From Kiritimatiellia bacterium (GTDB lineage Bacteria; Verrucomicrobiota; Kiritimatiellia; RFP12; UBA1067), in assembly GCA_045536845.1 (NCBI GenBank), contig JAZSOG010000025.1, forward strand, positions 159,993 to 223,992: 64,000 bases of DNA, given 5' to 3'. Within the stretch, counting starts at the first letter, position 1. Each line of letters opens with the position of its first letter. Below, piece by piece: positions 1 through 64,000 of the stretch. A program made the position numbers and the translations under genes. The notes beneath the pieces were generated by a model, which made no database searches, was not told where the DNA came from, and saw nothing but the letters and a program-made list of their open reading frames with translations.

Positions 1-414
1 CAGGACTTCGCCTTCGGGGACGAGACGCTTGTCGCGTATCTCGCCGATGGGACGGAGTGGACGAGTCGTGCGCGCGGCGTCAAACCGCTCCTCGATGCGA
101 TAGACAACGAACTTGCGAAGTTCGCTGGGGCCAGGTGCTATGATCGCATCGTCGGGCGAGCGGCCGCCTTCCTTTACGTGAAGCTCGGCGTTGCCGAGGT
201 CTATGCGCCCTTGATTGCGAAGGGGGCGGTTGCGATTTTCAGGCGCTACGGCATCCGTGTGCGTTTCCGCGAGGAGATCGCCGGCATCAGGAATCGCAAG
301 AACGACGGTCCGTGCCCGATGGAGCACACTGTGGCGGGCATTGCCGACACGGAAGTCGACGCGGCGATTGCCGCGATCCGCGCAACGGCGCTCCGCCTTT
401 CGTCTGGCCGCTGA
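1..414 (+). CDS. conserved hypothetical protein, 5'-truncated at window edge (possibly DUF1893/TM1506-like)
   Basis: Frame-1 reading frame open from nt 1 to TGA 412-414; motif NRKNDGPCPMEHTVAGIADTEVDAAIAAI; first gene of a tightly packed +strand operon. Confidence 0.4.
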   Translation, partial: QDFAFGDETLVAYLADGTEWTSRARGVKPLLDAIDNELAKFAGARCYDRIVGRAAAFLYVKLGVAEVYAPLIAKGAVAIFRRYGIRVRFREEIAGIRNRKNDGPCPMEHTVAGIADTEVDAAIAAIRATALRLSSGR

Positions 415-483
415 TCCAGGCGGGGCTTCTCCCGTGTTCTCGTCGGTAATTGCTGACAGACGAAGTTATGGTAGAATATACGC

Positions 484-1158
484 ATGAGAATCAAGATTGT
501 CAAAGGCGATATAACGACGCTCGCGGTTGATGCCATTGTCAACGCGGCGAATCAGGTAATGCTCGGAAATGCGCCGAAGAAACTTGTTTCGGAGGGTAAC
601 TTCGAGCGTAGCGAGAACCCGAGCAACGCGAGGGCGCTCAAGCGGTCGCGTGGTGGTGTTGACGGTGCAATCCATCGCGCGGCTGGCCACGAACTTTACG
701 AAGCGTGTCTTAAAGTGCCCGAGGTTAGGCCGGGCGTTCGCTGTCCGACTGGTGAGGCACGAATTACACCAGGCTTTAAGTTGCCTGCGAAGTTCGTGAT
801 CCACACCGTCGGCCCGGTCTATCGCGAAATAACCGCCCCTTGCGGGGGTTCGCGACCCATGGGGAAGCGAACACGCCGAGCGGAGCGAGTGCCGAGGCAG
901 CACGGGGAGCCGGAAAAGTTGGCGGCTTGCTACCGCAACTCGCTCGCCCTCGCCGCGGAGAACGGCTGCAAATCAATTGCCTTCCCTTGCATCTCGACAG
1001 GTGTGTATGGCTATCCGAAAGAAGAGGCGGCGAAGATTGCAGTGCGGGATGTGAGGGAGTTTCTAGCCGCAAAGAACGCAAAGGACGCAGAGGAGATGGA
1101 TGTGATCTTCTGCTGCTTCTCGGAGCGAGATGTGAAGGTGTATCAGGCAATCGTATGA
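484..1158 (+). CDS. Macro-domain protein (YmdB/MacroD-like ADP-ribose/O-acetyl-ADP-ribose hydrolase) carrying a ~25-aa basic insertion
   Basis: KIVKGDITTLAVDAIVNAAN, GGVDGAIHRAAG, HTVGPVY, IAFPCISTGVYGYP macro signatures; insertion REITAPCGGSRPMGKRTRRAERVPRQHGEPEK between conserved blocks. Confidence 0.85.
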   Translation: MRIKIVKGDITTLAVDAIVNAANQVMLGNAPKKLVSEGNFERSENPSNARALKRSRGGVDGAIHRAAGHELYEACLKVPEVRPGVRCPTGEARITPGFKLPAKFVIHTVGPVYREITAPCGGSRPMGKRTRRAERVPRQHGEPEKLAACYRNSLALAAENGCKSIAFPCISTGVYGYPKEEAAKIAVRDVREFLAAKNAKDAEEMDVIFCCFSERDVKVYQAIV

Positions 1159-1673
1159 CGCAATTCCTCTCCAATCGCGATATTTATGAGTCTGTCATCT
1201 GTGGTGTTGTGCCGCAGGTGAAGGAGCGGCTGTGGATTGCGACTGCGGATATCAAGGATATGTATGTCGATTCAGGTGGAAGAGATATGGTGCCGTTCTT
1301 GGAAGTGCTGGATGGAATGGTGAAGCGTGGCGTCGAGGTGCGGCTTATCCATGCGAAAGACCCTGGCCCGAACTGGCGAGATGACTTTGACCGCTATCCG
1401 ACGCTTTGGACGGCGATGGAGAGGATGCTTTGTCCGCGTGTCCATTTCAAGTGTATAATCGTTGATGGCGTGAAGGCATGCTTTGGCAGCGCCAATCTTA
1501 CCGGCGCTGGCATGGGCGCGAAGTCGGAGAAAAAGCGCAATTTCGAGAACGGCGTTCTCACCGACGACCCCGCACTTGTCGAACCGCTCGTCGAGCAGTT
1601 CGACTCCGTCTGGCGTGGTGCCTTCTGCCGCGATTGCGGCCGCCGCGACCACTGCGGCGATCCTGTGGTGTGA
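1155..1673 (+). CDS. small single-HKD phospholipase-D/Nuc-like protein with C-terminal Cys cluster
   Basis: ATG overlaps macro-gene stop (ATGA); HKD motif HFKCIIVDGVKACFGSANLTGAG; C-terminal CRDCGRRDHCG. Confidence 0.7.
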   Translation: MTQFLSNRDIYESVICGVVPQVKERLWIATADIKDMYVDSGGRDMVPFLEVLDGMVKRGVEVRLIHAKDPGPNWRDDFDRYPTLWTAMERMLCPRVHFKCIIVDGVKACFGSANLTGAGMGAKSEKKRNFENGVLTDDPALVEPLVEQFDSVWRGAFCRDCGRRDHCGDPVV

Positions 1674-1772
1674 TGACAAGCGCGCAATTGAATTTCAGAT
1701 GGGCACTCTCGTCGAGATCGGGCAGGGCGGCCGGGAATATGGTAAAATACTTTCAAAAGACTCGGTGGCGAC

Positions 1773-2288
1773 ATGAGAATACTTTTTCTTAGCGATATAC
1801 ATGGTGTGCCGGCGGCGCTTGATGCGGCGCTGGCGGCTGGTGCTTCGCTTGGCTATGACAAGATCGCGCTTTTGGGCGATTTGCTGTACCATGGGCCGAG
1901 GAACGGCGTTCCTAACTTCTACGACCCCGTGAAGGTCGCGGAGATGCTCGACGCGCACAAGGACGAGATCATCGCGGTGCGCGGCAATTGCGACGCGGAA
2001 GTCGACCAGATGATGGTCAAGTTCCCGATCACCGCCGACTACCAAGTGCTTGACGCGGGGAACAAGAAGTTCTTCCTCACGCACGGCCACTTGTGGAACG
2101 AATGGAAGCTTCCCCCAATCGGAATCGCCGACGTTCTCGTTCATGGCCACACTCACGTTCCCGAACTCAAGACGCTCGAGTGCGGAATGACGATCTTCAA
2201 TCCCGGGTCGGTGTCGCTCCCGAAGGGCGGCTCGTCGCGTTCGTTCGGCTACTATGACGGGGAGAACCTCAAGCACTATGTCATTTGA
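1773..2288 (+). CDS. YfcE/MJ0936-family metallophosphoesterase (phosphodiesterase)
   Basis: MRILFLSDIHG...GDLLYHGP...GNCD...THGH...HGHTH metallophosphoesterase motifs, 171 aa. Confidence 0.85.
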   Translation: MRILFLSDIHGVPAALDAALAAGASLGYDKIALLGDLLYHGPRNGVPNFYDPVKVAEMLDAHKDEIIAVRGNCDAEVDQMMVKFPITADYQVLDAGNKKFFLTHGHLWNEWKLPPIGIADVLVHGHTHVPELKTLECGMTIFNPGSVSLPKGGSSRSFGYYDGENLKHYVI

Positions 2289-2877
2289 TGCAGTGATACT
2301 TGCAAACGGCGACTTCCCGAAGAAGGATGGCGCCGCATGGAAAATTCTCGCGGGCGCAAAGCGCGTAGTCGCGTGTGACGGCGCGTCAGACGCCTACTGC
2401 CGGCGCTTCGGCAAGTCGCCTTTCGCAGTCGTTGGCGACATGGATTCCATCGGCCATCACCCTGAGGGTTCTGAAATCGTGACAGTTCCCGACCAGTCGA
2501 CGAACGACCTCTCGAAGGCGGTCGGCTGGTGCCGCGCTAAGGGCTTCAAGAAGCTTGTCGTTGTCGGCGCGATGGGAAAGCGCGAAGACCATCTTCTCGG
2601 CAACGTCTTCCGTGCGCTCGACCTCGGCGTCGAGATCGTGACTGAGTTCGGGCGCTTCGTCCCTGTTGCCGGCAAGGCGTCGTTCCGCGTCTCGAAGGGA
2701 GCGCCAGTGAGCGTGTTCGCAGTAGATCCTGCAACGCGCATGACTTCCACGGGTCTTGAATGGCCGCTTGCCGACGTGAAGTTCAAGAACCTCTATTGCG
2801 CGACTCTTAACCGCGCAAGCGCCGCGCGCGTCACGCTCACCACGACGAAACCTGTCCTCGTCTACATTGGCTCATGA
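2278..2877 (+). CDS. thiamine pyrophosphokinase
   Basis: ILANGDF...VVACDGASDAYC...AVVGDMDSIG (GDxDS motif) typical of TPK; start MSFDAV overlaps upstream stop. Confidence 0.75.
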   Translation: MSFDAVILANGDFPKKDGAAWKILAGAKRVVACDGASDAYCRRFGKSPFAVVGDMDSIGHHPEGSEIVTVPDQSTNDLSKAVGWCRAKGFKKLVVVGAMGKREDHLLGNVFRALDLGVEIVTEFGRFVPVAGKASFRVSKGAPVSVFAVDPATRMTSTGLEWPLADVKFKNLYCATLNRASAARVTLTTTKPVLVYIGS

Positions 2878-3398
2878 AAATCGTACTTGCAAGTGGCAGC
2901 CCACGGCGGGCGAAAATACTAAAGGACCTCGGCGTTGACTTCGAGGTCGTCAAGACAGACGCGCCTGAAGTCTCCTATCCCGCAGACCCCGAGCGGACGG
3001 TCAGAGAGAACGCGCTTGCAAAGGGCGCGGCGCTTCTTGGACGCAAGGGCGTCTTGAGCGCCGACACAATCGTGTGGTTCTCTGATCGCATCTACGGCAA
3101 GCCGCGCGATCTCGAAGAGGCGAAGGAGTTTCTGCGCGAGCTCGCAGGCAAAGTTCACACAGTCTTTACAGGAGTTGCGTTCGATGGCGAAGTGAAGGTC
3201 GTCCGCAGCGACGTAAAGTTCCGCGAACTTTCCGAGGCGACGATAGAGGAGTATGTCGCGCGCGTGAGGCCGACCGACCGCGCGGGCGCGTACGACATAG
3301 ACGAGTCTGGCGACTTGATCGTCGAGTCGTACTCTGGCAGCTATGAGAACATAATGGGGCTCCCCGTCGAGCCGCTCAAGGAATGGGGGATCGCATGA
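2874..3398 (+). CDS. maf: Maf-like nucleoside triphosphate pyrophosphatase
   Basis: MKIVLASGSPRRAKIL...VFTGVAF...ESGDLIVESYSGSYENIMGLP Maf signature. Confidence 0.9.
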   Translation: MKIVLASGSPRRAKILKDLGVDFEVVKTDAPEVSYPADPERTVRENALAKGAALLGRKGVLSADTIVWFSDRIYGKPRDLEEAKEFLRELAGKVHTVFTGVAFDGEVKVVRSDVKFRELSEATIEEYVARVRPTDRAGAYDIDESGDLIVESYSGSYENIMGLPVEPLKEWGIA

Positions 3399-4051
3399 AG
3401 GCAGTGGTAGTTCTTTCTGGCGGGCAAGATTCCGCGACGGCGCTCGCGATGGCCGTGAAGAAGCACGGCGCTGAGAATGTTGCGGCGATTACCTACGCCT
3501 ACGGCCAGCGCCATGCACTCGAGACGAAGTTCGCGCGCCGTCTCGCCAAGGGAATATTCAAGATCGCTTTGTGGAAGCGCGTGCCGCTTTCGTTCTATTC
3601 CTCGATCACCGACAACGCGCTTCTCTCGAAGGGCGTCGCAATCGAGAAGAAGAAGGGCGCGAAGTGCCCCAACACCGTCGTGGAAGGACGGAACGCCGTC
3701 TTCCTCACTCTTGCGTCCGTTTGGGCGAAGTCGCTTGGCGCAAATGAGGTGTGGACTGGCGTTTCGGAGGCGGACTTCTCGGGCTATCCCGACTGCCGCG
3801 CGGCGTTTATTCGCGCACACGAGAAGGCGACGCGCCTTGCGCTCGACTGGCCGGTCAAGTTCGTGACGCCGTTCATCCACAAGACGAAGGCGGAGGAGTG
3901 GGCCCTTGCGGCGAAGCTCGGTATCCTCGAAGTTATCGAGAACAGCACCCTCACCTGCTACAACGGCATCCCGGGACGCGGCTGCGGCAAATGTCCCGCC
4001 TGCCGTCTCCGCGCACGCGGCTACGAAGAATTCTCCCGCAGTCGGCCGTGA
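3395..4051 (+). CDS. queC: 7-cyano-7-deazaguanine synthase QueC
   Basis: MKAVVVLSGGQDSAT PP-loop, C-terminal Zn motif CYNGIPGRGCGKCPAC; start overlaps maf stop. Confidence 0.9.
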   Translation: MKAVVVLSGGQDSATALAMAVKKHGAENVAAITYAYGQRHALETKFARRLAKGIFKIALWKRVPLSFYSSITDNALLSKGVAIEKKKGAKCPNTVVEGRNAVFLTLASVWAKSLGANEVWTGVSEADFSGYPDCRAAFIRAHEKATRLALDWPVKFVTPFIHKTKAEEWALAAKLGILEVIENSTLTCYNGIPGRGCGKCPACRLRARGYEEFSRSRP

Positions 4052-4062
4052 TCTAGCGATCG

Positions 4063-4911
4063 TCAAGGTTCGTCGCCGCGATGCGCCCACATGGTCAGGT
4101 GTCTGCGGTACTTTGCGGGCGTTGCTCCGACGATGCGCTTGAAGGTGCGGATGAAGTGCGAGTGGTCGAAGAAACCGACGTCTGACGCGATGTCGCTTAT
4201 GCGGCGGTCGGTTGTGCCGAGAAGGGTTTTCGCGGCGTTGATGCGGACATTCACTATGTAGCTTGCTGGCGACATCTGCGTCAGCGAATGGAAGAGCCGC
4301 CTGAACTGCGCCGGTGAGTAATGCGCGATTTTTGCAAGCTCGTCGACAGTGATATCTTCGGCATAGTGTTCGTTTAGGTAGATGACTGACTTTCGAATCG
4401 GGTCATACCAGTTTGTCGTCTGCAACTTCTGTTGCGCGCGCCAGTACACGGTTGCAGTGCCGATGCGCTTCCCTTCGATGGAGACGACTGGACGCACCGT
4501 CACGCAGTTAAGGTTGGTGGAACGGTCTGCGACGAAACCATACACGCGCTCGATTATGGGAACGCCCGTCTCCATCACCTCGCGGTCGCGGTTCGCATAG
4601 ACGGCCGCCTGGTCCGGCGGATACAGCTCCTCGGACGTGTAGCCAATCATATCGGCTGACGAGCGCCAGCAAGATATGTCTGCGTTGTAGCGGTTGGTGT
4701 GGATAATTCGTCCTTCGGCGTCCTTCACCACCAGAGCGATGCTCGGCGTGTTTTCGAGAAGGTCACAGAGAAGCTGCATGGCCGGCCCCGCCTTTCTGAA
4801 GAAAGCGTCGCGCATCCTTTTGATGCGGGCGGGCGGGATTGTCTTCTTCGAGAACCTCGTGCGGAATTTCTTCATGAGCGAATTATACACTTTTTTGTTT
4901 GCAATGTGCAA
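4063..4911 (-). CDS. AraC-family transcriptional regulator with N-terminal PAS-like sensor domain
   Basis: C-terminal HTH_AraC (YIVNVRINAAKTLL...ISDIASDVGFFDHSHFIRTFKRIVGATPAKYR); divergent from Gfo/Idh/MocA gene; alternative start MKKFRTRF at 4875. Confidence 0.85.
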   Translation of the reverse strand: MHIANKKVYNSLMKKFRTRFSKKTIPPARIKRMRDAFFRKAGPAMQLLCDLLENTPSIALVVKDAEGRIIHTNRYNADISCWRSSADMIGYTSEELYPPDQAAVYANRDREVMETGVPIIERVYGFVADRSTNLNCVTVRPVVSIEGKRIGTATVYWRAQQKLQTTNWYDPIRKSVIYLNEHYAEDITVDELAKIAHYSPAQFRRLFHSLTQMSPASYIVNVRINAAKTLLGTTDRRISDIASDVGFFDHSHFIRTFKRIVGATPAKYRRHLTMWAHRGDEP

Positions 4912-5065
4912 GAAAGGCTTTCCAGATTATGCGATAATATAGGCATCATGAAAACAGCAAGCAAGGGACTTGAAATCTCATGACACTCTGCACGCTTTTC
5001 GCCGGCGCACACCTCGCCTATGCGCTTGGAGAAGCTTTCATAAAGTAGCAACAAGGATCCTAGAA

Positions 5066-6541
5066 ATGAACATGACAAGAAGAACTGCATTGAAGGGGCT
5101 GGCGGTGGCATCGTCGCTGTCGCTCTTTAACATAGGCTGCGCGAATTTCGGCATGAGCCGGGCGCGGCAGATCGCGAAGGGGTCGAAGATTCGCGTTGCG
5201 CTGATCGGGTGCGGGCTCCAGACGGCGAACATGATCGACGGCGTTCTCTGCGAGGACCTTGTCGCGATTGTCGATCCGGACCCGGCGCGGTTGGCGTGGC
5301 TGGACAGGCATGTCGCCGACACGTGCGGCGCGGCGGAAAGGGAGAACTACGCCAAGGCGCGGCGCTTTGCGACTTACCAGGACATGTTCGAAAAGATGGG
5401 CGGCGAGATAGACGCCATCGTCGTTGAGACGCCGAACCACCAGCATGTCCTTCCCGCCGTAATGGCGATGCGGCGCGGAATCCACGTCTATCTCGACAAG
5501 CCGCTTTGCCTCACGGCGGCGGAATGCGATCTCATTCTCGCGGAGGCGCGGAAGAACCCCGGGCTCGTCACGCAGTGCGGAACTTACGGGCACTCCTTCC
5601 CGTCGATGAAATATTGTGTCGACCGCATCGCGGAAGGGGCGCTTGGCGAAGTGCGCGAGGTGTGGGCGTACGACGACCGCTGCAACTCCATATACCAGCG
5701 CCCCGCGGCAGTTCCGCCGCCGAAGGGCATGGACTGGGACCTTTGGTGCGGCGGCTCGCCCGTATGCGACTTCTATCCCGAGAGCCCCGACCAGGATGGA
5801 ATGCATCCGCACGGTTGGCATTCGTGGATCGGCTACGGCAACGGTTCCATCGGCAACCTCGGCATGCACATCATGGATGTCGCGTTCTGGGCTCTCGGGC
5901 TGAAGGATCCTGACACCGTGAAATGCCACGAGGCGAAGTTTGCGCTTGACGGCGCATGGGCCTATCGCGACGCCTTCGAGTTCCACTACCCGACGTCGAA
6001 GTTCGGCTACGATGTCACGATGCACTGGTGGGACGGGCTCAACGACGGCGTTCCGTACGACATGGCGCACGTCAACAAGTACGGCGTTCCCCACAAGCGC
6101 GAATGGCTGAACATACCGCCGAAGGTGCTTGAGGTCGAGAAGGCCAACGGCTTTGAGAACGATCCTTTCTACAAGAACGGAATACTCTTTATCGGCACCA
6201 AGGGCAACCTCTGGTTCACGCACCACGGCGGCTACCGCTTCATGCCGCGCAAGAACGGCTGGTGCATGCCGCGCGTCGACAGACCGGACGACTTCAACTA
6301 CCGCATTGTCACGCCGAAGCACTTCCACGAGTTCTACGAGGCAATTCGCGCGGGAGAGCAGACGATAGACAACTTCGAGTACTCGGTTCCGCTTGCAAAG
6401 ACGGTCTGCCTCGGCAACATCTCCGCGCTTGCGGGGAAGGGAAGCGTCCTCAAGTGGGATGGACATCATGTCACGAACAACAAGGAGGCGGATAGCCATG
6501 TCACCCAGGACTATCGCAACGGGTGGAATCCTTTTGCTTGA
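5066..6541 (+). CDS. Gfo/Idh/MocA-family oxidoreductase with twin-arginine (Tat) signal
   Basis: MTRRTALKGLAVASSL Tat signal; Rossmann IRVALIGCGLQ; ETPNHQH motif; 491 aa. Confidence 0.85.
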   Translation: MNMTRRTALKGLAVASSLSLFNIGCANFGMSRARQIAKGSKIRVALIGCGLQTANMIDGVLCEDLVAIVDPDPARLAWLDRHVADTCGAAERENYAKARRFATYQDMFEKMGGEIDAIVVETPNHQHVLPAVMAMRRGIHVYLDKPLCLTAAECDLILAEARKNPGLVTQCGTYGHSFPSMKYCVDRIAEGALGEVREVWAYDDRCNSIYQRPAAVPPPKGMDWDLWCGGSPVCDFYPESPDQDGMHPHGWHSWIGYGNGSIGNLGMHIMDVAFWALGLKDPDTVKCHEAKFALDGAWAYRDAFEFHYPTSKFGYDVTMHWWDGLNDGVPYDMAHVNKYGVPHKREWLNIPPKVLEVEKANGFENDPFYKNGILFIGTKGNLWFTHHGGYRFMPRKNGWCMPRVDRPDDFNYRIVTPKHFHEFYEAIRAGEQTIDNFEYSVPLAKTVCLGNISALAGKGSVLKWDGHHVTNNKEADSHVTQDYRNGWNPFA

Positions 6542-6758
6542 GGTCGCGCTCGCGAAGGCCAAGGCGCTCGGCTACCGCGAGGGAATCAATCGCCTTTCGT
6601 TCGATGCGCCGCAGGACCGCTACGCCGGGCAGCTCAAGGAACTCGCGCGCATAATACGCGGCGAAATACCCAACCCGCCGGAGCTTTACCTCCACGACCT
6701 TAAGGTACACAAGGTGTCGCTCGACGCCTGCAACCTCAAGACCGAAGACATTAAGTGA
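6393..6758 (+). CDS. hypothetical small ORF (uncertain; may be remnant)
   Basis: TTG-initiated ORF overlapping 3' end of Gfo gene in another frame; plausible part starts MSPRTIATGG at ~6498; no recognisable domain. Confidence 0.2.
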   Translation: MQRRSASATSPRLRGREASSSGMDIMSRTTRRRIAMSPRTIATGGILLLEVALAKAKALGYREGINRLSFDAPQDRYAGQLKELARIIRGEIPNPPELYLHDLKVHKVSLDACNLKTEDIK

Positions 6759-7540
6759 TCGCGATCCTGGCAGCAGGCGTTCTCTCTCCGTTTTTCCTCG
6801 AAGTGACGCCCGAGGTGCGTTCGACCTACCAGTCCTTGGGCAAGATCGTCGAGGACCGTCCGATGCAGATCACGAACGTCCGCGCCGGATACGACGCGGG
6901 CGAATTCGGGCGTTTCGGTATACGCAACTGGGACGTAAGCTCTCTCACGGACCGACGGCACGACGCGCATCGCCACGCTCTCTACCACACTGAGTTCGGC
7001 CTGACATGGCAATACGGCTTCGACATCGCCGATGGCTGGCGGCTAAAGAGCGATATCACGCGCTCATGGACGATCTACCGAGGCTTTAAAAGCGGCTATG
7101 CGTCGTCGAACAGGACCTATTCGTGGTGGCAGATCGATCAGGAACTGTCAAATCCGTATATCGTGCCGTTTTACCGCTTGCGCAAGTGCTTTCACGGAAA
7201 CGACTATCTGTACTTCAGGGCAGGCGCGAAAAAGAAATTCACTTTCCTCGATGACTTCTATTTGACGCCGAGCGTGTATGTAGATGGCGGAAGTAGCCGC
7301 AACTACCGCCGTGCGATTGGCACGCGTCCCGACGGCAAACGGTGGCATGACGGTGTGTCGTCCATAACATTTCGGCTGGAGCTGGGGTGGACGGTTTCCG
7401 AGAATGTGTCCGCGTTCGTGTTCGCTGAGCAGTACGAGGTAGTGGGGCAGGCCGCACGCCATGCGATTGAGTCGAGCTCATACCGTTGCGCGCATAAAGA
7501 CTGGACACATGGCGGCATTGGCCTTCGTCTTCGCTTTTAA
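6755..7540 (+). pseudogene. possible outer-membrane beta-barrel gene remnant (no signal peptide)
   Basis: Alternating beta-strand pattern, aromatic-rich, C-terminal ...GIGLRLRF (terminal Phe typical of OMPs) but GTG start and no signal peptide; in-frame with upstream fragments separated by stops. Confidence 0.3.
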
Positions 7541-7636
7541 TCTAGAACGCAGCATCGAAAAATTTTTTCGGAAAAACTGCGGAAGGTGCACCTTTACCTT
7601 GCGGCGGAAAAGAACCGCCAGAAGGGAAGGTGCGAT

Positions 7637-9295
7637 ATGAACGACGACAAATATACTGAAAAAGGATTCTTCCGCAGGCTTTTTGAAATGTTTCAAGGCC
7701 TTAGGATGCCTCGAGATACGCGCGAATACAAACTTGCGCGAATTGAACTCCAGCGCCTCTCGGCGCCTCTCACGGCGATTGTCGTGCCGACTTTGTTTGG
7801 CATAGTTCTCTGTGTCGTGACGGCTATTTCGTCGCAGAGGACAGAATTGCCGCCCGTGGACATTGCAGATCCAATTGTGGATGAGCCGCCAATCGAGGAT
7901 CCGCCTGTGCCGGAACCAGAAGAGATTCCCCTGCCGGATGAACCCATTGAGTTTACTGTCGACACTCCGGATCCTGCGCCTGTCACGCCGCTGCCGCCGT
8001 CGCCCATCCAGACGCGCTCGACGGATATCTCCGTTAAGCCTGCGCCGATGGACGCCGTGCAGAACATAAAATCACCCGTGACTTTTAAAAGCATAAACGG
8101 AGGCCGCACCCCAGGAACGATCGGCATAGCGACGAGCGGGCGCGACAGCGGCGGAGGCGATCCGCATACCGAGGCGGCGGTCATGAAGGTCCTCTGGTGG
8201 CTCAAGGCGCATCAGAACACCGACGGCAGCTGGGGGACTGCGAACAAGGTCGCGAACACCGGCTTTGCGATTCTTACATATCTCGCGCACGGCGAATATC
8301 CAGGAAGTCCGTCGCCGTACAAGCGCGACTTTGGGCCCACCGTGCAGATGGCGCTCGACTACCTGATCGGCTGCATCCACACTGGCGCGGACAACGTGCC
8401 GCACTTCACGGGGACTGACGGCAACGAATACAGCTTCCTCATCGCGACCTACGCGCTCTGCGAGGCGTATGGCATGACGAAGAACCCGAACTGCAAGGAG
8501 GCGGCAGAGCAGTGCCTCTACCGCATCGTCGAGAACCAGTCCTCTACCGGCGGCTGGGACTACAAGCTGAACAGGAACTCGACGCGAGACGACCTCTCCT
8601 TCGCGGGATGGGCGATTCAGGCGCTCAAGGCCGGCAAGATGGCGGGTCTTCACCATGAAGGCCTCCAGACCGCGATCAACAAGGCGGTCAACTGCCTCAG
8701 GCGGCGTGGATACTCGAAGTCCGGCGGCTTTACATATACGCCGACGGCAAACAACAACGGCGGCAACACCGGTCTCGCCGGAGTGGGTGCGCTCGCGATG
8801 CAGTTCCTCGGGCACGGCACCGACCCCGAGGCGCTGAACGCGCTTGACGTGATGCGCGACTGGATGCCCGCGTTCGAGGCGGGCAAGGTCGCCGCGAAGA
8901 GCCCCGGCGGGAGCCCTCAGTACTACTGCTACTACGCGACGCAGTGCAAGTACCAGGCGGGCATGAAGGCGGGCGCGACGAAGCAAGACGTCGATTCGTG
9001 GGTGAAGTGGAATCTCGCAATGAGAAAGCTCTACCCTGCGTCGATCATCGACCTCCCCGAAAAGGTCGCGGATGTCAACGGGAAGGGGCACGCCCAGGGG
9101 TACTACCAAAACAACGACGCGCACTCGACCCGTCCCTACATGGACACGTGCCTCGCGGCTCTCCAGCTGATGGTCTACTACCGCTATCTTCCGACGACGT
9201 CGACGAAGGCGGGCGCGGACGATGCTGGCGAAAACGCCGACGGCGTCAATGGCTTCGACAGCTCCAAGGACGTCCCGGTCGTCGTATCCTTGTGA
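7637..9295 (+). CDS. prenyltransferase/squalene-oxidase-repeat (terpenoid cyclase-like alpha/alpha toroid) membrane-anchored protein
   Basis: N-terminal TM helix (LTAIVVPTLFGIVLCVVTAI), Pro-rich linker (PPVDIADPIVDEPPIEDPPVPEPEEIPLPDEP), then repeats with QNTDGSWG / NQSSTGGWDY motifs. Confidence 0.7.
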   Translation: MNDDKYTEKGFFRRLFEMFQGLRMPRDTREYKLARIELQRLSAPLTAIVVPTLFGIVLCVVTAISSQRTELPPVDIADPIVDEPPIEDPPVPEPEEIPLPDEPIEFTVDTPDPAPVTPLPPSPIQTRSTDISVKPAPMDAVQNIKSPVTFKSINGGRTPGTIGIATSGRDSGGGDPHTEAAVMKVLWWLKAHQNTDGSWGTANKVANTGFAILTYLAHGEYPGSPSPYKRDFGPTVQMALDYLIGCIHTGADNVPHFTGTDGNEYSFLIATYALCEAYGMTKNPNCKEAAEQCLYRIVENQSSTGGWDYKLNRNSTRDDLSFAGWAIQALKAGKMAGLHHEGLQTAINKAVNCLRRRGYSKSGGFTYTPTANNNGGNTGLAGVGALAMQFLGHGTDPEALNALDVMRDWMPAFEAGKVAAKSPGGSPQYYCYYATQCKYQAGMKAGATKQDVDSWVKWNLAMRKLYPASIIDLPEKVADVNGKGHAQGYYQNNDAHSTRPYMDTCLAALQLMVYYRYLPTTSTKAGADDAGENADGVNGFDSSKDVPVVVSL

Positions 9296-9296
9296 G

Positions 9297-9309
9297 AAAA
9301 TGGTATAAT
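9297..9309 (+). promoter_or_regulatory. extended -10 promoter AAAATGGTATAAT, leaderless (ATG 9317)
   Basis: TGgTATAAT ending 7 nt before ATG. Confidence 0.5.
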
Positions 9310-9316
9310 TAGGGCG

Positions 9317-10141
9317 ATGGGTGATGAGTTCACATGGAACGACCGCTACGCTGGCGACGAGGCCTGGACCGAATGGTTTGAAATCTGTTCGGTCGACCTC
9401 TGTCGCCCCGAGTTCGCCGCTCGGCTGCGCGAGCAGGTTTCCGCTGCGCTCTACTCTCGCCTCGCCCGCGCCGGAATCTCGCGCGAAGACGCGGGTGGCG
9501 AAGACCCTGTCGCCTTCTTCGACTCATACTTCAAGCTCAAGGGCTCGCGCGAGAAGAAGAAACCGCTTAAGTCCTACTTCGCCCACCGCATCAAGGACGA
9601 GGGCCTCGAGATGGTCGACTTCGTCTGCGGCACTCTTTTCGGCTCCGGCTCGGGCCGCGTCCGCGACATCGCCCTCGACTGGATATCGGTCATCAAGGGC
9701 TGGAAGCCGCGCACTGTCGCAGGAGAGGACGGCCGACGCCGTCTCGTGTGGGAGAACGCGGGGGACGCTAATCTCGCGGCCGTCGAGCAGTCGGAAGGGC
9801 CGCAGTCGCTTGACTTCCTCGATGAAGAGCCGCTTCGCGCAGAGTCCGAGCGGGTCATCGCCGCAGTCGCGCAGCGCGCGCGCCTTGCGCAAGACGCCGC
9901 CTCGCTTCTCGTCTACGCCACATCTCACGACATCTCGCTCACCGAGCCCTGCATACTCGCCGCGCTTGGCGCCGGGAAGTCGCAGGCTTACGCCTTGCGG
10001 GAGAAGGTCGTCGCGGCGCTTGAGCGGGAGCTTCGCGAAGTCGAGCTTGCGGACACGCCTCTTTTCGCGCGCGTCCTCGTCGCTGCAGCCGCGGCGCATT
10101 TGCCGCGCGACCTTCAAAAAGAACTGGGGGTGGAAGAATGA
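9317..10141 (+). CDS. hypothetical protein; C-terminus resembles sigma-70 region-4 HTH (speculative)
   Basis: 274 aa, leaderless start directly after TGGTATAAT; C-terminal DISLTEPCILAALGAGKSQAYALREKVVAALERELRE HTH-like; overlaps next gene by ATGA. Confidence 0.5.
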   Translation: MGDEFTWNDRYAGDEAWTEWFEICSVDLCRPEFAARLREQVSAALYSRLARAGISREDAGGEDPVAFFDSYFKLKGSREKKKPLKSYFAHRIKDEGLEMVDFVCGTLFGSGSGRVRDIALDWISVIKGWKPRTVAGEDGRRRLVWENAGDANLAAVEQSEGPQSLDFLDEEPLRAESERVIAAVAQRARLAQDAASLLVYATSHDISLTEPCILAALGAGKSQAYALREKVVAALERELREVELADTPLFARVLVAAAAAHLPRDLQKELGVEE

Positions 10142-11394
10142 ACGCCGCGTTCCAGAATGAGTGGCAGCTCTACCGGCGCGGCGCACAGCTTCCGCCGATC
10201 GTCGGCCTCGAGCCGAAGACCGACTCCGAGTTCGATGCCGATGTTGCCGTTGGGGAGGTAAGGATATTTGCCGACACGAACCGCCCGCTCGTCGCGCTCG
10301 TCGTCGAAGACCGCCGTCTTTCTGGGTGGCGCATCGTCCCGGTCTCGCCGTTCTGCGCGCCAGCTTCCGACCGCGAGCTGATGGTTGGCGAGCGAGTCTT
10401 CCAGCTTTGGAACGCGACGGTCGTCTCGCGCCGTTTCGCGTCGCGCAGCTGGAGAGTCGATGCGATTTCCGATTCCGATCTCGCGGAGATCCGCGGCGCA
10501 ATTGCCGCGGCGAATCCCGGGCGCGTCACTGCGGGCGACGGCGTGCAGGCGAAGTACGAGCGCGAGTTTCTCGTCGGAGAGGGGACGCTCGTTCCGTTCG
10601 CGGAGCCGCGCGCGGCGGATTTGCCGCGCTTTGGGTGGATGCAGATTTCGCTCAAGATCGCGGCGTCGCTCGCGCTGTGCCTTGTGGCGTGGTATGTCCT
10701 GATGATGGACTCCGGTCGCCAGATCGTCCGAAACTGGCGCGGGGGCTTCCATGCCGTCGACATCGCGCAGGAAGACGCGACCATCGATCTTGTCGACGCG
10801 CGCGAGGTGCGCGAGGCGCCGACGGAAATCGCGGAAGTAAATATCGACTTTACGCCGCCCTCGGTAACATGGTACGGTCCTGCGCCAGAAGTCTTCCGTC
10901 CCGCGAAGTTCGCGGACGTGAAGGGGCCGAAGGTGCCGGAGAGTATCAAGAAGTTCACGCTCGACCGCGACAGGTTCATTTCACCGATTTCCGCGCCGAT
11001 GGAAGTCGTGTTCCTTTCGGGTGGCGAACGGAAGTCTCACGCCCCTGCGCAGAGCGGTGAGCTCCGGTATGCGGCTGCAATCGCGCCGCTCGCGGAGCCT
11101 CCGAAGGTGACGTGCAAGCTTGTGAACGACACGCGGAGCGGGCTCTGCGTCGACAAGATACTGCGCATTGAAGGAGAAGTCGCGGAAGGAGCGAAGATCA
11201 CCGTGATGTTCGACTGGGATGTCGTCGAGGGATATGGCAAACTGTCCAGCACTGCCTCTGACTGCAAGGTCTGGATCAATTACGAGCTTATGGCGTTCTC
11301 GGGCAAAACGATTTCCCCCGAGTCTGTTTTCGTCACGCTCATCTGGCCTTCGAAGGATGGCGACGAGCGTACGCCCGTTCCTGTCGGCCAGTGA
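10138..11394 (+). CDS. hypothetical single-pass membrane protein (anti-sigma-like topology)
   Basis: 418 aa; cytoplasmic N-domain, TM helix ISLKIAASLALCLVAWYVLMM, ~230-aa C-terminal domain; translationally coupled to upstream gene. Confidence 0.5.
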   Translation: MNAAFQNEWQLYRRGAQLPPIVGLEPKTDSEFDADVAVGEVRIFADTNRPLVALVVEDRRLSGWRIVPVSPFCAPASDRELMVGERVFQLWNATVVSRRFASRSWRVDAISDSDLAEIRGAIAAANPGRVTAGDGVQAKYEREFLVGEGTLVPFAEPRAADLPRFGWMQISLKIAASLALCLVAWYVLMMDSGRQIVRNWRGGFHAVDIAQEDATIDLVDAREVREAPTEIAEVNIDFTPPSVTWYGPAPEVFRPAKFADVKGPKVPESIKKFTLDRDRFISPISAPMEVVFLSGGERKSHAPAQSGELRYAAAIAPLAEPPKVTCKLVNDTRSGLCVDKILRIEGEVAEGAKITVMFDWDVVEGYGKLSSTASDCKVWINYELMAFSGKTISPESVFVTLIWPSKDGDERTPVPVGQ

Positions 11395-11516
11395 AAAAAA
11401 TTATTGTTCATTAGGCATTGACGCGGTGGCGGCAAAATTGGTAGAATTTGCGGTGTCGAAGCGGCGAGGGCGCGTGCTTTCCCGACGAGACGGAACACAA
11501 GAAGGAAAGAATCAAG

Positions 11517-11879
11517 ATGGAAATCTATGTTGGTAACCTCGCATACGCGACGACCGACGATGGGCTCAAGGCGGCGTTCGCGCAGTTTGGCGAAGTTACC
11601 GCCGTTCGTGTCGTGACCGATCGCATGACCGGTCGCAGCAAGGGATTCGGCTTCGTCACGATGCCCGACGCCACCCAGGCGCAGGCCGCGATCGACGCCC
11701 TCAACGGACACGAACTCGACGGACGCACGGTCCGCGTCAATGAGTCGCAGCCTAAGCCTCGCGAAGAGCGTCGTGGCGGCTTCGGCGGTGGACGCGGCGG
11801 CTTCGGCGGCGGACGCGGCGGCTACGGTGATCGTGGCGGCTATGGCGATCGCGGCCCTCGTCGCGAGACACGCTGGTAA
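11517..11879 (+). CDS. RRM-type glycine-rich RNA-binding protein
   Basis: MEIYVGNLAYATTDDGL...KGFGFVTM RNP1/RNP2 motifs; C-terminal RGG/GGYGDRGG repeats; RBS GGAAAG. Confidence 0.9.
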   Translation: MEIYVGNLAYATTDDGLKAAFAQFGEVTAVRVVTDRMTGRSKGFGFVTMPDATQAQAAIDALNGHELDGRTVRVNESQPKPREERRGGFGGGRGGFGGGRGGYGDRGGYGDRGPRRETRW

Positions 11880-11958
11880 TCGATGGTTCGTCGATTCCAT
11901 TCAAACGGGAAGCGCGGCCCATTCGCCGCGCTTTTTGTTTTCAGGTGCATGATACGGC

Positions 11959-12567
11959 ATGGCAGTTTCGCTTGAGATAGAGAAGACGGTTGGCGATCCC
12001 GTGATGGGGATCGACGAGGCGGGGCGCGGCCCTCTCGCGGGCGGCGTATATGCCGCGGCCGTGTCTGTTCCTCTTGCGCTCGCGGAGCAGCTGCTCGTCG
12101 GCGCGTGGAGCGAGATAAACGATTCGAAGAAGCTGACGGAGAAAAAGCGCGAGCGCCTTGCGGCGGTCATCAAGTCTACGGACGGCTGCAAGTGGGCAAT
12201 CGCAAGCGCGAGCCCGAAGGAGATCGACGAGCTAAACATCTTGAACGCGACGCACCTCGCGATGCGAAGGGCGGCGGACGAAGTCGGCGCGGAACATATT
12301 CTCGTCGACGGACTTCCAGTGAAGACTCTGCCGCACGCAGTGAACGTCGTGAAGGGCGACGCCAAGTCTCTTCTAATCGCGGCGGCGTCGATTCTCGCGA
12401 AGACGGCGCGAGACGCCGACTGCCTTCGCCTCGAAGAGCTCTATCCCGGCTACGGTTTTGCAAAGCACAAGGGCTATCCGACGAAGGACCACATGGAGGC
12501 GCTTTCGCGTCTCGGCCCTTGTCCCGAACACCGCAGGAGTTTCGGCCCCGTTGCCAATGTGATTTGA
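11959..12567 (+). CDS. rnhB: ribonuclease HII
   Basis: GIDEAGRGPLAGGVYAAAV...DSKKL...HKGYPTKDHMEALSRLGPCPEHRRSF RNase HII signature. Confidence 0.9.
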   Translation: MAVSLEIEKTVGDPVMGIDEAGRGPLAGGVYAAAVSVPLALAEQLLVGAWSEINDSKKLTEKKRERLAAVIKSTDGCKWAIASASPKEIDELNILNATHLAMRRAADEVGAEHILVDGLPVKTLPHAVNVVKGDAKSLLIAAASILAKTARDADCLRLEELYPGYGFAKHKGYPTKDHMEALSRLGPCPEHRRSFGPVANVI

Positions 12568-12573
12568 TATAAT
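12563..12573 (+). promoter_or_regulatory. extended -10 promoter TTTGATATAAT upstream of thioredoxin-like gene
   Basis: TGaTATAAT; gene start 12599 with AAAGGAAC RBS. Confidence 0.5.
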
Positions 12574-12598
12574 ACCATTCAATACGAAAGGAACATCA

Positions 12599-13420
12599 AT
12601 GAAGAATACGATTCCGATGTTGTGCGCTGCGCTCTTTGCGCTGGCCGCGTTCGCCAAGACCTCAACTCCCGAAGGATGGCTCGACGACTACGATGCCGCC
12701 CTCAAGAAGGCCGCCGCCGAGAACAAGCATGTCGTCATCGATTTCTCGGGGAGCGACTGGTGTGGATGGTGCAAGCGTCTCGACGAGGAGGTGTTCGCGA
12801 CCGACGAATTCCGCAAGGGCGCCGCGGAGAAGTATGTTCTCCTGATGGTCGATTCTCCGCGCGACAAGTCGCTTCTCACTCCCGAGGCCGCGAAGAACAA
12901 CCCGAAGCTCGTTGAGAAGTTCAACGTCGAGGGCTTCCCGACGGTCGTTGTTCTCGATTCGAAGGGCGAGGAAGTGATGAGGACCGGCTACCAGGCGGGA
13001 GGCCCCGAGAAGTACCTCAAGATGCTCGACGAGGAGATCCGCTTCGCCCCTGAGATAAAGAAGTACATCAAGCCGATTGAAGACATCTTGAATCGTCACG
13101 ACGAGCAGATGAGGAAAGATTCCGAAGCGGTGATGGAGAAGGTCGAGGCGAAGTTCCCGAAGCCCGACAAGAAGATGTCGAAGTCCGAACGGCAGAAGTA
13201 CCAGAAGGATGCCATGGACTACATGCAGAAGATCATGTTCGAGGAAGTATACCCCAAGTATGTTCCGCTTATCGAGAAGTGCTTTGTCGAGGCGAAGGCG
13301 ATGAAGGTCCCCGAGGCCTTGGAAGAGCGCAAGAAGGAACTTATCGAAGGAGAGGAAAAGCATTTCGACATGCTGCGCCAGGCGATCAAGGAACACGAGG
13401 AGAAGAAGGGCGAGAAGTAG
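12599..13420 (+). CDS. secreted thioredoxin-fold protein (CGWC active site) with Lys/Glu-rich C-terminal extension
   Basis: Signal peptide MKNTIPMLCAALFALAAFA; VVIDFSGSDWCGWCKRLDEEVF thioredoxin_7-like motif. Confidence 0.75.
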   Translation: MKNTIPMLCAALFALAAFAKTSTPEGWLDDYDAALKKAAAENKHVVIDFSGSDWCGWCKRLDEEVFATDEFRKGAAEKYVLLMVDSPRDKSLLTPEAAKNNPKLVEKFNVEGFPTVVVLDSKGEEVMRTGYQAGGPEKYLKMLDEEIRFAPEIKKYIKPIEDILNRHDEQMRKDSEAVMEKVEAKFPKPDKKMSKSERQKYQKDAMDYMQKIMFEEVYPKYVPLIEKCFVEAKAMKVPEALEERKKELIEGEEKHFDMLRQAIKEHEEKKGEK

Positions 13421-13424
13421 TGTC

Positions 13425-14177
13425 ATGTGCAAGGTAATGGGAATCGTCAATGTCACGCCGGACTCGTTTTCCGACGGTGGCAAGTTCAACACCCCGGAGG
13501 AGGCGATCCGTCGCGCGAAGAACCTCGTCGAGGAAGGTGCGGCAATCATAGACATCGGCGGCGAGTCGACGCGCCCTGGCGCTACGCCTATATCGTGGGA
13601 AGAGGAGTGGGCGAGAATTGAACCTGTACTTGCAGGGCTCAAGCCCCTGCTCGCGACTTCCAGCTTTAGGCTTTCAGTAGACACATATCATCCCGAGACG
13701 GCTGAACGTGCCGTCGCGGCTGGCGTGAAGATAGTCAACTGCGTGTACGCAGAGCCGATTCCGGAGATGTGCCGCATAATTGTCGCCGCGGCACCGGAGA
13801 CGGAGCTCGTTCTTCCCGCGAAGGTCGTTGATTCGCAACTCGCGACTCTCAAGTCTCAGCTTGCGTCTCTTTCTTCTCGACTTTACCTTGATCCGATGAT
13901 CGGGTTCGGAACGACGCGCGAGGAGGATCTTGAGATTTTGCAGACTATCCCAGAGCTCGCGAAGAAGGGGCGCGTCCTCATCGGTGCAAGCCGCAAGCGC
14001 ATCGTAAAGCGCCTCACGGGCGAGAAGGTTCCCGGTAAGGATCTCGCGGGCAATCTCACGATTGCGCTTTGGGCCGCGATGAATGGTGCTGACGTCGTCA
14101 GGGTTCATGACGTACGCGAGACCGTACAGGCGCTCAAGGTCCTCTCCGCGCTCAAGGGGGAGGCGTTGCCGGAATGA
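13425..14177 (+). CDS. folP: dihydropteroate synthase
   Basis: MGIVNVTPDSFSDGG...IIDIGGESTRPGA...VHDV pterin-binding signature; start may be 13437. Confidence 0.9.
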   Translation: MCKVMGIVNVTPDSFSDGGKFNTPEEAIRRAKNLVEEGAAIIDIGGESTRPGATPISWEEEWARIEPVLAGLKPLLATSSFRLSVDTYHPETAERAVAAGVKIVNCVYAEPIPEMCRIIVAAAPETELVLPAKVVDSQLATLKSQLASLSSRLYLDPMIGFGTTREEDLEILQTIPELAKKGRVLIGASRKRIVKRLTGEKVPGKDLAGNLTIALWAAMNGADVVRVHDVRETVQALKVLSALKGEALPE

Positions 14178-15112
14178 CGCTTGCCGCGCTCGCCTTGTTC
14201 GCCGCACTCGGGTTCTCCGATTCGAAGACGCTCGCAGTCCAGATACACCTCGACCGCGCTGGCTTTTCGTGCAGCACGATCGACGGGCAGTGGGGCGCGA
14301 AGTCCGAACGGGCGCTTCGGCTCTACGAGTACACCCGCGCGAACGCCCGCAAGCCAGCGCTCGCGGCCACGCCGGAACAGGCATACGATCGCTACTTTGC
14401 AAACGCGCCCGATCCGTTTCGCATCGTCGAGGTGACGCGTGCCGACTTGGATGCGCTCGTCAAGATTCCCGACGATCCCGCCGAGCGCGCGAAGCTCGGA
14501 CGCATGGGCTACGAGTCGATAAAGGAGATGTTCGCGGAGCGCGGACACCTTTCGCAGATCGCGCTTTCGAAGATGAACCCAGGCGTCGACTGGGCGAACG
14601 TGAAGCCGGGGCTTAAGCTCGTCATTCCTAATTTTCCGCCGATAGAAGAAGAACTCGCGGCAGGCGACAGGGGTAAGCCGAACAGACCGAAGCGCCCAGA
14701 GGCAGCGCTTGTGAAGATATCGGTTTCGCTGAGCGAGATTCGCGTGTACGACGCCGAATCTAAGCTCCTCGCATTCTTTCCGTGTTCAATCGCGGCAGAC
14801 AAGGCGAAGGTTCCGCCGCATGGCGAACTGAAGATCACGAGCTACGTCGCGTGGCCGAACTTCACGTACACGCCTGACTTTACGCCAGCGGGGAAGAAGG
14901 TGCAGCGGCACATCTGGCCTGAGGGGGAGAACTGCCCAGTCGGCGTCGCGTGGATGGGGCTCAATCTCCCCGGCTACGGAATCCACGGAACGCCGCGCCC
15001 CGAGTCGATTGGCTTCACCGGCTCGCACGGATGCTTCCGCCTTGCGAACTGGAACGCCGCGCGGCTCTACGCGATGTGCCGCAGCGGAATGAAGGTCGTC
15101 ATTGATCCATGA
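14174..15112 (+). CDS. L,D-transpeptidase (YkuD domain) with N-terminal peptidoglycan-binding-like domain
   Basis: Catalytic motif GIHGTPRPESIGFTGSHGCFRLANWNAARLY; N-terminal LDRAGFSCSTIDGQWGAKSERALRLYE PG-binding-like. Confidence 0.85.
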   Translation: MTLAALALFAALGFSDSKTLAVQIHLDRAGFSCSTIDGQWGAKSERALRLYEYTRANARKPALAATPEQAYDRYFANAPDPFRIVEVTRADLDALVKIPDDPAERAKLGRMGYESIKEMFAERGHLSQIALSKMNPGVDWANVKPGLKLVIPNFPPIEEELAAGDRGKPNRPKRPEAALVKISVSLSEIRVYDAESKLLAFFPCSIAADKAKVPPHGELKITSYVAWPNFTYTPDFTPAGKKVQRHIWPEGENCPVGVAWMGLNLPGYGIHGTPRPESIGFTGSHGCFRLANWNAARLYAMCRSGMKVVIDP

Positions 15113-15576
15113 ATTTCCTCGCGATAGACTTCGAGACGACGGGCTACGACTTCGGCTGCGATAACGAGCCGTGGCAGCTCGGGTTCGCGCGTGTCGAGAA
15201 CGGCGTGATAGTCGAGACTGGCGAGTGGTTCTTCGATGTCGAAGGCGCTCCCGAGCGCGCGCATGAGCCGGACGCGCTCGGCACATTGCAGAGTTCCTTC
15301 GAAACATGGGCGCCGAAACTCGTGGGCGTTCGCCTCGTCGCGCACAACATCGCGTGCGAGCGAACGATCCTTACGCGCGTCGCGCCGCTTACGAAGTGGG
15401 GACCGTGGGTAGACACGATGAAGCTCGCGAAGGCAAGGTACCCGAAGCTTCCGTCGTACAAGCTCGGCGACCTCTGCGAGATGTTCGGGCAGGTGCCTCA
15501 GATCGACGGCCGCACGTGGCACGACGGGCTCTACGACGCCGTCGCCTGCGCGAACCTCGCGCTGTTCCTGAATTAG
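15109..15576 (+). CDS. DnaQ-like (DEDDh) 3'-5' exonuclease
   Basis: LAIDFETTG (Exo I), VAHNIACE (Exo II), WHDGLYDAVACA (Exo III). Confidence 0.8.
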   Translation: MNFLAIDFETTGYDFGCDNEPWQLGFARVENGVIVETGEWFFDVEGAPERAHEPDALGTLQSSFETWAPKLVGVRLVAHNIACERTILTRVAPLTKWGPWVDTMKLAKARYPKLPSYKLGDLCEMFGQVPQIDGRTWHDGLYDAVACANLALFLN

Positions 15577-15595
15577 TGATGGAATAGACGACAGG

Positions 15596-15608
15596 TTTTT
15601 GGTATAAT
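15596..15608 (+). promoter_or_regulatory. extended -10 promoter TTTTTGGTATAAT, leaderless (ATG 15615)
   Basis: TATAAT ends 6 nt before start codon of beta-CASP RNase gene. Confidence 0.55.
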
Positions 15609-15614
15609 CACGTC

Positions 15615-17015
15615 ATGAGAATAACTTTCTACGGAGCGGCGCAGACGACGACCGGCTCCATGCATCTTGTAGAGGCGAACGGCAAGCGGATACTGCTCGA
15701 CTGCGGGCTGTACCAAGGCCACCGCAAGGAGGCGTTCGAGAAGAACAGGAACCTCCCGGTCGATCCCGCGAAGATCGACTACGTGATTCTTTCGCATGCG
15801 CACATCGACCACAGCGGAAACCTGCCGCAGCTCGTCAGGCAGGGCTTTCGCGGGCGCGTTTTCGCAAGACAGTCGACGACCGATCTCTGCGACGTCATGC
15901 TGCGCGACTCGTGCTTTCTCCAGAAGCGCGACCTCGAGTACATCAACAAGAAGCGCCGCAAGGAAGGCAAGAAGCCGTTCGAGCCGCTTTACGAGGAGAG
16001 CGACGTCGACGCGCTTATGCAGCTGTTCGTTCCGACGCACATGCACGAGCCGCGCGAGATATGCCGCGGGATAACGCTCGAGTTCTTCAACGCGGGGCAC
16101 ATTCTCGGCTCGGCGCTCGTACAGCTCGATATCCGCTCCGATCACGGTCACAACCACCGTCTGCTTTTCTCCGGCGACCTCGGACAGCCGAACCAGCCGA
16201 TACTTCGCCACTATGAGTATCCCGCCGGCGCTGACATCCTTATCGTCGAGTCGACGTACGCCGACAAGTTCCACCCGAGCGCAGACGACGTCGAGTTGCG
16301 TCTCGAGAAGTACCTGAAGTACATCGACCGCCACAACGCGAAACTGCTCGTTCCTGCGTTCTCCGTCGGGCGCACGCAGCAGATCATCTACTACCTGAAC
16401 AAGCTGCGCGAGAAGGGCAAGGTGCCGCGCGAGGTCAAGGTCTACATTGACTCGCCTCTCTCGCAGAAGGCGACGCGCATCTACGCGAAGCACCGCGAGG
16501 TCTACAACGACGAGGCGAAGCGGATGCTTGCGGAGGGCAAGGACCCGCTCGAGTTCCCCGGCATGGTGTTCGTCGGGACTCCCGAGGAGTCGATGGCGCT
16601 CAACGACACGCCCGGACCTATGATCATCATCGCGGCGTCTGGCATGTGCGAAGGCGGGCGAGTTCTCCACCACCTGAAGCACTGCGTGCAGGACGAGGAC
16701 AACATCATCCTCATCTGCGGCTTCCAGGCCGAGAACACGCTAGGCCGTCGCATCGTCGAGAGGCGAGAGACGATCAAGGTCTTCGGCGAGGAGGTTCCGC
16801 TTCGTGCCAAGGTCGAGATCATCAACGCGCTCTCCGCGCATGCCGACCGCACCGGTCTCATCGACTGGATAAGCGAGGTGAAGGACAACGTGCGCAATGC
16901 GTTCGCGGTCCACGGCGAGCCCGAGAAGGTGGCGGCGATGGCCGACATCCTCAAGGAGCAGGGCATACGCAACGTCGTCGCGCCGATGCCAGGGCAGACT
17001 TACCAATTCGAATAA
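15615..17015 (+). CDS. MBL-fold/beta-CASP RNA-metabolising metallo-hydrolase
   Basis: HAHIDHSG metallo-beta-lactamase motif, beta-CASP region, 466 aa; leaderless start 6 nt after TGGTATAAT. Confidence 0.85.
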   Translation: MRITFYGAAQTTTGSMHLVEANGKRILLDCGLYQGHRKEAFEKNRNLPVDPAKIDYVILSHAHIDHSGNLPQLVRQGFRGRVFARQSTTDLCDVMLRDSCFLQKRDLEYINKKRRKEGKKPFEPLYEESDVDALMQLFVPTHMHEPREICRGITLEFFNAGHILGSALVQLDIRSDHGHNHRLLFSGDLGQPNQPILRHYEYPAGADILIVESTYADKFHPSADDVELRLEKYLKYIDRHNAKLLVPAFSVGRTQQIIYYLNKLREKGKVPREVKVYIDSPLSQKATRIYAKHREVYNDEAKRMLAEGKDPLEFPGMVFVGTPEESMALNDTPGPMIIIAASGMCEGGRVLHHLKHCVQDEDNIILICGFQAENTLGRRIVERRETIKVFGEEVPLRAKVEIINALSAHADRTGLIDWISEVKDNVRNAFAVHGEPEKVAAMADILKEQGIRNVVAPMPGQTYQFE

Positions 17016-17092
17016 GCTCGGACTTTCGCTCCACCGCCAACTTCGTCTTGGTGGCTGAAGGCTTCTCCTCGCCCATAACCCATCGGAGCGGA

Positions 17093-17105
17093 GATTTGGT
17101 ATAAT
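17093..17105 (+). promoter_or_regulatory. extended -10 promoter GATTTGGTATAAT upstream of gpmI
   Basis: followed by AAGGAGG RBS and ATG 17126. Confidence 0.55.
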
Positions 17106-17125
17106 ATATTCTTCAAGGAGGAAAA

Positions 17126-18712
17126 ATGAGACCTGTTGTTTTCATCATCCGTGACGGCTGGGGCGTTAATCCCCGCGCAGACGGCAATTCTGTTTATGGC
17201 GCAAAGACGCCTGTCATCGACCAGATCAGGGCGCGCTACCCGCACTGCCTTCTCGACTGCTGCGGCGAGGCGGTCGGGCTTCCCGACGGCTACCAGGGGT
17301 CTTCCGAGGTCGGTCACCTCAACATGGGCGCTGGGCGTATCGTCGTCCAGGAGCTGAAGCGCATAGACGACGGGCTTTCCTCGGGCGAACTCTTCAAGAG
17401 CCCGAAGTGGCAGAACCTCATCGCGAACTGGAAGAAGAACAACTCGCAGTTCCATTTCTTCGGCCTTCTCCAGGACGAGGGAGTTCACGCCCACCAGGAG
17501 CATCTCTTCAAGTTGATGAAGCGTGCGCGCCAGGAGTTCCCCGAAGGGAGCATCGTCGTTCATCCGTTCCTCGACGGCCGCGACACGCCGCCTCGTTCGA
17601 CCCTGGAGTACATCGCCCGCCTCAAGACCGAGCTCGCCGCCGTCGGGGGCGCCACGATCGGCACCGCGATGGGCCGCTACTACGGCATGGACCGCGTGAA
17701 GAACTGGAAGCTCACGAGCGAGGCGTACGACTGCATCGTCGGCTGCAAGGGCAAGAAGGCTGCGACGATCGAGGAGTGCGTCAAGGCGGAGTACGAGAGC
17801 GGCAAGACGCCCGACGGGACGCCCATGACCGACGAGTACATCCCATGCTACGTCATCGGCGACTACGCCGGCATGAAGGACGGCGACGTCGTGATGCACA
17901 CCAACTACCGCCAGGACCGCGCGATCCAGCTCACCCAGGCGTTTGTCTGCGACGACTACGCTGGCGAGCGCTGCGCGCGTCCGAAGGTGACGTACCTCGG
18001 CTTCACGCGCTACTGGGACGAGTTCGAGGACTACCTCCTCGGCGCGATGGGCGCGGGCGGTGGAATGGACAACCTTCTCGGAGAGGTCGTCTCTAAGGCC
18101 GGCATCAAGCAGCTCCGTCTCGCGGAGACGCAGAAGTTCCGCCACGTCACGAGCTTCTTCAACGGCAAGTCCACGACTCCTTCGGATGGCGAGGACCAGG
18201 TCGAGGTGAAGTCGCGCTTCGACCCCGCGACGTTCGCGTCGCACCCCGAGATGGACGCGTACAACGTGACCGACGAGCTTCTCAAGCGCCTTGAGAAGAA
18301 CCCCTACGGCTTCATCGTCGTCAACTACGCGAACTGCGACATGGTGGGCCATACGGGCGACGAGAAGGCCGCGACGAAGGCGGTCGAGGTCACGGACGAG
18401 TGCATCGGGAAGATCCTTCCTCGGCTCCTCGAGCTCGACGCGCACGTCCTCATTTTCGCCGACCACGGCAACGCCGAGCAGATGGTCGACTACAAGTCGG
18501 GGCTTACGAAGACTTCGCACACGCTGAACCTCGTCGACTGCTTCTATGTCGCGAACGATGCGGCAGGCGTGCGGCTTACCCCGCTTGCGAAGCTCTCGGC
18601 CGTCGCGCCGACAGCGCTGCAGATGCTCGGGATCCCGGTTCCGAGCGAAATGACGACGCCGTCGCTTCTCGCCGGCAAGGAGCCCTGGAGCAAAACCGCG
18701 CTCAACGTCTGA
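17126..18712 (+). CDS. gpmI: 2,3-bisphosphoglycerate-independent phosphoglycerate mutase
   Basis: MRPVVFIIRDGWG N-terminus, ~528 aa, AAGGAGG RBS 8 nt upstream. Confidence 0.9.
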   Translation: MRPVVFIIRDGWGVNPRADGNSVYGAKTPVIDQIRARYPHCLLDCCGEAVGLPDGYQGSSEVGHLNMGAGRIVVQELKRIDDGLSSGELFKSPKWQNLIANWKKNNSQFHFFGLLQDEGVHAHQEHLFKLMKRARQEFPEGSIVVHPFLDGRDTPPRSTLEYIARLKTELAAVGGATIGTAMGRYYGMDRVKNWKLTSEAYDCIVGCKGKKAATIEECVKAEYESGKTPDGTPMTDEYIPCYVIGDYAGMKDGDVVMHTNYRQDRAIQLTQAFVCDDYAGERCARPKVTYLGFTRYWDEFEDYLLGAMGAGGGMDNLLGEVVSKAGIKQLRLAETQKFRHVTSFFNGKSTTPSDGEDQVEVKSRFDPATFASHPEMDAYNVTDELLKRLEKNPYGFIVVNYANCDMVGHTGDEKAATKAVEVTDECIGKILPRLLELDAHVLIFADHGNAEQMVDYKSGLTKTSHTLNLVDCFYVANDAAGVRLTPLAKLSAVAPTALQMLGIPVPSEMTTPSLLAGKEPWSKTALNV

Positions 18713-18713
18713 T

Positions 18714-19064
18714 ATGGCGGTCGACAGGATAGAAAGGGTAGACAGTCTCCTCAAGCGGGTCATCGCCGAGGCGATGTTCTCCGTGATGCAGGGCGACACG
18801 GTCGCTCCCGGGCTAATCACCGTGACGGACGTCCACTGCGGGAAGGATCTCCGCGACGCAACCGTCAAGGTGTCGGTGTTCGGCGACGACGCCCTGAAGG
18901 AGACTGCGCTCCAGCACCTTAAGCACAACGCGAGGCGCTTCCAGCAGATCATAAACCGCGAAGTGCGGCTAAAGTTCACTCCGCGTCTTCTCTTCCAGCT
19001 CGACCGCTCGCTTGAGAAGGGCGACGAGGTGCTGGCGATCCTGGACAAGCTCGGAAATGGCTAA
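18714..19064 (+). CDS. rbfA: ribosome-binding factor A
   Basis: RIERVDSLLKRVIAEAM...LITVTDVHCGKDLRDATVKVSVFG typical RbfA. Confidence 0.9.
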   Translation: MAVDRIERVDSLLKRVIAEAMFSVMQGDTVAPGLITVTDVHCGKDLRDATVKVSVFGDDALKETALQHLKHNARRFQQIINREVRLKFTPRLLFQLDRSLEKGDEVLAILDKLGNG

Positions 19065-19740
19065 CCTCACGCAGCTAAGGATGCTCGAGGATCTCGACGG
19101 GCTTCTTCTCGTCGACAAGCCCGCCGGGATCGCGTTCTCGTCCGTCGTAAAGACGGTGAAGCGCAAGTTCAACCTCGTGAAGGTCGGTCACGGCGGCTCC
19201 TTGGACGCGATGGCCTCCGGGCTTTTCGTGGTTCTCATCGGCAGCGCGAACAAGTTTGTCGGCGACATAATGGGCGCAGACCGCTCGTACACGGGAACGA
19301 TGAAGTTCGGAGAGACGACAGATACGGGTGACCGCTATGGAAGGCCGATTCCTCTTCCTGGACGCGTGATGAAGCCGGAAGAGGCGAAGGGTGATCTCTT
19401 CCAGGCCGAGCCGCGCTTCTGCGCCGTCCGCCGCGAGGGCTCGGCGCAGTACGACATCGCCGACACGGGCGAGCACACTCAGTTTCTCGCGCATGTCTAC
19501 CGCTTCGAGGTCGACGAGAAGGATGCGTCTTCGGGAGAGTCCGCCTTTTCGCTCGTCGCCTCGAAGGGCGTGATAGTGCGCGCGCTCGCGCAGGACCTCG
19601 GCGCGACGCTCATGTCGCTCAGGCGCACGAAGATCGGCAAGCTTTCCGTTGACGACGCGATACCGTTTGACAAGCTCCTCGAAACAGACGTCGGGAACCT
19701 CCCGTCATGCGTAGTGCCGATTTCCAGAGCGTTGCGGTAG
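19057..19740 (+). CDS. truB: tRNA pseudouridine(55) synthase
   Basis: GLLLVDKPAGIAFSSVV...KVGHGGSLDAMASGLFVVLIG TruB signature; overlaps rbfA end. Confidence 0.9.
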   Translation: MANLTQLRMLEDLDGLLLVDKPAGIAFSSVVKTVKRKFNLVKVGHGGSLDAMASGLFVVLIGSANKFVGDIMGADRSYTGTMKFGETTDTGDRYGRPIPLPGRVMKPEEAKGDLFQAEPRFCAVRREGSAQYDIADTGEHTQFLAHVYRFEVDEKDASSGESAFSLVASKGVIVRALAQDLGATLMSLRRTKIGKLSVDDAIPFDKLLETDVGNLPSCVVPISRALR

Positions 19741-20543
19741 GCTTCTTCGACGGCGTCCACTTGGGGCACCAGTCCATACTGAAGGGCGCCGAGGCGGCGC
19801 TTACTTTCCGCAATCACCCGCTGGCCGTCCTTTCGCCCGACAGGGCGCCGCGGCTTTTGATGGACGCCGAGGAACGCCTTGCCGCGATCCGCTCGTGCGG
19901 CGTGGGCGAAGTCGTTGCGCTCAATTTCACGCCGGAGTTTGCTCGGCTTTCTCCAGAGGAGTTTCTTGCGATGGCGGGGATCACGCGCAAGGTAAAAGTC
20001 AGGTGCGGCGACAACTGGCGCTTCGGGCGCGGCGGAGCTGCCGACGCGACTTGGCTTCGCGCGCACGGGTATTCGGTCGAAGTCATCCCTGCCGTGGAGT
20101 ATCGCGGCGAAGCCGTTTCCTCGACGCGCATCCGCGCCGCGCTCGAGCGTGGCGAGGTCGAGGACGCAGGGGCGATGCTTGGGCGTCCGTTCGAGGTGCG
20201 CGGCGAGGTCTTCGCGGGGAAGGGCGAGGGTTCGCGTCTTGGCTATCCAACGGTGAACTTAAAGCCGAGTTCGCTCAACATTCGGCTCCCGCTCGGCGTC
20301 TATGCGGCCGAGGTGGGCGGAGTGTGCGCAGTTGCAAATTATGGCCTCGCGCCGACGTTCGGCGAGCGTGCGTGGGAAGAGCCGGTCGTGGAGGTTCATT
20401 TTCTGCGGCAGGCGCCTGATGTGCAGGGCGATGGCTTCGCGGAAGTGAAGCTTCTCCGCTTCCTGCGCCCGGAGCGCAGGTTTGATTCTCTCGATGCGCT
20501 TAAATCACAGATCGCGCGCGACTGCGCAGCGGCATTGGCGTGA
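19707..20543 (+). CDS. ribF: bifunctional riboflavin kinase/FMN adenylyltransferase
   Basis: VAVGFFDGVHLGHQSIL FAD-synthetase N-domain, C-terminal riboflavin kinase domain (GYPTVNL). Confidence 0.9.
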   Translation: MRSADFQSVAVGFFDGVHLGHQSILKGAEAALTFRNHPLAVLSPDRAPRLLMDAEERLAAIRSCGVGEVVALNFTPEFARLSPEEFLAMAGITRKVKVRCGDNWRFGRGGAADATWLRAHGYSVEVIPAVEYRGEAVSSTRIRAALERGEVEDAGAMLGRPFEVRGEVFAGKGEGSRLGYPTVNLKPSSLNIRLPLGVYAAEVGGVCAVANYGLAPTFGERAWEEPVVEVHFLRQAPDVQGDGFAEVKLLRFLRPERRFDSLDALKSQIARDCAAALA

Positions 20544-20629
20544 CGCTGCTACGGTGGTTTGCGGCTACATGACCTTAATCGACTCTAGCTGTCTCTTACT
20601 ATATTTCGTCCGCACCGTAATCTCATTTC

Positions 20630-20759
20630 GCTGTGCTTGATTTCAGCGTGGCAGTTTCGCTATAATACCCCCAACGCCGTTGATAATGAGGAATGTGGAA
20701 GAAAACATCGGAATGGGCGACAAAGACAAAAAGAGCAACACCAAAGGGGTGTCTCCCCA
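20630..20759 (+). repeat. island boundary repeat R1 (promoter TTGATT-18-TATAAT + conserved leader + GGGGTGTCTCCCC hairpin)
   Basis: TTGATTTCAGCGTGGCAGTTTCGCTATAATAC...AATGAGGAATGTGGAAGAAAACATCGGAATGG...AAAGGGGTGTCTCCCCA. Confidence 0.7.
20637..20666 (+). promoter_or_regulatory. sigma70-type promoter in repeat R1 (TTGATT-18 nt-TATAAT)
   Basis: -35 TTGATT 20637-20642, -10 TATAAT 20661-20666; identical arrangement in R2 (26189-26218). Confidence 0.55.
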
Positions 20760-21642
20760 GCGGTCCAAAGTCGGTGCGCGGCGCTGGTATGGCGCGGCGC
20801 GAGGGCTGGCAATCATTCTCCCATTCGAATTGGTTTTGCTGCCGTTCATGATCATGGTGTCTGCCTATCTTCCGCTTGCCATCGTGATTGGTGCATCGCT
20901 TGTTGGCTTGGCGGTTCCCGGCCGGCCACATGTTGGAAAGAGCGCGTGGAGGACTGCTCGAGAGTCGATGGTGTGGATTCTTGCCGCGCTTAATATCGTA
21001 GTCGTTGGGGCCTGTTTTTATTTCACTACCGGTTTCTTCGGTATTGCCTTAAACTCGGGTTTCGAGTCGGCTGTCAAGGATGCAGACCGTATAGTTGTGC
21101 GTGACGGCGGCGGAAGATGGAGTTCCAACCCGGAGAAGGATCATGTGCTCTTTGAGATAACGAACAAGGCGGAGATTGCGACATTCAACGAAATGTTCAG
21201 GTTTTGCGAGCGAGAATTGTTGCAATGCAAATGTAGCGGATATCCTGGCATCGACTGGTGGCGCGACGGACAGCGCATCGCGGTGGCGGGGATTCACCAT
21301 CGCCGTAAGCTCCGCGTTACCGGCATAAGCGGAGACTTGTGTTTCACCGGCGAATCAGGGTGCCGTGTCCAGGATTGGCTCGAAACGCATTGCGGGCTTA
21401 CGCAGGGCGACAATTCTCCGCGGTATCGTCGATGCATGATGGCTCGTGCGATAATTGAGAGTGAGGCGCTTGGTCGGGCGAAGACCAACGAAGGCAGGAA
21501 GCCGACGCTTGACGAGATTCGCGATGAGTTCAAGAAGAACGGGAAAGAGTTTCCGAAGTGTCCGGCCGGCGGCGAATATTCGCTTACCTTCGGCGAGGAT
21601 GGAACGCCGATGGTCAAGTGCACGGTTCCTCGCCATGATTGA
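20686..21642 (+). CDS. island membrane protein A (4 TM + Cys-rich soluble C-domain), N-terminal conserved leader MRNVEENIG..KGVSP
   Basis: Preceded by repeat R1 promoter; TM segments LAIILPFELVLLPFMIMVSAYLPLAIVIGASLVGLAV and MVWILAALNIVVVGACFYFTTGFFGIAL; no known domain. Confidence 0.5.
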   Translation: MRNVEENIGMGDKDKKSNTKGVSPQRSKVGARRWYGAARGLAIILPFELVLLPFMIMVSAYLPLAIVIGASLVGLAVPGRPHVGKSAWRTARESMVWILAALNIVVVGACFYFTTGFFGIALNSGFESAVKDADRIVVRDGGGRWSSNPEKDHVLFEITNKAEIATFNEMFRFCERELLQCKCSGYPGIDWWRDGQRIAVAGIHHRRKLRVTGISGDLCFTGESGCRVQDWLETHCGLTQGDNSPRYRRCMMARAIIESEALGRAKTNEGRKPTLDEIRDEFKKNGKEFPKCPAGGEYSLTFGEDGTPMVKCTVPRHD

Positions 21643-21655
21643 CAATCGGATGCGG

Positions 21656-21680
21656 CGCGGCGGATTTGCCGCGCTTTGCG
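21656..21680 (+). terminator. GC hairpin + T-tract (intrinsic terminator-like) after island gene A
   Basis: CGCGGC-GGATTT-GCCGCG CTTTGCG; a related hairpin GCGGC-GCATTTG-GCCGC occurs at 26169-26184 after gene E. Confidence 0.4.
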
Positions 21681-21690
21681 TCATGGGGAT

Positions 21691-21702
21691 TTGTGATATA
21701 AT
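21691..21702 (+). promoter_or_regulatory. island cassette promoter TTTGTGATATAAT (copy 1)
   Basis: GGATTTGTGATATAATACGGTGCATGATGAAACTGCGCG; ~40-nt block repeated at 24893-24935. Confidence 0.5.
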
Positions 21703-21747
21703 ACGGTGCATGATGAAACTGCGCGCGAGCACATGAGGTCTGGTGCT

Positions 21748-22770
21748 ATGAATGATTTGAAAAAGCCTTTGCCGGTCAAGATCGTCGAGACTCTGGGCTG
21801 GATATATGTCATGCTGTCAGTCCTGTTGTTTATACTGGCGATTGTGAATGCGTGTCGAGGTAGCGGCGAGTCGTTGTCCGGCATTCTCTTTGCCGTGCTG
21901 TTTGGACTTTGCCTGCTGTCGCTGCCAGTTGGCATGGTTTTCGCGCTGCGGCTCGGTAGGCGCACGTGGTTCCTTGTGCCGAATACGATTGTCATGAGTC
22001 TTTGTCTGATTGGCGCAATAGAAGCGCTTTGCAGCTCCGCGACGGCATTGCCATTCGTGCTTTTGGCGTTGCTTTTTGGAATCGGGCCGATGGTCCTTCT
22101 CTTTTTGCCGTCGTCAAGTCGGTGGTTCAATGAAATGTCCGGCGATGACTCTCCCAGCCCTTTCGGATGTGCCGGTATAGTTGTAGTAGGAGTGCTCTGG
22201 TTGGCTTTCGTCGGACCGTGTTTGTCCGAGATGTACTTTAGTAAGATAGGGATGCAAAATGCTTTGTCCCACGCGATGGCAGGGCGCGGACGAGCATTGT
22301 GGGGCTGCATTGTTTTCAACCATTCACGCGAATCTGGAAAAGATTGGGTTGACGCCTCTTCTTGCACGAACTCGACGCAGTTTGTCCAGGCGCTGTGGGC
22401 GAAGCTTGGCGAAGACAAAGCCCCATGCCCTTATCCAGACAGTTGGTGCATCGCCGTAAATCCTCCTGACAATGACAAATTCCCTGTAATGGTCACGGCG
22501 AACATCGATCCGCGCGAACTGCTGTGTTCTCAGGACAAGGACCAGCCCTTGAAGCTGACATGTCCGAAGGAGTGGGGCGGCACCTGCTTCAAGTTTTGCG
22601 AGAAGGCGGGTGTGATTGTCTACAAAGGAGGAGCCTCGCAAATTTTTAGAAATAAGTATGTGCGTCCAAGTTTGATATTCAATGACGGCATACCAAAGCC
22701 CGGCCCCGACACCTATTTCCTGACCCCGACCGGCCGCGTGGACATCTGTACCGCGGGTTCAAGAAACTAA
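21748..22770 (+). CDS. island membrane protein B (5 TM + Cys-rich C-domain)
   Basis: Start chosen at MNDLKK after GAGG RBS; five hydrophobic helices; C-terminal domain with 12 Cys; preceded by TTTGTGATATAATACG promoter module. Confidence 0.5.
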   Translation: MNDLKKPLPVKIVETLGWIYVMLSVLLFILAIVNACRGSGESLSGILFAVLFGLCLLSLPVGMVFALRLGRRTWFLVPNTIVMSLCLIGAIEALCSSATALPFVLLALLFGIGPMVLLFLPSSSRWFNEMSGDDSPSPFGCAGIVVVGVLWLAFVGPCLSEMYFSKIGMQNALSHAMAGRGRALWGCIVFNHSRESGKDWVDASSCTNSTQFVQALWAKLGEDKAPCPYPDSWCIAVNPPDNDKFPVMVTANIDPRELLCSQDKDQPLKLTCPKEWGGTCFKFCEKAGVIVYKGGASQIFRNKYVRPSLIFNDGIPKPGPDTYFLTPTGRVDICTAGSRN

Positions 22771-23336
22771 TGAGCGAAGTTCGGGAGAGTCTGCTTTGCA
22801 AAGCGGGCCGGCTGGTCCGTCGTAGGCCAATTTTGTGTGTTGCGTCGACGTTGGTCTTAGCAGTGGTCATTGTGGTCGTGGCTTTTGTAGCTTACGCCGG
22901 CTATTTTGTGTATCGGTTGCATGTTTTGCATGGCCAACGTGTCGAGAAGACATTTGTTGCTTTGGAAGGCTACGGGGGTGCGGATGCCTTTTATGAAAAA
23001 TGCAAGAAGATTGCTTCGCGCTTGCCGTTTGACGAGGGCATGTCATTTACGGGCATGCGATTGCGGCAAGGCGATTCTTCGACAGAAAATGGGAGATCGA
23101 ATGACGTGGGTTGCATATGGCGGGAGCTGTCGGAATTGGATCCTCAGTATGTGGTGAAGGAATCCGGCAGCAAATGTCTTGTGATTCAGGTGTCGGGCGG
23201 GTTCATGCACATGGGGCTTGTTGTCGCGTTAGGCGACGACTATCTCGGCACAGACAAGTTCCCGGCGGTGTGGGATGCGTCTGGCGATTGGAGCTGGAAA
23301 AGACTGGGCAAATATGTGTATTGGTACGAGGAGTGA
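22770..23336 (+). CDS. island membrane-anchored hypothetical protein C
   Basis: N-terminal TM ILCVASTLVLAVVIVVVAFVAYAGYFVY; start overlaps upstream stop (TAATG). Confidence 0.45.
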   Translation: MSEVRESLLCKAGRLVRRRPILCVASTLVLAVVIVVVAFVAYAGYFVYRLHVLHGQRVEKTFVALEGYGGADAFYEKCKKIASRLPFDEGMSFTGMRLRQGDSSTENGRSNDVGCIWRELSELDPQYVVKESGSKCLVIQVSGGFMHMGLVVALGDDYLGTDKFPAVWDASGDWSWKRLGKYVYWYEE

Positions 23337-23362
23337 CTTTCATTATTGACATGAGGCTGGCT

Positions 23363-23400
23363 GGGACATTGGTGGGGACATTGGGACATTGGGGACATTG
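23363..23400 (+). repeat. microsatellite (GGGACATTG[G])x4
   Basis: ctGGGACATTGGtGGGGACATTGGGACATTGGGGACATTGGgg. Confidence 0.8.
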
Positions 23401-23412
23401 GGGAGACACCCC
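23400..23412 (-). repeat. REP-like hairpin GGGGTGTCTCCCC (minus orientation) upstream of transposase
   Basis: Plus strand reads GGGGAGACACCCC; other copies at 20746-20758(+), 24414-24426(+), 24704-24715(+, 12/13), 26290-26302(+). Confidence 0.5.
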
Positions 23413-23792
23413 ATTTTCGTTTCGCTTTTCAGCGCCGATTTTGCCCATTGTCGCCGCTTATCGCAATTTCCCCAGGTTTCCCCCTTGCCTTTTCTCGCCC
23501 ATTATGCGATAATCCTTCCGTTCCTCGGAATTGAACACCGTTGGCGGACGGATACAAGGGGGAACCATGGAGAGTCTGCGGGTTGAAACGCCAGTAGTCC
23601 TTGGTCATCGTGCCGAGGGTGTTGATCGGCGGAACCGCAGACACCGCGTCGCGCGAGGGCTGGCTGGCCCGCAGGCCGCCGGAAGGCGGTGCACAACGCG
23701 CGCGGACTGGCCCGGCATGGCCCATTCCAGATTGCCGAACGCATGGCCGCGTGGCCGTGCGCATTCGGAAACTGCAATCGGAGGGCCACCAA

Positions 23793-24620
23793 ATGGCAAG
23801 AACGGCAAGAGTCAAGAGCGTTGGCGAGGGAACGGCGTACTATCACCTCGTTTCCCGCGCCAGCAACAAACAATTCCTATTTCGGAAATCAGCGGCGAAA
23901 GACCGCCTTGCGGAACTCGCTCGGAAGGCGGCCGAGTTCAGCGGGATCAAGCTTGTCGCATTCGCCGTGATGGACAACCATTACCACATACTCTGCAAGG
24001 TTACGCGCAGCTGCGACCCGGTTCCGCAGGAAGAGGTTGTCCGGCGTGTGGGCATCCTCAAGGGGACAAAGGCTGCTGAGTTTCTTGCGGAGCACTGGAG
24101 GGAGCTTGCGGCTGCGGGTTTTGACGCGACGCTCCAGTCCGAGCTCGGCCGCTACCGCGCACGCATGAACGACATAAGCGAGTTCATGAAGACGATGAAG
24201 GAGCTCTACGCGATATGGTACAACCGCGAGTACGACTACAGCGGCAGCATCTGGAGCGGTGTGTTCAAGTCGACGATGGTCGAGGGAGGCCGATACCTTG
24301 AGTACTGCCGCCGGTACATCATGATGAACCCCGTGCGTGCCGGGATTGTGTCGCAGGTGAAGGACTATCGCTGGGTTTGTGGCGCAGAACCCGAAGAAAC
24401 GGAAGGCTTCGCGGGGTGTCTCCCCGAATGGAGCGTGACGGCGAGGGTGGCGCAGGTCGGGGCGGGGAAGATCTTCGGCAGCGAGGCGTTCGTGCGGAAG
24501 TGGATAGACGGGCTCGGCGACAAGTTCCCCGCGGCGCGGACGGCGGCGCACGCCGTGGGGCGCATCGGCTTTTCGTCGCATGGCTGGCGGCTGGCGAAGA
24601 GGGACGAAAGGGCGGCATAG
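23793..24620 (+). CDS. IS200-like HuH (Y1) transposase / REP-associated tyrosine transposase-like
   Basis: HuH motif MDNHYHILCKV; downstream IWSGVFKSTMVEGGRYLEYCRRYIMMNPVRAGIV typical of PF01797-like transposases; 275 aa. Confidence 0.65.
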   Translation: MARTARVKSVGEGTAYYHLVSRASNKQFLFRKSAAKDRLAELARKAAEFSGIKLVAFAVMDNHYHILCKVTRSCDPVPQEEVVRRVGILKGTKAAEFLAEHWRELAAAGFDATLQSELGRYRARMNDISEFMKTMKELYAIWYNREYDYSGSIWSGVFKSTMVEGGRYLEYCRRYIMMNPVRAGIVSQVKDYRWVCGAEPEETEGFAGCLPEWSVTARVAQVGAGKIFGSEAFVRKWIDGLGDKFPAARTAAHAVGRIGFSSHGWRLAKRDERAA

Positions 24621-24703
24621 GCGGAATGCGGAAGAAATGAGACGATGCGCAGGGGAAAAGTGAGGGAAAGGAGCGGAAAGAGAATGAAAATAGGCGCTGC
24701 CTG

Positions 24704-24715
24704 TGGGGTGTCTCC
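24704..24715 (+). repeat. REP-like hairpin copy (GGGGTGTCTCCC) downstream of transposase, inverted relative to upstream copy
   Basis: Lies 84 nt after transposase stop; forms inverted pair with copy at 23400-23412. Confidence 0.45.
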
Positions 24716-24898
24716 CTTGGGCCACTACACTCGTTGCGCTTCCTTGGCCCGTCGTGGCGGCAAGGCTCGGCGGGCATCGCGAGGCGCGCGCCGGAGTCTA
24801 CTGCTGCGGCAGCAGGTCTGTCTTTAGGATGGCATTGCTACGCTTTAGATCGAACGCCAGCGTGCGCCCCAAGACTTCGCCTATAGCTTCCTTGGAAT

Positions 24899-24910
24899 TT
24901 GTGATATAAT
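24899..24910 (+). promoter_or_regulatory. island cassette promoter TTTGTGATATAAT (copy 2), 7 nt before ATG of gene D
   Basis: GGAATTTGTGATATAATACGACGCATGAGGAAAATGCGCG. Confidence 0.5.
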
Positions 24911-24917
24911 ACGACGC

Positions 24918-25397
24918 ATGAGGAAAATGCGCGAAAGCTTGTGGAATCGGGCTCGTTGCCTTTTGGGCTTGATTGCTGTCTGCGCCATGCCTTTTTTCAT
25001 TGTCGGCCTTCTGTTTGCAGATGAACTGTCGTTTTGGAGAATGGCGTTGGCTTATGCGATAGCGGTATGTTCGCGGCAGGGGTTCAAGTTGGCGTTTAAT
25101 GGACGAAGGAAGGTGTGGCCTATAGTTGCTGCATGTCTGTTGCTGCCCATTGCCATTATCTGTGCGGCATTTGTCGCGTGGCGTCCAGAGCATTGGGCGG
25201 TTTGCGGGTGTGGTCAGCCGTTGGATTACATCGTTCCGGCGCAGTTCTATCCTGGCCCCATTGTCTCGGCGGGAATATTGATTATCGCGTCGCTATGGTG
25301 CGAGCATGACGCGTTTCGCGGGCTTGGTGCAAAGATTCTTTTCTACGCGGCTTGTATGGTGATGGCTTGGTTTGCGTTGAATTTTGCCGAGCAATGA
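24918..25397 (+). CDS. island membrane protein D (4 TM)
   Basis: Leaderless start 7 nt after TTTGTGATATAAT; four hydrophobic helices; no known domain. Confidence 0.45.
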   Translation: MRKMRESLWNRARCLLGLIAVCAMPFFIVGLLFADELSFWRMALAYAIAVCSRQGFKLAFNGRRKVWPIVAACLLLPIAIICAAFVAWRPEHWAVCGCGQPLDYIVPAQFYPGPIVSAGILIIASLWCEHDAFRGLGAKILFYAACMVMAWFALNFAEQ

Positions 25398-25435
25398 AAG
25401 ACACCTTCAGTGACATGCCCAGCGGAACTTAGCAG

Positions 25436-26110
25436 ATGAAAAGAAGAAAGCAGAGATGGTGTTGGCGAATGGACATGGATGTCTTGCGCTGTGTTTTGTT
25501 CTTTTCATTCCTTGTCTTGTTGCTTGCGGCGCTGGGATTGTTGGTAAATGGCATAGTGATTGTGGTGAGGATGTGTCTGCGCGGTTCTGCATTGGGCTTT
25601 GTACTCTTGGCGGCGGTAATCTTGCCCGTCGCTGGTTTTTTCATTGTGCGACGTATTCTGAGAAATCGGGAGCTCAATTCGCTGTTGTCGCGGGGTGTCG
25701 ACTTCGGGTTGAAGGCCGAGTCGCTTCAGATGGTTGACGAGATCATCGAGAAGCACGGGAGGCGCTGTCGCCGGACGGTGGCATTAAAGGCGGAGATCGC
25801 GCCGATGGTTCGATCAATCACCAGTCGCTACAATTCGATTCGCCTCGGGAAGAAGACGGTTTTTAACAGTCATGATCTGCGAACGGGCGTGTCGGGCGGC
25901 TTCAAGGGACGCCCGGCTGACAGTTATTTTGCAATTGCATATGAAGACGAGTCTTGCTATCTTGTCAAATGTTCGCCTTCGGATGAAGCAATATACTACG
26001 ACGAGTACGAATGGATGCGCGAGCCGATTCCATATGCGAGCGACATCCGCCACTATATAGCTTTGCGCTATCAGGAGCTGATGGGGCCTGACACCCGAAA
26101 CCGCGCTTGA
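25436..26110 (+). CDS. island membrane protein E (2 TM + soluble C-domain)
   Basis: TM helices VLFFSFLVLLLAALGLLVNGIVIVV and FVLLAAVILPVAGFFIV; start possibly 25469. Confidence 0.45.
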   Translation: MKRRKQRWCWRMDMDVLRCVLFFSFLVLLLAALGLLVNGIVIVVRMCLRGSALGFVLLAAVILPVAGFFIVRRILRNRELNSLLSRGVDFGLKAESLQMVDEIIEKHGRRCRRTVALKAEIAPMVRSITSRYNSIRLGKKTVFNSHDLRTGVSGGFKGRPADSYFAIAYEDESCYLVKCSPSDEAIYYDEYEWMREPIPYASDIRHYIALRYQELMGPDTRNRA

Positions 26111-26185
26111 TTCCCTTGTGTCGGTTTTGCTGAACCAACTACGTCTTCGGGTGAGAAGCCTAATAGTCGCGGCGCATTTGCCGCG

Positions 26186-26303
26186 CACTTGATTTCAGCG
26201 TAGCAGTTTCGCTATAATACGCGCACCACCTTGAAATGAGGAATGTGAAAGAAAACATCGGAATTGACGATAAAAAGTGCAACGCCAAAGGGGTGTCTCC
26301 CCA
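26186..26303 (+). repeat. island boundary repeat R2 (copy of R1)
   Basis: TTGATTTCAGCGTAGCAGTTTCGCTATAATAC...AATGAGGAATGTGAAAGAAAACATCGGAATTG...AAAGGGGTGTCTCCCCA. Confidence 0.7.
26189..26218 (+). promoter_or_regulatory. sigma70-type promoter in repeat R2
   Basis: TTGATT 26189-26194, TATAAT 26213-26218. Confidence 0.55.
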
Positions 26304-26388
26304 TTTGATCCAAGAGTCCGCGCCAGAGGCGGACGAATATGATGACTGGGACACATGGGATCAGCGCTTCAAGGCTTTGCTGGGCTGA
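26236..26388 (+). CDS. 50-aa ORF carrying the conserved island leader MRNVKENIGIDDKKCNAKGVSP
   Basis: Driven by repeat R2 promoter; first 23 codons ~85% identical at nt level to start of protein A; acidic Trp-rich tail DEYDDWDTWDQRF. Confidence 0.3.
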   Translation: MRNVKENIGIDDKKCNAKGVSPHLIQESAPEADEYDDWDTWDQRFKALLG

Positions 26389-26542
26389 TTTCGCTCGGAA
26401 CAGCCGGGGACACGATAGGCCCGTTTTTCGCCTGTTCGCCGTAGTTTTGGCGAAGGTGGATGTCTTTCGTGTATTTCGTGGTTAATCCTCCGCGGCGCAT
26501 TCCCCCAAAAAATTGTGAAACGCCAAGTCGCATTAGTGTGGA

Positions 26543-26554
26543 TTATGCTATAAT
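26543..26554 (+). promoter_or_regulatory. -10 element ATGCTATAAT, near-leaderless phosphohexomutase start 26564
   Basis: TATAAT ends 9 nt before ATG. Confidence 0.4.
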
Positions 26555-26563
26555 TATCTCGAT

Positions 26564-27937
26564 ATGGGATTCTTCAAGGCATACGACATGCGCGGCACCT
26601 TTGGTGTCGACTTCGACCTCGATACAGTCTACAAGGTGGGGCTTGCCCTGCCGAAAGTAGTCAAGGGAAAACGCTGGCTCGTGGGGCGCGACTGCCGCAC
26701 GACGAGCGACGCAGTTCACGATGCGCTCGTGAAGGGGCTTTCCGAGTCTGGCGCGGGAGTGAGCGACTTGGGGCACTGCACGACGCCGATGGTCTACTAC
26801 TTCACCGCCGCAGACGGCTTCGACGGCAGCGTGATGATCACCGCCTCGCACAATCCGCCGACGGACAACGGCTTAAAAGTTTCAAAGGCGACAGCGCTCC
26901 CCGTCGGCTACGCGAACGGTCTTAACGAAGTTGAGCGACTGGTCGGCGAAATGCAGTCGACGGCCGACGGCCGAAGGCCTTCGGTGAAGGATCTTCCCGA
27001 TGCACTTTCGCGCTACATCGCCTGGCAAAAAGGCCGTGTCAGCACCGCAGCGCTTTCTGGGCTAAAGTTCGCCGTGGACTGCTCGAACGGAATGTCCTCG
27101 CTTTTCGTACGCGAGATGTTCCCGGATGCGGTGCTGCTCAACGACACTCCCGACGGGACCTTCCCCGCCCATTCCCCGAATCCGCTCAAGGCCGAAGCGC
27201 GAGAGCAGATTGCCAAGGTTGTGCGCGAGAAGGGGCTTGACTGCGGCGTCATATTCGACGGCGACGCAGACCGCGCGATGTTCGTCGACGAGCGCGGCGA
27301 ATTCGTCCAGCCTGACTATTTGATTCCAATTGTGGCGAGAGCCACGATGGGAAGTGAAGAGTTAAGAGTTAAGAGTGAAGAGTTGGGGAAGGCCAAGATA
27401 ATTCATGATGTAAGGACATCGCGCGGCGCGATAGAGACGTTGCGCGAGGACGGCTTCGAGCCGGAGATGGTTCCTGTTGGCCATGCCTTTGCAAAGCCGA
27501 TCCTTCGCAAGATTGGCGCTCTTTGCGGCGGTGAGCTTGCGGGGCACTACTACTTTTCGGAGTTCTTCGGGTGTGACTCCGGTCTTCTCGCGGCGACGCG
27601 CATCCTCGGCGAGATCGCGAAGGCGAAGCAAGCGGGAAAGACTTTCTCAGAGATGATGAAGCCGATAGTCTCGCGCTACGCCAACTCGGGCGAAATCAAT
27701 TTCAAAGTTGATGATAAAGAAGCGGCCATCGAGCGCGTTCTCGCTGTCGCGAAGTCGCTTGGCGAAGAAACCGGCCGAAGCGAGATAGACGGCTATCGCC
27801 TTGAATACCGCGACGGCTGGATTTCCGTTCGCAAGTCCAACACCGAGCCGTATCTCCGCCTTCTCGTCGAATGTCGGACAAGGGAAATGCTCGACAATCG
27901 GGTTGGCCGTCTCTCTGACGCAATTGAGGGGAAGTGA
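26564..27937 (+). CDS. phosphomannomutase/phosphoglucomutase family protein
   Basis: Active-site TASHNPPTDNG; 4-domain alpha-D-phosphohexomutase layout; contains heptanucleotide repeat insertion (GSEELRVKSEELGK). Confidence 0.9.
   Translation: MGFFKAYDMRGTFGVDFDLDTVYKVGLALPKVVKGKRWLVGRDCRTTSDAVHDALVKGLSESGAGVSDLGHCTTPMVYYFTAADGFDGSVMITASHNPPTDNGLKVSKATALPVGYANGLNEVERLVGEMQSTADGRRPSVKDLPDALSRYIAWQKGRVSTAALSGLKFAVDCSNGMSSLFVREMFPDAVLLNDTPDGTFPAHSPNPLKAEAREQIAKVVREKGLDCGVIFDGDADRAMFVDERGEFVQPDYLIPIVARATMGSEELRVKSEELGKAKIIHDVRTSRGAIETLREDGFEPEMVPVGHAFAKPILRKIGALCGGELAGHYYFSEFFGCDSGLLAATRILGEIAKAKQAGKTFSEMMKPIVSRYANSGEINFKVDDKEAAIERVLAVAKSLGEETGRSEIDGYRLEYRDGWISVRKSNTEPYLRLLVECRTREMLDNRVGRLSDAIEGK
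27354..27381 (+). repeat. heptanucleotide tandem repeat (T[G/T]AAGAG)x4 inside phosphohexomutase gene
   Basis: TGAAGAGTTAAGAGTTAAGAGTGAAGAG encoding SEELRVKSEEL. Confidence 0.7.
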
Positions 27938-28806
27938 TGATCGTTGACTTCCACGTCCATTCTACGGCAAGTGACGGCACGTTTGCGCCGCGCGACATCG
28001 CGGCGGAAGCTGTGCGCGGCGGATATGCCGCGATTGCGCTCACCGACCACGACAACTGCGACGGGATCGGCGAGTTCCTTGGCGCGGAGCCGGGGCTAAA
28101 GAAAGTCGCTGGCGTGGAACTTTCGATAGAGCCAGGGGTTGGGTTTGACAAGTTCCATCTCCTTGCGCTCGGCATTGACCCGGCGAACGAATCGCTCAAG
28201 GCGTTCCTCAAGAGCATCCTTGACGGGCGCAACGCGAGGAACGAGCGCATCGTCGGCAACTTCAGGCGCATCGGCATCGAGATGGTCGACGTGCCGAAGG
28301 GCACAAGGCCTGTCTACGACTATGCCCATGGCGATGTCCTCGCGCGTCCGCATTTCGCGCGCTGGCTTATTGACAACGGATATGCGGCCGATATAGGAGA
28401 GGCGTTCGCAAAGTATCTTCTCCCAGATTCGCCCGCCGAGACGCGGTGCTACGAGGAGCGCTATCATCCGTCGCAGGAAGAGTCGTTTCGCATCGTCCAC
28501 GCGGCTGGTGGGCTCTGCGTGATGGCGCACCCAAAGTATTGGCGGCGCGAGTGGAAGACGACGGAGCCAGACTATGCTGCGGCTGCGCACGAACTTGCGC
28601 GGTTGAAGGAGAAGGGGTTGGACGGGCTTGAGGCGCTCTACCGCGCGAATTCTGTCGAGGAGAATGTCGCCTTCACGCGCATAGCCGATTCCATTGGCCT
28701 TCTCAAGAGCGCTGGAAGCGACTTCCACGGAGCCAACAAGCCGACGATTCCGCTTGGCATGCAAGTGTCGGAATCGTTCATCGCCCCGCTGCTTGAGCGG
28801 CTTTAG
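27934..28806 (+). CDS. PHP-domain (TrpH/YciV-like) phosphoesterase
   Basis: MIVDFHVHSTASDG...IALTDHD PHP motifs. Confidence 0.85.
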   Translation: MMIVDFHVHSTASDGTFAPRDIAAEAVRGGYAAIALTDHDNCDGIGEFLGAEPGLKKVAGVELSIEPGVGFDKFHLLALGIDPANESLKAFLKSILDGRNARNERIVGNFRRIGIEMVDVPKGTRPVYDYAHGDVLARPHFARWLIDNGYAADIGEAFAKYLLPDSPAETRCYEERYHPSQEESFRIVHAAGGLCVMAHPKYWRREWKTTEPDYAAAAHELARLKEKGLDGLEALYRANSVEENVAFTRIADSIGLLKSAGSDFHGANKPTIPLGMQVSESFIAPLLERL

Positions 28807-28875
28807 CGGTGATGCATTGGGGAGAGACCCTGTTTGAAGTTGCTAATTTGCACTAAACTTGATAATTTTGTTAAG

Positions 28876-28932
28876 TTATAATTTTTCTGTTGAGTGTTTG
28901 TGCGCATATATGCTAAAATAAGTGCGCACATA
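28876..28932 (+). promoter_or_regulatory. AT-rich vapBC promoter with paired palindromic boxes (putative antitoxin operator)
   Basis: TTATAAT -10-like at 28876-28882; TTGTGCGCATAT (28899-28910) and AGTGCGCACATA (28921-28932) share self-complementary TGCGCA core; RBS AGGAGG before ATG 28943. Confidence 0.4.
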
Positions 28933-28942
28933 AGGAGGAAGA

Positions 28943-29194
28943 ATGAATATAACTTTGGCAGCGCCGCCCAATGTCATCCAGAATGTTCGGTGTTGGGCTG
29001 AAGAGCAGGGGACAAGTCTCAACCAGTATATTCGCGATTTGCTGATTGCGAAGGATCGCGAGATTCGTCTTGAGCGCAAGTCCCTTGCTGACGAGTTCTA
29101 TTCTTTTGCGATGGCGAACTCTATCGAGATGGAGCCTGGATACAAGTATAGCCGCGTTGATGCCGCCGAGCGGTCGTTGGAGTGCGACAAATGA
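28943..29194 (+). CDS. vapB: antitoxin of VapBC-type toxin-antitoxin module
   Basis: 83-aa ORF immediately upstream of and overlapping PIN-domain gene; AT-rich promoter with palindromic TGTGCGCA boxes upstream. Confidence 0.6.
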   Translation: MNITLAAPPNVIQNVRCWAEEQGTSLNQYIRDLLIAKDREIRLERKSLADEFYSFAMANSIEMEPGYKYSRVDAAERSLECDK

Positions 29195-29598
29195 GGTTCT
29201 TTGACACGAATGTCCTTGTCTATGCCGCGAGTAGGCAGGATCCGCGCAAAAGGGAAATCGCGCTCGGTTTGCTGCGGCATGCGCTTGAAGTGAACCACGA
29301 CGGGGTGATTTCGCTTCAGATACTCCAGGAGTTCACCAACGTCATGTTGAAAAGGTCCCTTGCGACGGACGAGCAGATCGAGGGCTACTACTCGTATTAC
29401 TACCGTCTCGTCAGGAGCGAGGTGACGTCGGACATGCTGCGCGAGGCGATCCACATTCGGCGCCAATACGGAATACAGTATCACGATGCCGTGATGATTG
29501 CAGCGGCGAAGAAGCTTGGGTGCCATGAAATTGTCACGGAAGACCTGAACGACGGACAAGTCTACTGCGGCATGGCCGTGGTCAATCCATTCAAATAA
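29191..29598 (+). CDS. vapC: PIN-domain ribonuclease toxin VapC
   Basis: MRFFDTNVLVYA (Asp in first strand), conserved acidic residues EDLND..., 135 aa; ATGA overlap with antitoxin. Confidence 0.8.
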   Translation: MRFFDTNVLVYAASRQDPRKREIALGLLRHALEVNHDGVISLQILQEFTNVMLKRSLATDEQIEGYYSYYYRLVRSEVTSDMLREAIHIRRQYGIQYHDAVMIAAAKKLGCHEIVTEDLNDGQVYCGMAVVNPFK

Positions 29599-29608
29599 AA
29601 TGGGGCGG

Positions 29609-29620
29609 TTTTGGTATAAT
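29609..29620 (+). promoter_or_regulatory. extended -10 promoter TTTTGGTATAAT upstream of secreted protein/rSAM operon
   Basis: GGTTTTGGTATAAT; gene start 29645. Confidence 0.5.
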
Positions 29621-29644
29621 TTCAGGCAAAGGAACGCAACAGTG

Positions 29645-30640
29645 AAAATGAAGATTGGAGTTGGTCTTGCCGCGCTGTCGGCTCTCGCGGCGGAAGGGAA
29701 GGACTTTGACCGCGCCGAGCTGAACGCGATGCTAGACAAGCTCGCCGCCTCGCCGGAACCGAAGGTTCGCCGCGGGCCGCAGGCGACATGCTATAAAATG
29801 GCGATGCCGCAACCTGAGCGCTTCGAGTATGTTTGCAAGAAGTGCGGAACGCACACCGTCTATCCTGCGAATACGCGGCAGATGGCCAGCTGGCTTGCAC
29901 GTTACCGCGACGACGAGGCAAGTCTCAAGGCCATTGGGCTCGACATCTCGCTCGATGAGTCGGTGCTTTGCCAGAAGTGCAAGTCGGCAAAGGATATTGG
30001 ACTTCCTGAGGAGCTTGGCGTCCCAACTGGCGGAACGATTATCGACAGACCTAAAGAAGAGGCGGCGGCTAAGGAGTTTGGATGGGAAATCGGCGGCAGA
30101 GTTGAAATAATCCATTGCTACGACACCTCGGACATTTACTATGTTTGGCCTACGCCCAGAGACTGTTGGATAAGCGCAAAGTATGTGTCGGAGACGGGGG
30201 AAATTCTTGGCGACAGCGTGAATGTCCGCATCGCGCCGCGAATCGACGCCAAGGTGGTGTGGCTTGTCAGCAAGTCCGACAAGCCGGTTAGGCGCCTGCC
30301 CGCCAAACCGGGCGATCCTGCGGAGTGGGTGCGTATAGAGGCCAGAAAGGAGTGGTTCCAGATAAGCGAAGAGACGACAGGCCGGCATAGTTTCCCCGTG
30401 CCCAAGAAGTTGTTGGGGGATTTGTCCTATGGCAGTGGGGCTTCCTCCAATCCTGCCCGCTTCAACAAACTGGCTTGGGTCATCGACGGCAAGCGGACGA
30501 TTGTCCGCACCTATGACGCAAGGATTTTGAAGGCGTTCCTGACCGGCAAGACGATTTGGAAACGGGAGTTTGACGAGGAGGTTTCTGTCAAGAATGCGCT
30601 TCCCCGCCTCAGGGAGCTGCTGGGAGAGCCGAAGAAGTGA
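29645..30640 (+). CDS. secreted hypothetical protein with two CxxC pairs, translationally coupled to radical-SAM/SPASM gene
   Basis: Signal peptide MKIGVGLAALSALAA; YVCKKCGTH...LCQKCKSAKD zinc-ribbon-like; stop TGA overlaps GTG start of next gene. Confidence 0.5.
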   Translation, partial: KMKIGVGLAALSALAAEGKDFDRAELNAMLDKLAASPEPKVRRGPQATCYKMAMPQPERFEYVCKKCGTHTVYPANTRQMASWLARYRDDEASLKAIGLDISLDESVLCQKCKSAKDIGLPEELGVPTGGTIIDRPKEEAAAKEFGWEIGGRVEIIHCYDTSDIYYVWPTPRDCWISAKYVSETGEILGDSVNVRIAPRIDAKVVWLVSKSDKPVRRLPAKPGDPAEWVRIEARKEWFQISEETTGRHSFPVPKKLLGDLSYGSGASSNPARFNKLAWVIDGKRTIVRTYDARILKAFLTGKTIWKREFDEEVSVKNALPRLRELLGEPKK

Positions 30641-31623
30641 CGACGATTCTTCCATCTGTCGCCGTTCTGGAGATGACGTACCGCTGCAACCACGCGTGCA
30701 GGTTCTGCTCGTGTCCGTGGTTCGCGGGAATGCTGAAGCCCGGGCCGGAGATGGAAGTAGACGAGTGGAAGCGGCTTATCGAGGCGTATGCGTCTGTGGG
30801 CGTGACGCAGTTTTCGTTCACCGGTGGCGAGGCGCTCCTGAAGGAAGGGTGCCTTGAGCTGATGGACTTTGCGTCGAAGCGGGCGCAGGCGGGGCTTCTC
30901 TCCAACGGACGCGCCATGACGGAAGATGTCCTGCGGTTCTGCGCCGAGCGCGGCATACACGTCATGATGAGCATGCCGGGCCTCACGTCGTTCGCGGCGA
31001 ACACCGACAGCGACACGTCCGTTGAACACATTCTCTCCATGTTCGGCAGGGCGCACGAGCTTGGCTGCGCGACGACCGTCGGCATCGCCGTCACGAAGCT
31101 CAATCTGCCAGAGCTCTACGAGACGATTTCCGCCGCTCTCGTCGCTGGCGCGGATTCACTGCTCCTCAACCGCTTCCTCCCGGGAGGACGCGGCCTTTCG
31201 CATCCGGAGCTTATGCTGACGGCGGAGGAGGTGCGCCAGATCGCCGATGTCGCGGAAGAGGTTCTCTCTCGCGCGAAGCGCCACGGGCATTTCGGGACGG
31301 AGCTTCCCGACTGCATGATCGACGCTGGGAAATACGAGTATCTCAACGTCACGACCGGCTGTTCGGCGGCGACGGACTTCTTCACCGTCGGGCCGAACGG
31401 GATGCTGCGCGTCTGCAACCACAGTCCGGTCGAGCTCGTGAAGTGGGACGAGTGGGAGAAACTCCCGGAATGCGGGGAGTGGATGCACTACGTGCGGCAC
31501 GACTATCTGCCGAAGATGTGCGACGGTTGCGACAAGGCCGCGAAGTGCCTTGGCGGTTGCCGAGAGGCCGCGCGCGTGTTCAGTGGCTCGCCAACCGCCC
31601 CCGACCCGTTGATGGAAGGGTAG
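30637..31623 (+). CDS. radical SAM / SPASM-domain maturase
   Basis: CNHACRFCSC (Cx3Cx2C) 4Fe-4S/SAM motif; C-terminal SPASM CSAATDFFTVGPNGMLRVCNHSP...CDGCDKAAKCLGGC (Cx2Cx5Cx3C). Confidence 0.85.
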   Translation: MTTILPSVAVLEMTYRCNHACRFCSCPWFAGMLKPGPEMEVDEWKRLIEAYASVGVTQFSFTGGEALLKEGCLELMDFASKRAQAGLLSNGRAMTEDVLRFCAERGIHVMMSMPGLTSFAANTDSDTSVEHILSMFGRAHELGCATTVGIAVTKLNLPELYETISAALVAGADSLLLNRFLPGGRGLSHPELMLTAEEVRQIADVAEEVLSRAKRHGHFGTELPDCMIDAGKYEYLNVTTGCSAATDFFTVGPNGMLRVCNHSPVELVKWDEWEKLPECGEWMHYVRHDYLPKMCDGCDKAAKCLGGCREAARVFSGSPTAPDPLMEG

Positions 31624-31648
31624 GCGGGTCTTCGCCTTGGGCGGCTAT

Positions 31649-31660
31649 TTTTGGTATAAT
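31649..31660 (+). promoter_or_regulatory. extended -10 promoter TTTTTGGTATAAT upstream of purA (near-leaderless)
   Basis: TATAAT ends 11 nt before ATG 31672. Confidence 0.5.
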
Positions 31661-31671
31661 ATGGGCCAGTT

Positions 31672-32949
31672 ATGAATACTGTACTCGTTGGCGCCCAGTG
31701 GGGCGATGAAGGCAAGGGCAAGGTTATTGACTTCCTGACCGAGGAAGCGGATGTCGTAGTCCGCTTCCAGGGCGGCTCGAACGCGGGCCATACCGTCGTC
31801 GTCGGAGACAAGAAATACGTTCTCCACCTCGTGCCCTCGGGCGTTCTGCACGACGGCAAGCACTGCGTAATCGGCAACGGCGTCGTAATGGACCCGTTCG
31901 ATCTCATAAAGGAACTTGAGCAGGTCGAAAGCTGGGGCTTCGAGCTCAAGGGGCGCTTCCATATCTCCGAGCGCGCGCACATGGTCATGCAGTGGCACCG
32001 CGCGATCGACAAGGCCGAGGAGGCCGCGCGTCCCGAAGGTCGCAAGATCGGCACTACCGGGCGTGGCATCGGCCCTGCCTATGCCGCTAAGGTCGGTCGC
32101 TACGGTATGCGCGTCGGCGACATCCTGCGGCCCGACTTCCTCGATCTCGTCCGCGTCCAGGTCGAGGACGCGAACCGCGCGCTCGCGGCGCTCGGCGCGC
32201 AGCCGCTCGATCCCGAGGAGATGGTGCGCCTCTATTCCCCCATGGTGACGGCGCTAATGCCATACGTCACGGACACCATCCAGTTCCTCCACGAGAACCT
32301 CGACGCCAAGAAATCGGTCCTTTTCGAAGGTGCCCAGGCGACGATGCTCGACATCGACTTCGGCACCTATCCCTTCGTCACGTCGTCGAATCCGACGGCT
32401 GGCGGCGCATGCACTGGCTCGGGCGTTCCCCCGCGCGCGATAGACCGCGTGATCGGCGTCCTCAAGCTCTACACGACGCGCGTCGGAGAAGGTCCGTTCC
32501 CGACCGAGCTTTTCGACGAAGACGGCGAGACGCTGAGGAAGCGTGGCGGCGAATTCGGCGCGACGACGGGTCGCCCGAGGCGCTGCGGATGGTTTGACGC
32601 GGTTGTCGCGCGCTATGCCCAGCGTGTAAACGGCGTCGACTTCTGGGCGATGACGAAGCTCGACGTCCTCGACACTTTACCTGTCGTTAAGATCTGCACT
32701 GGCTACAAGCGCGACGACGGTTTTGTCTACCAGACGTTCCCCGCTGACCTTGCGGTTCTCAAGCGCTGCACGCCAGTTTACGAGGAACTTCCCGGCTGGC
32801 AGTGCGAGACGTCGCATATAACCGACTATTCCGAACTTCCCGAAAACGCGAAGAAGTACGTGAATCGCATCCTCGACCTCGTCGGCGGTAAGCTTGGCGT
32901 CCTCTCGGTCGGCCCAGCTCGCGAGACCACTCTGAGGATTAACGTTTAA
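31672..32949 (+). CDS. purA: adenylosuccinate synthetase
   Basis: VLVGAQWGDEGKGKVIDFLTE P-loop, GTTGRGIGPAY, typical PurA 425 aa. Confidence 0.95.
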   Translation: MNTVLVGAQWGDEGKGKVIDFLTEEADVVVRFQGGSNAGHTVVVGDKKYVLHLVPSGVLHDGKHCVIGNGVVMDPFDLIKELEQVESWGFELKGRFHISERAHMVMQWHRAIDKAEEAARPEGRKIGTTGRGIGPAYAAKVGRYGMRVGDILRPDFLDLVRVQVEDANRALAALGAQPLDPEEMVRLYSPMVTALMPYVTDTIQFLHENLDAKKSVLFEGAQATMLDIDFGTYPFVTSSNPTAGGACTGSGVPPRAIDRVIGVLKLYTTRVGEGPFPTELFDEDGETLRKRGGEFGATTGRPRRCGWFDAVVARYAQRVNGVDFWAMTKLDVLDTLPVVKICTGYKRDDGFVYQTFPADLAVLKRCTPVYEELPGWQCETSHITDYSELPENAKKYVNRILDLVGGKLGVLSVGPARETTLRINV

Positions 32950-32981
32950 TAGGGGTCAGGAGTCAGGGGACAGGAGTCAGT

Positions 32982-33662
32982 ATGGGATTGCGGCATTTGG
33001 CCGTCATCATGGACGGTAACGGCAGGTGGGCCAAAAAGCACCATCTGCCGCGGCTCGCAGGTCACAGAGCCGGTGCCGAGTCTCTTGACCGCACGATGCA
33101 CTGGTGCAAAGAGGCTGGGATAAGCTACCTGACCGTCTATGCTTTCTCTACCGAGAACTGGAAGCGCTCGAAGGGCGAGGTCGCGGGGCTGATGAAGCTC
33201 CTTTCCCACTTCATCAAGGCGAAGGAGAAGGAGCTTATCAAGAACGGCATCGCGTTTCGCGTCATCGGACGGCGCGAGGATCTTTCGCCAAAACTCCAGA
33301 AGGAAATCGTCGCGCTGGAGGAGAAGACGAAAGGCGGGGATTTCACGCTTGTCGTCGCGCTTTCCTACGGCGGGCGAGACGAGATCGTCAGGGCAGCAGC
33401 CAAGTTTGCGGAGCAGGGTCGTGGAGAGAATCTGGAAGAGGCGTTTGCGAATTGCCTCGATACTGCGGGGATTCCCGATCCGGACTTGATTGTGAGAACA
33501 TCGGGTGAGCTGCGGCTTTCCAATTTCCTGCTCTGGCAGGCGGCGTATGCCGAGTTCTATTTCACCGACGTCCTCTGGCCGGACTTCGACAAGGCCGAGT
33601 TCGACAAGGCGATCGCCAGCTTCTCGAAGCGCGAGCGCCGAATGGGAGGAAGACTTAAATGA
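32982..33662 (+). CDS. uppS: undecaprenyl-diphosphate synthase (cis-isoprenyl transferase)
   Basis: HLAVIMDGNGRWA...YLTVYAFSTENWKR...RTSGELRLSNFLLWQAAYAEFYF. Confidence 0.9.
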   Translation: MGLRHLAVIMDGNGRWAKKHHLPRLAGHRAGAESLDRTMHWCKEAGISYLTVYAFSTENWKRSKGEVAGLMKLLSHFIKAKEKELIKNGIAFRVIGRREDLSPKLQKEIVALEEKTKGGDFTLVVALSYGGRDEIVRAAAKFAEQGRGENLEEAFANCLDTAGIPDPDLIVRTSGELRLSNFLLWQAAYAEFYFTDVLWPDFDKAEFDKAIASFSKRERRMGGRLK

Positions 33663-34372
33663 ATCCAGTTCTTAAGAGAACTCTAACGGGGTTGGCGGTT
33701 GGTGCGGTGGTGATTTGTGTCGCACTCTTTGCTCCGCCGATGGCAATAACATCGGTTGCCGTGTGCTTGATTTTGCTGTCGGCAATCGAGTTTGCTTTCT
33801 TGATGCGCAAGAAGAAGCCGAGCATATGGAGCTGGGAAGTCTTGGACGCACTGGGGTTCATTTTCGGAGTGGGGCTGATTGTAAACGGACTTTGGGCGCT
33901 CGCCAAGATCCCGGCTCTGTATGGCGATGCAATGTGCGGAGGTTTGCGTCTTGGTAATGTGATGCTTCTTTATGTAATTGCCATCGTGAAGTTCTCTGAT
34001 GTAGGTGGTTTCGCGTTCGGCCTCACTTCCGCCAAGCTGATGAAGGGTGGCAACCACAAGATGTGCCCGACGATTTCGCCGAACAAGAGCTGGGAAGGGC
34101 TCTTCGGCTCTGTCTTTGCGTCGTGTTTAGTTTCGTGCTGTTTTATGGGTGCGACTGGTTTTAGCGTCGCCAAGTCACTCGCGTGCGGCGTGACTGCCGC
34201 GCTCGTGGGGACGGCGGGCGACCTCGTTGAGTCGAAGTTCAAGCGCTGGGTCGGCGTCAAGGATTCTTCGACGATGAAGATCACGAACGGAATGGGTGGA
34301 TTCCTCGACATGATCGACTCTCTTCTCTTCGCGCCCGCCGCACTCTATTTCCTCATGGGGCTCAAGTTCTGA
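33659..34372 (+). CDS. cdsA: phosphatidate cytidylyltransferase-family protein (CdsA-like) with substituted catalytic motif
   Basis: Multi-TM; C-terminal CTP_transf_1 block SKFKRWVGVKDSSTMKITNGMGGFLDMIDS aligns to consensus S..KR..GVKDSG..IPGHGG.LDR.DS but His and Arg are replaced (GMGG...DMIDS). Confidence 0.75.
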   Translation: MNPVLKRTLTGLAVGAVVICVALFAPPMAITSVAVCLILLSAIEFAFLMRKKKPSIWSWEVLDALGFIFGVGLIVNGLWALAKIPALYGDAMCGGLRLGNVMLLYVIAIVKFSDVGGFAFGLTSAKLMKGGNHKMCPTISPNKSWEGLFGSVFASCLVSCCFMGATGFSVAKSLACGVTAALVGTAGDLVESKFKRWVGVKDSSTMKITNGMGGFLDMIDSLLFAPAALYFLMGLKF

Positions 34373-34373
34373 A

Positions 34374-35759
34374 ATGACGCGTTCCCGCGAGGCATGGATT
34401 CTCTTCCTGGCGACGCGTGTCGTCGGTCTCGCGGTAGATGCCGCAGTAATCGGCTTTGCCTATCTCTGCGCGTTTGCGCTAAGGTTCGACTTCCAGGAGC
34501 CGACGTCGCTCGGCGGGTGGGGAACAGTCGCGCGGCTCTACGTGACTGTTTGTGCCGTCCACCTCGCTTCGCTCCTGTTCTTCGGCTGCTATCGCCTCGC
34601 GTGGCGCAGGATACGCGGGAGCGAGCTCCCGCAGTATGTTGGCGCGATGATGTTTGCTTGCGGCGTCCTGACGCTGATGCGGTATTTCCTGCCGAATGTT
34701 TCGCTTTCGCATATCCGCCCGCCTTATTCCGTGACGGTCATATCGTTTTTCCTCGGCACGATAGGCATTATTGGTGTCCGTGTCCTATGGCGCGTCTATT
34801 GGACGAGCCGCGTGAGGGAAGACGAGCTCTTGGAGCGCAATGTAAAGCACTTTGACGGTGCGGCGGCGCGGAAGTTCCTCGCCGACAAGGTCGTTATGGT
34901 GACTGGCGCGGGCGGGTCTATTGGCTCGGAGATCGTTCGCCAGGTTGCGGCCGCGGGCGCAAAGAAAATACTTATGGTCGAGCGCGGCGAAAACGCTCTT
35001 TACGAAATCGACCGCAGGATACACGACTCGCGGTGCGTTCCTCTCATGTACGACATCAACGACCGCGGCAAGATGGAGTCGCTTTTCGCCGCCGAGAAGC
35101 CGGAAGTCGTTCTCCACGCGGCGGCGTACAAGCATGTTCCGATGGTCGAGATGAACCCAGAGGAGGGGTGGCGCAACAACACCGAGGCGACGAAGTTGCT
35201 TGCGGAGCTTTCTGCCGCGCACGGCGTCAAGAGGTTTGTCCTTATTTCGACTGACAAGGCGGTGAACCCCGTTTCAGTCATGGGCAAGACGAAGCTCGCC
35301 GCCGAGCAGGCGATTATGGCTCTGAACAACTCCCCCACTCCTCCACTCCCCCACGCCCCCACTTCTTTTTGCGCCGTCCGCTTTGGCAATGTCTTCGGCT
35401 CGTCGGGTTCGGTCGTGCCGCTTTTTAAGGAGCTTATCGCAAAGCGACTCCCGATTACCGTGACGCATCCCGACATGAAGCGGTACTTTATGACGACTGA
35501 GGAGGCGGTGTCGCTCGTCCTTCAGGCGGCGTCGCGCGACGAGAGGGCGATTTATACGCTCGACATGGGCGAGCCGGTGAAGATTCTCGACCTTGCGGAG
35601 GGTATGATAGAGCAGGCGGGCTACCGCCCATACGTTGACATCCCGATTGTGTTTACGGGTATTCGCCCCGGCGAGAAGCTTTTCGAGGAATTGGACGTCT
35701 CAGAGCGATCTTGCTACAAGACGGATATGGCGAAGATCTACATTACAAAGGGTGTTTGA
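34374..35759 (+). CDS. membrane-bound polysaccharide biosynthesis protein CapD/WbpM/PglF-like (NDP-sugar 4,6-dehydratase/epimerase)
   Basis: 4 N-terminal TM helices; Rossmann VMVTGAGGSIGSEI; YKHVP... SDR-extended motifs. Confidence 0.85.
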   Translation: MTRSREAWILFLATRVVGLAVDAAVIGFAYLCAFALRFDFQEPTSLGGWGTVARLYVTVCAVHLASLLFFGCYRLAWRRIRGSELPQYVGAMMFACGVLTLMRYFLPNVSLSHIRPPYSVTVISFFLGTIGIIGVRVLWRVYWTSRVREDELLERNVKHFDGAAARKFLADKVVMVTGAGGSIGSEIVRQVAAAGAKKILMVERGENALYEIDRRIHDSRCVPLMYDINDRGKMESLFAAEKPEVVLHAAAYKHVPMVEMNPEEGWRNNTEATKLLAELSAAHGVKRFVLISTDKAVNPVSVMGKTKLAAEQAIMALNNSPTPPLPHAPTSFCAVRFGNVFGSSGSVVPLFKELIAKRLPITVTHPDMKRYFMTTEEAVSLVLQAASRDERAIYTLDMGEPVKILDLAEGMIEQAGYRPYVDIPIVFTGIRPGEKLFEELDVSERSCYKTDMAKIYITKGV

Positions 35760-35788
35760 CGCCGAGTTTTGGGGATTTGGAGGGGGAA

Positions 35789-36268
35789 ATGATGCATCCT
35801 AAGTTCAAAAACGAATACAATCTGCCGGGGCGCGAGCTTCTGCCGCACCGCGAGCCGTTCCTTTTTCTCGACCGCCTTATTTCGGCCGATGAGACTGGCT
35901 GCCTTGGCGAATATACGTTCACTGAGGAGAAAAACGACTTTTTCAAGGGTCATTTCCCGGGTGCGCCGGTCGTTCCCGGCGTAGTCCTCGTCGAGTCGAT
36001 GTGCCAGTGTGCCGGTGCTGGGATAGTCGCCCAGAACGTCATGGGGGGGATGGATCGCGACAGGAAGAATCGTTTCGTCCTCGCGGCGGTCTCGTCCGCC
36101 AGGTTCCGTCGTCCCGTTGTCCCTGGTGACACTTTCACAATTGTGGCCGAGAACATAAAGGCGCGTTCACGCATAAGGACTTTTGCGGTCAAGGGATATG
36201 TAGGCGACGAAATTGCCGCGGAATGCGAGATAACCTGCCTTCTCGACACCCGTCCAGTGACGTGTTAA
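35789..36268 (+). CDS. fabZ: 3-hydroxyacyl-ACP dehydratase
   Basis: LPHREPFLFLD...GHFPGAPVVPGVVLVESMCQ hot-dog fold signature. Confidence 0.85.
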   Translation: MMHPKFKNEYNLPGRELLPHREPFLFLDRLISADETGCLGEYTFTEEKNDFFKGHFPGAPVVPGVVLVESMCQCAGAGIVAQNVMGGMDRDRKNRFVLAAVSSARFRRPVVPGDTFTIVAENIKARSRIRTFAVKGYVGDEIAAECEITCLLDTRPVTC

Positions 36269-36300
36269 CCTTGGCTAAACCCTTCACATTTGGGGCAAGA

Positions 36301-36311
36301 TTTGGTATATT
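36301..36311 (+). promoter_or_regulatory. -10-like TTTGGTATATT upstream of nifJ
   Basis: TGgTATATT variant; RBS AAAGGAAC; ATG 36356. Confidence 0.4.
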
Positions 36312-36355
36312 AACCTTCACGTTTTCTGATTTCACAACCAAAGGAACAAAGCAAA

Positions 36356-39937
<3,582 letters not shown>

Positions 39938-40067
39938 GCGCAGCTCATCCTCCGAAGCCGCCGTTAGGCGCGAAGGAGGATTGAACCAAAACGAAGGCGT
40001 GGCACTTGTTGCCGCGCCTTCGTTTTATGGTATTCTTCCCGGCTGCAGGATTGCGGCGGGGGTGGGG

Positions 40068-40079
40068 TTTTGATATAAT
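40068..40079 (+). promoter_or_regulatory. extended -10 promoter TTTTGATATAAT upstream of mannitol-DH-family gene
   Basis: TGaTATAAT; ATG 40105. Confidence 0.5.
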
Positions 40080-40104
40080 TTGCACGGCAAAACGAAAGGA
40101 ACGC

Positions 40105-41241
40105 ATGGAAACGAAGATATTGCAGTTTGGCGAGGGGAACTTCCTCAGGTGCTTCATCGACTGGATGGTCCAGAAGATGAACGACAATGCCGGTTTCGAC
40201 GGCGCGGTCCAGATAATTCAGCCAATCGGCGACGAGCTCTGTGTTCCAGCGAAGATCCTGAACGACCGCGGCGGAAAGTACCACACTTGTCTTCGTGGCA
40301 TCATCGGCGGCAAGACCGTCGAGGAGATTGAGGAGATTTCCTGCGTCAAGGGCGTCGACATTCCGGCGAACGTCGAGAAGTACGCGACGATTCCGTCGCT
40401 CAGGTTTGTCGTTTCCAACACGACTGAGGCGGGCATTCAGTATGTAAAGGGTGAGAACACCTTCCCGGCGAAGGTCCTGCGGCTCCTGCGGGCCCGGTTT
40501 GCCGCGAAGCTGCCCGGCCTCGTCTTCATTCCGTGCGAACTCATCGAGCACAACGGCGACAATCTCAGGAAGTGCGTTCTCCAGCATCTTGCCGATGAGC
40601 CGGATGCCGCGCTTGGCGAGTGGATCGAGAAGGAGTGCGTCTTCTGCTCTACGCTCGTCGACCGCATAGTGGCGGGCCGTCCCGATCCCGAGTCAGCCGC
40701 GCGCTATGCCGAGCAGCTTGGCGAGAAGGATGATGTTCTCGTCTGCGGCGAGCCGTTCCACTTCTTCGTCGTCGAGACTCCCGTCGGCTTCGATCTTGAA
40801 AGCGAATTTCCGCTCAAGGCGGCCGGTGTCAACGTCGTCTACACGCCCGACATGCAGCCCTACCGCACGCGCAAGGTGCGCTTTTTGAACGCGACGCACA
40901 CGACGATGGTGTACCGCGGGCTCGAGAAGGGCTTCACCGAGGTCGCGCAGTGCATCGCAGACCCCGAGTTCAACAAGTTCGTCCGCCAGGTGATCTTCGA
41001 CGAGATCTTCCCGACGGTGAACCTCCCTGACGCGGAGAAGAAGGAGTACGCCGAGAGCGTCCTCGAGCGCTTCGCCAATCCCTTCGCCCACCACCAGCTC
41101 AAGTCGATCGCGCTCAACACGATCGCGAAGTGGAAGACGCGGTGCCTCCCTGTCGTCTGCGACTACTACAAGCTCTACGGCAAGCTCCCGGCCGCGATGA
41201 TCGAGGGCTACGAGGCCATTGCCCGCCACTACGACGCATAG
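40105..41241 (+). CDS. mannitol dehydrogenase-family oxidoreductase (tagaturonate/altronate reductase UxaB-like)
   Basis: N-terminal ILQFGEGNFLRCF dinucleotide-binding motif characteristic of this family; 378 aa. Confidence 0.6.
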   Translation: METKILQFGEGNFLRCFIDWMVQKMNDNAGFDGAVQIIQPIGDELCVPAKILNDRGGKYHTCLRGIIGGKTVEEIEEISCVKGVDIPANVEKYATIPSLRFVVSNTTEAGIQYVKGENTFPAKVLRLLRARFAAKLPGLVFIPCELIEHNGDNLRKCVLQHLADEPDAALGEWIEKECVFCSTLVDRIVAGRPDPESAARYAEQLGEKDDVLVCGEPFHFFVVETPVGFDLESEFPLKAAGVNVVYTPDMQPYRTRKVRFLNATHTTMVYRGLEKGFTEVAQCIADPEFNKFVRQVIFDEIFPTVNLPDAEKKEYAESVLERFANPFAHHQLKSIALNTIAKWKTRCLPVVCDYYKLYGKLPAAMIEGYEAIARHYDA

Positions 41242-41256
41242 TCGGGAAAAACGACA

Positions 41257-43236
41257 ATGAAAACTGCAAAGACATCTGCGGCGGCGAGGTTCTACCTTGC
41301 TGCCATATTTTCCGTTTCGGCGCTCTGCTCGTTCTGCGCGGAGGACAAGATCTGGGACGACCGTCCAGGCGACAAATGGGAGAATTCGTGGTATCCTCTC
41401 GGCAACGGCCGTCTCGGCTGCATGGTCGACGGCGGCGCGCGGAAGCTCCGCATACAGTTCAACGTCGACTCCCTCTGGACCGGCGACAAAAACCTGACAA
41501 AGGACATAGGCGACGACCGGGCGGACGCGAACTACAACACGATGGGCGCGTACCAGAACTTCGGCGAGCTTGAGATCGAGCTCCCAAAGCTTCCCGATGG
41601 CGAGATTACTGAATACCGTCGCGAACTCAACCTCTCCACGGCTACATATTCAGACAGGTTCAAGGTCGGAGCCATTGCCATTCGCCGCAGGATATTCGTA
41701 AGTGCCCCTGCCGACGCGGTATTCATCGAGACATACATGGACCCAGGCGACAAGCCAGGAGCCATCGAACAGAGTATCTCAATCAATGGTGCGCATGGAG
41801 AACCGAAGGAGACGTCTTCGCTGAACGGTAATCCCGTGCAGTTGTCGGGGCGGCTTGCAAATGGTCTCGAGTATGCTGCTCGTGCTGAGTTCATGGCGCT
41901 CGGTTCCAAGCTCCAATCGGTCGTCGTGCTTAGGGCGGCAACGGGAAAAACGCTCTTTTCTTCGGTAAAGCGGGAGTGGTTCGACAAGATTCTCGCCCGC
42001 CATGTTGCGGACTACAGGAAATACTATGACCGCATGACGCTTGACCTCGGGAAGGGCGACATGACCGTTCCGACACGTGAGCGGCTCGCGCGTGTAAAGA
42101 AAGGCGGCAAGGATCCCGCGCTTATCGCGCTTATGTTCAACTTCGGGCGCTACCTTCTCATTTCCGGCTCGCGTCCGGGCACGCTCCCCGCGAACCTGCA
42201 GGGAATATGGAACAACTCAAACAAGCCTGCCTGGCACTGCGACTACCACACGAACATCAACATCCAGATGAACTACTGGGGCGCGGATTCGGCGAACCTC
42301 TCCGACTGCTTCACGCCGCTTTCCGACTGGATGATGAAATCTCTCCCAGTCGCTGAGGCGGGCACTCGCGCGGCCTTCCCGAACTCGAAGGGCTACGCCT
42401 ACCGCACGAGCGCGAACGCCGTTGGCGGCGGCGGCTGGCGCTGGAACTTCGCGGGCGCGCCGTGGCTCGCGGCGCAGTGCTACGACCACTGGCTATTCAC
42501 TCGCGACATGAAGTACCTAAGGGAAGTCTGCTGGCCTCTTATGAAGGGCGCGGCGGAGTTCATGATCTCGACGCAGCTCAAGGAGCGTCCCGACGGCACG
42601 ATCGTCGTGAAGGACGGCTGGAGCCCCGAGCATGGCCCTCGCGAGGACGGCGTTGCGCACGACCAGCAAATCATGCGCGAGCTTTTCCGTTCGATTATCG
42701 CCGCGGCGAAGGAACTTAAGATCGACGACGCGTTCGTGAAGGAGGTCGCGCGCATAGAGCCAAAGCTCCTGAAGGACAAGATCGGCAGCTGGGGCCAGCT
42801 CCAGGAATGGGAGACCGACCGCGACAAGAAGGGCGACCAGCATCGCCACACGAGCCACCTCTACGCCGTGTATCCCGGTTCTACGATTTCGCCCAAGGCG
42901 ACGCCCGAGCTCGCCGAGGCGGCGAAGGTCGCGCTTGCGGGCCGTACCTTGACGGGCGATTCGCGCCGTAGCTGGACCTGGCCGTGGCGTGCCGCTCTCT
43001 GGGCGCGCCTCGGTGAGGGCGACAAGGCGGGCGAGATGCTAGATTCCCTGCTCCGCTACAACACCCTCGACAACATGTTCGCGACGCACCCGCCGTTCCA
43101 GATCGACGGCAACCTCGGAATGGTCGCTGCCGTGTGCGAAATGCTTATGGAGAGGGCCATTCCCTCCTCCTGGCCCCACGGCTCCGCTAAGGGCCTCCGG
43201 ACCCGCGAAGGCAAGGTTATAGACGTAAATTGGTAG
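41257..43236 (+). CDS. glycoside hydrolase family 95 (alpha-L-fucosidase-like), secreted
   Basis: Signal peptide; GH95 N-terminal motifs SWYPLGNGRLGCMV and RIQFNVDSLWTG; ...QIDGNLG near C-terminus. Confidence 0.75.
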   Translation: MKTAKTSAAARFYLAAIFSVSALCSFCAEDKIWDDRPGDKWENSWYPLGNGRLGCMVDGGARKLRIQFNVDSLWTGDKNLTKDIGDDRADANYNTMGAYQNFGELEIELPKLPDGEITEYRRELNLSTATYSDRFKVGAIAIRRRIFVSAPADAVFIETYMDPGDKPGAIEQSISINGAHGEPKETSSLNGNPVQLSGRLANGLEYAARAEFMALGSKLQSVVVLRAATGKTLFSSVKREWFDKILARHVADYRKYYDRMTLDLGKGDMTVPTRERLARVKKGGKDPALIALMFNFGRYLLISGSRPGTLPANLQGIWNNSNKPAWHCDYHTNINIQMNYWGADSANLSDCFTPLSDWMMKSLPVAEAGTRAAFPNSKGYAYRTSANAVGGGGWRWNFAGAPWLAAQCYDHWLFTRDMKYLREVCWPLMKGAAEFMISTQLKERPDGTIVVKDGWSPEHGPREDGVAHDQQIMRELFRSIIAAAKELKIDDAFVKEVARIEPKLLKDKIGSWGQLQEWETDRDKKGDQHRHTSHLYAVYPGSTISPKATPELAEAAKVALAGRTLTGDSRRSWTWPWRAALWARLGEGDKAGEMLDSLLRYNTLDNMFATHPPFQIDGNLGMVAAVCEMLMERAIPSSWPHGSAKGLRTREGKVIDVNW

Positions 43237-43282
43237 AAGCGCAAATTTTGCGTAAAATTCGCACTTGAAAGCTGAGACACAT

Positions 43283-43294
43283 TTTCGGTATAAT
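43283..43294 (+). promoter_or_regulatory. -10 promoter TTTTCGGTATAAT upstream of fusA
   Basis: ATG 43332 with AAAGGGAAAG RBS. Confidence 0.45.
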
Positions 43295-43331
43295 ATACGC
43301 TCATTTTGCAAAGAAAGGGAAAGACTGAAAA

Positions 43332-45434
43332 ATGGCTAAGCGCGACATTCCGCTCGATCACGTGAGGAACTTCGGCATCATGGCGCACATTGACGGTGGC
43401 AAGACCACTACGTCGGAGCGCATCCTCTACTATTCCGGCAAGAACTACAAGATCGGCGAGGTGCATGACGGCGCCGCGACGATGGACTTCATGGTCCAGG
43501 AGCAGGAGCGCGGCATCACGATCCAGTCCGCCGCTACGTGCGTTCAGTGGGGCGACTACCGCCTCTCGCTGATCGACACTCCCGGACACGTGGACTTCAC
43601 GGCCGAAGTCGAACGTTCGCTTCGCGTCCTCGACGGCGCTGTCGCGCTCTACTGCGCGGTCGGCGGCGTGCAGCCCCAGTCCGAGCAGGTGTGGCGCCAG
43701 TCCGAGAAGTACAAGGTGCCGAAGATTGCGTTCGTCAACAAGATGGACCGCGTCGGCGCGAACTTCTACAGCGTCATGGAGCAGATGAAGAACCAGCTCG
43801 GCGCGAACCCGGTTCCGGTCGTCATCCCGATCGGCGCGGCGGAGTCGTTCGAGGGTGTCATCGACCTCATCAAGATGAAGGCGCTCTACTTCGACATGAA
43901 GAGCCTCGGCAAGACGGTCCTCGAGAAGGACATCCCCGAGGAGTACGTCGAGAAGGCGAAGGAGTGGCGCCAGAAGATGCTCGAGTCGGCGGCCGAGCAG
44001 GACGACGCGCTCATGGAGAAGTTCTTCGCGGGCGAGGAGCTCACGAACGAGGAGATCGAGATGGGCCTCCGCAAGGGCTGCCTCTCTCGCGCCATCACCC
44101 CCGCGTTCTGCGGCACGGCGTTCAAGGACAAGGGCATCCAGCCGCTCCTCGACGGCGTGTGCAAGTATCTTCCCTCCCCGCTCGACACGGGCGCTGCGGT
44201 TTCGCAGGACAACCCCGACGAGAAGCGCGAGGTCAGCGACGACGAGCCTTTCTGCGGTCTTGCGTTCAAGATCATGAACGACCCCCGCTCCGGCGGCAAG
44301 ATCACGTTCGTGCGCGTTTACTCGGGCACGATGAAGCTCGGCGCCGAGATGCTCGACTCCACGATCAACAAGGAGCAGCGCATTTCCCGCCTCTTCCGCA
44401 TGCACGCCGCCAAGCAGGAGCCTCTTGACGAAGCCCACGCCGGCGACATCGTCGCGTGCGTCGGCCTCGCCGAGACGCGCACGGGCGACACGCTCTGCGA
44501 CCCCGAGCATCCGATCACGCTCGAGTCGATCGACTTCCCCGCGCCCGTCATCTCGGTCGCCGTCAAGCCAAAGAGCCGCGGCGACAACGAGAAGCTCGGC
44601 GTCGCGCTACACGCGCTCGCGATGGAAGACCCGACCTTCGTCGTCAGCTTCGACCAGGAGACTTCCGAGACGATCATCGCCGGCATGGGCGAGCTCTACC
44701 TCGAGGTCATCGTCGACCGTCTGAAACGCGAATTCAACGTCGAGTGCGACGTTGGCGCTCCTCAGGTTGCGTACCGCGAGACGATCACCGTTCCCGTCGA
44801 CAACGAGTACAAGCACGTCAAGCAGTCCGGTGGTCGCGGCCAGTACGCGCACGTCTGCCTCAAGCTCGCCCCGCAGGAGCCCGGCAAGGGCTTCGAGTTC
44901 GTCAACGAAGTCAAGGGCGGCGTGATTCCGACGGAGTACATCCCGGCGGTCGAGAAGGGCGTCAAGAAGGCGCTCGAGTCCGGCCCGCTCGCTGGCTTCC
45001 CGGTCGTGGACGTCAAGGCGACGGTCTACTTCGGTTCTTACCACGAAGTCGACTCGAACGAATTCGCGTTCATCACCTGCGCGATGCAGTGCTTCAAGCA
45101 GGCGTTCATGAAGGCGAAGCCTCAGCTTCTCGAGCCGATGATGGACGTCGAGGTTGTCGTTCCCGAGCAGTACATGGGCGCGGCGAACGGCTCGATCAAC
45201 CAGCGTCGTGGCCGCATCGAGGGCATGGAGGACCGCACGGGAGTCAAGCTCCTCAAGGCGACGGTTCCGCTCGGCGAAATGTTCGGCTACTCGAACGCGA
45301 TCCGTACGGTCACCCAGGGCCGCGGCTCGTTCACGATGATCTTCAAGCAGTATGAGCCTGTCCCGAAGAACATCGCTTCCGAGGTCGTCGAGAAGCGCAT
45401 CAAGGAAGGCAAGGTCCGTCCGATGGCCGACTAA
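43332..45434 (+). CDS. fusA: translation elongation factor G
   Basis: [21 protein letters not shown]1 motif, DTPGHVDF, 700 aa EF-G layout. Confidence 0.95.
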
Positions 45435-45458
45435 CGGCCTTCCCCACGGATGAAAAAC

Positions 45459-45492
45459 CGGCCGCGGCACATCTGCCGCGGTCGATTTTTTT
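45459..45492 (+). terminator. Rho-independent terminator of fusA
   Basis: CCGCGGCA-CATC-TGCCGCGG stem-loop followed by TCGATTTTTTT. Confidence 0.8.
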
Positions 45493-45995
45493 ATCCGCAA
45501 GGCGGTGGCGCGTCCGCGGAGGGGAGAGTTTCGGCTTAAGGTGGGAAATCGCCGCACCGCCCGATGGCTCGCGGGGCTCGCGTTTTGTAGCGAGCCAAGC
45601 CGAGCGAAGCGAGTGCCGAGCCGTGCCTCGGCGTCTATCACTGGTTGCGTGCGCAAGTCACTCTTACGCCTGCGACCTTCCGCCTGCCTCACCCGCGACC
45701 ATCGGCTCGGCTTGGCGATAGCCTTGTGGCAGAAAAACACATGCCGCCGAAACACCCCCTCCGCTCCCGCGCAATTTGCCGGGCCGAAAGGCTGAGGAGC
45801 GTCGAACCGATGGTCTAAGCGTAGCGCAGGCCTCGCTATCGGGCGGCGCGACGATAGCCATAAAACACACTGTGCTGTCAACGAGAACAAGGTGGCGAAA
45901 TTGGGTTGTCAGAAAAGGTGGGTGGGTGTTCCTAACTGGGTATAAGCGCAAGAATGGGCTTGCGCACAATAGAAAGGCGCATCGAAAATAGCGCT

Positions 45996-46025
45996 GTGGG
46001 GTCAAGCTCTGGCCCCATTTTTTTT
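45996..46025 (+). terminator. Rho-independent terminator ending the fusA-yceD intergenic transcript
   Basis: TGGGGTC-AAGCTCT-GGCCCCA followed by TTTTTTTT, immediately before yceD TGGTATAAT promoter. Confidence 0.6.
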
Positions 46026-46033
46026 GGTATAAT
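46021..46033 (+). promoter_or_regulatory. extended -10 promoter TTTTTGGTATAAT, near-leaderless yceD (ATG 46042)
   Basis: overlaps T-tract of preceding terminator. Confidence 0.5.
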
Positions 46034-46041
46034 ATTGGCCA

Positions 46042-46497
46042 ATGGAGACAAAACTGACAATAGACACGTCGCGCGTCGATCCCGAGGGCGAGGAGCTCGA
46101 GGGCGAAGTCGACTGCGTTGACCTCGACGAGCCGTTCGTGAAGCCGTTCGGCGGCGTCCGCTATGTCCTCCATGCCCAGGTCTTTGGCTCGGAACTTCTC
46201 GTGAGGGGCCGTCTTGAGCAGGACTTCGACCTCGTGTGCAGCCGTTGCGGCAAGGATTTCGATGACACGATCAAGGTCGAGGACTTCACGGCGTCCTTTG
46301 AAATCAACGAGGATTCGCCAGAGGTCGATTTGACGGAAGAGCTAAGAGAGAGTATAATACTCACCCTACCGACATACCCGGTCTGCGACGAGACCTGCCC
46401 GGGAGTCGAACAGACGGTCGAAATGCCGTCAGACGATCGGTGGAACGTGCTCGACAGTTTGAACAAGCAAGGAGAAAGAGAAAATGGCAAGTCCTAA
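46042..46497 (+). CDS. yceD: YceD/DUF177 family protein
   Basis: Acidic 151-aa protein with CSRCGKDF...PVCDETC Cys motifs, immediately upstream of rpmF-plsX as in many bacteria. Confidence 0.8.
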   Translation: METKLTIDTSRVDPEGEELEGEVDCVDLDEPFVKPFGGVRYVLHAQVFGSELLVRGRLEQDFDLVCSRCGKDFDDTIKVEDFTASFEINEDSPEVDLTEELRESIILTLPTYPVCDETCPGVEQTVEMPSDDRWNVLDSLNKQGERENGKS

Positions 46498-46666
46498 GAA
46501 TCGTGTGTCCAAGCGCCGTAAACGTGAGCGTGTAGCTTCCCTCGAGAAGCCCATCCTCGCCCAGATCGGCACCTGCCCCGAGTGCGGCGCGGCCGTCCGT
46601 TCCCACCGCGCATGCCCCAAGTGCGGCACCTACAAGGGCCGCAAGGTCGCCGCTGCGGCGAAGTAA
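46484..46666 (+). CDS. rpmF: 50S ribosomal protein L32
   Basis: MASPKNRVSKRRKRER...CPECGAAVRSHRACPKCGTYKGR. Confidence 0.9.
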   Translation: MASPKNRVSKRRKRERVASLEKPILAQIGTCPECGAAVRSHRACPKCGTYKGRKVAAAAK

Positions 46667-46690
46667 GACTCTTCCGGGAGATTTCCGCAT

Positions 46691-47745
46691 ATGACGCGGA
46701 TTGCTCTTGATGCAATGGGTGGCGACCACGCCCCCGGCGAGATAGTCGTCGGTGCGGTTGAGGCCGCCGTCGGGATCCCTGGCGTCAAGGTCCTGCTCGT
46801 CGGGCAGCTCGCGCCGATACAGGCCGAGCTCGACAAGCTCCCCAAGGACCTCAAGAAGTCGGCGCAGCTCGCGATCGAGCATGGTACGCTCGAGATCGTC
46901 CATGCGCCTGATGTCGCGGAGATGGATGAATCGCCGGTCGACGCCGTCCGCAAGAAAAAGGACTGCTCGATCAACGTCGCGATGCGCCTCGTAAAGGAAG
47001 GCCGCGCCGACGCTTTCGTGTCGGCCGGCAACTCCGGCGCAGTTGCGACGAGCGCAATCTTGACTCTCGGGCGAATCCCGGGCGTCAAGCGTCCTGCAAT
47101 CGCGACCGTGATGCCCAACAGGACGCCCAAGCGTCCGCTTCTCGTCCTCGACGCTGGCGCGAACATGGACTGCCACCCCGAGTGGCTCGTCCAGTTCGCG
47201 ATCATGGGCAACGCCTACTCGAAGGCCGTCTTGAGACGCACTACTCCTGCCGTCGGCCTTATCTCGATCGGCACCGAGGACTGCAAGGGCAACGAGATGA
47301 CGAAGCAGACCTTCCCGCTCCTCAAGGGAGTGAAGGACCTCAACTTCGTCGGCAATATCGAAGGCAAGGACCTCTATAAGGGCCAGATCGACGTCGCGGT
47401 CTGCGACGGCTTCGTCGGCAACGTCGTCCTCAAGACGACCGAGTCGATTGCGAAGGCCATCGGCTACTGGCTCAAGCGCGAGTGCTTCCGCGGGCCTTGG
47501 CGCGTTCTTGGCGCGCTTCTCCTCAAGGGAGCGTTCCGCGCGCTCAAGAAGCAGCTCGACCCCGAGATATACGGCGGTGCGCCTCTTCTTGGCGTTCCTG
47601 GCGCCGTCATCATCGGGCACGGCAGCTCTTCGCACAAGGCAATTTACTACGCCGTAAAGGCCGGCGTCGCTGCGGCGACCAACGACGTGTCTGGGCTAAT
47701 CGAGAAAGCGATCGCCACGCACGCCGAAGATCAGAAGCAGCAGTA

Positions 47746-47746
<1 letters not shown>
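46691..47746 (+). CDS. plsX: phosphate acyltransferase PlsX
   Basis: [16 protein letters not shown]...GNSGAV...DAGANMDC PlsX signature. Confidence 0.9.
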
Positions 47747-50349
<2,603 letters not shown>

Positions 50350-50361
50350 CGGCCTTTCCCG

Positions 50362-50607
50362 ATGAAGGCACTTGCGACACTTTTTGCCCTTGCCGCGGCG
50401 TCTGCGTTCGCCGCGCCCGAGGTCGACATTGTGCTCAGGCCCTTCGTCCCGCGCTCTGCGCCGACGAACGAGGTGGTGCTGGACGGCGTGCTTTACCGCG
50501 ACGGGAGAGGCCGCATCGGAGCGGACACCCTCCTGCGGTACGATATGCTCGTCGGCGCAAGCAGGGTTGCTTTCCGTCCGTGCGCAAAGAAGGGAGATGC
50601 AAAGTGA
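50362..50607 (+). CDS. small secreted hypothetical protein
   Basis: 81 aa, signal peptide MKALATLFALAAASAFAAPE; stop overlaps next GTG start. Confidence 0.35.
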   Translation: MKALATLFALAAASAFAAPEVDIVLRPFVPRSAPTNEVVLDGVLYRDGRGRIGADTLLRYDMLVGASRVAFRPCAKKGDAK

Positions 50608-51158
50608 AGATAAAGTTCCTGAAGGTAAAGGGCACATGGCGCGAGGTCGCCGACGCTGCCAGGACGACGATCCGCCGCGAAGAGGGCGAGGGCGAACCGA
50701 GCTCCAAGTGGAAAAAGCGCATCTTGCTCGCGGAGCATTCGCCAGTCCGCAAGCTCTGCTTCAACTGGAAGTGGGTGGACCTGCCTTACTGGGTGTCGGT
50801 CCATTTCGTGCGCCATAAATTCGGCATAGAGCACTTTGTCTCGACGCAGCGTACCGACAGGACCGGCGTCCAGCGCGACGCGAACCGCCAGGACGCGCCC
50901 GTCATGCACGAGTGCTTCGCGAACGCCCAGGCCGTGATGTTCATTTCGCGCCGCCGCCTCTGCGGGCAGGCGAGCGCTGAAACGCGCGCGGCGTGGAAGG
51001 CCGTCGTCGACGAAATCGCTAAAAAGGAGCCAGAAGTTGCGGCTTGCTGCGTGCCGGAATGCGTCTATCGCGGGTTCTGCCCCGAGTTCAAGCCGTGCGG
51101 CTACTGCGGCACCCCCGCGTGGAAAAAAGCAGTAGACGCCTACCGCGAAGTGAAATAA
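50604..51158 (+). CDS. ThyX-like (FAD-dependent thymidylate synthase fold) degenerate protein with Cys-rich C-terminal tail
   Basis: GTG start after AAGGGAG RBS; aligns to ThyX blocks: LAEHSP (HE[ST]PFEH), HFVRHKFGIEHFVSTQRT (cf. RHRxxSxxExSxRY) but RHR->RHK and SxRY->TQRT; tail CCVPECVYRGFCPEFKPCGYCG. Confidence 0.4.
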   Translation: MKIKFLKVKGTWREVADAARTTIRREEGEGEPSSKWKKRILLAEHSPVRKLCFNWKWVDLPYWVSVHFVRHKFGIEHFVSTQRTDRTGVQRDANRQDAPVMHECFANAQAVMFISRRRLCGQASAETRAAWKAVVDEIAKKEPEVAACCVPECVYRGFCPEFKPCGYCGTPAWKKAVDAYREVK

Positions 51159-51169
51159 TTTGATATAAT
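51158..51169 (+). promoter_or_regulatory. extended -10 promoter AATTTGATATAAT upstream of rpoZ-smpB
   Basis: TGaTATAAT; ATG 51198. Confidence 0.5.
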
Positions 51170-51197
51170 ACGCGCTTCCAACGGAGAAAAGATAGAG

Positions 51198-51476
51198 ATG
51201 AACAACGAACTTTTGAAGAAGGCCCACGAGAAGATTCCTTCTGTCCCTGTGCTTGTGAACCTGATTTCCAAGCGCGAGCGCGAGCTCATCAACGGCGCGA
51301 AGCCGCTTGTGAAGCCCCAGTCGCTCGACGAGGACAAGTGCGACATCGCGCTCCGCGAGGTTGCAGAGGGCAAGCTTATCGCGGAAATCGACTTCGACGC
51401 CATCGCCAAGGCGGAAGACGCCAAGACGAAGTGGAATCTGAAGCACATCAACGTGAATTCGCTCTACTCGGACTAA
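51198..51476 (+). CDS. rpoZ: DNA-directed RNA polymerase subunit omega
   Basis: VLVNLISKRERELINGAKPLV...IALREVAEGKL matches RpoZ pattern. Confidence 0.75.
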   Translation: MNNELLKKAHEKIPSVPVLVNLISKRERELINGAKPLVKPQSLDEDKCDIALREVAEGKLIAEIDFDAIAKAEDAKTKWNLKHINVNSLYSD

Positions 51477-51929
51477 GTGGCCGACAAGAAGTTCAATCCG
51501 GTCTTCGCCGAGAACAGAAAGGCGAGGCATGACTATACCGTGCTCGAGACAATCGAGTGCGGTATAGTGCTTACGGGAACGGAGGTAAAAAGCGTCCGAC
51601 ACGGCGAGGTGTCGCTCTCGGGGAGCTACGGCGCTGTTCTCAAGGGCGAGCTTTGGCTCGTCGGCGCAGACATCGCGGCCTACAAGTTCGGCAACCGATT
51701 CAACCACGAGCCGAAGTCGATGCGCAAGCTCCTCGTCCACGCGAAGGAGGTGCGCGACCTCCAGCTCAAGACCGAGGCGAAGGGGCTTACGCTCATACCG
51801 CTCAGGGTTTTCCTCAAGAACGGACGCGTAAAAGTCGACCTCGGCGTGTGCCGCGGAAAGCAGCTCCACGACAAGCGCGACGCACTCAAGAAAAAGGCCC
51901 TCAGGCGTGACCTTGAAAGGGGCGACTGA
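51477..51929 (+). CDS. smpB: SsrA-binding protein
   Basis: GTG start adjacent to rpoZ stop; ENRKARHDY...LTGTEVKS...LIPLRVFLKNGRVKVDLGVCRGKQ. Confidence 0.9.
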   Translation: MADKKFNPVFAENRKARHDYTVLETIECGIVLTGTEVKSVRHGEVSLSGSYGAVLKGELWLVGADIAAYKFGNRFNHEPKSMRKLLVHAKEVRDLQLKTEAKGLTLIPLRVFLKNGRVKVDLGVCRGKQLHDKRDALKKKALRRDLERGD

Positions 51930-51930
51930 T

Positions 51931-51942
51931 TTTTGGTATAAT
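51931..51942 (+). promoter_or_regulatory. extended -10 promoter TTTTGGTATAAT upstream of secY
   Basis: ATG 51986 with AAGGAAAGAGAG RBS. Confidence 0.5.
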
Positions 51943-51985
51943 ACATAAAAGTTTTCGCAAAAAAGAAGGAAAGAGAGATCAAAAA

Positions 51986-53386
51986 ATGGCGATGATGAAG
52001 GGATTTTCGAACGCATTCCGCATCCCGGAGCTTCGGAAGAAAATCTTGATTACGCTCGGCCTCGTGTTCGTGTGCCGTCTTGTTTCGCAGATTCCGACGC
52101 CTGGCGTCGACTGGCAGGCGCTTCAGCGCATTATCACCGACTTCAAGAGCTCGTCCGCCGGCGGCGGCATGCTTGACTGGTTCGAGGTGTTCACCGGCGG
52201 TGCGCTCGGGCAGTGCGCCATCGGCTTCCTCTCGATCTGGCCCTACATCTCTGCGCAGATCGTCATCCAGCTCCTCGGCTCGGTCATTCCCGCTCTCGAG
52301 AAGCTGAAGAAGGAAGGCGAGTCTGGCCGCCAGCAGCTCGCTCAGATTACGCGCTATCTCACGATTGTCCTCTGCGTCGTCCAGTCCTGGGGCATCGCGA
52401 CCGTCCTCAGCCACCCGGCCATGCTCGGCCCGGCGTTCGCGGGCACCGAGATCGTCGCAAATCCCGGCATCGGCTTCCACCTGATGACGGTGATTGGCAT
52501 GACTACCGCGTCGCTCTTCGTCATGTGGCTCGCCGACCAGATCACGACCTTCGGCATCGGCAACGGCGCGTCACTGATCATCATGATCAACATCACGTCG
52601 CGTCTCCCGCAGGCGCTCATCGGCGCGTGGGAGCGCTACATCGGCCTCGGCGGCGTCAAGGCCTCGGCTCCGATCGCCGAGCTTCCGATCCTCATCCTGT
52701 TCTTCCTCATCGTCGTCATGGGCACCGTGATGCTCACGCAAGGCGTCAGGAAGGTGACGATCCACTCCACCCGCCGTTCGGTGGGCGGCGGCAACACGTA
52801 CGGCATGCAGCAGACGTTCATGCCGCTGCGCGTCAACTATACGGGCGTCATGCCGATCATCTTCGCGCAGCCGCTCATCCAGATCCCGGCCGCGGTTCTC
52901 GTCAAGATGACCGACGCGACCTCGGGCGGCATCTCCGGCAGTCTCAACCGCTTCGGCCAGGCGCTCGCCGACCCCGGCTCCGCGCTCCACGTCGTGATTT
53001 ACGCCGCGCTCATCATGTTCTTCGCGTTCTTCTGGGTAGCGACCCAGTTCAACGCAATCGACATCTCCGAGAACCTCAAGAAGGACGGCAGCTACGTCCC
53101 TGGCATCCGCCCGGGTCGTGCGACTGCCGAGTACCTTGACGACATGATGACGAAGATCACGCTCATCGGCGGCACGGGGCTTCTCATCGTGGCTCTCATC
53201 CCGATGCTCCTCATGGGCTGGATGCGCCTCCCGTGGGTGATCGCGTCGTTCTTCGGCGGCACGTCGCTCCTCATTATCGTGGGCGTCGCGCTCGATACGC
53301 TCCGCATCATGGAGTCGCATCTCCTCGTCCGCAAGTACGAGGGCTTCCTCTCGCACGGTTCGCTCCGCGGCCGCGGCGGGATGTAA
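51986..53386 (+). CDS. secY: preprotein translocase subunit SecY
   Basis: 10 TM, ELRKKILITLGLVFVCRL..., GNGASLIIMINI, 466 aa. Confidence 0.95.
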   Translation: MAMMKGFSNAFRIPELRKKILITLGLVFVCRLVSQIPTPGVDWQALQRIITDFKSSSAGGGMLDWFEVFTGGALGQCAIGFLSIWPYISAQIVIQLLGSVIPALEKLKKEGESGRQQLAQITRYLTIVLCVVQSWGIATVLSHPAMLGPAFAGTEIVANPGIGFHLMTVIGMTTASLFVMWLADQITTFGIGNGASLIIMINITSRLPQALIGAWERYIGLGGVKASAPIAELPILILFFLIVVMGTVMLTQGVRKVTIHSTRRSVGGGNTYGMQQTFMPLRVNYTGVMPIIFAQPLIQIPAAVLVKMTDATSGGISGSLNRFGQALADPGSALHVVIYAALIMFFAFFWVATQFNAIDISENLKKDGSYVPGIRPGRATAEYLDDMMTKITLIGGTGLLIVALIPMLLMGWMRLPWVIASFFGGTSLLIIVGVALDTLRIMESHLLVRKYEGFLSHGSLRGRGGM

Positions 53387-53436
53387 GTCGCATTTCCCGC
53401 GCCCGTCGGCATGCGGGTTCGGTTGATTCAGTTCTG

Positions 53437-53490
53437 CGGCCGCGCGAATGGGCTTTGACCCGACGCGCGGCCGTTCTGCTCTTCTCTTTG
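53437..53490 (+). terminator. terminator-like hairpin after secY
   Basis: CGGCCGCGCG ...17 nt... CGCGCGGCCG then TTCTGCTCTTCTCTTT. Confidence 0.45.
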
Positions 53491-53505
53491 CCTATATGCG
53501 CATTG

Positions 53506-53517
53506 TTTTGGTATAAT
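53506..53517 (+). promoter_or_regulatory. extended -10 promoter TTTTGGTATAAT upstream of TMEM43-like gene
   Basis: ATG 53550 with AAAGGAC RBS. Confidence 0.5.
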
Positions 53518-53549
53518 ATACGATCACTAGCAACGAAAGGACTTTAACA

Positions 53550-54758
53550 ATGGCGGTGACGGAAACGACGACCCAATCGTGGGGATCTAGGCTCGGTGAC
53601 TCGATCAAGGGCGTGATAGCAGGTGTTGTGCTTTTCCTCCTTGGCTTCCCGGTACTCTTCTGGAACGAAGGCAACTCTGTCAAGACGGCAAAGGCGCTTG
53701 ACGAAGGCGAGGGCGCGTGCATCCCCGTCGAGTCGATAGAGAAGGTCGACTCCGAGATGGAAGGCCAGCTTGTCCACATGACCGGCCTCGCCACGACACA
53801 GGACGTCCTTTCCGACGATCAGTTCGGCGTTTCCACGACGGCAATCGCGCTGAAGCGCACGACCGAGATGCTCCAGTGGGTCGAGCACTCCAAGACCGAG
53901 GAGAAGAAGAACCTCGGCGGCAGCGTCACCAAGACCACGACCTACACCTACACCCAGGAGTGGCTCGAGAGCGCGGTCGATTCGAGCGGCTTTAAGGAAC
54001 AGGGCCACGACAACCCCGGTTTCATCGAATTCCCCTCCGAGGAGAAGCGCGCGGCGAATGTGACGTTTGGCGCGTTCCGCCTGAACGAGCGCCAGATCTC
54101 CCGCATCGGCGCCGAGCAGGCGTATGCGTTCCCGACCGACTTCGTGTGCAAGGTCGAGCGCGTCCAGCGCCAGGGTGCGACAATCTACGTTCCCAACAAG
54201 GCCACGCGCGACAACGCGCTCAACAACCGTGACGTCGCCTCGCAGGCGCGGATCGGCGATATGCGCGTGAAGTTCACCGTCGTGCTGCCGCACAACATCT
54301 CGCTCGTCGCGAAGCAGAGGGGCGACACGTTCGTTAGCTATATCGCGAAGACGAAGAAGAAAGTCGATCTTCTCTGCGACGGCGCGAAGGACGCCGCCGA
54401 GATGTTCGAGGACGCGCGCGACGCGAACGCGATGCTGACATGGCTCGTCCGCCTCGGCGGTTTCCTCCTCATGTTCTTCGGCCTTTCGATGATCCTGAAG
54501 CCGCTCTCCGTTCTCGCGGACGTGCTCCCGATCCTCGGCAACGTCGTCGAGATGGGCGCCGGGCTTGTCGCGGGCATTGTTGCGCTCGTCTGCTCGCTCG
54601 TCACGATCGCTATAGCGTGGATCTTCTACCGTCCTGTCCTTGCGATCTTCCTGCTCGTCCTCGCGGCAGGCGGAATCTTTCTCCTCTGGAAGAAGCGCCA
54701 GGCGAAGAAGGCGGCCGCCGCCCCCGCGGAGCCTGCCGCGCCTTCCGCGGCGTTCTGA
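53550..54758 (+). CDS. TMEM43/DUF1625-like membrane protein (1 N-terminal TM, large extracytoplasmic domain, 3 C-terminal TM)
   Basis: Topology from hydrophobic segments VIAGVVLFLLGFPVLFW and three C-terminal helices; family assignment from architecture only. Confidence 0.45.
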   Translation: MAVTETTTQSWGSRLGDSIKGVIAGVVLFLLGFPVLFWNEGNSVKTAKALDEGEGACIPVESIEKVDSEMEGQLVHMTGLATTQDVLSDDQFGVSTTAIALKRTTEMLQWVEHSKTEEKKNLGGSVTKTTTYTYTQEWLESAVDSSGFKEQGHDNPGFIEFPSEEKRAANVTFGAFRLNERQISRIGAEQAYAFPTDFVCKVERVQRQGATIYVPNKATRDNALNNRDVASQARIGDMRVKFTVVLPHNISLVAKQRGDTFVSYIAKTKKKVDLLCDGAKDAAEMFEDARDANAMLTWLVRLGGFLLMFFGLSMILKPLSVLADVLPILGNVVEMGAGLVAGIVALVCSLVTIAIAWIFYRPVLAIFLLVLAAGGIFLLWKKRQAKKAAAAPAEPAAPSAAF

Positions 54759-54804
54759 TGGACCTTTTACCAAACACATACCACTCATCAAAAGGAAAAT
54801 CGAC

Positions 54805-55719
54805 ATGAAGAAACTCACGGCATTCGCGCTTGCGGCGCTTGCGTCCGCGGCTGTCTTCGCTGAAGGCGGGAACCTCCGCTATTCGATCATGGTCAACAAG
54901 TTCGAGAACAAGGCCAACTGGCGCGGCCAGTGGGAGCTTGGCGACGCCTGGGGTACGATCCTCACCGACCAGCTCGTCCAGAGCGGCAAGTTCATCGTGC
55001 TCGGCGAGGCCGATATGCGCGGCGCAGCCATGCAGGAGCAGGACCTCGCGGCTTCGGGCCGCACGGCTGGCGGCAAGAAGGCCCCCAAGATGGGCCGTAT
55101 GACCCCGGCGCAGCTGCTCGTGAAGGGCGCGATTACGCACGTCCAGGAGACGAAGGGTGGCGGTGGCGGCATCTCGCTCGGCAAGGGTCTCTTGAGCGGC
55201 ATCTCGCTCGGTGCGAGCGGCGGTTCGGCCGAGATCAACATCACGATCTACCTCGTTGACTCCGCGACCGCGCAGGTCAAGGCGTCGAAGTCCGTCATCG
55301 GCAAGAGCGGCAAGCGCGGCATTGGCATCGGCTACCACGGCAGCAAGCTCGGCGGCCTCACCGGCAACCTCGCCGGCTTCGAGAAGGACAACATGGGCCA
55401 GGCCTGCACCGACGCCGTCGCGCAGGCAGTTGAGTTCCTTGTCGCCCAGCTCGACTCGATTCCGTGGGAGGGCTCGGTCTCGCTCGTCAAGTCGGACAAG
55501 CTCGTCGTCAACCGCGGTACTCGCGAAGGCGTCGAGGTCGGCATGAAGTTCGACGTCGGCAAGGTCGAGGAAATCGTCGACGAGGACACTGGAGAGGTTC
55601 TCGACAGCGAACTCACGAAGATCGGCACTGTGACCGTCACCGAGGTCAAGGAGAAGATCTGCTACACGACCGCGCTCGAAGGCGCCGAGAAGGGCATGGG
55701 CGTGCAGCCCGCCAAGTGA
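54805..55719 (+). CDS. CsgG/HfaB-family-like secreted protein (no lipobox Cys)
   Basis: Signal peptide MKKLTAFALAALASAAVFA; block VNKFENKANW...LGDAWGTILTDQLVQSGKFIVLGEADMRGAAMQEQDL...AQLLVKGAITHV fits CsgG-family pattern; Gly-rich loops. Confidence 0.5.
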   Translation: MKKLTAFALAALASAAVFAEGGNLRYSIMVNKFENKANWRGQWELGDAWGTILTDQLVQSGKFIVLGEADMRGAAMQEQDLAASGRTAGGKKAPKMGRMTPAQLLVKGAITHVQETKGGGGGISLGKGLLSGISLGASGGSAEINITIYLVDSATAQVKASKSVIGKSGKRGIGIGYHGSKLGGLTGNLAGFEKDNMGQACTDAVAQAVEFLVAQLDSIPWEGSVSLVKSDKLVVNRGTREGVEVGMKFDVGKVEEIVDEDTGEVLDSELTKIGTVTVTEVKEKICYTTALEGAEKGMGVQPAK

Positions 55720-55740
55720 TGTGTGCGTCATCGCGCCAGT

Positions 55741-55752
55741 TTATGGTATAAT
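55741..55752 (+). promoter_or_regulatory. extended -10 promoter TTATGGTATAAT upstream of NifU-like/GGGtGRT pair
   Basis: ATG 55787 with AAAGGAG RBS. Confidence 0.5.
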
Positions 55753-55786
55753 TTCCGGTCAAGTTTTCACAACAAAGGAGACAAAA

Positions 55787-56479
55787 ATGGTCTACTCGAC
55801 TGAAGTTGAGCATCAGTGCCCGCTCATGAAGGGGTGCAACCACGGTCCCGCGCCGATTCCCGAAGAGGGGAAGTGGGTGCAGGCAAAGCAGATAAAGGAC
55901 ATCAGCGGCTACACGCACGGCGTGGGCTGGTGTGCGCCTCAGCAGGGAGCGTGCAAGCTCTCGCTGAACGTCAAGAACGGCGTGATCGAGGAAGCCCTCG
56001 TCGAGACGATCGGCTGCTCGGGCATGACCCACTCCGCCGCCATGGCCTCGGAGATTCTCGTCGGCAAGACGATTCTCGAGGCGCTTAACACGGACCTCGT
56101 CTGCGACGCGATCAACACCGCGATGCGCGAGCTCTTCCTTCAGATCGTCTACGGCCGCACGCAGAGCGCGTTCTCCGAGGGCGGTCTCGTGATCGGCGCC
56201 GGCCTTGAGGACCTCGGCAAGGGTCTTCGCTCGATGGTCGGCACGATGTACGCGACGAAGGCAAAGGGCCCCCGCTACCTCGAGATGACCGAGGGCTACT
56301 GCACGCGCATGGCGCTCAACAAGGACGGCGAGGTTATCGGCTACGAGTTCGTCAGCCTCGGCAAGATGACCGACTTCATCAAGAAGGGACTCTCCCCGAA
56401 CGAGGCGTGGGAGAAGGCGAAGGGCCACTACGGCCAGTTCGAGGGCGCTGCGAAGTACATCGACCCCCGCAAGGAATAA
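55787..56479 (+). CDS. IscU/NifU-N-terminal-domain-like protein
   Basis: Block VGWCAPQQGACKLSLNVKNGVIEEALVETIGCSGMTHSAAMASEILVGKTILEALNTDLVCDAI parallels IscU scaffold (three Cys positions). Confidence 0.5.
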   Translation: MVYSTEVEHQCPLMKGCNHGPAPIPEEGKWVQAKQIKDISGYTHGVGWCAPQQGACKLSLNVKNGVIEEALVETIGCSGMTHSAAMASEILVGKTILEALNTDLVCDAINTAMRELFLQIVYGRTQSAFSEGGLVIGAGLEDLGKGLRSMVGTMYATKAKGPRYLEMTEGYCTRMALNKDGEVIGYEFVSLGKMTDFIKKGLSPNEAWEKAKGHYGQFEGAAKYIDPRKE

Positions 56480-56497
56480 GCGAAAGGAGATTCCGAA

Positions 56498-57535
56498 ATG
56501 GCTACCAAGAAGACTGCAAAGAAGGCCTCCGCCGAGAAGCTTTTCGAGGGATACGAGCGTCGCGAAGCCAAGATCCTCGCCGCGCTGAAGCTCTACGGCA
56601 TCAAGTCGATACTCGAGTGCCGCGACATCTGCAAGAAGGCCGGCATCGACCCCTACAAGATCGTCGAGGAAACCCAGCCGATCTGCTTTGAGAACGCCAA
56701 GTGGGCCTACACCGTCGGCGCTGCGATGGCGATCAAGAAGGGCTGCGTCAAGGCCAAGGACGCCGCCGCCGAAATCGGCGTCGATCTCCAGGCGTTCTGC
56801 ATCCCCGGCTCCGTCGCGGAGAACCGCCAGGTCGGCCGCGGACACGGCAACCTGGGCGCGATGCTCCTTGACGACGCGACCGAGTGCTTCGCGTTCCTCG
56901 CGGGCCACGAGTCGTTCGCCGCTGCCGAGGGCGCGATCAAGATCGCCCTCAACGCGAACAAGGTCCGCAAGACGAACCTCCGCGTCATCCTGAACGGCCT
57001 CGGCAAGGACGCCGCGTACATTATCAGCCGCATCAACGGCTTCACGTACGTCAAGACGGCGTTCAACAACAAGACCGAGAAGGTCAAGGTCGTCTCGAAG
57101 AAGGCGTTCTCGAAGGGCCCGCGCGCTGCGGTCAACTGCTACGGCGCGGACAACGTCCCCGAAGGCGTCGCGATCATGAAGCTCGAGAACGTGGGTGTCT
57201 CTATCACGGGCAACTCCACGAACCCGACCCGCTTCCAGCACCCTGTCGCCGGCACCTACAAGAAGTGGTGCATCGAGAACGGCAAGAAGTACTTCTCCGT
57301 CGCTTCTGGCGGCGGCACCGGCCGTACGCTCCACCCCGACAACATGGCCGCCGGTCCTTCCAGCTACGGCATGACCGACACCATGGGCCGCATGCACTCC
57401 GACGCGCAGTTCGCGGGCTCGAGCTCGGTTCCTGCGCACGTCGAGATGATGGGCCTCATCGGCATGGGCAACAACCCGATGGTCGGCGCGACGGTTGCCG
57501 TCGCAGTCGCCGTCGAGGAGAGCTTCAAGAAGTAA
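56498..57535 (+). CDS. GGGtGRT-family protein (conserved protein of unknown function)
   Basis: Contains exact family motif SGGGTGRT (VASGGGTGRTLHPD); ~345 aa as typical for family. Confidence 0.65.
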   Translation: MATKKTAKKASAEKLFEGYERREAKILAALKLYGIKSILECRDICKKAGIDPYKIVEETQPICFENAKWAYTVGAAMAIKKGCVKAKDAAAEIGVDLQAFCIPGSVAENRQVGRGHGNLGAMLLDDATECFAFLAGHESFAAAEGAIKIALNANKVRKTNLRVILNGLGKDAAYIISRINGFTYVKTAFNNKTEKVKVVSKKAFSKGPRAAVNCYGADNVPEGVAIMKLENVGVSITGNSTNPTRFQHPVAGTYKKWCIENGKKYFSVASGGGTGRTLHPDNMAAGPSSYGMTDTMGRMHSDAQFAGSSSVPAHVEMMGLIGMGNNPMVGATVAVAVAVEESFKK

Positions 57536-57658
57536 TCTTCCCAAAAGCAGGAAAGGGAGCGCGGAACGGTTATCCGCGCTCCCTTTTTGTTTGCACAATG
57601 CCAATCCTGCCATCCTTTGAGACGTTTGTTTCTGGAGAGCTACGGGCGCCGCTCGATT

Positions 57659-57670
57659 TTATGGTATAAT
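57659..57670 (+). promoter_or_regulatory. extended -10 promoter TTTATGGTATAAT upstream of fabG
   Basis: ATG 57736. Confidence 0.45.
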
Positions 57671-57735
57671 AACCAATAATAACAAGCGAAGTAGAAGTAA
57701 AGAAGGATTTTGCGCGACAAGCTGGAGGAATTCGC

Positions 57736-58458
57736 ATGAAGAAGGTCATAGTAACTGGTTCCAGCCGTGGCATCGGGCGGGCTACGGCGCTGGGGCTTGC
57801 GCGAGCCGGATACGATCCCGTCCTGCATTGTGTCAGCAGGATTGACGCGGCGGAGGAAGTGTCTAAGGCCGTGAAGGAGCTCGGCTGCACGGGCGAGATT
57901 TTGCGGTTCGACGTGTCGAACAGGGACGAGTCGAAGGCGGCGCTCGACGCGTGGGTCGCGGCGAACGGCGCTCCGTACGGTGTCGTCCTCAACGCCGGCA
58001 TTGTGGACGACAACGCGTTCCCCGCGCTCGAGGACGAGCAGTGGGACCGCGTCGTGCGGACGGACCTCGACGGGTTCTACAATGTCTTGAAGCCACTTGT
58101 CCTTCCTATGGTCCAGGCCAGGGCGGGAGGGCGCATCGTCGTGCTGTCGTCCGTGTCCGGCGTCGCCGGGAACCGCGGGCAGACGAACTACGCCGCGGCC
58201 AAGGCCGGCGTGATCGGCGCCGCCAAGTCACTGGCCGTCGAACTTGCGCGGCGCAACATCACCGTCAACTGCATCGCGCCAGGCATGATCGAGACCGACA
58301 TGACGAGCGCCATGTCTGCCGAGGAAGCCGTTAAATCCGTTCCCATGGGGCGCTTTGGCAAGCCGGACGAAGTTGCCGCCGCAGTTCTTTTCCTGATGTC
58401 GGACGGGGCCTCGTACATAACGCGGCAGGTGATACAGGTCAACGGAGGCATGTGCTGA
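57736..58458 (+). CDS. fabG: 3-oxoacyl-ACP reductase (SDR)
   Basis: VIVTGSSRGIGRA, NAG, YAAAK catalytic motif. Confidence 0.85.
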   Translation: MKKVIVTGSSRGIGRATALGLARAGYDPVLHCVSRIDAAEEVSKAVKELGCTGEILRFDVSNRDESKAALDAWVAANGAPYGVVLNAGIVDDNAFPALEDEQWDRVVRTDLDGFYNVLKPLVLPMVQARAGGRIVVLSSVSGVAGNRGQTNYAAAKAGVIGAAKSLAVELARRNITVNCIAPGMIETDMTSAMSAEEAVKSVPMGRFGKPDEVAAAVLFLMSDGASYITRQVIQVNGGMC

Positions 58459-58534
58459 TGCGAAGGGGCGTCGGCCTACGGTTCCTGCACGTGGAGCGTC
58501 GTGGTGAAGCGACGCATTGCCCCATTTGCGACAA

Positions 58535-58547
58535 ATTATGGTATAAT
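58535..58547 (+). promoter_or_regulatory. extended -10 promoter AATTATGGTATAAT upstream of acyl-CoA ligase
   Basis: ATG 58565/58577. Confidence 0.45.
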
Positions 58548-58564
58548 GTCTCACAGACAACATT

Positions 58565-60238
58565 TTGGAGCAAATCATGACAATTCGCGGATTGCTTGAG
58601 AAGAACGTCGCCGAGAGGCCTGGTCGCAATGCGCTCGTATGGAGCGAGAACAAGACGTGGATGCGTCGCACCTGGCGGGAGTACTTTGCCCGCGTGCGCG
58701 ACGTCGCCGAGGGGTACGGAACGCGCTTCGACCTGAAGCCGCGCGAGGAGAACGTGGCGATCATCCTCGGCAACTCCCCCACCTGGCTCGAGGCATATCT
58801 CGCCCAGTCCGGCGCAGGCGTCTCGGTCGTTCCGCTCGACCCCAAGCTCCACGACGCCGAAGTCGAGTACATTCTCGCGGACTCCGAGGCCGTCGTGGTG
58901 ACGACCGACGTCCACCACCTCAAGATGATGATGGCCCTCGCGCCAAAGCTTCCGAAGCTCAGGGGCATTGTCTGCGTTGACGGCATCATCAACGAGGGGC
59001 AGAACATCGGCAAGGTCAAGGTCGTCGGGTTCGAGAAGCTCCGCATCTCGGGCGGTGGCGCGTGGTATGACGCGCACGTTGCCCGCGAGGATGACGTCGC
59101 CTCGATCATCTACACTTCCGGCACGACTGGCAAGCCCAAGGGCGCGATGCTCACGCACAGGAATTTCATAAGCGACATAGACGGGGCGTTCAAGACTTTC
59201 CACGCGGATGTCGGCGAGAACGACAGCTTCTTTACCGTGCTCCCGCTCTTTCACGCCTTCAGCTTCACGGCGAACTTCCTCGGGCCGCTCTTCGTCGGTT
59301 GCGAGATGCAGTTCGTGGAGTCGATCCGCACCGTTGCGCGCGACATGAAGCTCCTCAAGCCCTCCGTCCTCTGCGCTGTGCCGCTCCTTTGCGAGAAGCT
59401 CTACGACAAGATACAGGAGGGCCTCGATTCCTCGAAGATTGCGCGTACGCTCCTTGCGATAGGCATCAGGGGACCTGTGATGCACATGGTCCTCCAGAAG
59501 CTTGGCGGCAGGCTCCGCTACATGATCACCGGTGGTGCGCCGTGCCCCAAGCACGTCCTCGAGTGCTTTAGGAAGCTTCATGTCAATTTTGTCGAGGGCT
59601 ACGGCCTCACCGAGTGTTCGCCCGTCGTTTCCGTCACGAGCGCCGACTGCTGCAAGGTCGGCACGATCGGCAAGCCGTGTGCGGGGGTCGAAGTTCGTCT
59701 CGCCGAAATGAACGAGGCCGGCGTCGGCGAACTACAGGTGAAGGGCCCGATCGTCATGAAGGGCTACTTCCACAACGAAAAGGCGACGCAGGAGGCGTTC
59801 GACGGCGAGTGGTTCGCGACTGGCGACCTCGCTTCCATCGACGAGGACGGGCTCATCACGATCCGCGGCAGGAAGAAGGCGCTTATCGTCAACCGCGAGG
59901 GCAAGAACATCTACCCAGAAGAGGTCGAGAACATCATCGGCAAGGACCCTGCGATCCAGGACGTCGTTGTCGTCGGCTATACGATGGGCGGCGATCCCGG
60001 CGAGAAGGTGGGCGCAATCGTCTATCCGAACGAGGAGTGGTTCAAGGAGCAGAACGGCGGCGCGCTTCCAGATTGGGCCGAGGTCGAGAAGGCCGCGATC
60101 AAGCGTACGCAGGAGCGTAGCGCCGAGCTCGCCGACTACAAGCGCGTCCGCAAGGTTGTCGTGTGGAAGGAACCCCTTGAGCGCACCTCTATCGGCAAGG
60201 TCCGCCGCGTCGCCTACAAGGGCAATCTGGACGAGTAG
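58565..60238 (+). CDS. long-chain-fatty-acid--CoA ligase (AMP-dependent synthetase)
   Basis: AMP-binding motif IIYTSGTTGKPKGAML; YGLTE; GWFATGDLA; start may be MTIRGLL at 58577. Confidence 0.85.
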   Translation: MEQIMTIRGLLEKNVAERPGRNALVWSENKTWMRRTWREYFARVRDVAEGYGTRFDLKPREENVAIILGNSPTWLEAYLAQSGAGVSVVPLDPKLHDAEVEYILADSEAVVVTTDVHHLKMMMALAPKLPKLRGIVCVDGIINEGQNIGKVKVVGFEKLRISGGGAWYDAHVAREDDVASIIYTSGTTGKPKGAMLTHRNFISDIDGAFKTFHADVGENDSFFTVLPLFHAFSFTANFLGPLFVGCEMQFVESIRTVARDMKLLKPSVLCAVPLLCEKLYDKIQEGLDSSKIARTLLAIGIRGPVMHMVLQKLGGRLRYMITGGAPCPKHVLECFRKLHVNFVEGYGLTECSPVVSVTSADCCKVGTIGKPCAGVEVRLAEMNEAGVGELQVKGPIVMKGYFHNEKATQEAFDGEWFATGDLASIDEDGLITIRGRKKALIVNREGKNIYPEEVENIIGKDPAIQDVVVVGYTMGGDPGEKVGAIVYPNEEWFKEQNGGALPDWAEVEKAAIKRTQERSAELADYKRVRKVVVWKEPLERTSIGKVRRVAYKGNLDE

Positions 60239-60266
60239 TGACTAGTGGCTAGTGACTAGTGGCTAG
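60236..60266 (+). repeat. 14-nt tandem repeat (TAGTGACTAGTGGC)x2+TAG, stop codons in all three + frames
   Basis: TAGTGACTAGTGGCTAGTGACTAGTGGCTAG between acyl-CoA ligase stop and next gene. Confidence 0.8.
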
Positions 60267-60274
60267 AGATTGGT

Positions 60275-61225
60275 GTGAATAGATACTTAATTTGGCTTGA
60301 GTGGCCCGAGAGGTGCTTTCGGGCGAACGACGGGGACCTGAAGCTTTTCAGGTCTCTCGTTCCGAAGGGGAGTCGCGTCGTGCGTGTCAAAAGCGAGTGC
60401 GCGTTCCTGAAGGCGCTCCCGTCTGCGACGCATGCGGTCGTATGGCACTTCAAGAAGGAGTGGTTTGCGAGCGCGCCGAAACTCAAGGTCCTTGCGACGC
60501 CGGCTGCCGGCCGCGAACTCGTCGCGTGGCGTGACGCGCCGAAGGGCGTTAAGGTCCATTTCGGCTCATTCCACGGTCCAATCATCTCCGAAACGGTCCT
60601 CGGCTTCCTTCTCGCGTGGACTCGCGGGTTCTTCTGGAAGGGCCCTATGTGGCCGCGCGAGGAGCTTGCAGAGCATTGTGGCGACCTCGAGGGCACGACG
60701 GCCTTGATTGCCGGCTTTGGGCGCATCGGCCGCGCAATCGCCGAGCGTCTCGAGCCGTTCGGCGTCGAGTGCTTTGGAATCACTCGGCACGGGGTTTTCA
60801 CGCTGGCGGACTTTCATAAGGGACGCCCAACAGCCAAAAAAATCCCCATCCCGCTGCTCCGCCGTGCCGACTGGTTTATCCTCGCGCTACCATCCGACAC
60901 CGGAACCGACGACTTTCTCGACGCGCGGCTTATCCGCCGCCTGCCGAAGAAGTGCGTCGTCGTCAACGTCGGCCGCGGAAACGCAGTGGACGAGGATGCG
61001 CTCCTTGCGGCAATCAAGGAAGGACGGCTCGCCGGCGCCTATCTCGATGTCTTCAAGCACGAACCGACGGCCCTCAATCCTAGGATCGGTCCGCGGGGTA
61101 AGGGACTTGCCGCGGCGAAACGCGTGCCGTGGAACCTCATCCGCATGCCGCATGCCTGCGCCTTCTCGTCGCGGTACATGAAAGAGTGTTTCCGGGAACT
61201 CGCTAGGGAGGGCGTTCTCAGGTGA
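60275..61225 (+). CDS. D-isomer-specific 2-hydroxyacid dehydrogenase family protein
   Basis: NAD-binding GTTALIAGFGRIGRAIAERL; GTG start; stop overlaps tsaE start. Confidence 0.8.
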   Translation: MNRYLIWLEWPERCFRANDGDLKLFRSLVPKGSRVVRVKSECAFLKALPSATHAVVWHFKKEWFASAPKLKVLATPAAGRELVAWRDAPKGVKVHFGSFHGPIISETVLGFLLAWTRGFFWKGPMWPREELAEHCGDLEGTTALIAGFGRIGRAIAERLEPFGVECFGITRHGVFTLADFHKGRPTAKKIPIPLLRRADWFILALPSDTGTDDFLDARLIRRLPKKCVVVNVGRGNAVDEDALLAAIKEGRLAGAYLDVFKHEPTALNPRIGPRGKGLAAAKRVPWNLIRMPHACAFSSRYMKECFRELAREGVLR

Positions 61226-61659
61226 AGGGCGTTTTCGAGGTTTCGAGCGTCGAGGAGACGTGGTCGCTTGCGAAAGAGCTCGCCAAGGAACTTAAGCCAG
61301 GCGACATCGTATGCCTTGAAGGCGACCTTGGCGCTGGCAAGACGACTTTCACGCAGGGGCTCGCTGCCGCGCTTGGGGTGCCAGGGCGCGTGACCTCGCC
61401 CACTTTCTGCATCGTTCAGGAACACCAGTCGCCCGAAGTCTTGCTTGTCCACATGGACCTTTACCGGCTCCATGGCGAGGAGGATGTGGAGGCAATCGGC
61501 TGGGAGGATTATCTCGCAAGGGGAGCCATTTTTGCCATAGAGTGGCCAGAGCGCGCTGGATCGCTGATTCCCCAGGCGGCCAGGCATGTCGGCTTCCACC
61601 ATATGGGGGAAGAAAGGCGTAGAATCTCCATTGACACGGAGGGTAAATTTGCGGTATAA
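61222..61659 (+). CDS. tsaE: tRNA threonylcarbamoyladenosine biosynthesis ATPase TsaE
   Basis: Walker A LEGDLGAGKTTFTQGL, SPTFCIVQEH, 145 aa. Confidence 0.85.
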   Translation: MKGVFEVSSVEETWSLAKELAKELKPGDIVCLEGDLGAGKTTFTQGLAAALGVPGRVTSPTFCIVQEHQSPEVLLVHMDLYRLHGEEDVEAIGWEDYLARGAIFAIEWPERAGSLIPQAARHVGFHHMGEERRRISIDTEGKFAV

Positions 61660-61660
61660 T
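61649..61660 (+). promoter_or_regulatory. -10 promoter TTTGCGGTATAAT, leaderless Wza-like gene (ATG 61670)
   Basis: located inside 3' end of tsaE. Confidence 0.45.
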
Positions 61661-61669
61661 ATACAATAC

Positions 61670-62338
61670 ATGGTTAAACTATGCAAACGAATCGCCGTCT
61701 TGGCGTGTTTCGTCTGTGTGCTTATGTGCGCAGGCGGATGCGAGACTATTGCCAAAATGCTTTCGTCCGACGACCAGCCAGGGTCGGCGGTCGGCCCTGT
61801 TTATTTTGAGCCTCGCGTACGTCCTGGCATCGCCCTTGTTGTAGTTGTCGGCTCTGGTGCGACCCCGCCTGTCAACATGCAGGTCCTTGTCGACCAGAAC
61901 GGCGATATCACGCTTCCGCATCTCCTGCAGTCGCCTGTCGCGTGCGACGGGTTGACGCTCGATGCCCTCAAGCAGAAGCTTGTCAAGCTCTACTCCGAAT
62001 TCTACAAGCAGCCGCAGGTCACGGTTACCTTTGCGCCGTACGACGGCAAGGGCGTGAGCCCGTGGGGAACCGTCACGGTCCTTGGCGAGGTTGCGATGCC
62101 TGGTCCCGTCAACATGCCTTCTACGATGGACCTCACGGTTACGAAGGTTCTCCAGGCCGCTGGCGGTCTGAGGCCGTTCGCAAACAAGTCCAAGATCCGC
62201 GTGAGCCGCTGCGACAAGGACGGCAAGAAGTCGACTTACATCATAGACCTAATCGAAATTGGCGAGAAGGGCAGGATCGAGAAGGACATCGTCCTCCGCG
62301 CCGGCGACGTGGTCTGGGTGCCTGAGACATGGTATTGA
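61670..62338 (+). CDS. Wza-like polysaccharide export lipoprotein (Poly_export + SLBB)
   Basis: Lipobox-like LMCAGGC; GDITLPHL...VTVLGEV...VLQAAGG...AGDVVWVPE motifs; leaderless start 9 nt after TATAAT. Confidence 0.7.
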   Translation: MVKLCKRIAVLACFVCVLMCAGGCETIAKMLSSDDQPGSAVGPVYFEPRVRPGIALVVVVGSGATPPVNMQVLVDQNGDITLPHLLQSPVACDGLTLDALKQKLVKLYSEFYKQPQVTVTFAPYDGKGVSPWGTVTVLGEVAMPGPVNMPSTMDLTVTKVLQAAGGLRPFANKSKIRVSRCDKDGKKSTYIIDLIEIGEKGRIEKDIVLRAGDVVWVPETWY

Positions 62339-62364
62339 TTTCCACAACAATGGGGAGTAAACAA

Positions 62365-63351
62365 ATGAAGAAACTACTGATGGTGGTCACGATGGCGATG
62401 GCGTCTGTGCTGTTCGCTCAAGACAAGACGATGTCGTCAGCTGACGCTCGTGGCAAGATCGGCGACATAATCTCGGATCCTGCGTCCATGACTTCAGTGA
62501 TGAAGCAGCTGGCCGCGGCCGACCAGGCGTCGTTCCTCGCCGATGTCAACGCGGCGATCTCGAAGATGCCCGGCTCCCCCGAGGAGAAGACCTCGAAGTT
62601 TGTTGCCGTGAACTCTGCGGCCCTCAAGGGCGCCCAGAAGGGCAACCTCACCACGCTCGTCGCCGAGGTGTTCGCCACGGTTCCTCCGGAGTCGCTCACT
62701 GCCATCAACGAGCAGTTCGCGGCCGGCATGTTCAACCGTGCGGCTGATCCCTCCAAGACCTACACCGACGAGGAGTACAAGAAGACGTCGCTCGCGCTGC
62801 TCGACAAGGTCCAGGAGCGCAACGCGACCGCCGACAACGCTGGCGTGCGCAACACGTTCGCGATCCTGATGCTCCTCCGCGCGTCCAACGGCAGCCCCGC
62901 CGATCTCCGCGACACGCTCGTCAACGACCTCAAGAACGAGGAGACGAGGAACCTTGCGCAGAACGAGTGGATCTCCCCCGCACTCGGCCAGGGTCAGGAG
63001 AAGACCTATGATCCGATGCTCGGCGCCGCCGATGCCGGCAACCAGCCCAATCTCAACATGGTTCTCGTGGTTCCGCTCAAGTCCGCCGGCGACGCGCTTG
63101 CCGCAGACCTCGCGAGCGAGTGCAGCCTTTCGGACACCTCCTCTTCGATCACTGCTCTCATCGCCCCTGTGTTCGGTGACCAGAACACCCTGGACCTCGC
63201 CGACGGCGTCGATCCCCTGGCGAGCGGCGGTCTTTCGAGGATTCCCCGTACGATGGATCCCAGCGCCAAGTACAATCCCGCCAACAAGCGCGGCTCGACC
63301 ATCGTCGAGACGCCCTATGAGCCGGGTCCGTATGATGGCCAGGACTACTAA
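62365..63351 (+). CDS. secreted hypothetical protein
   Basis: Signal peptide MKKLLMVVTMAMASVLFA; no recognisable domain; Ala/Asp-rich. Confidence 0.45.
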   Translation: MKKLLMVVTMAMASVLFAQDKTMSSADARGKIGDIISDPASMTSVMKQLAAADQASFLADVNAAISKMPGSPEEKTSKFVAVNSAALKGAQKGNLTTLVAEVFATVPPESLTAINEQFAAGMFNRAADPSKTYTDEEYKKTSLALLDKVQERNATADNAGVRNTFAILMLLRASNGSPADLRDTLVNDLKNEETRNLAQNEWISPALGQGQEKTYDPMLGAADAGNQPNLNMVLVVPLKSAGDALAADLASECSLSDTSSSITALIAPVFGDQNTLDLADGVDPLASGGLSRIPRTMDPSAKYNPANKRGSTIVETPYEPGPYDGQDY

Positions 63352-63380
63352 TGATAGTTTGAGAACTGGAGGTAAAAATA

Positions 63381-64000
63381 ATGAACGTTAAGTTTTCAGC
63401 TCTTGCCACGGCGATGGTCGTGTCCGCATCGGTTCTGACCGCGTCTGCTGACGTTGTCGACAGGCCCAGTGGCTTCAAGATTGGCGAGCGCATGACGCTC
63501 CGCCCGTACGTTGCGCTTTCGTACACCTACGACTCCAACGTCGATTCGGCCAAGCATGCCAAGGATGGCTCCACCTGGGTCGTCAACCCTGGCCTCGGCG
63601 CTGAGTACAAGGGCGACAACTGGGAGATCGCTGGCCGTGCGTGGTACAGGTATCATGCCTACAACCGCTACAGCAACCAGCTCAACGAGTCCAGCTTCGG
63701 CGAGAACCTCACGTTCAAGTGGGCTGACTCCCTCCCGAACGAGAAGGGCTGGAGCGTCCTCCTTTCGGAGAGCTTCACCCAGATCGCCCAGGACGACGAC
63801 ATGACCGAGCACAGCGGCAGGGGCATTGGCCGCGACCGCAAGACGTTCCAGGCGGCTGCCATCGTTGAGCGTCGCATCAACGAGCATCTCCATGCTGCTC
63901 TCGATGCCTCCTACTACATGCTCGACTATGACAACGACGTCAAGGAGTACGCGCCGCTCTATGGCTGGAAGCGTGCGCTCGTTGGTGGCGAGATTGGCTA
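63381..64000 (+). CDS. putative outer-membrane beta-barrel protein, 3'-truncated at window edge
   Basis: ATG at 63381 with GGAGG RBS; signal peptide MNVKFSALATAMVVSASVLTASA; aromatic-rich alternating pattern; runs off end. Confidence 0.4.
   Translation, partial: MNVKFSALATAMVVSASVLTASADVVDRPSGFKIGERMTLRPYVALSYTYDSNVDSAKHAKDGSTWVVNPGLGAEYKGDNWEIAGRAWYRYHAYNRYSNQLNESSFGENLTFKWADSLPNEKGWSVLLSESFTQIAQDDDMTEHSGRGIGRDRKTFQAAAIVERRINEHLHAALDASYYMLDYDNDVKEYAPLYGWKRALVGGEIG

Follow-up and report, generated by a model that had tools for sequence, protein, structure and literature searches.

Two overlapping genes in a stretch of DNA from Kiritimatiellia bacterium (GCA_045536845.1, JAZSOG010000025.1:159993-223992; 64,000 nucleotides, called the window below) raise the question whether a radical-SAM enzyme with a SPASM auxiliary-cluster region has as its dedicated substrate the cysteine-containing, probably exported protein encoded directly upstream. 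An earlier note, made by a model from the sequence alone, had described the pair as a radical-SAM/SPASM maturase translationally coupled to a secreted CxxC-containing partner, and this overall observation held.

Anatomy of the gene pair and its surroundings

The pair was found to form a bicistronic unit, in which the partner gene is followed on the same strand by the radical-SAM/SPASM gene (Table 1). As had been claimed, the GTG start of the enzyme overlaps the preceding TGA stop, in a 4-nt GTGA (...AAG AAG TGA / GTG ACG ACG...). A Shine-Dalgarno-like run, GGGAGAG, is located 8-9 nt 5' of this GTG. The partner had been given as 346 aa, starting at 29645, which failed: position 29645 is a Lys codon and the ATG at 29600, the source of the 346-aa figure, lies 5' of the -10 element. 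The start listed in Table 1 and its alternative rest on homologs (P0001, 98% identical, 332 aa) and on the position of the -10 element.

Table 1. Features of the gene pair and of the adjoining vapBC genes, with positions in the window.
Feature	Position	Strand	Basis
Antitoxin-like ORF (VapB-type), 83 aa, neighbour only	28943-29194	+	weak HicB/DUF6364 matches, below cut-off
PIN-domain toxin (VapC-type), likely start ATG 29191, neighbour only	29182-29598	+	PF01850, 44.7 bits vs 23.6
TGGTATAAT, an extended -10-like promoter element of the gene pair	29612-29620	+	9-mer recurrence
Partner gene, 332 aa, GTG start; alternative ATG 29648 (330 aa)	29642-30640	+	homologs, -10 position
Signal-peptide-like N-terminus, MKMK + IGVGLAALSALAA + EGK	29642-29698	+	sequence, hydropathy; inferred
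Invariant A-x-C-Y motif, A48-T49-C50-Y51; proposed modification site	29783-29794	+	alignments A1, A2
Zinc-ribbon-like unit, C65-x2-C68 ... (LDESVL)C110-x2-C113	29834-29980	+	alignments, AF2 model
Radical-SAM/SPASM enzyme, 328 aa, GTG start	30637-31623	+	motifs, PF04055, AF2 model
Radical-SAM cluster motif, C17-x3-C21-x2-C24, and invariant C26	30685-30714	+	sequence, ortholog alignment
SPASM auxiliary-cluster Cys: C226, C242, C260, C295, C298, C304, C308	31312-31560	+	ortholog alignment
Terminator-like hairpin and T-run, closing the bicistronic unit	31632-31654	+	consensus match only

A promoter of its own had also been proposed for the partner gene, which held for the -10 motif; a good -35 element was not found in the promoter region of the pair. 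The window holds 11 copies of the 9-mer TGGTATAAT, every one on the + strand, where 0.05 would be expected, which makes it a genuine recurring -10-type motif. It also precedes the partner gene in a related locus without vapBC genes (L012), and a further copy is located at 31652-31660, 5' of purA. There is no room for a hidden precursor ORF in the intergenic gaps, which measure 43 bp (29599-29641) and 48 bp (31624-31671). The statement that no small RiPP-precursor ORF is apparent nearby thus held, as no conserved ORF of at least 40 aa was found in or near the operon and the gaps within 28.8-31.7 kb, a region proposed for inspection for tiny ORFs, leave no space for one. No RNA family was found in an Rfam scan of 24-34 kb. 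With its own -10 element, its GTGA translational coupling and its terminator-like hairpin, the pair is likely a self-contained bicistronic operon, an inference from sequence alone.

The vapBC module reported directly upstream was confirmed. The TGA of the antitoxin-like ORF overlaps the ATG of the PIN gene (ATGA), and the criteria for VapBC, a PIN toxin with a small overlapping antitoxin gene, are met, with a weak family assignment for the antitoxin. A pair of 83 and 135 aa also precedes the module in L001 and is absent from L012, a relative 92-98% identical over the aligned flanks, compared with which vapBC is an indel of about 850 bp. The cassette is a recent insertion; no tRNA was found near it. 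The gene pair itself is located in conserved chromosomal synteny (pmm-PHP-[pair]-purA-uppS-cdsA). The dip in G+C content is mild (0.53-0.55 at 28.5-30 kb, 0.57-0.63 around it) and stems from vapBC and its promoter rather than from the pair. The suggestion that the AT-rich stretch hints at acquisition therefore held for vapBC only; horizontal acquisition of the pair with this stretch was rejected, since only vapBC is an indel.

Features of the partner and the enzyme

From N- to C-terminus, the partner consists of a signal-like N-terminus, a helix, the A-x-C-Y loop, a zinc-ribbon-like unit with two CxxC pairs, an SH3-like beta insertion and a C-terminal alpha/beta domain. The N-terminus (MKMK, a 13-residue hydrophobic stretch and ALAAE) has the look of a signal peptide; export and cleavage are inferred from it. 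At the equivalent place, the N-termini of relatives are of the Sec, lipobox or twin-arginine (RRKFLK) type, and twin-arginine (TAT-type) signals occur in Thermoguttaceae copies. Since most family members have a Sec, lipoprotein or TAT-type N-terminus and the enzyme has none, the two could interact only before export. Other members lack a signal peptide and are fused to cytoplasmic TPR or GAF-MshEN domains, which means that export is not intrinsic to the system. Of the signal peptide claimed for the partner, the signal-like N-terminus was thus seen, with export inferred and not universal in the family.

The most conserved partner element across phyla is the motif A-x-C-Y, present here in the context A-T-C-Y-K-M-A. 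Its A, C and Y are invariant in alignments A1 and A2, the latter cross-phylum, and in 341 of 411 family sequences a CxxC follows 12-13 residues on. In the AF2 model the motif lies in the loop of lowest confidence, between the helix and the zinc ribbon. A reading of A-x-C as a lipobox was rejected, because the lipobox consensus is at odds with the M or T found at position -1. The four Cys of the CxxC pairs (C65/C68 and C110/C113) are likewise invariant in the alignments, which makes C50 the fifth invariant Cys. The latter had been missed by the earlier note, of which the statements on two CxxC pairs, on the absence of a recognisable domain and on the absence of a sulfatase motif (C/S-x-P/A-x-R) held.

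The spacing between the CxxC pairs is about 41 residues across the family, near-invariant D-E residues (LDES) adjoin the second pair, and in 14 family members Asp replaces the second Cys of the unit. In the AF2 model the unit is formed by a beta-hairpin (residues 57-75) and a helix, and residues ~59-115 give weak, sub-threshold matches to zinc-ribbon and Rpb12 profiles. The partner is probably an exported protein with a zinc-ribbon-like unit, where both zinc binding and export are inferred. Alternatively, the role of the four-Cys unit could be redox activity (rubredoxin-like) and not structural zinc binding.

No Pfam or NCBIfam model was matched by the partner, and a PADLOC scan of it found nothing. 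When the partner profile was searched against PDB sequences, only SH3 and Rpb12 matches under the threshold came up, and Foldseek with the partner model against the PDB gave nothing at E<=0.001, with only weak SH3/FeoA-like matches. Neither CxxCH nor another known cofactor-binding fold is present. The bacterial SH3 family PF08239 was not matched by the partner in the window; many homologs have a precomputed match, flagged 'faint' where shown, and paralogs score 19-27 bits.

The enzyme meets the criteria of the radical SAM superfamily (PF04055, 63.7 bits; cut-off 29.5), and the Cx3Cx2C motif and the SPASM motif Cx2Cx5Cx3C described before were both confirmed. The SPASM Cys are spaced C242-x12-G-x4-C260 and C295-x2-C298-x5-C304-x3-C308, with C226 upstream; across 20 orthologs representing several phyla none of these seven varies. 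Missing is the usual eighth Cys, which closes the SPASM pattern C-x9-15-G-x4-C ... C-x2-C-x5-C-x3-C ... C. In its stead the orthologs have an invariant D323-P324 (31603-31608), of which D323 may, by inference, be a substitute ligand. The Pfam SPASM model was not among the matches at E<=0.01, while full-length alignments to SPASM profiles and to SPASM folds speak for the assignment. Since the radical-SAM motif starts at residue 17, there is no N-terminal (RRE) domain.

The AF2 model (pLDDT 93.9) is a partial TIM-barrel matching radical-SAM structures. The best PDB fold matches are SkfB, SuiB, CteB, anSMEcpe (TM 0.72-0.75) and PqqE, which places peptide- and protein-modifying SPASM/twitch enzymes among the fold and profile neighbours. 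No curated NCBIfam cut-off was reached, the best scores being 81.3 bits for PqqE (cut-off 381.35), 65.7 for NirJ2 (500) and 56.5 for AhbD (500). The scores with the tetrapyrrole-modifying NirJ2 and AhbD are about as good as those with peptide maturases; a Bacteroidales ortholog scores 86.7 and 70.7 bits with these two. A PADLOC scan of the enzyme gave weak viperin-core matches only.

Conserved linkage and variation in the partner family

An ortholog of the enzyme is encoded in 323 species genomes, and linkage was counted in the best 80 loci (orthologs of 45-98% identity). In 74 of these 80 genomes one to five partner-family genes were located within 5 kb of the enzyme gene, and in 70 of the 74 the partner gene preceded it on the same strand. 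Of the six loci without a nearby partner, three lack upstream sequence. The linked loci belong to more than ten phyla and include Kiritimatiellae, Lentisphaerae, Akkermansia, Planctomycetes, Bacteroidetes, Clostridia, Melainabacteria and Myxococcota. In the cultured Akkermansia glycaniphila the enzyme is WP_067772328.1, and WP_067772340.1 and WP_067772337.1 are partner proteins. Approached from the partner side, the enzyme adjoins five of six independently sampled homologs, usually with a 4-nt overlap, in five different neighbourhoods (P0016, P0089, P0110, P0090 and P0094). Two outcomes had been named beforehand as refuting the proposed pairing, an enzyme belonging to a housekeeping subfamily such as anSME and a partner without conserved linkage to radical-SAM enzymes; neither was met.

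All-against-all clustering of the neighbours at 52 distant loci revealed no conserved family beyond the partner and no protease, transporter or RRE protein, nor was a conserved small ORF family or a PqqD-like neighbour found there. The partner copies are diverged and often in tandem, one to five per enzyme, numbering four, for instance, at L057, L065 and L075 (Bacteroidetes) and five at L082 (Myxococcota). Such a pattern is that of substrates rather than of enzyme subunits, the substrate role itself being inferred. Enzyme orthologs without a nearby partner were seen in L010, L038, L083 and L091, and L136 has a partner array but no enzyme gene up to 3 kb away. In L023 and L028 partner and enzyme are apparently fused in one ORF; these fusions resemble frameshifts or deletions located in the 4-nt overlap and were not counted as Rosetta-stone evidence.

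The partner has 202 close homologs, and the wider family comprises at least 934 clusters at 50% identity. A third homology search (alignment A2) was swamped by Kiritimatiellae sequences and brought no new names. One sub-family lacks the N-terminal helix and the A-x-C-Y loop, retains the Cys4 unit and is fused to DUF1287 or YkuD. None of its 37 loci, of which 12 have at least 1 kb of downstream sequence, has the enzyme alongside. Loss of the helix/A-x-C-Y segment thus goes with loss of enzyme linkage and amounts to a natural deletion test, confounded by the C-terminal fusions, which differ too. Some full-length members lack the Cys and read A-T-R-Y, D-R-G-Y or D-H-G-F instead. These count against a model centred on the Cys of A-x-C-Y; their enzyme linkage is undetermined.

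The pair is uncatalogued, being in no curated family library that was searched, and the enzyme is uncharacterised. No description of the pair was found in the literature searched.

A proposed dedicated maturase and its alternatives

The reading preferred here, at a probability of about 0.55, is that the enzyme is a dedicated maturase which modifies the Cys and/or the Tyr of the partner's A-x-C-Y motif. The gene structure, the motifs, the conserved linkage, the lack of a third conserved gene and the loss of linkage together with the helix and motif are shown. The earlier note had named the upstream protein as the most likely substrate or partner of the enzyme, and the linkage supports this; substrate role, site and chemistry are inferred and no modification has been observed.

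In this view, the downstream gene would encode a cytoplasmic, RRE-less radical-SAM/SPASM enzyme and the upstream gene its dedicated protein substrate. The enzyme would bind the newly made partner via the conserved N-terminal helix (ELNAMLDKLAASPEP), and the 5'-deoxyadenosyl radical would abstract a hydrogen from Cys50 and/or Tyr51 in the flexible A-x-C-Y loop, 12-13 residues before the zinc ribbon. An intramolecular thioether, a C-C cross-link or conversion of Cys to formylglycine are the likely chemistries, with nothing in the evidence to favour one of them. Export of the modified partner through its Sec-like signal peptide would follow in this Kiritimatiellae-type organism, and the SH3-like insertion and the paralogs fused to peptidoglycan enzymes may point to the cell envelope.

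Several known systems resemble the pair in part. The anSME enzymes (AtsB, ChuR and anSMEcpe, acting on sulfatases) are likewise radical-SAM/SPASM enzymes without an RRE domain and match its fold over the whole chain (TM 0.72-0.75). Like them, the enzyme would modify its substrate as a full-length protein that has not yet left the cytoplasm, at a Cys a few tens of residues past the signal peptide. Unlike anSME, it reaches no anSME profile at cut-off, shows 15-18% identity to anSMEcpe in structural alignments and lacks the eighth SPASM Cys; its partner is a small zinc-ribbon protein with A-x-C-Y instead of C/S-x-P/A-x-R, and the genes of enzyme and putative substrate are strictly adjacent and translationally coupled. 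PqqE, which works with PqqA and PqqD, is the best sequence and profile match (TIGR02109, 81 bits; PDB 6c8v, E=3.9e-10). PqqE cross-links a Tyr and has an Asp ligand in its auxiliary cluster II; the orthogroup studied here has the invariant D323 at the place of the missing last Cys, and the partner motif an invariant Tyr. The score is however far under 381, no pqqA, B, C or D gene is nearby, and the partner, at 150-330 aa compared with a 20-30-aa peptide, lacks an E-x3-Y context.

QhpD, also a radical-SAM/SPASM enzyme, forms thioether links from Cys to Asp/Glu within QhpC, a small, Cys-rich, periplasm-bound protein, and the D-E residues beside the second CxxC of the partner recall this context. 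Differences are the score with TIGR03906 (36 bits, compared with 453 for the model; Akkermansia ortholog), the absence of qhpA, B and E genes and the lack of the QhpD N-terminal extension. The sactipeptide and ranthipeptide synthases (SkfB, CteB, PapB) include the top structural neighbours (SkfB 6efn, E=2e-17; CteB 5why), perform Cys-thioether chemistry and commonly have tandem, multi-copy substrates, as here. Their N-terminal RRE, short leader peptides and proteases or exporters are all missing here. TIGR04133, 'rSAM_w_lipo', is described as a radical-SAM/SPASM family whose lipoprotein-type partner has no known function. On that description it would share the concept of a SPASM enzyme with an exported partner, but at 39.3 bits against a cut-off of 425 the enzyme belongs to a different family, and the partner matches no NCBIfam model.

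The rival that was hardest to set aside, though unlikely, holds that the partner is an accessory subunit, serving in docking or, as a rubredoxin-like Fe(Cys)4 protein or a Zn protein, in electron transfer, and that the true substrate is an unlinked peptide, protein or small molecule. In its favour, the four invariant Cys resemble rubredoxin and zinc-ribbon sites, the two genes in the window are translationally coupled 1:1 and as tightly as is typical for subunits of a complex, and an enzyme without RRE may need a helper. Against it, most partners carry export, lipoprotein or TAT signals and the enzyme does not; up to five diverged tandem copies per enzyme would be unusual for a subunit; one Cys is Asp in 14 members; paralogs with the Cys4 unit but without helix and A-x-C-Y are unlinked to the enzyme; and no other conserved neighbour could be the substrate. 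Very unlikely is an enzyme that makes or remodels a small-molecule cofactor (e.g. a tetrapyrrole, as AhbD and NirJ do), with the partner as cofactor carrier and its Cys and Tyr as ligands. NirJ2 and AhbD are among the best NCBIfam profiles, both here and for the Bacteroidales ortholog, Cys and Tyr are classical axial ligands, and the TAT pathway, used by the Thermoguttaceae copies to judge from their signals, exports folded, cofactor-loaded proteins. These profile scores are far under the cut-offs, however, no gene of a tetrapyrrole or other cofactor pathway is a conserved neighbour, most partners are of the Sec type, which exports unfolded chains, the best fold matches are peptide maturases, and the partner has no CxxCH or known cofactor-binding fold.

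Two further explanations can be all but excluded. By one of these, the enzyme is an ordinary anSME for sulfatases elsewhere in the genome and its adjacency to the 332-aa gene is incidental. Kiritimatiellae are indeed sulfatase-rich, and the equally RRE-less anSMEcpe is among the best structural matches. Nevertheless, the 25 highest-scoring of the 48 NCBIfam matches do not include anSME, sequence identity to anSMEcpe is low, the partner has neither the sulfatase motif nor a sulfatase domain, the adjacency is kept in 74 of 80 genomes across phyla, and the orthogroup lacks the eighth SPASM Cys, which anSME has. The other is a classical RiPP cluster with an overlooked small precursor gene, the 332-aa protein serving in immunity, transport or as a scaffold. 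It is supported by the nearest fold relatives of the enzyme being the RiPP maturases SkfB, SuiB and CteB, and contradicted by the short gaps without a conserved ORF and by the lack of an RRE, a protease, an exporter or a conserved small ORF family across the 52 distant loci.

The dedicated maturase thus remains the preferred reading. A bolder version, for which the balance of evidence falls slightly short, is that the pair represents an unrecognised, widespread protein-maturation system which places a new covalent modification on the Cys-Tyr of A-x-C-Y in a novel zinc-ribbon domain; conceivable forms of it are a cross-link derived from Cys or Tyr and a protein-derived cofactor. Radical-SAM/SPASM enzymes are a main source of new post-translational chemistry. 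The characterised ones almost all act on short peptides, with anSME and QhpD as rare protein-acting cases. If true, the system would add to sulfatase maturation a second case of a radical-SAM enzyme devoted to folded-size, often exported proteins. In A-x-C-Y, the compact module of enzyme and putative substrate has a narrowly delimited candidate site, and the paralogs without this site provide a natural negative control. As no curated family covers the pair, thousands of annotations as 'hypothetical protein' or 'radical SAM protein' could be resolved. The SH3-like insertion, like the paralogs with DUF1287 or L,D-transpeptidase fusions, suggests that the modified domain could be a module of the cell envelope; should this be so, the system may bear on the envelope biology of anaerobes of the PVC superphylum and the Bacteroidetes. 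The module was found in gut and rumen anaerobes, including the cultured Akkermansia glycaniphila.

Organisation of the gene pair

The ORF map showed two genes on one strand, encoding the 332-aa partner and, from a GTG start, the 328-aa radical-SAM/SPASM enzyme. They overlap in a GTGA (...AAG AAG TGA / GTG ACG ACG...), which a GGGAGAG run precedes at a distance of 8-9 nt, and the overlapping stop/start arrangement claimed in an earlier note thus held. The partner length of 346 aa given there failed, being counted from an ATG at 29600, as did 29645 as its start, which is a Lys codon. Because ATG 29600 precedes the TGGTATAAT element and the nearest homolog (98% identical) has 332 aa, the start was placed at GTG 29642 or ATG 29648.

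The TGGTATAAT 9-mer, which the same note had called the partner's own promoter, occurs 11 times in the window, on the + strand only, against 0.05 expected, and the claim held as a non-chance motif. Another copy lies ahead of purA, immediately past a terminator-like hairpin. Based on its own recurrent element and on this hairpin followed by purA's copy, the pair is a discrete bicistronic unit, and with intergenic gaps of just 43 bp and 48 bp around it there is no space for a hidden precursor gene. TGNTATAAT was found in 17 copies, every one on the + strand. Both motifs apparently represent the organism's dominant extended −10 promoter, as inferred from the sequence, and their distribution indicates that transcription throughout the window strongly favours one strand. 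In L012, a closely related locus without vapBC, the TGGTATAAT region ends 6 nt before the partner ATG, so that the partner mRNA may have little or no leader there; in the window copy the leader measures 21-27 nt and includes an AGGAA Shine-Dalgarno.

Positions of the features in the window and in compared loci
Feature	Sequence	Position	Strand	Basis
Partner gene	window	29642-30640	+	ORF map
Partner stop codon (TGA)	window	30638-30640	+	ORF map
Enzyme gene	window	30637-31623	+	ORF map
TGGTATAAT copies	window	9301, 15600, 17097, 29612, 31652, 46025, 51934, 53509, 55744, 57662, 58539	+	9-mer count
TGGTATAAT upstream of partner gene	window	29612-29620	+	9-mer count
TGGTATAAT ahead of purA	window	31652-31660	+	9-mer count
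TGGTATAAT region	L012	3992-4009
vapBC with own promoter region (indel)	window	~28806-29653		comparison with L012
Same site without vapBC	L012	3942-4018		comparison with window
54-bp stretch	window	26203-26256
54-bp stretch	L016	3160-3213
50-aa ORF	window	26236-26388
Partner and enzyme as single ORF	L023	4239-5981
Partner and enzyme as single ORF	L028	4335-5888
Four tandem partner copies	L011	2530-4960
Toxin-antitoxin-type neighbours	L010	3960-4576
Toxin-antitoxin-type neighbours	L001	1857-2476 and 5316-5971
Toxin-antitoxin-type neighbours	L038	4008-5372

Enzyme and partner proteins

The canonical Cx3Cx2C radical-SAM motif noticed earlier held, with C17-x3-C21-x2-C24, plus C26, and 63.7 bits against PF04055 (threshold 29.5). 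The full SPASM motif held only partly: the SPASM-type cysteines are C226, C242-x12-G-x4-C260 and C295-x2-C298-x5-C304-x3-C308, which includes the Cx2Cx5Cx3C, but the eighth Cys is lacking, and an invariant D323-P324 comes after them. The missing Cys and the invariant Asp are PqqE-like. There is no N-terminal RRE. No curated NCBIfam cut-off was reached (best PqqE 81/381, NirJ2 66/500, AhbD 57/500, MftC 55/265), and PqqE and SkfB were the only matches in a PDB sequence search. The AF2 model (pLDDT 93.9) matched the folds of SkfB, SuiB, CteB, anSMEcpe (TM 0.72-0.75), TigE, PqqE and ChlB, with identities of 14-19%; each of these is a SPASM/twitch enzyme that modifies peptides or proteins.

The partner has no match in Pfam or NCBIfam. 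In its alignment, a nearly invariant signal-like N-terminus is followed by the conserved helix ELNAMLDKLAASPEP, the invariant A-x-C-Y (A48-T49-C50-Y51) and CxxC pairs (C65/C68 and C110/C113), a variable SH3-like insertion, missing in 244-273-aa forms, and a conserved C-terminal alpha/beta domain. Among internal segments of the AF2 model (pLDDT 78), confidence is lowest for the A-x-C-Y loop, which is flanked by the helix and by a zinc-ribbon-like unit with a beta-hairpin; Foldseek gave weak SH3/FeoA-like matches and nothing better. The cross-phylum consensus starts with a signal peptide, lipobox, TAT signal or TM segment and L..LA.S..P, continues with G-A-M/T-C-Y, 12-13 residues, C-x2-C/D, ~41 residues and (LDES.F)C-x2-C, and ends with FL.G and PLK..LPRLRELLG. 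An exhaustive profile search yielded at least 934 clusters at 50% identity, some proteins carrying two or three tandem domains. In 14 members, including the L082 and L087 copies (Myxococcota, Omnitrophica), Asp replaces the second Cys of the first CxxC (C-P-x-D-G), which could fit a metal site tolerating a carboxylate ligand.

The secretion of the partner claimed in the earlier note held as a signal-like N-terminus; export itself is inferred from this N-terminus and from the Sec, lipoprotein and TAT signals of relatives. Signal-less members have the partner core at the C-terminus of a larger protein, behind TPR (L052, L066, L086, Clostridia), GAF and MshEN (L074, Syntrophaceae) or DUF4116 repeats (L055, Lentisphaeria), and since these fusions, still encoded immediately upstream of the enzyme, lack a signal peptide, the system does not require export. 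Locus L011 (Thermoguttaceae) has four tandem partner copies, one frameshifted and one truncated, each with a twin-arginine-type N-terminus (MTENERRKFLK...) and then a lipobox-like Cys, implying folded-protein TAT export in this lineage.

Linkage and proposed function

Homologs of the enzyme numbered 1381 at E<=0.001, and its orthogroup was present in 323 genomes (one per species). According to the genome scan, full-length orthologs of 45-58% identity occur outside the Kiritimatiellae in Victivallis/Lentisphaerae, Akkermansia, Planctomycetes, Clostridia, Bacteroidetes, Melainabacteria, Elusimicrobiota, Myxococcota, Omnitrophica and others. The co-occurrence search proposed in the earlier note was run with profiles on the best 80 loci of the 323 genomes. 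Partner-family ORFs were found in the flanks of 74, upstream and on the same strand in 70 of these, numbering 1-5 per locus; of the six unlinked loci, three had no upstream sequence. Clustering of all neighbouring ORFs at 52 distant loci identified the partner family as the sole conserved neighbour. The enzyme gene comes next, with a 4-nt overlap, after partner homologs P0016, P0089 and P0110 in three distinct neighbourhoods, and likewise after P0090; one enzyme gene stands among three partner copies at the P0094 locus, and none within 3 kb of the two copies at the P0112 locus. In RefSeq, the enzyme of cultured A. glycaniphila Pyt is listed as ‘radical SAM/SPASM domain-containing protein’ and the partners as ‘hypothetical protein’.

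Several Kiritimatiellae MAGs contain two diverged enzyme copies (~80% vs ~95% identity to the window; L013, L012+L027, L019+L028, L024+L038, L034+L036), most with their own partner gene; the L038 copy is an orphan. In two MAGs (L023, L028) partner and enzyme form a single open reading frame, but a designed fusion is disfavoured, as the junction sequences look as if the 4-nt overlap had undergone a frameshift or deletion.

One partner sub-family amounts to a natural deletion: the N-terminal helix and the loop with A-x-C-Y are gone, the zinc-ribbon, SH3-like and C-terminal portions are still there, and a DUF1287 or L,D-transpeptidase (YkuD) domain has been added at the C-terminus. Of the 41 metagenomic loci returned for it, 37 contained a copy that could be recognised, and no enzyme was seen at any of these, which ties the enzyme to the lost segment. 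This test is confounded by the additional fusions and by short contigs, only 12 of the 37 having at least 1 kb on the downstream side, where the enzyme gene usually lies. The sub-family comes from rumen metagenomes (P0270, P0277, P0280, P0289, P0317; L092-L128), and its fusions hint that the core common to the family may have a role related to peptidoglycan.

The reading we prefer (probability about 0.55) takes the enzyme to be a maturase dedicated to the partner. That the two belong together, as first suggested for the supposed 346-aa protein, held by linkage; substrate role, site and chemistry are inferred. The enzyme would probably recognise the N-terminal helix and attack Cys50 and/or Tyr51. 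The chemistry is not readable from sequence and three options remain: a thioether (analogues SkfB, CteB, QhpD), with near-invariant D-E residues adjoining the second CxxC; a PqqE-like Tyr-based C-C cross-link, which fits the missing Cys and invariant Asp; and formylglycine, given the anSME-like architecture and pre-export logic. The pair was not described in the literature searched nor by any curated model. Radical-SAM/SPASM maturases with their own substrates are already known as a kind; here the enzyme clade and the inferred substrate domain are new, the modification unknown.

The partner is unlikely to be an accessory or electron-transfer subunit, since export signals, multi-copy arrays and the deletion test all speak against it. 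Cofactor synthesis like that of AhbD/NirJ is less likely still, with no linked pathway genes and scores far under cut-off. An overlooked small RiPP precursor is practically ruled out by the small gaps and the lack of any conserved small ORF, so that the absence reported in the earlier note held. Equally remote, and rejected, is an ordinary anSME; the HMM classification advised there placed the enzyme in no curated NCBIfam family.

The vapBC cassette and surroundings of the pair

The L012 flanks are 92-98% identical to the window over the aligned part, in the order pmm-PHP-(76 bp)-partner-enzyme-purA-uppS-cdsA, with TGGTATAAT present and vapBC, a PIN-toxin and antitoxin-like cassette, absent. 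The cassette corresponds to an ~850-bp indel in otherwise syntenic sequence. As L012 has the syntenic pair and TGGTATAAT without it, it is vapBC that was inserted, the pair being resident; the acquisition hinted at in the first reading holds for vapBC alone and fails for the pair, which lies outside the indel.

In L016 and L001 the block of vapBC and pair occupies a different neighbourhood. A 54-bp stretch (gcagtttcgctataata...gaaagaaaac), carrying a TATAAT and the beginning of a 50-aa ORF, is 98% identical between the window and L016, another Kiritimatiellae MAG; it abuts the block in L016 and lies 2.6 kb upstream of it in the window. No tRNA or Rfam family was found around it, and its placement may point to a rearrangement or insertion breakpoint. 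Toxin-antitoxin-type genes (DUF433/DUF5615, YoeB/YefM, VapBC and a HipA-like gene) repeatedly flank the pair in unrelated genomes, possibly by coincidence or because the pair is situated in variable regions.

What the first reader, a model, noticed from the sequence alone, without database searches (positions are those of the whole stretch)
55787..57535. IscU/NifU-like scaffold homologue paired with a GGGtGRT-family protein
The first protein aligns to the IscU/NifU N-terminal scaffold block including three Cys positions, but with altered spacing (QGAC instead of CGD). The second contains the eponymous SGGGTGRT motif of the uncharacterised GGGtGRT family. The two genes are 18 nt apart behind one TGGTATAAT promoter. 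This conserved pairing has no assigned function; it may be an Fe-S or metal-handling accessory system.
Basis: partly seen in the sequence, partly recalled or inferred. Interest (0 to 1): 0.55.

Follow-up and report, generated by a model that had tools for sequence, protein, structure and literature searches.

The report
Conserved NifU-like/GGGtGRT two-gene operon
This is a real, self-contained two-gene operon for an IscU-fold cysteine-rich protein and a "GGGtGRT" protein, a pair that anaerobes keep almost unchanged and make in large amounts, whose function is still unknown and which looks more like an iron-dependent enzyme than an iron-sulfur assembly helper.

Summary
Gene A (55787-56479, 230 aa) has an IscU fold but only just reaches the Pfam NifU_N cut-off. 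Gene B (56498-57535, 345 aa) is a full-length PF14057 GGGtGRT protein. They lie 18 nt apart, between a house TGGTATAAT promoter and a strong terminator.

The pairing was found in all 78 testable genome loci. It also occurs in Vibrio, Persicobacter and a Methanobacteriaceae archaeon.

Both proteins are unusually conserved: 75-87% identity between phyla, although the DNA composition matches each host.

A lacks the hallmarks of an IscU scaffold. Cys37, Asp39, His105 and the LPPVK motif are all replaced, no cysteine desulfurase gene lies nearby, and A carries an extra C-terminal domain.

B has no relative in the PDB by sequence or fold. It does have a Rossmann-like core with a GxGxxA fingerprint.

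Published work shows the pair is abundant in gut and rumen proteomes and repressed when iron is scarce. In B. thetaiotaomicron, disrupting it weakens glucose signalling.

A new lead: a divergent branch (about 50% identity) always sits with phosphoglycerate-mutase-type genes.

Best reading: a two-subunit iron (probably Fe-S) enzyme, possibly acting on three-carbon phosphate metabolites. The function is unproven. This window holds an ordinary member of a known but uncharacterised pair.

The parts
55744..55752 (+). Extended -10 promoter element TGGTATAAT, preceded by a T-rich stretch, with no recognisable -35
   Evidence: There are 11 exact copies in the window, all on the + strand and all upstream of + strand ORFs, against 0.05 expected by chance. 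This copy lies 34 nt before the start codon of A.
55776..55780 (+). Ribosome-binding site AGGAG of gene A
   Evidence: Read directly from the sequence. GAAAGGAG is also the most frequent 8-mer upstream of A homologues, found in 20 of 68 loci.
55787..56479 (+). Gene A: a 230-aa IscU-fold protein with an extra C-terminal domain
   Evidence: Pfam NifU_N scores 22.1 bits against a cut-off of 22. Foldseek matches IscU structures with probability 1.0 and E 1e-4. More than 8000 homologues were found, and the listed ones are 70-98% identical. The start codon agrees with the homologues.
55904..56152 (+). IscU-like domain of A (about residues 40-122) carrying H44, C49, C56, C77, H82 and C106. The Cys codons are at 55931-55933, 55952-55954, 56015-56017 and 56102-56104.
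   Evidence: These residues are invariant in 62 close homologues. C49, C77 and C106 are kept in Vibrio, Persicobacter, the archaeon and the divergent branch. C56 is Ala in Vibrio, and H82 is Gln in the divergent branch.
56267..56476 (+). C-terminal domain of A (about residues 161-230), absent from IscU
   Evidence: AF2 pLDDT is about 80-90 for residues 170-230. The only fold resemblance is weak, to the C-terminal domain of lipoate-protein ligase (E about 0.02). No Pfam match was found.
56480..56497 (+). 18-nt spacer with the AAGGAG ribosome-binding site for gene B
   Evidence: Read directly from the sequence. Spacers are 14-112 nt in 78 loci. The two genes overlap by 8-11 nt in the divergent-branch loci L081, L086, L088 and L090 and by 4 nt in L095.
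56498..57535 (+). Gene B: a 345-aa GGGtGRT protein (PF14057) with a 13-residue Lys-rich N-terminal extension not found in most homologues (332 aa)
   Evidence: PF14057 scores 622.5 bits. The AF2 model has pLDDT 81 and pTM 0.83. Most homologues are 332 aa long.
56981..57067 (+). Beta-alpha-beta unit RVILNGLGKDAAYIISRINGFTYVKTAFN (residues 162-190) with a GxGxxA nucleotide-binding fingerprint
   Evidence: AF2 places a strand at 162-168, a helix at 170-180 and a strand at 183-190. V163, G167, L168, G169, K170, A173, I176, R178 and G181 are invariant in 102 sequences. The best Foldseek hits are NAD(P)-Rossmann dehydrogenases, but they are weak.
57305..57328 (+). The SGGGTGRT motif (residues 270-277) at the start of an almost invariant, glycine-rich segment that extends to about residue 330
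   Evidence: S270 to T277, H279, P280, D281, D294, R298, H300 and H314 are invariant in 102 sequences. Residues 271-298 have pLDDT below 50 in the monomer model.
57552..57595 (+). Intrinsic terminator: a GC-rich hairpin followed by TTTTTGTTTG
   Evidence: The terminator scan found the hairpin. The RNA fold gives -31.4 kcal/mol and z -5.4, and none of 200 shuffles folded as well.

Best explanation
Genes A and B encode the two subunits of one obligate, iron-dependent protein complex that works as an enzyme, not as an Fe-S assembly scaffold. Shown: the genes are co-transcribed, always adjacent and co-inherited, and both are under extreme purifying selection. Inferred: A holds a metal centre, most likely a stably bound Fe-S cluster, on three conserved cysteines (C49, C77, C106) of an IscU fold in which the lability-conferring Asp is replaced by Ala. 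Inferred: B supplies a Rossmann-like nucleotide- or phosphate-binding core (the GxGxxA, TGNST and SGGGTGRT loops lie at the C-terminal ends of neighbouring strands). B's invariant glycine-rich segment probably becomes ordered only against A or a ligand. Tentative: the substrate is a phosphorylated three-carbon intermediate at the phosphoglycerate level of glycolysis, and the chemistry is either redox (nucleotide plus Fe-S) or Fe-S hydro-lyase-like. I put the general claim (a two-subunit iron enzyme, not a scaffold) at about 0.55-0.6 and the three-carbon-phosphate link at about 0.2-0.25.
For: The unit is one operon, with a promoter, two ribosome-binding sites and a terminator. The pairing was found in 78 of 78 testable loci. 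It also occurs in Vibrio and Persicobacter and in a Methanobacteriaceae archaeon. The A and B identity matrices correlate with r = 0.77 over 2346 locus pairs. In the divergent-branch loci L081, L086, L088 and L090 the two genes overlap by 8-11 nt, and by 4 nt in L095. Conservation is extreme. Among 1.84 billion 50%-identity representatives I recognised only about two intact full-length clusters among the listed hits. About 90 residues are invariant in 102 B sequences. GC, GC3 and codon bias match the host, which argues against recent transfer. A has the IscU fold. Its conserved Cys and His residues are documented, and Asp39 is replaced by Ala. B has the beta-alpha-beta GxGxxA unit, and its top Foldseek hits are NAD(P)-Rossmann enzymes with probability up to 0.99. 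For iron dependence, BT0173-4 falls 11-13-fold under iron depletion (PMC10434189). In C. pasteurianum both proteins are 2.4-7.1-fold higher under iron excess (PMC5395762). For abundance, COG0822 NifU homologues make up about 1% of core human gut metaproteome spectra (PMC3261163), and GGGtGRT and NifU are highly expressed in chicken caecal and rumen bacteria. For the three-carbon-phosphate link, five lineages of a divergent B branch share the cluster A'-B'-C(2TM)-His_Phos_1, and an ApgM gene (517 bits against a cut-off of 489) is present in all four where the flank is visible. One lineage also has GpmI, and gene order is rearranged in L088. Transposon insertions in BT0173-4 were recovered in the same screen as pfkA insertions, as mutants with weaker glucose repression of Cur/Roc (bioRxiv 10.64898/2026.04.10.717545).
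Against: There is no biochemical evidence for a complex, for a metal centre or for any activity. B has no universally conserved cysteine (C214 is Ser in Persicobacter). B has no significant fold or sequence relative, so the Rossmann reading rests on a motif and weak matches (TM at most 0.27). The main branch, to which this window belongs, shows no conserved third gene among 116 flanking genes. The phosphoglycerate link therefore comes only from a paralogous branch and may reflect a specialised role. The B. thetaiotaomicron effect is only 2-fold and was not followed up. Repression under iron limitation fits an iron or Fe-S store equally well. The A model is only moderately confident (pLDDT 66).
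Confidence: 0.4

Rival explanations
1. Fe-S cluster or iron carrier, store or specialised scaffold. A assembles or holds clusters, and B is a nucleotide-dependent partner that loads or releases them.
For: A has the IscU fold and three conserved cysteines. Higher expression when iron is plentiful resembles iron-storage proteins. Ala at the Asp39 position would stabilise a bound cluster; this rests on established knowledge of IscU D39A variants, and such variants are among the PDB hits. High abundance suits a store.
Against: No cysteine desulfurase, chaperone or other Fe-S biogenesis gene is linked to the pair in any locus. The canonical Cys37, His105 and LPPVK are absent. NCBIfam scaffold models score 15-27 bits against cut-offs of 92-273. 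This idea does not explain the phosphoglycerate-mutase clusters or the glucose-signalling phenotype. B carries about 90 invariant residues rich in His, Arg, Ser, Thr, Asp and Glu, which looks like an active site.
Confidence: 0.2
2. A sulfur-relay or thiolation enzyme. A acts like SufU as a persulfide carrier, and B is an adenylating or nucleotide-binding enzyme that inserts sulfur into a metabolite or cofactor.
For: A gives weak matches to SufU as well as IscU. The GxGxxA Rossmann unit and the glycine-rich SGGGTGRT loop in B could bind ATP. An E1-like ATP-binding enzyme (TcdA) appears among the weak Foldseek hits. In the rumen metaproteome NifU and GGGtGRT shift together with cysteine synthase and O-acetylhomoserine sulfhydrylase.
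Against: No cysteine desulfurase or sulfur-carrier gene is linked (and the annotated loci). No PP-loop or E1 family match was detected by sequence or fold. An abundance near 1% of the proteome is unusual for a cofactor-thiolation enzyme.
Confidence: 0.1
3. A redox or oxidative-stress protein of anaerobes, for example an NAD(P)H-linked Fe-S reductase that detoxifies oxygen, peroxide or nitrogen species. It would be co-expressed with rubrerythrin-type proteins and have no dedicated carbon substrate.
For: The pair is found mainly in anaerobes, and it is reported alongside rubrerythrins among highly expressed proteins. A rubredoxin gene lies next to the archaeal copy. Under iron limitation it is down-regulated in B. 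thetaiotaomicron together with hcp. The architecture of a Rossmann-like protein plus a putative Fe-S protein fits a reductase.
Against: The rubredoxin neighbour is a single case, and no stress gene is enriched among 116 flanking genes. A PerR/Fur-type box is not enriched upstream: 1 of 68 loci against 1.25 in shuffled controls. This idea does not explain the phosphoglycerate-mutase clusters.
Confidence: 0.1

Closest known systems
PF14057 GGGtGRT protein paired with a 'NifU' gene, for example Bacteroides thetaiotaomicron BT0173-BT0174 and Clostridium pasteurianum F502_05012/F502_05017
   Same: The two families, gene order, adjacency and size are the same. The window's B matches the Pfam model end to end. 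The B. thetaiotaomicron and C. pasteurianum pairs are described as GGGtGRT plus NifU, and the two proteins are co-regulated by iron.
   Different: Only small differences were seen: a 13-residue Lys-rich N-terminal extension on B, N190 where 90% of homologues have Asp, and a Kiritimatiellae host with a TGGTATAAT house promoter. The known pair itself has no assigned function.
IscU/NifU N-terminal Fe-S scaffold (PF01592; TIGR01999; E. coli IscU, human ISCU2)
   Same: The alpha/beta fold is shared (Foldseek probability 1.0). The second and third ligand cysteines are conserved within the GC(S/G)G and C-terminal helix contexts.
   Different: The first ligand Cys is displaced by four residues (C49; the canonical position is Q53). 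Asp39 is Ala, His105 is Val, and LPPVK is replaced by LNTDL. About 40 residues are added at the N-terminus and about 110 at the C-terminus. No cysteine desulfurase gene is linked. Scores lie far below the equivalog cut-offs.
Two-subunit Fe-S hydro-lyases of anaerobes, such as L-serine dehydratase alpha/beta and class I fumarate or tartrate hydratases. This is a functional analogy from general knowledge only.
   Same: They have two co-transcribed subunits of about 25 and 35 kDa. A metal site on three cysteines would leave one open coordination position. They occur in anaerobes and act on small hydroxy or phospho acids.
   Different: No sequence or fold similarity was detected. B has a Rossmann-like core that these enzymes lack. 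The analogy was not tested beyond those searches.
NAD(P)/FAD-binding Rossmann oxidoreductases
   Same: Residues 162-190 form a beta-alpha-beta unit with a GxGxxA fingerprint, followed in most homologues by an acidic residue (D190) after the second strand. The top Foldseek hits are mannitol-2-, carboxyspermidine- and opine dehydrogenases.
   Different: The matches are not significant (E at least 0.012, TM at most 0.27). No Pfam dehydrogenase family is detected (UDPG_MGDP_dh appears in 9 of 95 members with E at best 0.019). The helical N-terminal domain and the invariant glycine-rich C-terminal segment have no counterpart.

Membership tests
PF14057 GGGtGRT | Whole-protein score above the Pfam gathering threshold with full-length coverage | tested here: met
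   The score is 622.5 bits against a cut-off of 27, covering profile positions 1-326 of 327.
PF14057 GGGtGRT | The GGGtGRT motif that gives the family its name | tested here: met
   SGGGTGRT occupies residues 270-277 (nt 57305-57328). It is invariant in 102 family members.
GGGtGRT + NifU-like gene pair | An IscU-fold gene directly upstream, on the same strand, with a short spacer | tested here: met
   The spacer is 18 nt in the window. The arrangement holds in 78 of 78 testable loci and in Vibrio, Persicobacter and an archaeon.
IscU/NifU_N scaffold (PF01592; TIGR01999, TIGR03419) | Score above the curated cut-off | tested here: inconclusive
   Pfam gives 22.1 bits against a cut-off of 22.0, which is borderline. 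NCBIfam equivalogs give 26.7 against 187.9 and 21 against 192.4, so those are not met.
IscU/NifU_N scaffold | The IscU alpha/beta fold | tested here: met
   Foldseek matches ISCU and IscU structures with E 1.3e-4 to 1e-3, probability 1.0 and TM about 0.5 normalised to the target. The model is only moderately confident (pLDDT 66).
IscU/NifU_N scaffold | Three cluster-ligand cysteines at the canonical positions (E. coli C37, C63, C106) | tested here: not met
   C63 and C106 are matched by C77 and C106. Position 37 is Q53, and conserved cysteines sit at 49 and 56 instead.
IscU/NifU_N scaffold | Asp39, His105 and the LPPVK chaperone-binding motif | tested here: not met
   A55, V105 and LNTDL occupy these positions.
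IscU/NifU_N scaffold | Genomic linkage to a cysteine desulfurase (IscS, NifS or SufS) | tested here: not met
   The window neighbours are a CsgG-like lipoprotein and an SDR. Aminotran_5 is not among the families present in at least 2 of 116 flanking genes. It is absent from all annotated loci.
IscU/NifU_N scaffold | Transient Fe-S cluster assembly and transfer to apo-proteins | not testable with these tools
   This needs anaerobic biochemistry.
Rossmann dinucleotide-binding proteins | Beta-alpha-beta unit with a GxGxx(G/A) fingerprint and an acidic residue after the second strand | tested here: inconclusive
   The fingerprint is present and invariant. D190 is present in at least 90% of homologues but is Asn in the window. 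Structural matches are weak.
Known anti-phage defence systems (PADLOC) | Any match of A, B or the divergent-cluster proteins to defence HMMs | tested here: not met
   A, B, A', B', C, ApgM and His_Phos_1 gave no hits.

The most novel reading that the evidence does not exclude
The NifU-like/GGGtGRT pair is a so far unrecognised, highly abundant, oxygen-sensitive Fe-S enzyme of central carbon metabolism in anaerobes. It would act at the phosphoglycerate level of glycolysis, for example as an Fe-S- or nucleotide-dependent alternative to a classical lower-glycolysis step. Its fold (B) has no solved relative.
Probability: 0.2. Interest if true: 0.85.

Novelty: new member of a known kind. Interest (0 to 1): 0.55.

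Why it matters
The pair is among the most conserved and most abundant proteins of unknown function in gut and rumen anaerobes. NifU homologues account for about 1% of core gut metaproteome spectra, and in the searches run here the listed full-length members of the B family differ by at most about 50% in sequence. B has no relative in the PDB. If the pair is an iron-dependent enzyme of central metabolism, a step in the textbook map of anaerobic carbohydrate fermentation is incomplete. Iron availability would then directly tune that step in the gut. This work supplies testable leads: a three-cysteine IscU-fold site that does not look like a scaffold, a GxGxxA nucleotide-binding unit, and a sister branch tied to three kinds of phosphoglycerate mutase-like genes. 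The copy in this window adds little beyond another phylum (Kiritimatiellae).

Tried and rejected
- **PDB sequence searches for B.** I searched with the single sequence, a 95-sequence profile and the 108-residue motif region. Nothing scored below E 0.2.
- **Motif resemblances recalled from memory.** The GGGTG motif recalls FtsZ/tubulin GGGTG(S/T)G, MogA/MoaB GGTG...D, DhaK GGGSGHEP and PP-loop SGGxDS. None was backed by any sequence or fold hit, so I dropped them.
- **Foldseek with the B model.** There were no hits at E of 0.001 or better against the PDB or BFVD.
- **Weak Pfam hits.** Scanning all 95 B homologues at E up to 10 gave only noise (SepZ in 11, UDPG_MGDP_dh in 9).
- **Defence systems.** PADLOC models gave nothing for A, B or the divergent cluster.
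- **A conserved third gene in the main branch.** ORF clustering over 80 loci and Pfam scans of 116 flanking genes found no family in more than 4 genes.
- **Riboswitch or leader RNA.** An Rfam scan of 11 diverse loci found nothing upstream of the pair.
- **Regulator boxes upstream of A in 68 loci.** I scanned for Rex, Fur, PerR, cre, CodY, IscR and Fnr/Crp boxes. Only Rex (7 against 1.3 in shuffles) and CodY (9 against 3) exceeded the controls. Six of the seven Rex hits are weak AT-rich matches, and the only good site is in L075. I did not inspect the CodY hits. I draw no conclusion from either.
- **A-B gene fusions.** None was recognised among the longer listed hits whose sequences I inspected. 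P0253 is a chimera with an ABC ATPase and P0241 is an internal duplication.
- **Recent horizontal transfer as the cause of the high identity.** I rejected this for the window because GC, GC3 and codon bias match the host.
- **The longer GTG start at 55721 for A.** I rejected it because it lies upstream of the -10 element and homologues start at the MVYS/MIYS position.
Full report
**What is in the window.** Two + strand ORFs occupy the stated interval. Gene A runs from 55787 to 56479 (230 aa) and gene B from 56498 to 57535 (345 aa). The 18-nt spacer carries AAGGAG. A TGGTATAAT element lies at 55744-55752, 34 nt before A's start codon. This element is the window's house promoter: it occurs 11 times, always on the + strand, against 0.05 expected by chance. 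B is followed by a GC-rich hairpin and a T-run (-31.4 kcal/mol, z -5.4). The pair is therefore a discrete two-gene transcription unit. Its neighbours are SecY, a TMEM43-like protein, a CsgG-like lipoprotein, an SDR, an acyl-CoA synthetase and a 2-hydroxyacid dehydrogenase. They appear functionally unrelated to the pair, and several (SecY, the TMEM43-like gene, the SDR and the acyl-CoA synthetase) have their own copy of the promoter element. The closest public sequence is a Kiritimatiellae MAG from goat duodenum, 98-99.6% identical.

**Family assignment.** B is an unambiguous, full-length PF14057 GGGtGRT protein (622.5 bits), with SGGGTGRT at residues 270-277. A reaches the Pfam NifU_N threshold by 0.1 bit (22.1 against 22.0). 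It is far below every NCBIfam IscU/NifU/SufU cut-off. Its AlphaFold model (pLDDT 66) nevertheless matches IscU and ISCU structures with Foldseek probability 1.0.

**The pairing.** In 80 loci recovered from species-representative genomes, 78 have the A homologue directly upstream on the same strand, with a gap of 14-112 nt. The other two are cut at a contig end. The same pair is present in Vibrio sp. THAF191d and Persicobacter psychrovividus and in a Methanobacteriaceae archaeon. Published work describes it in B. thetaiotaomicron (BT0173-4) and C. pasteurianum. Pairwise identities of A and of B across 69 loci correlate with r = 0.77, so the two genes are inherited and evolve as a unit.

**Conservation.** Both proteins are 75-87% identical between Kiritimatiellae, Clostridia, Erysipelotrichia and Treponema. 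The window's B is 68-74% identical to the Vibrio, Persicobacter and archaeal B proteins. In a library of 1.84 billion 50%-identity representatives, I recognised only about two intact full-length clusters among the listed hits (75% and 49% identity). The others I inspected were frameshifted, duplicated or chimeric, and most of the rest match only part of the query. About 90 positions are invariant in 102 B sequences. In the window the genes have host-like GC (0.63), GC3 of 0.88-0.91 and the strongest codon bias of the neighbourhood, with Nc of 29-31. The high identity therefore reflects constraint and not recent transfer, and the codon bias suggests high expression.

**Anatomy of A.**
- The IscU-like domain spans about residues 40-122.
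- IscU Cys63 and Cys106 correspond to C77 and C106.
- The canonical first Cys is Q53, Asp39 is A55, His105 is V105, and LPPVK is replaced by LNTDL.
- C49 is conserved in every lineage examined. C56 is conserved everywhere except Vibrio. H44 is conserved, and H82 is Gln in the divergent branch.
- A has about 40 extra N-terminal residues and an extra C-terminal domain. That domain has no Pfam match and only a weak resemblance to the C-terminal domain of lipoate-protein ligase.
- No cysteine desulfurase gene is linked in any locus.

Several features that define a transient scaffold were thus tested and not met. Three conserved cysteines on an IscU fold with Ala at the Asp39 position fit a stably bound metal centre. 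It could have one open or partner-supplied coordination site.

**Anatomy of B.** The AlphaFold model is good overall (pLDDT 81, pTM 0.83). It shows a helical N-terminal domain (residues 20-124) and a Rossmann-like alpha/beta core (130-270). An invariant glycine-rich segment (271-311) is modelled with pLDDT below 50, and a C-terminal helix follows. Residues 162-190 form a beta-alpha-beta unit with an invariant GxGxxA fingerprint. The invariant TGNST and SGGGTGRT loops follow later strands of the same sheet. The invariant polar residues are mostly His, Arg, Lys, Ser, Thr, Asp and Glu, which suits an anionic or nucleotide ligand or a metal. B has no universally conserved cysteine. No significant relative was found in PDB sequences, PDB folds (best E 0.012, TM at most 0.27, mostly NAD(P)-Rossmann enzymes), BFVD or Pfam. 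The disorder of the most conserved segment in the monomer model suggests that it folds against A or a ligand. That is an inference.

**What the literature adds.**
- BT0173-4 is 11-13-fold down under iron depletion in B. thetaiotaomicron (PMC10434189).
- In C. pasteurianum the GGGtGRT protein is 7.1-fold higher and the adjacent NifU-related protein 2.4-3.7-fold higher under iron excess, alongside PFOR and hydrogenase (PMC5395762).
- GGGtGRT and NifU are highly expressed in chicken caecal isolates and rumen bacteria (PMC11204068 and PMC7035244).
- Transposon insertions in BT0173-4 were recovered together with pfkA insertions in a screen for loss of glucose-dependent Cur/Roc repression. The effect was 2-fold and was not pursued (bioRxiv 10.64898/2026.04.10.717545).
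- None of the papers found in these searches assigns a function.

**A new lead.** A divergent branch of B, about 50% identical to the window protein, keeps all the invariant residues. In five lineages that are 63-79% identical to P0276, the branch's query sequence, the cluster has the same content. That content is an IscU-fold A' (222-225 aa, overlapping B' by 4-11 nt), B', a protein with two transmembrane helices and no known domain (C, 317-332 aa), and a histidine phosphatase or dPGM-superfamily protein. In all four lineages where the flank is visible there is also an archaeal-type cofactor-independent phosphoglycerate mutase (ApgM; NF003104 517 bits against a cut-off of 489). One lineage adds a classical GpmI and has a rearranged gene order, which argues for selection on co-location. 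None of these proteins matches a known defence system. SpoVT/MazE-like and YodL genes nearby hint at a sporulation context. By contrast, the main branch has no conserved third gene. Four or five Oscillospiraceae loci do place a PduL-type phosphotransacylase immediately upstream.

**Interpretation.** The best-supported reading is that A and B are subunits of one iron-dependent enzyme: a putative Fe-S centre on A and a nucleotide- or phosphate-binding Rossmann-like core on B. They do not look like an Fe-S assembly accessory. I put this general claim at about 0.55-0.6. Two weak, independent observations link the pair to three-carbon phosphate metabolism: the phosphoglycerate-mutase clusters of the sister branch and the B. 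thetaiotaomicron glucose-signalling screen. I put that link at about 0.2-0.25. The chemistry, whether redox or hydro-lyase-like, is open. Rival readings are an Fe-S carrier or store (0.2), a sulfur-relay or thiolation enzyme (0.1) and a redox-stress protein (0.1). They are not excluded, because nothing biochemical is known.

**Verdict.** The finding is real and correctly described. Its functional guess is only partly supported. The window copy is an ordinary member of a known but uncharacterised pair. The family deserves experimental attention because of its abundance, its conservation and the absence of any solved structural relative for B.

Noticed in passing
window 9301, 15600, 17097, 29612, 31652, 46025, 51934, 53509, 55744, 57662, 58539: A T-rich stretch followed by TGGTATAAT occurs 11 times, all on the + strand, with no -35 element. 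At 9301, 15600, 31652 and 46025 an ATG lies only 6-11 nt after the element, which suggests leaderless or near-leaderless mRNAs in this Kiritimatiellae genome.
   Followed up: partly
L081 5997-10606; L086 2572-8580; L088 391-6859; L090 301-5405; L095 118-3526: A divergent GGGtGRT/NifU-like branch sits in a conserved cluster with ApgM, a histidine phosphatase-superfamily protein and an unknown protein with two transmembrane helices (317-332 aa). That protein has no Pfam, PDB or PADLOC match. L088 also has GpmI.
   Followed up: partly
L004, L006, L016, L027, L054 (immediately upstream of gene A): A PduL-type phosphotransacylase (PF06130) ends about 30-40 nt before the NifU-like gene on the same strand in some Oscillospiraceae. 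It may be co-transcribed with the pair.
   Followed up: no
L002 (labelled Alistipes onderdonkii), L045 (labelled Collinsella sp.): L002 carries A and B that are 94-98% identical to the Kiritimatiellae window, and L045 carries Clostridia-like copies. Both are probably mis-binned contigs in their MAGs.
   Followed up: no
window 53550-54758 and 54805-55719: A bacterial TMEM43-family protein (PF07787, E 4e-72) lies next to a CsgG-like lipoprotein. Each has its own TGGTATAAT promoter or a start close to one.
   Followed up: no
P0241 (494 aa), P0253 (517 aa), P0331, P0379: Several of the 50%-identity representative clusters of the GGGtGRT family turned out, on inspection, to be artefacts: an internal duplication, a chimera with an ABC ATPase, and frameshifted reading frames. 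Counts of family diversity taken from such libraries are therefore inflated.
   Followed up: partly
L085 5971-6138: In the Methanobacteriaceae contig a rubredoxin gene lies directly downstream of the pair on the opposite strand, and ThiC lies upstream.
   Followed up: no
MT835590.1, MT837192.1 and four other 'Bacteriophage sp.' records: GGGtGRT homologues occur on unannotated human-faecal contigs deposited as phages. These may be bacterial contamination of viromes, or the gene may really be carried by phages.
   Followed up: no
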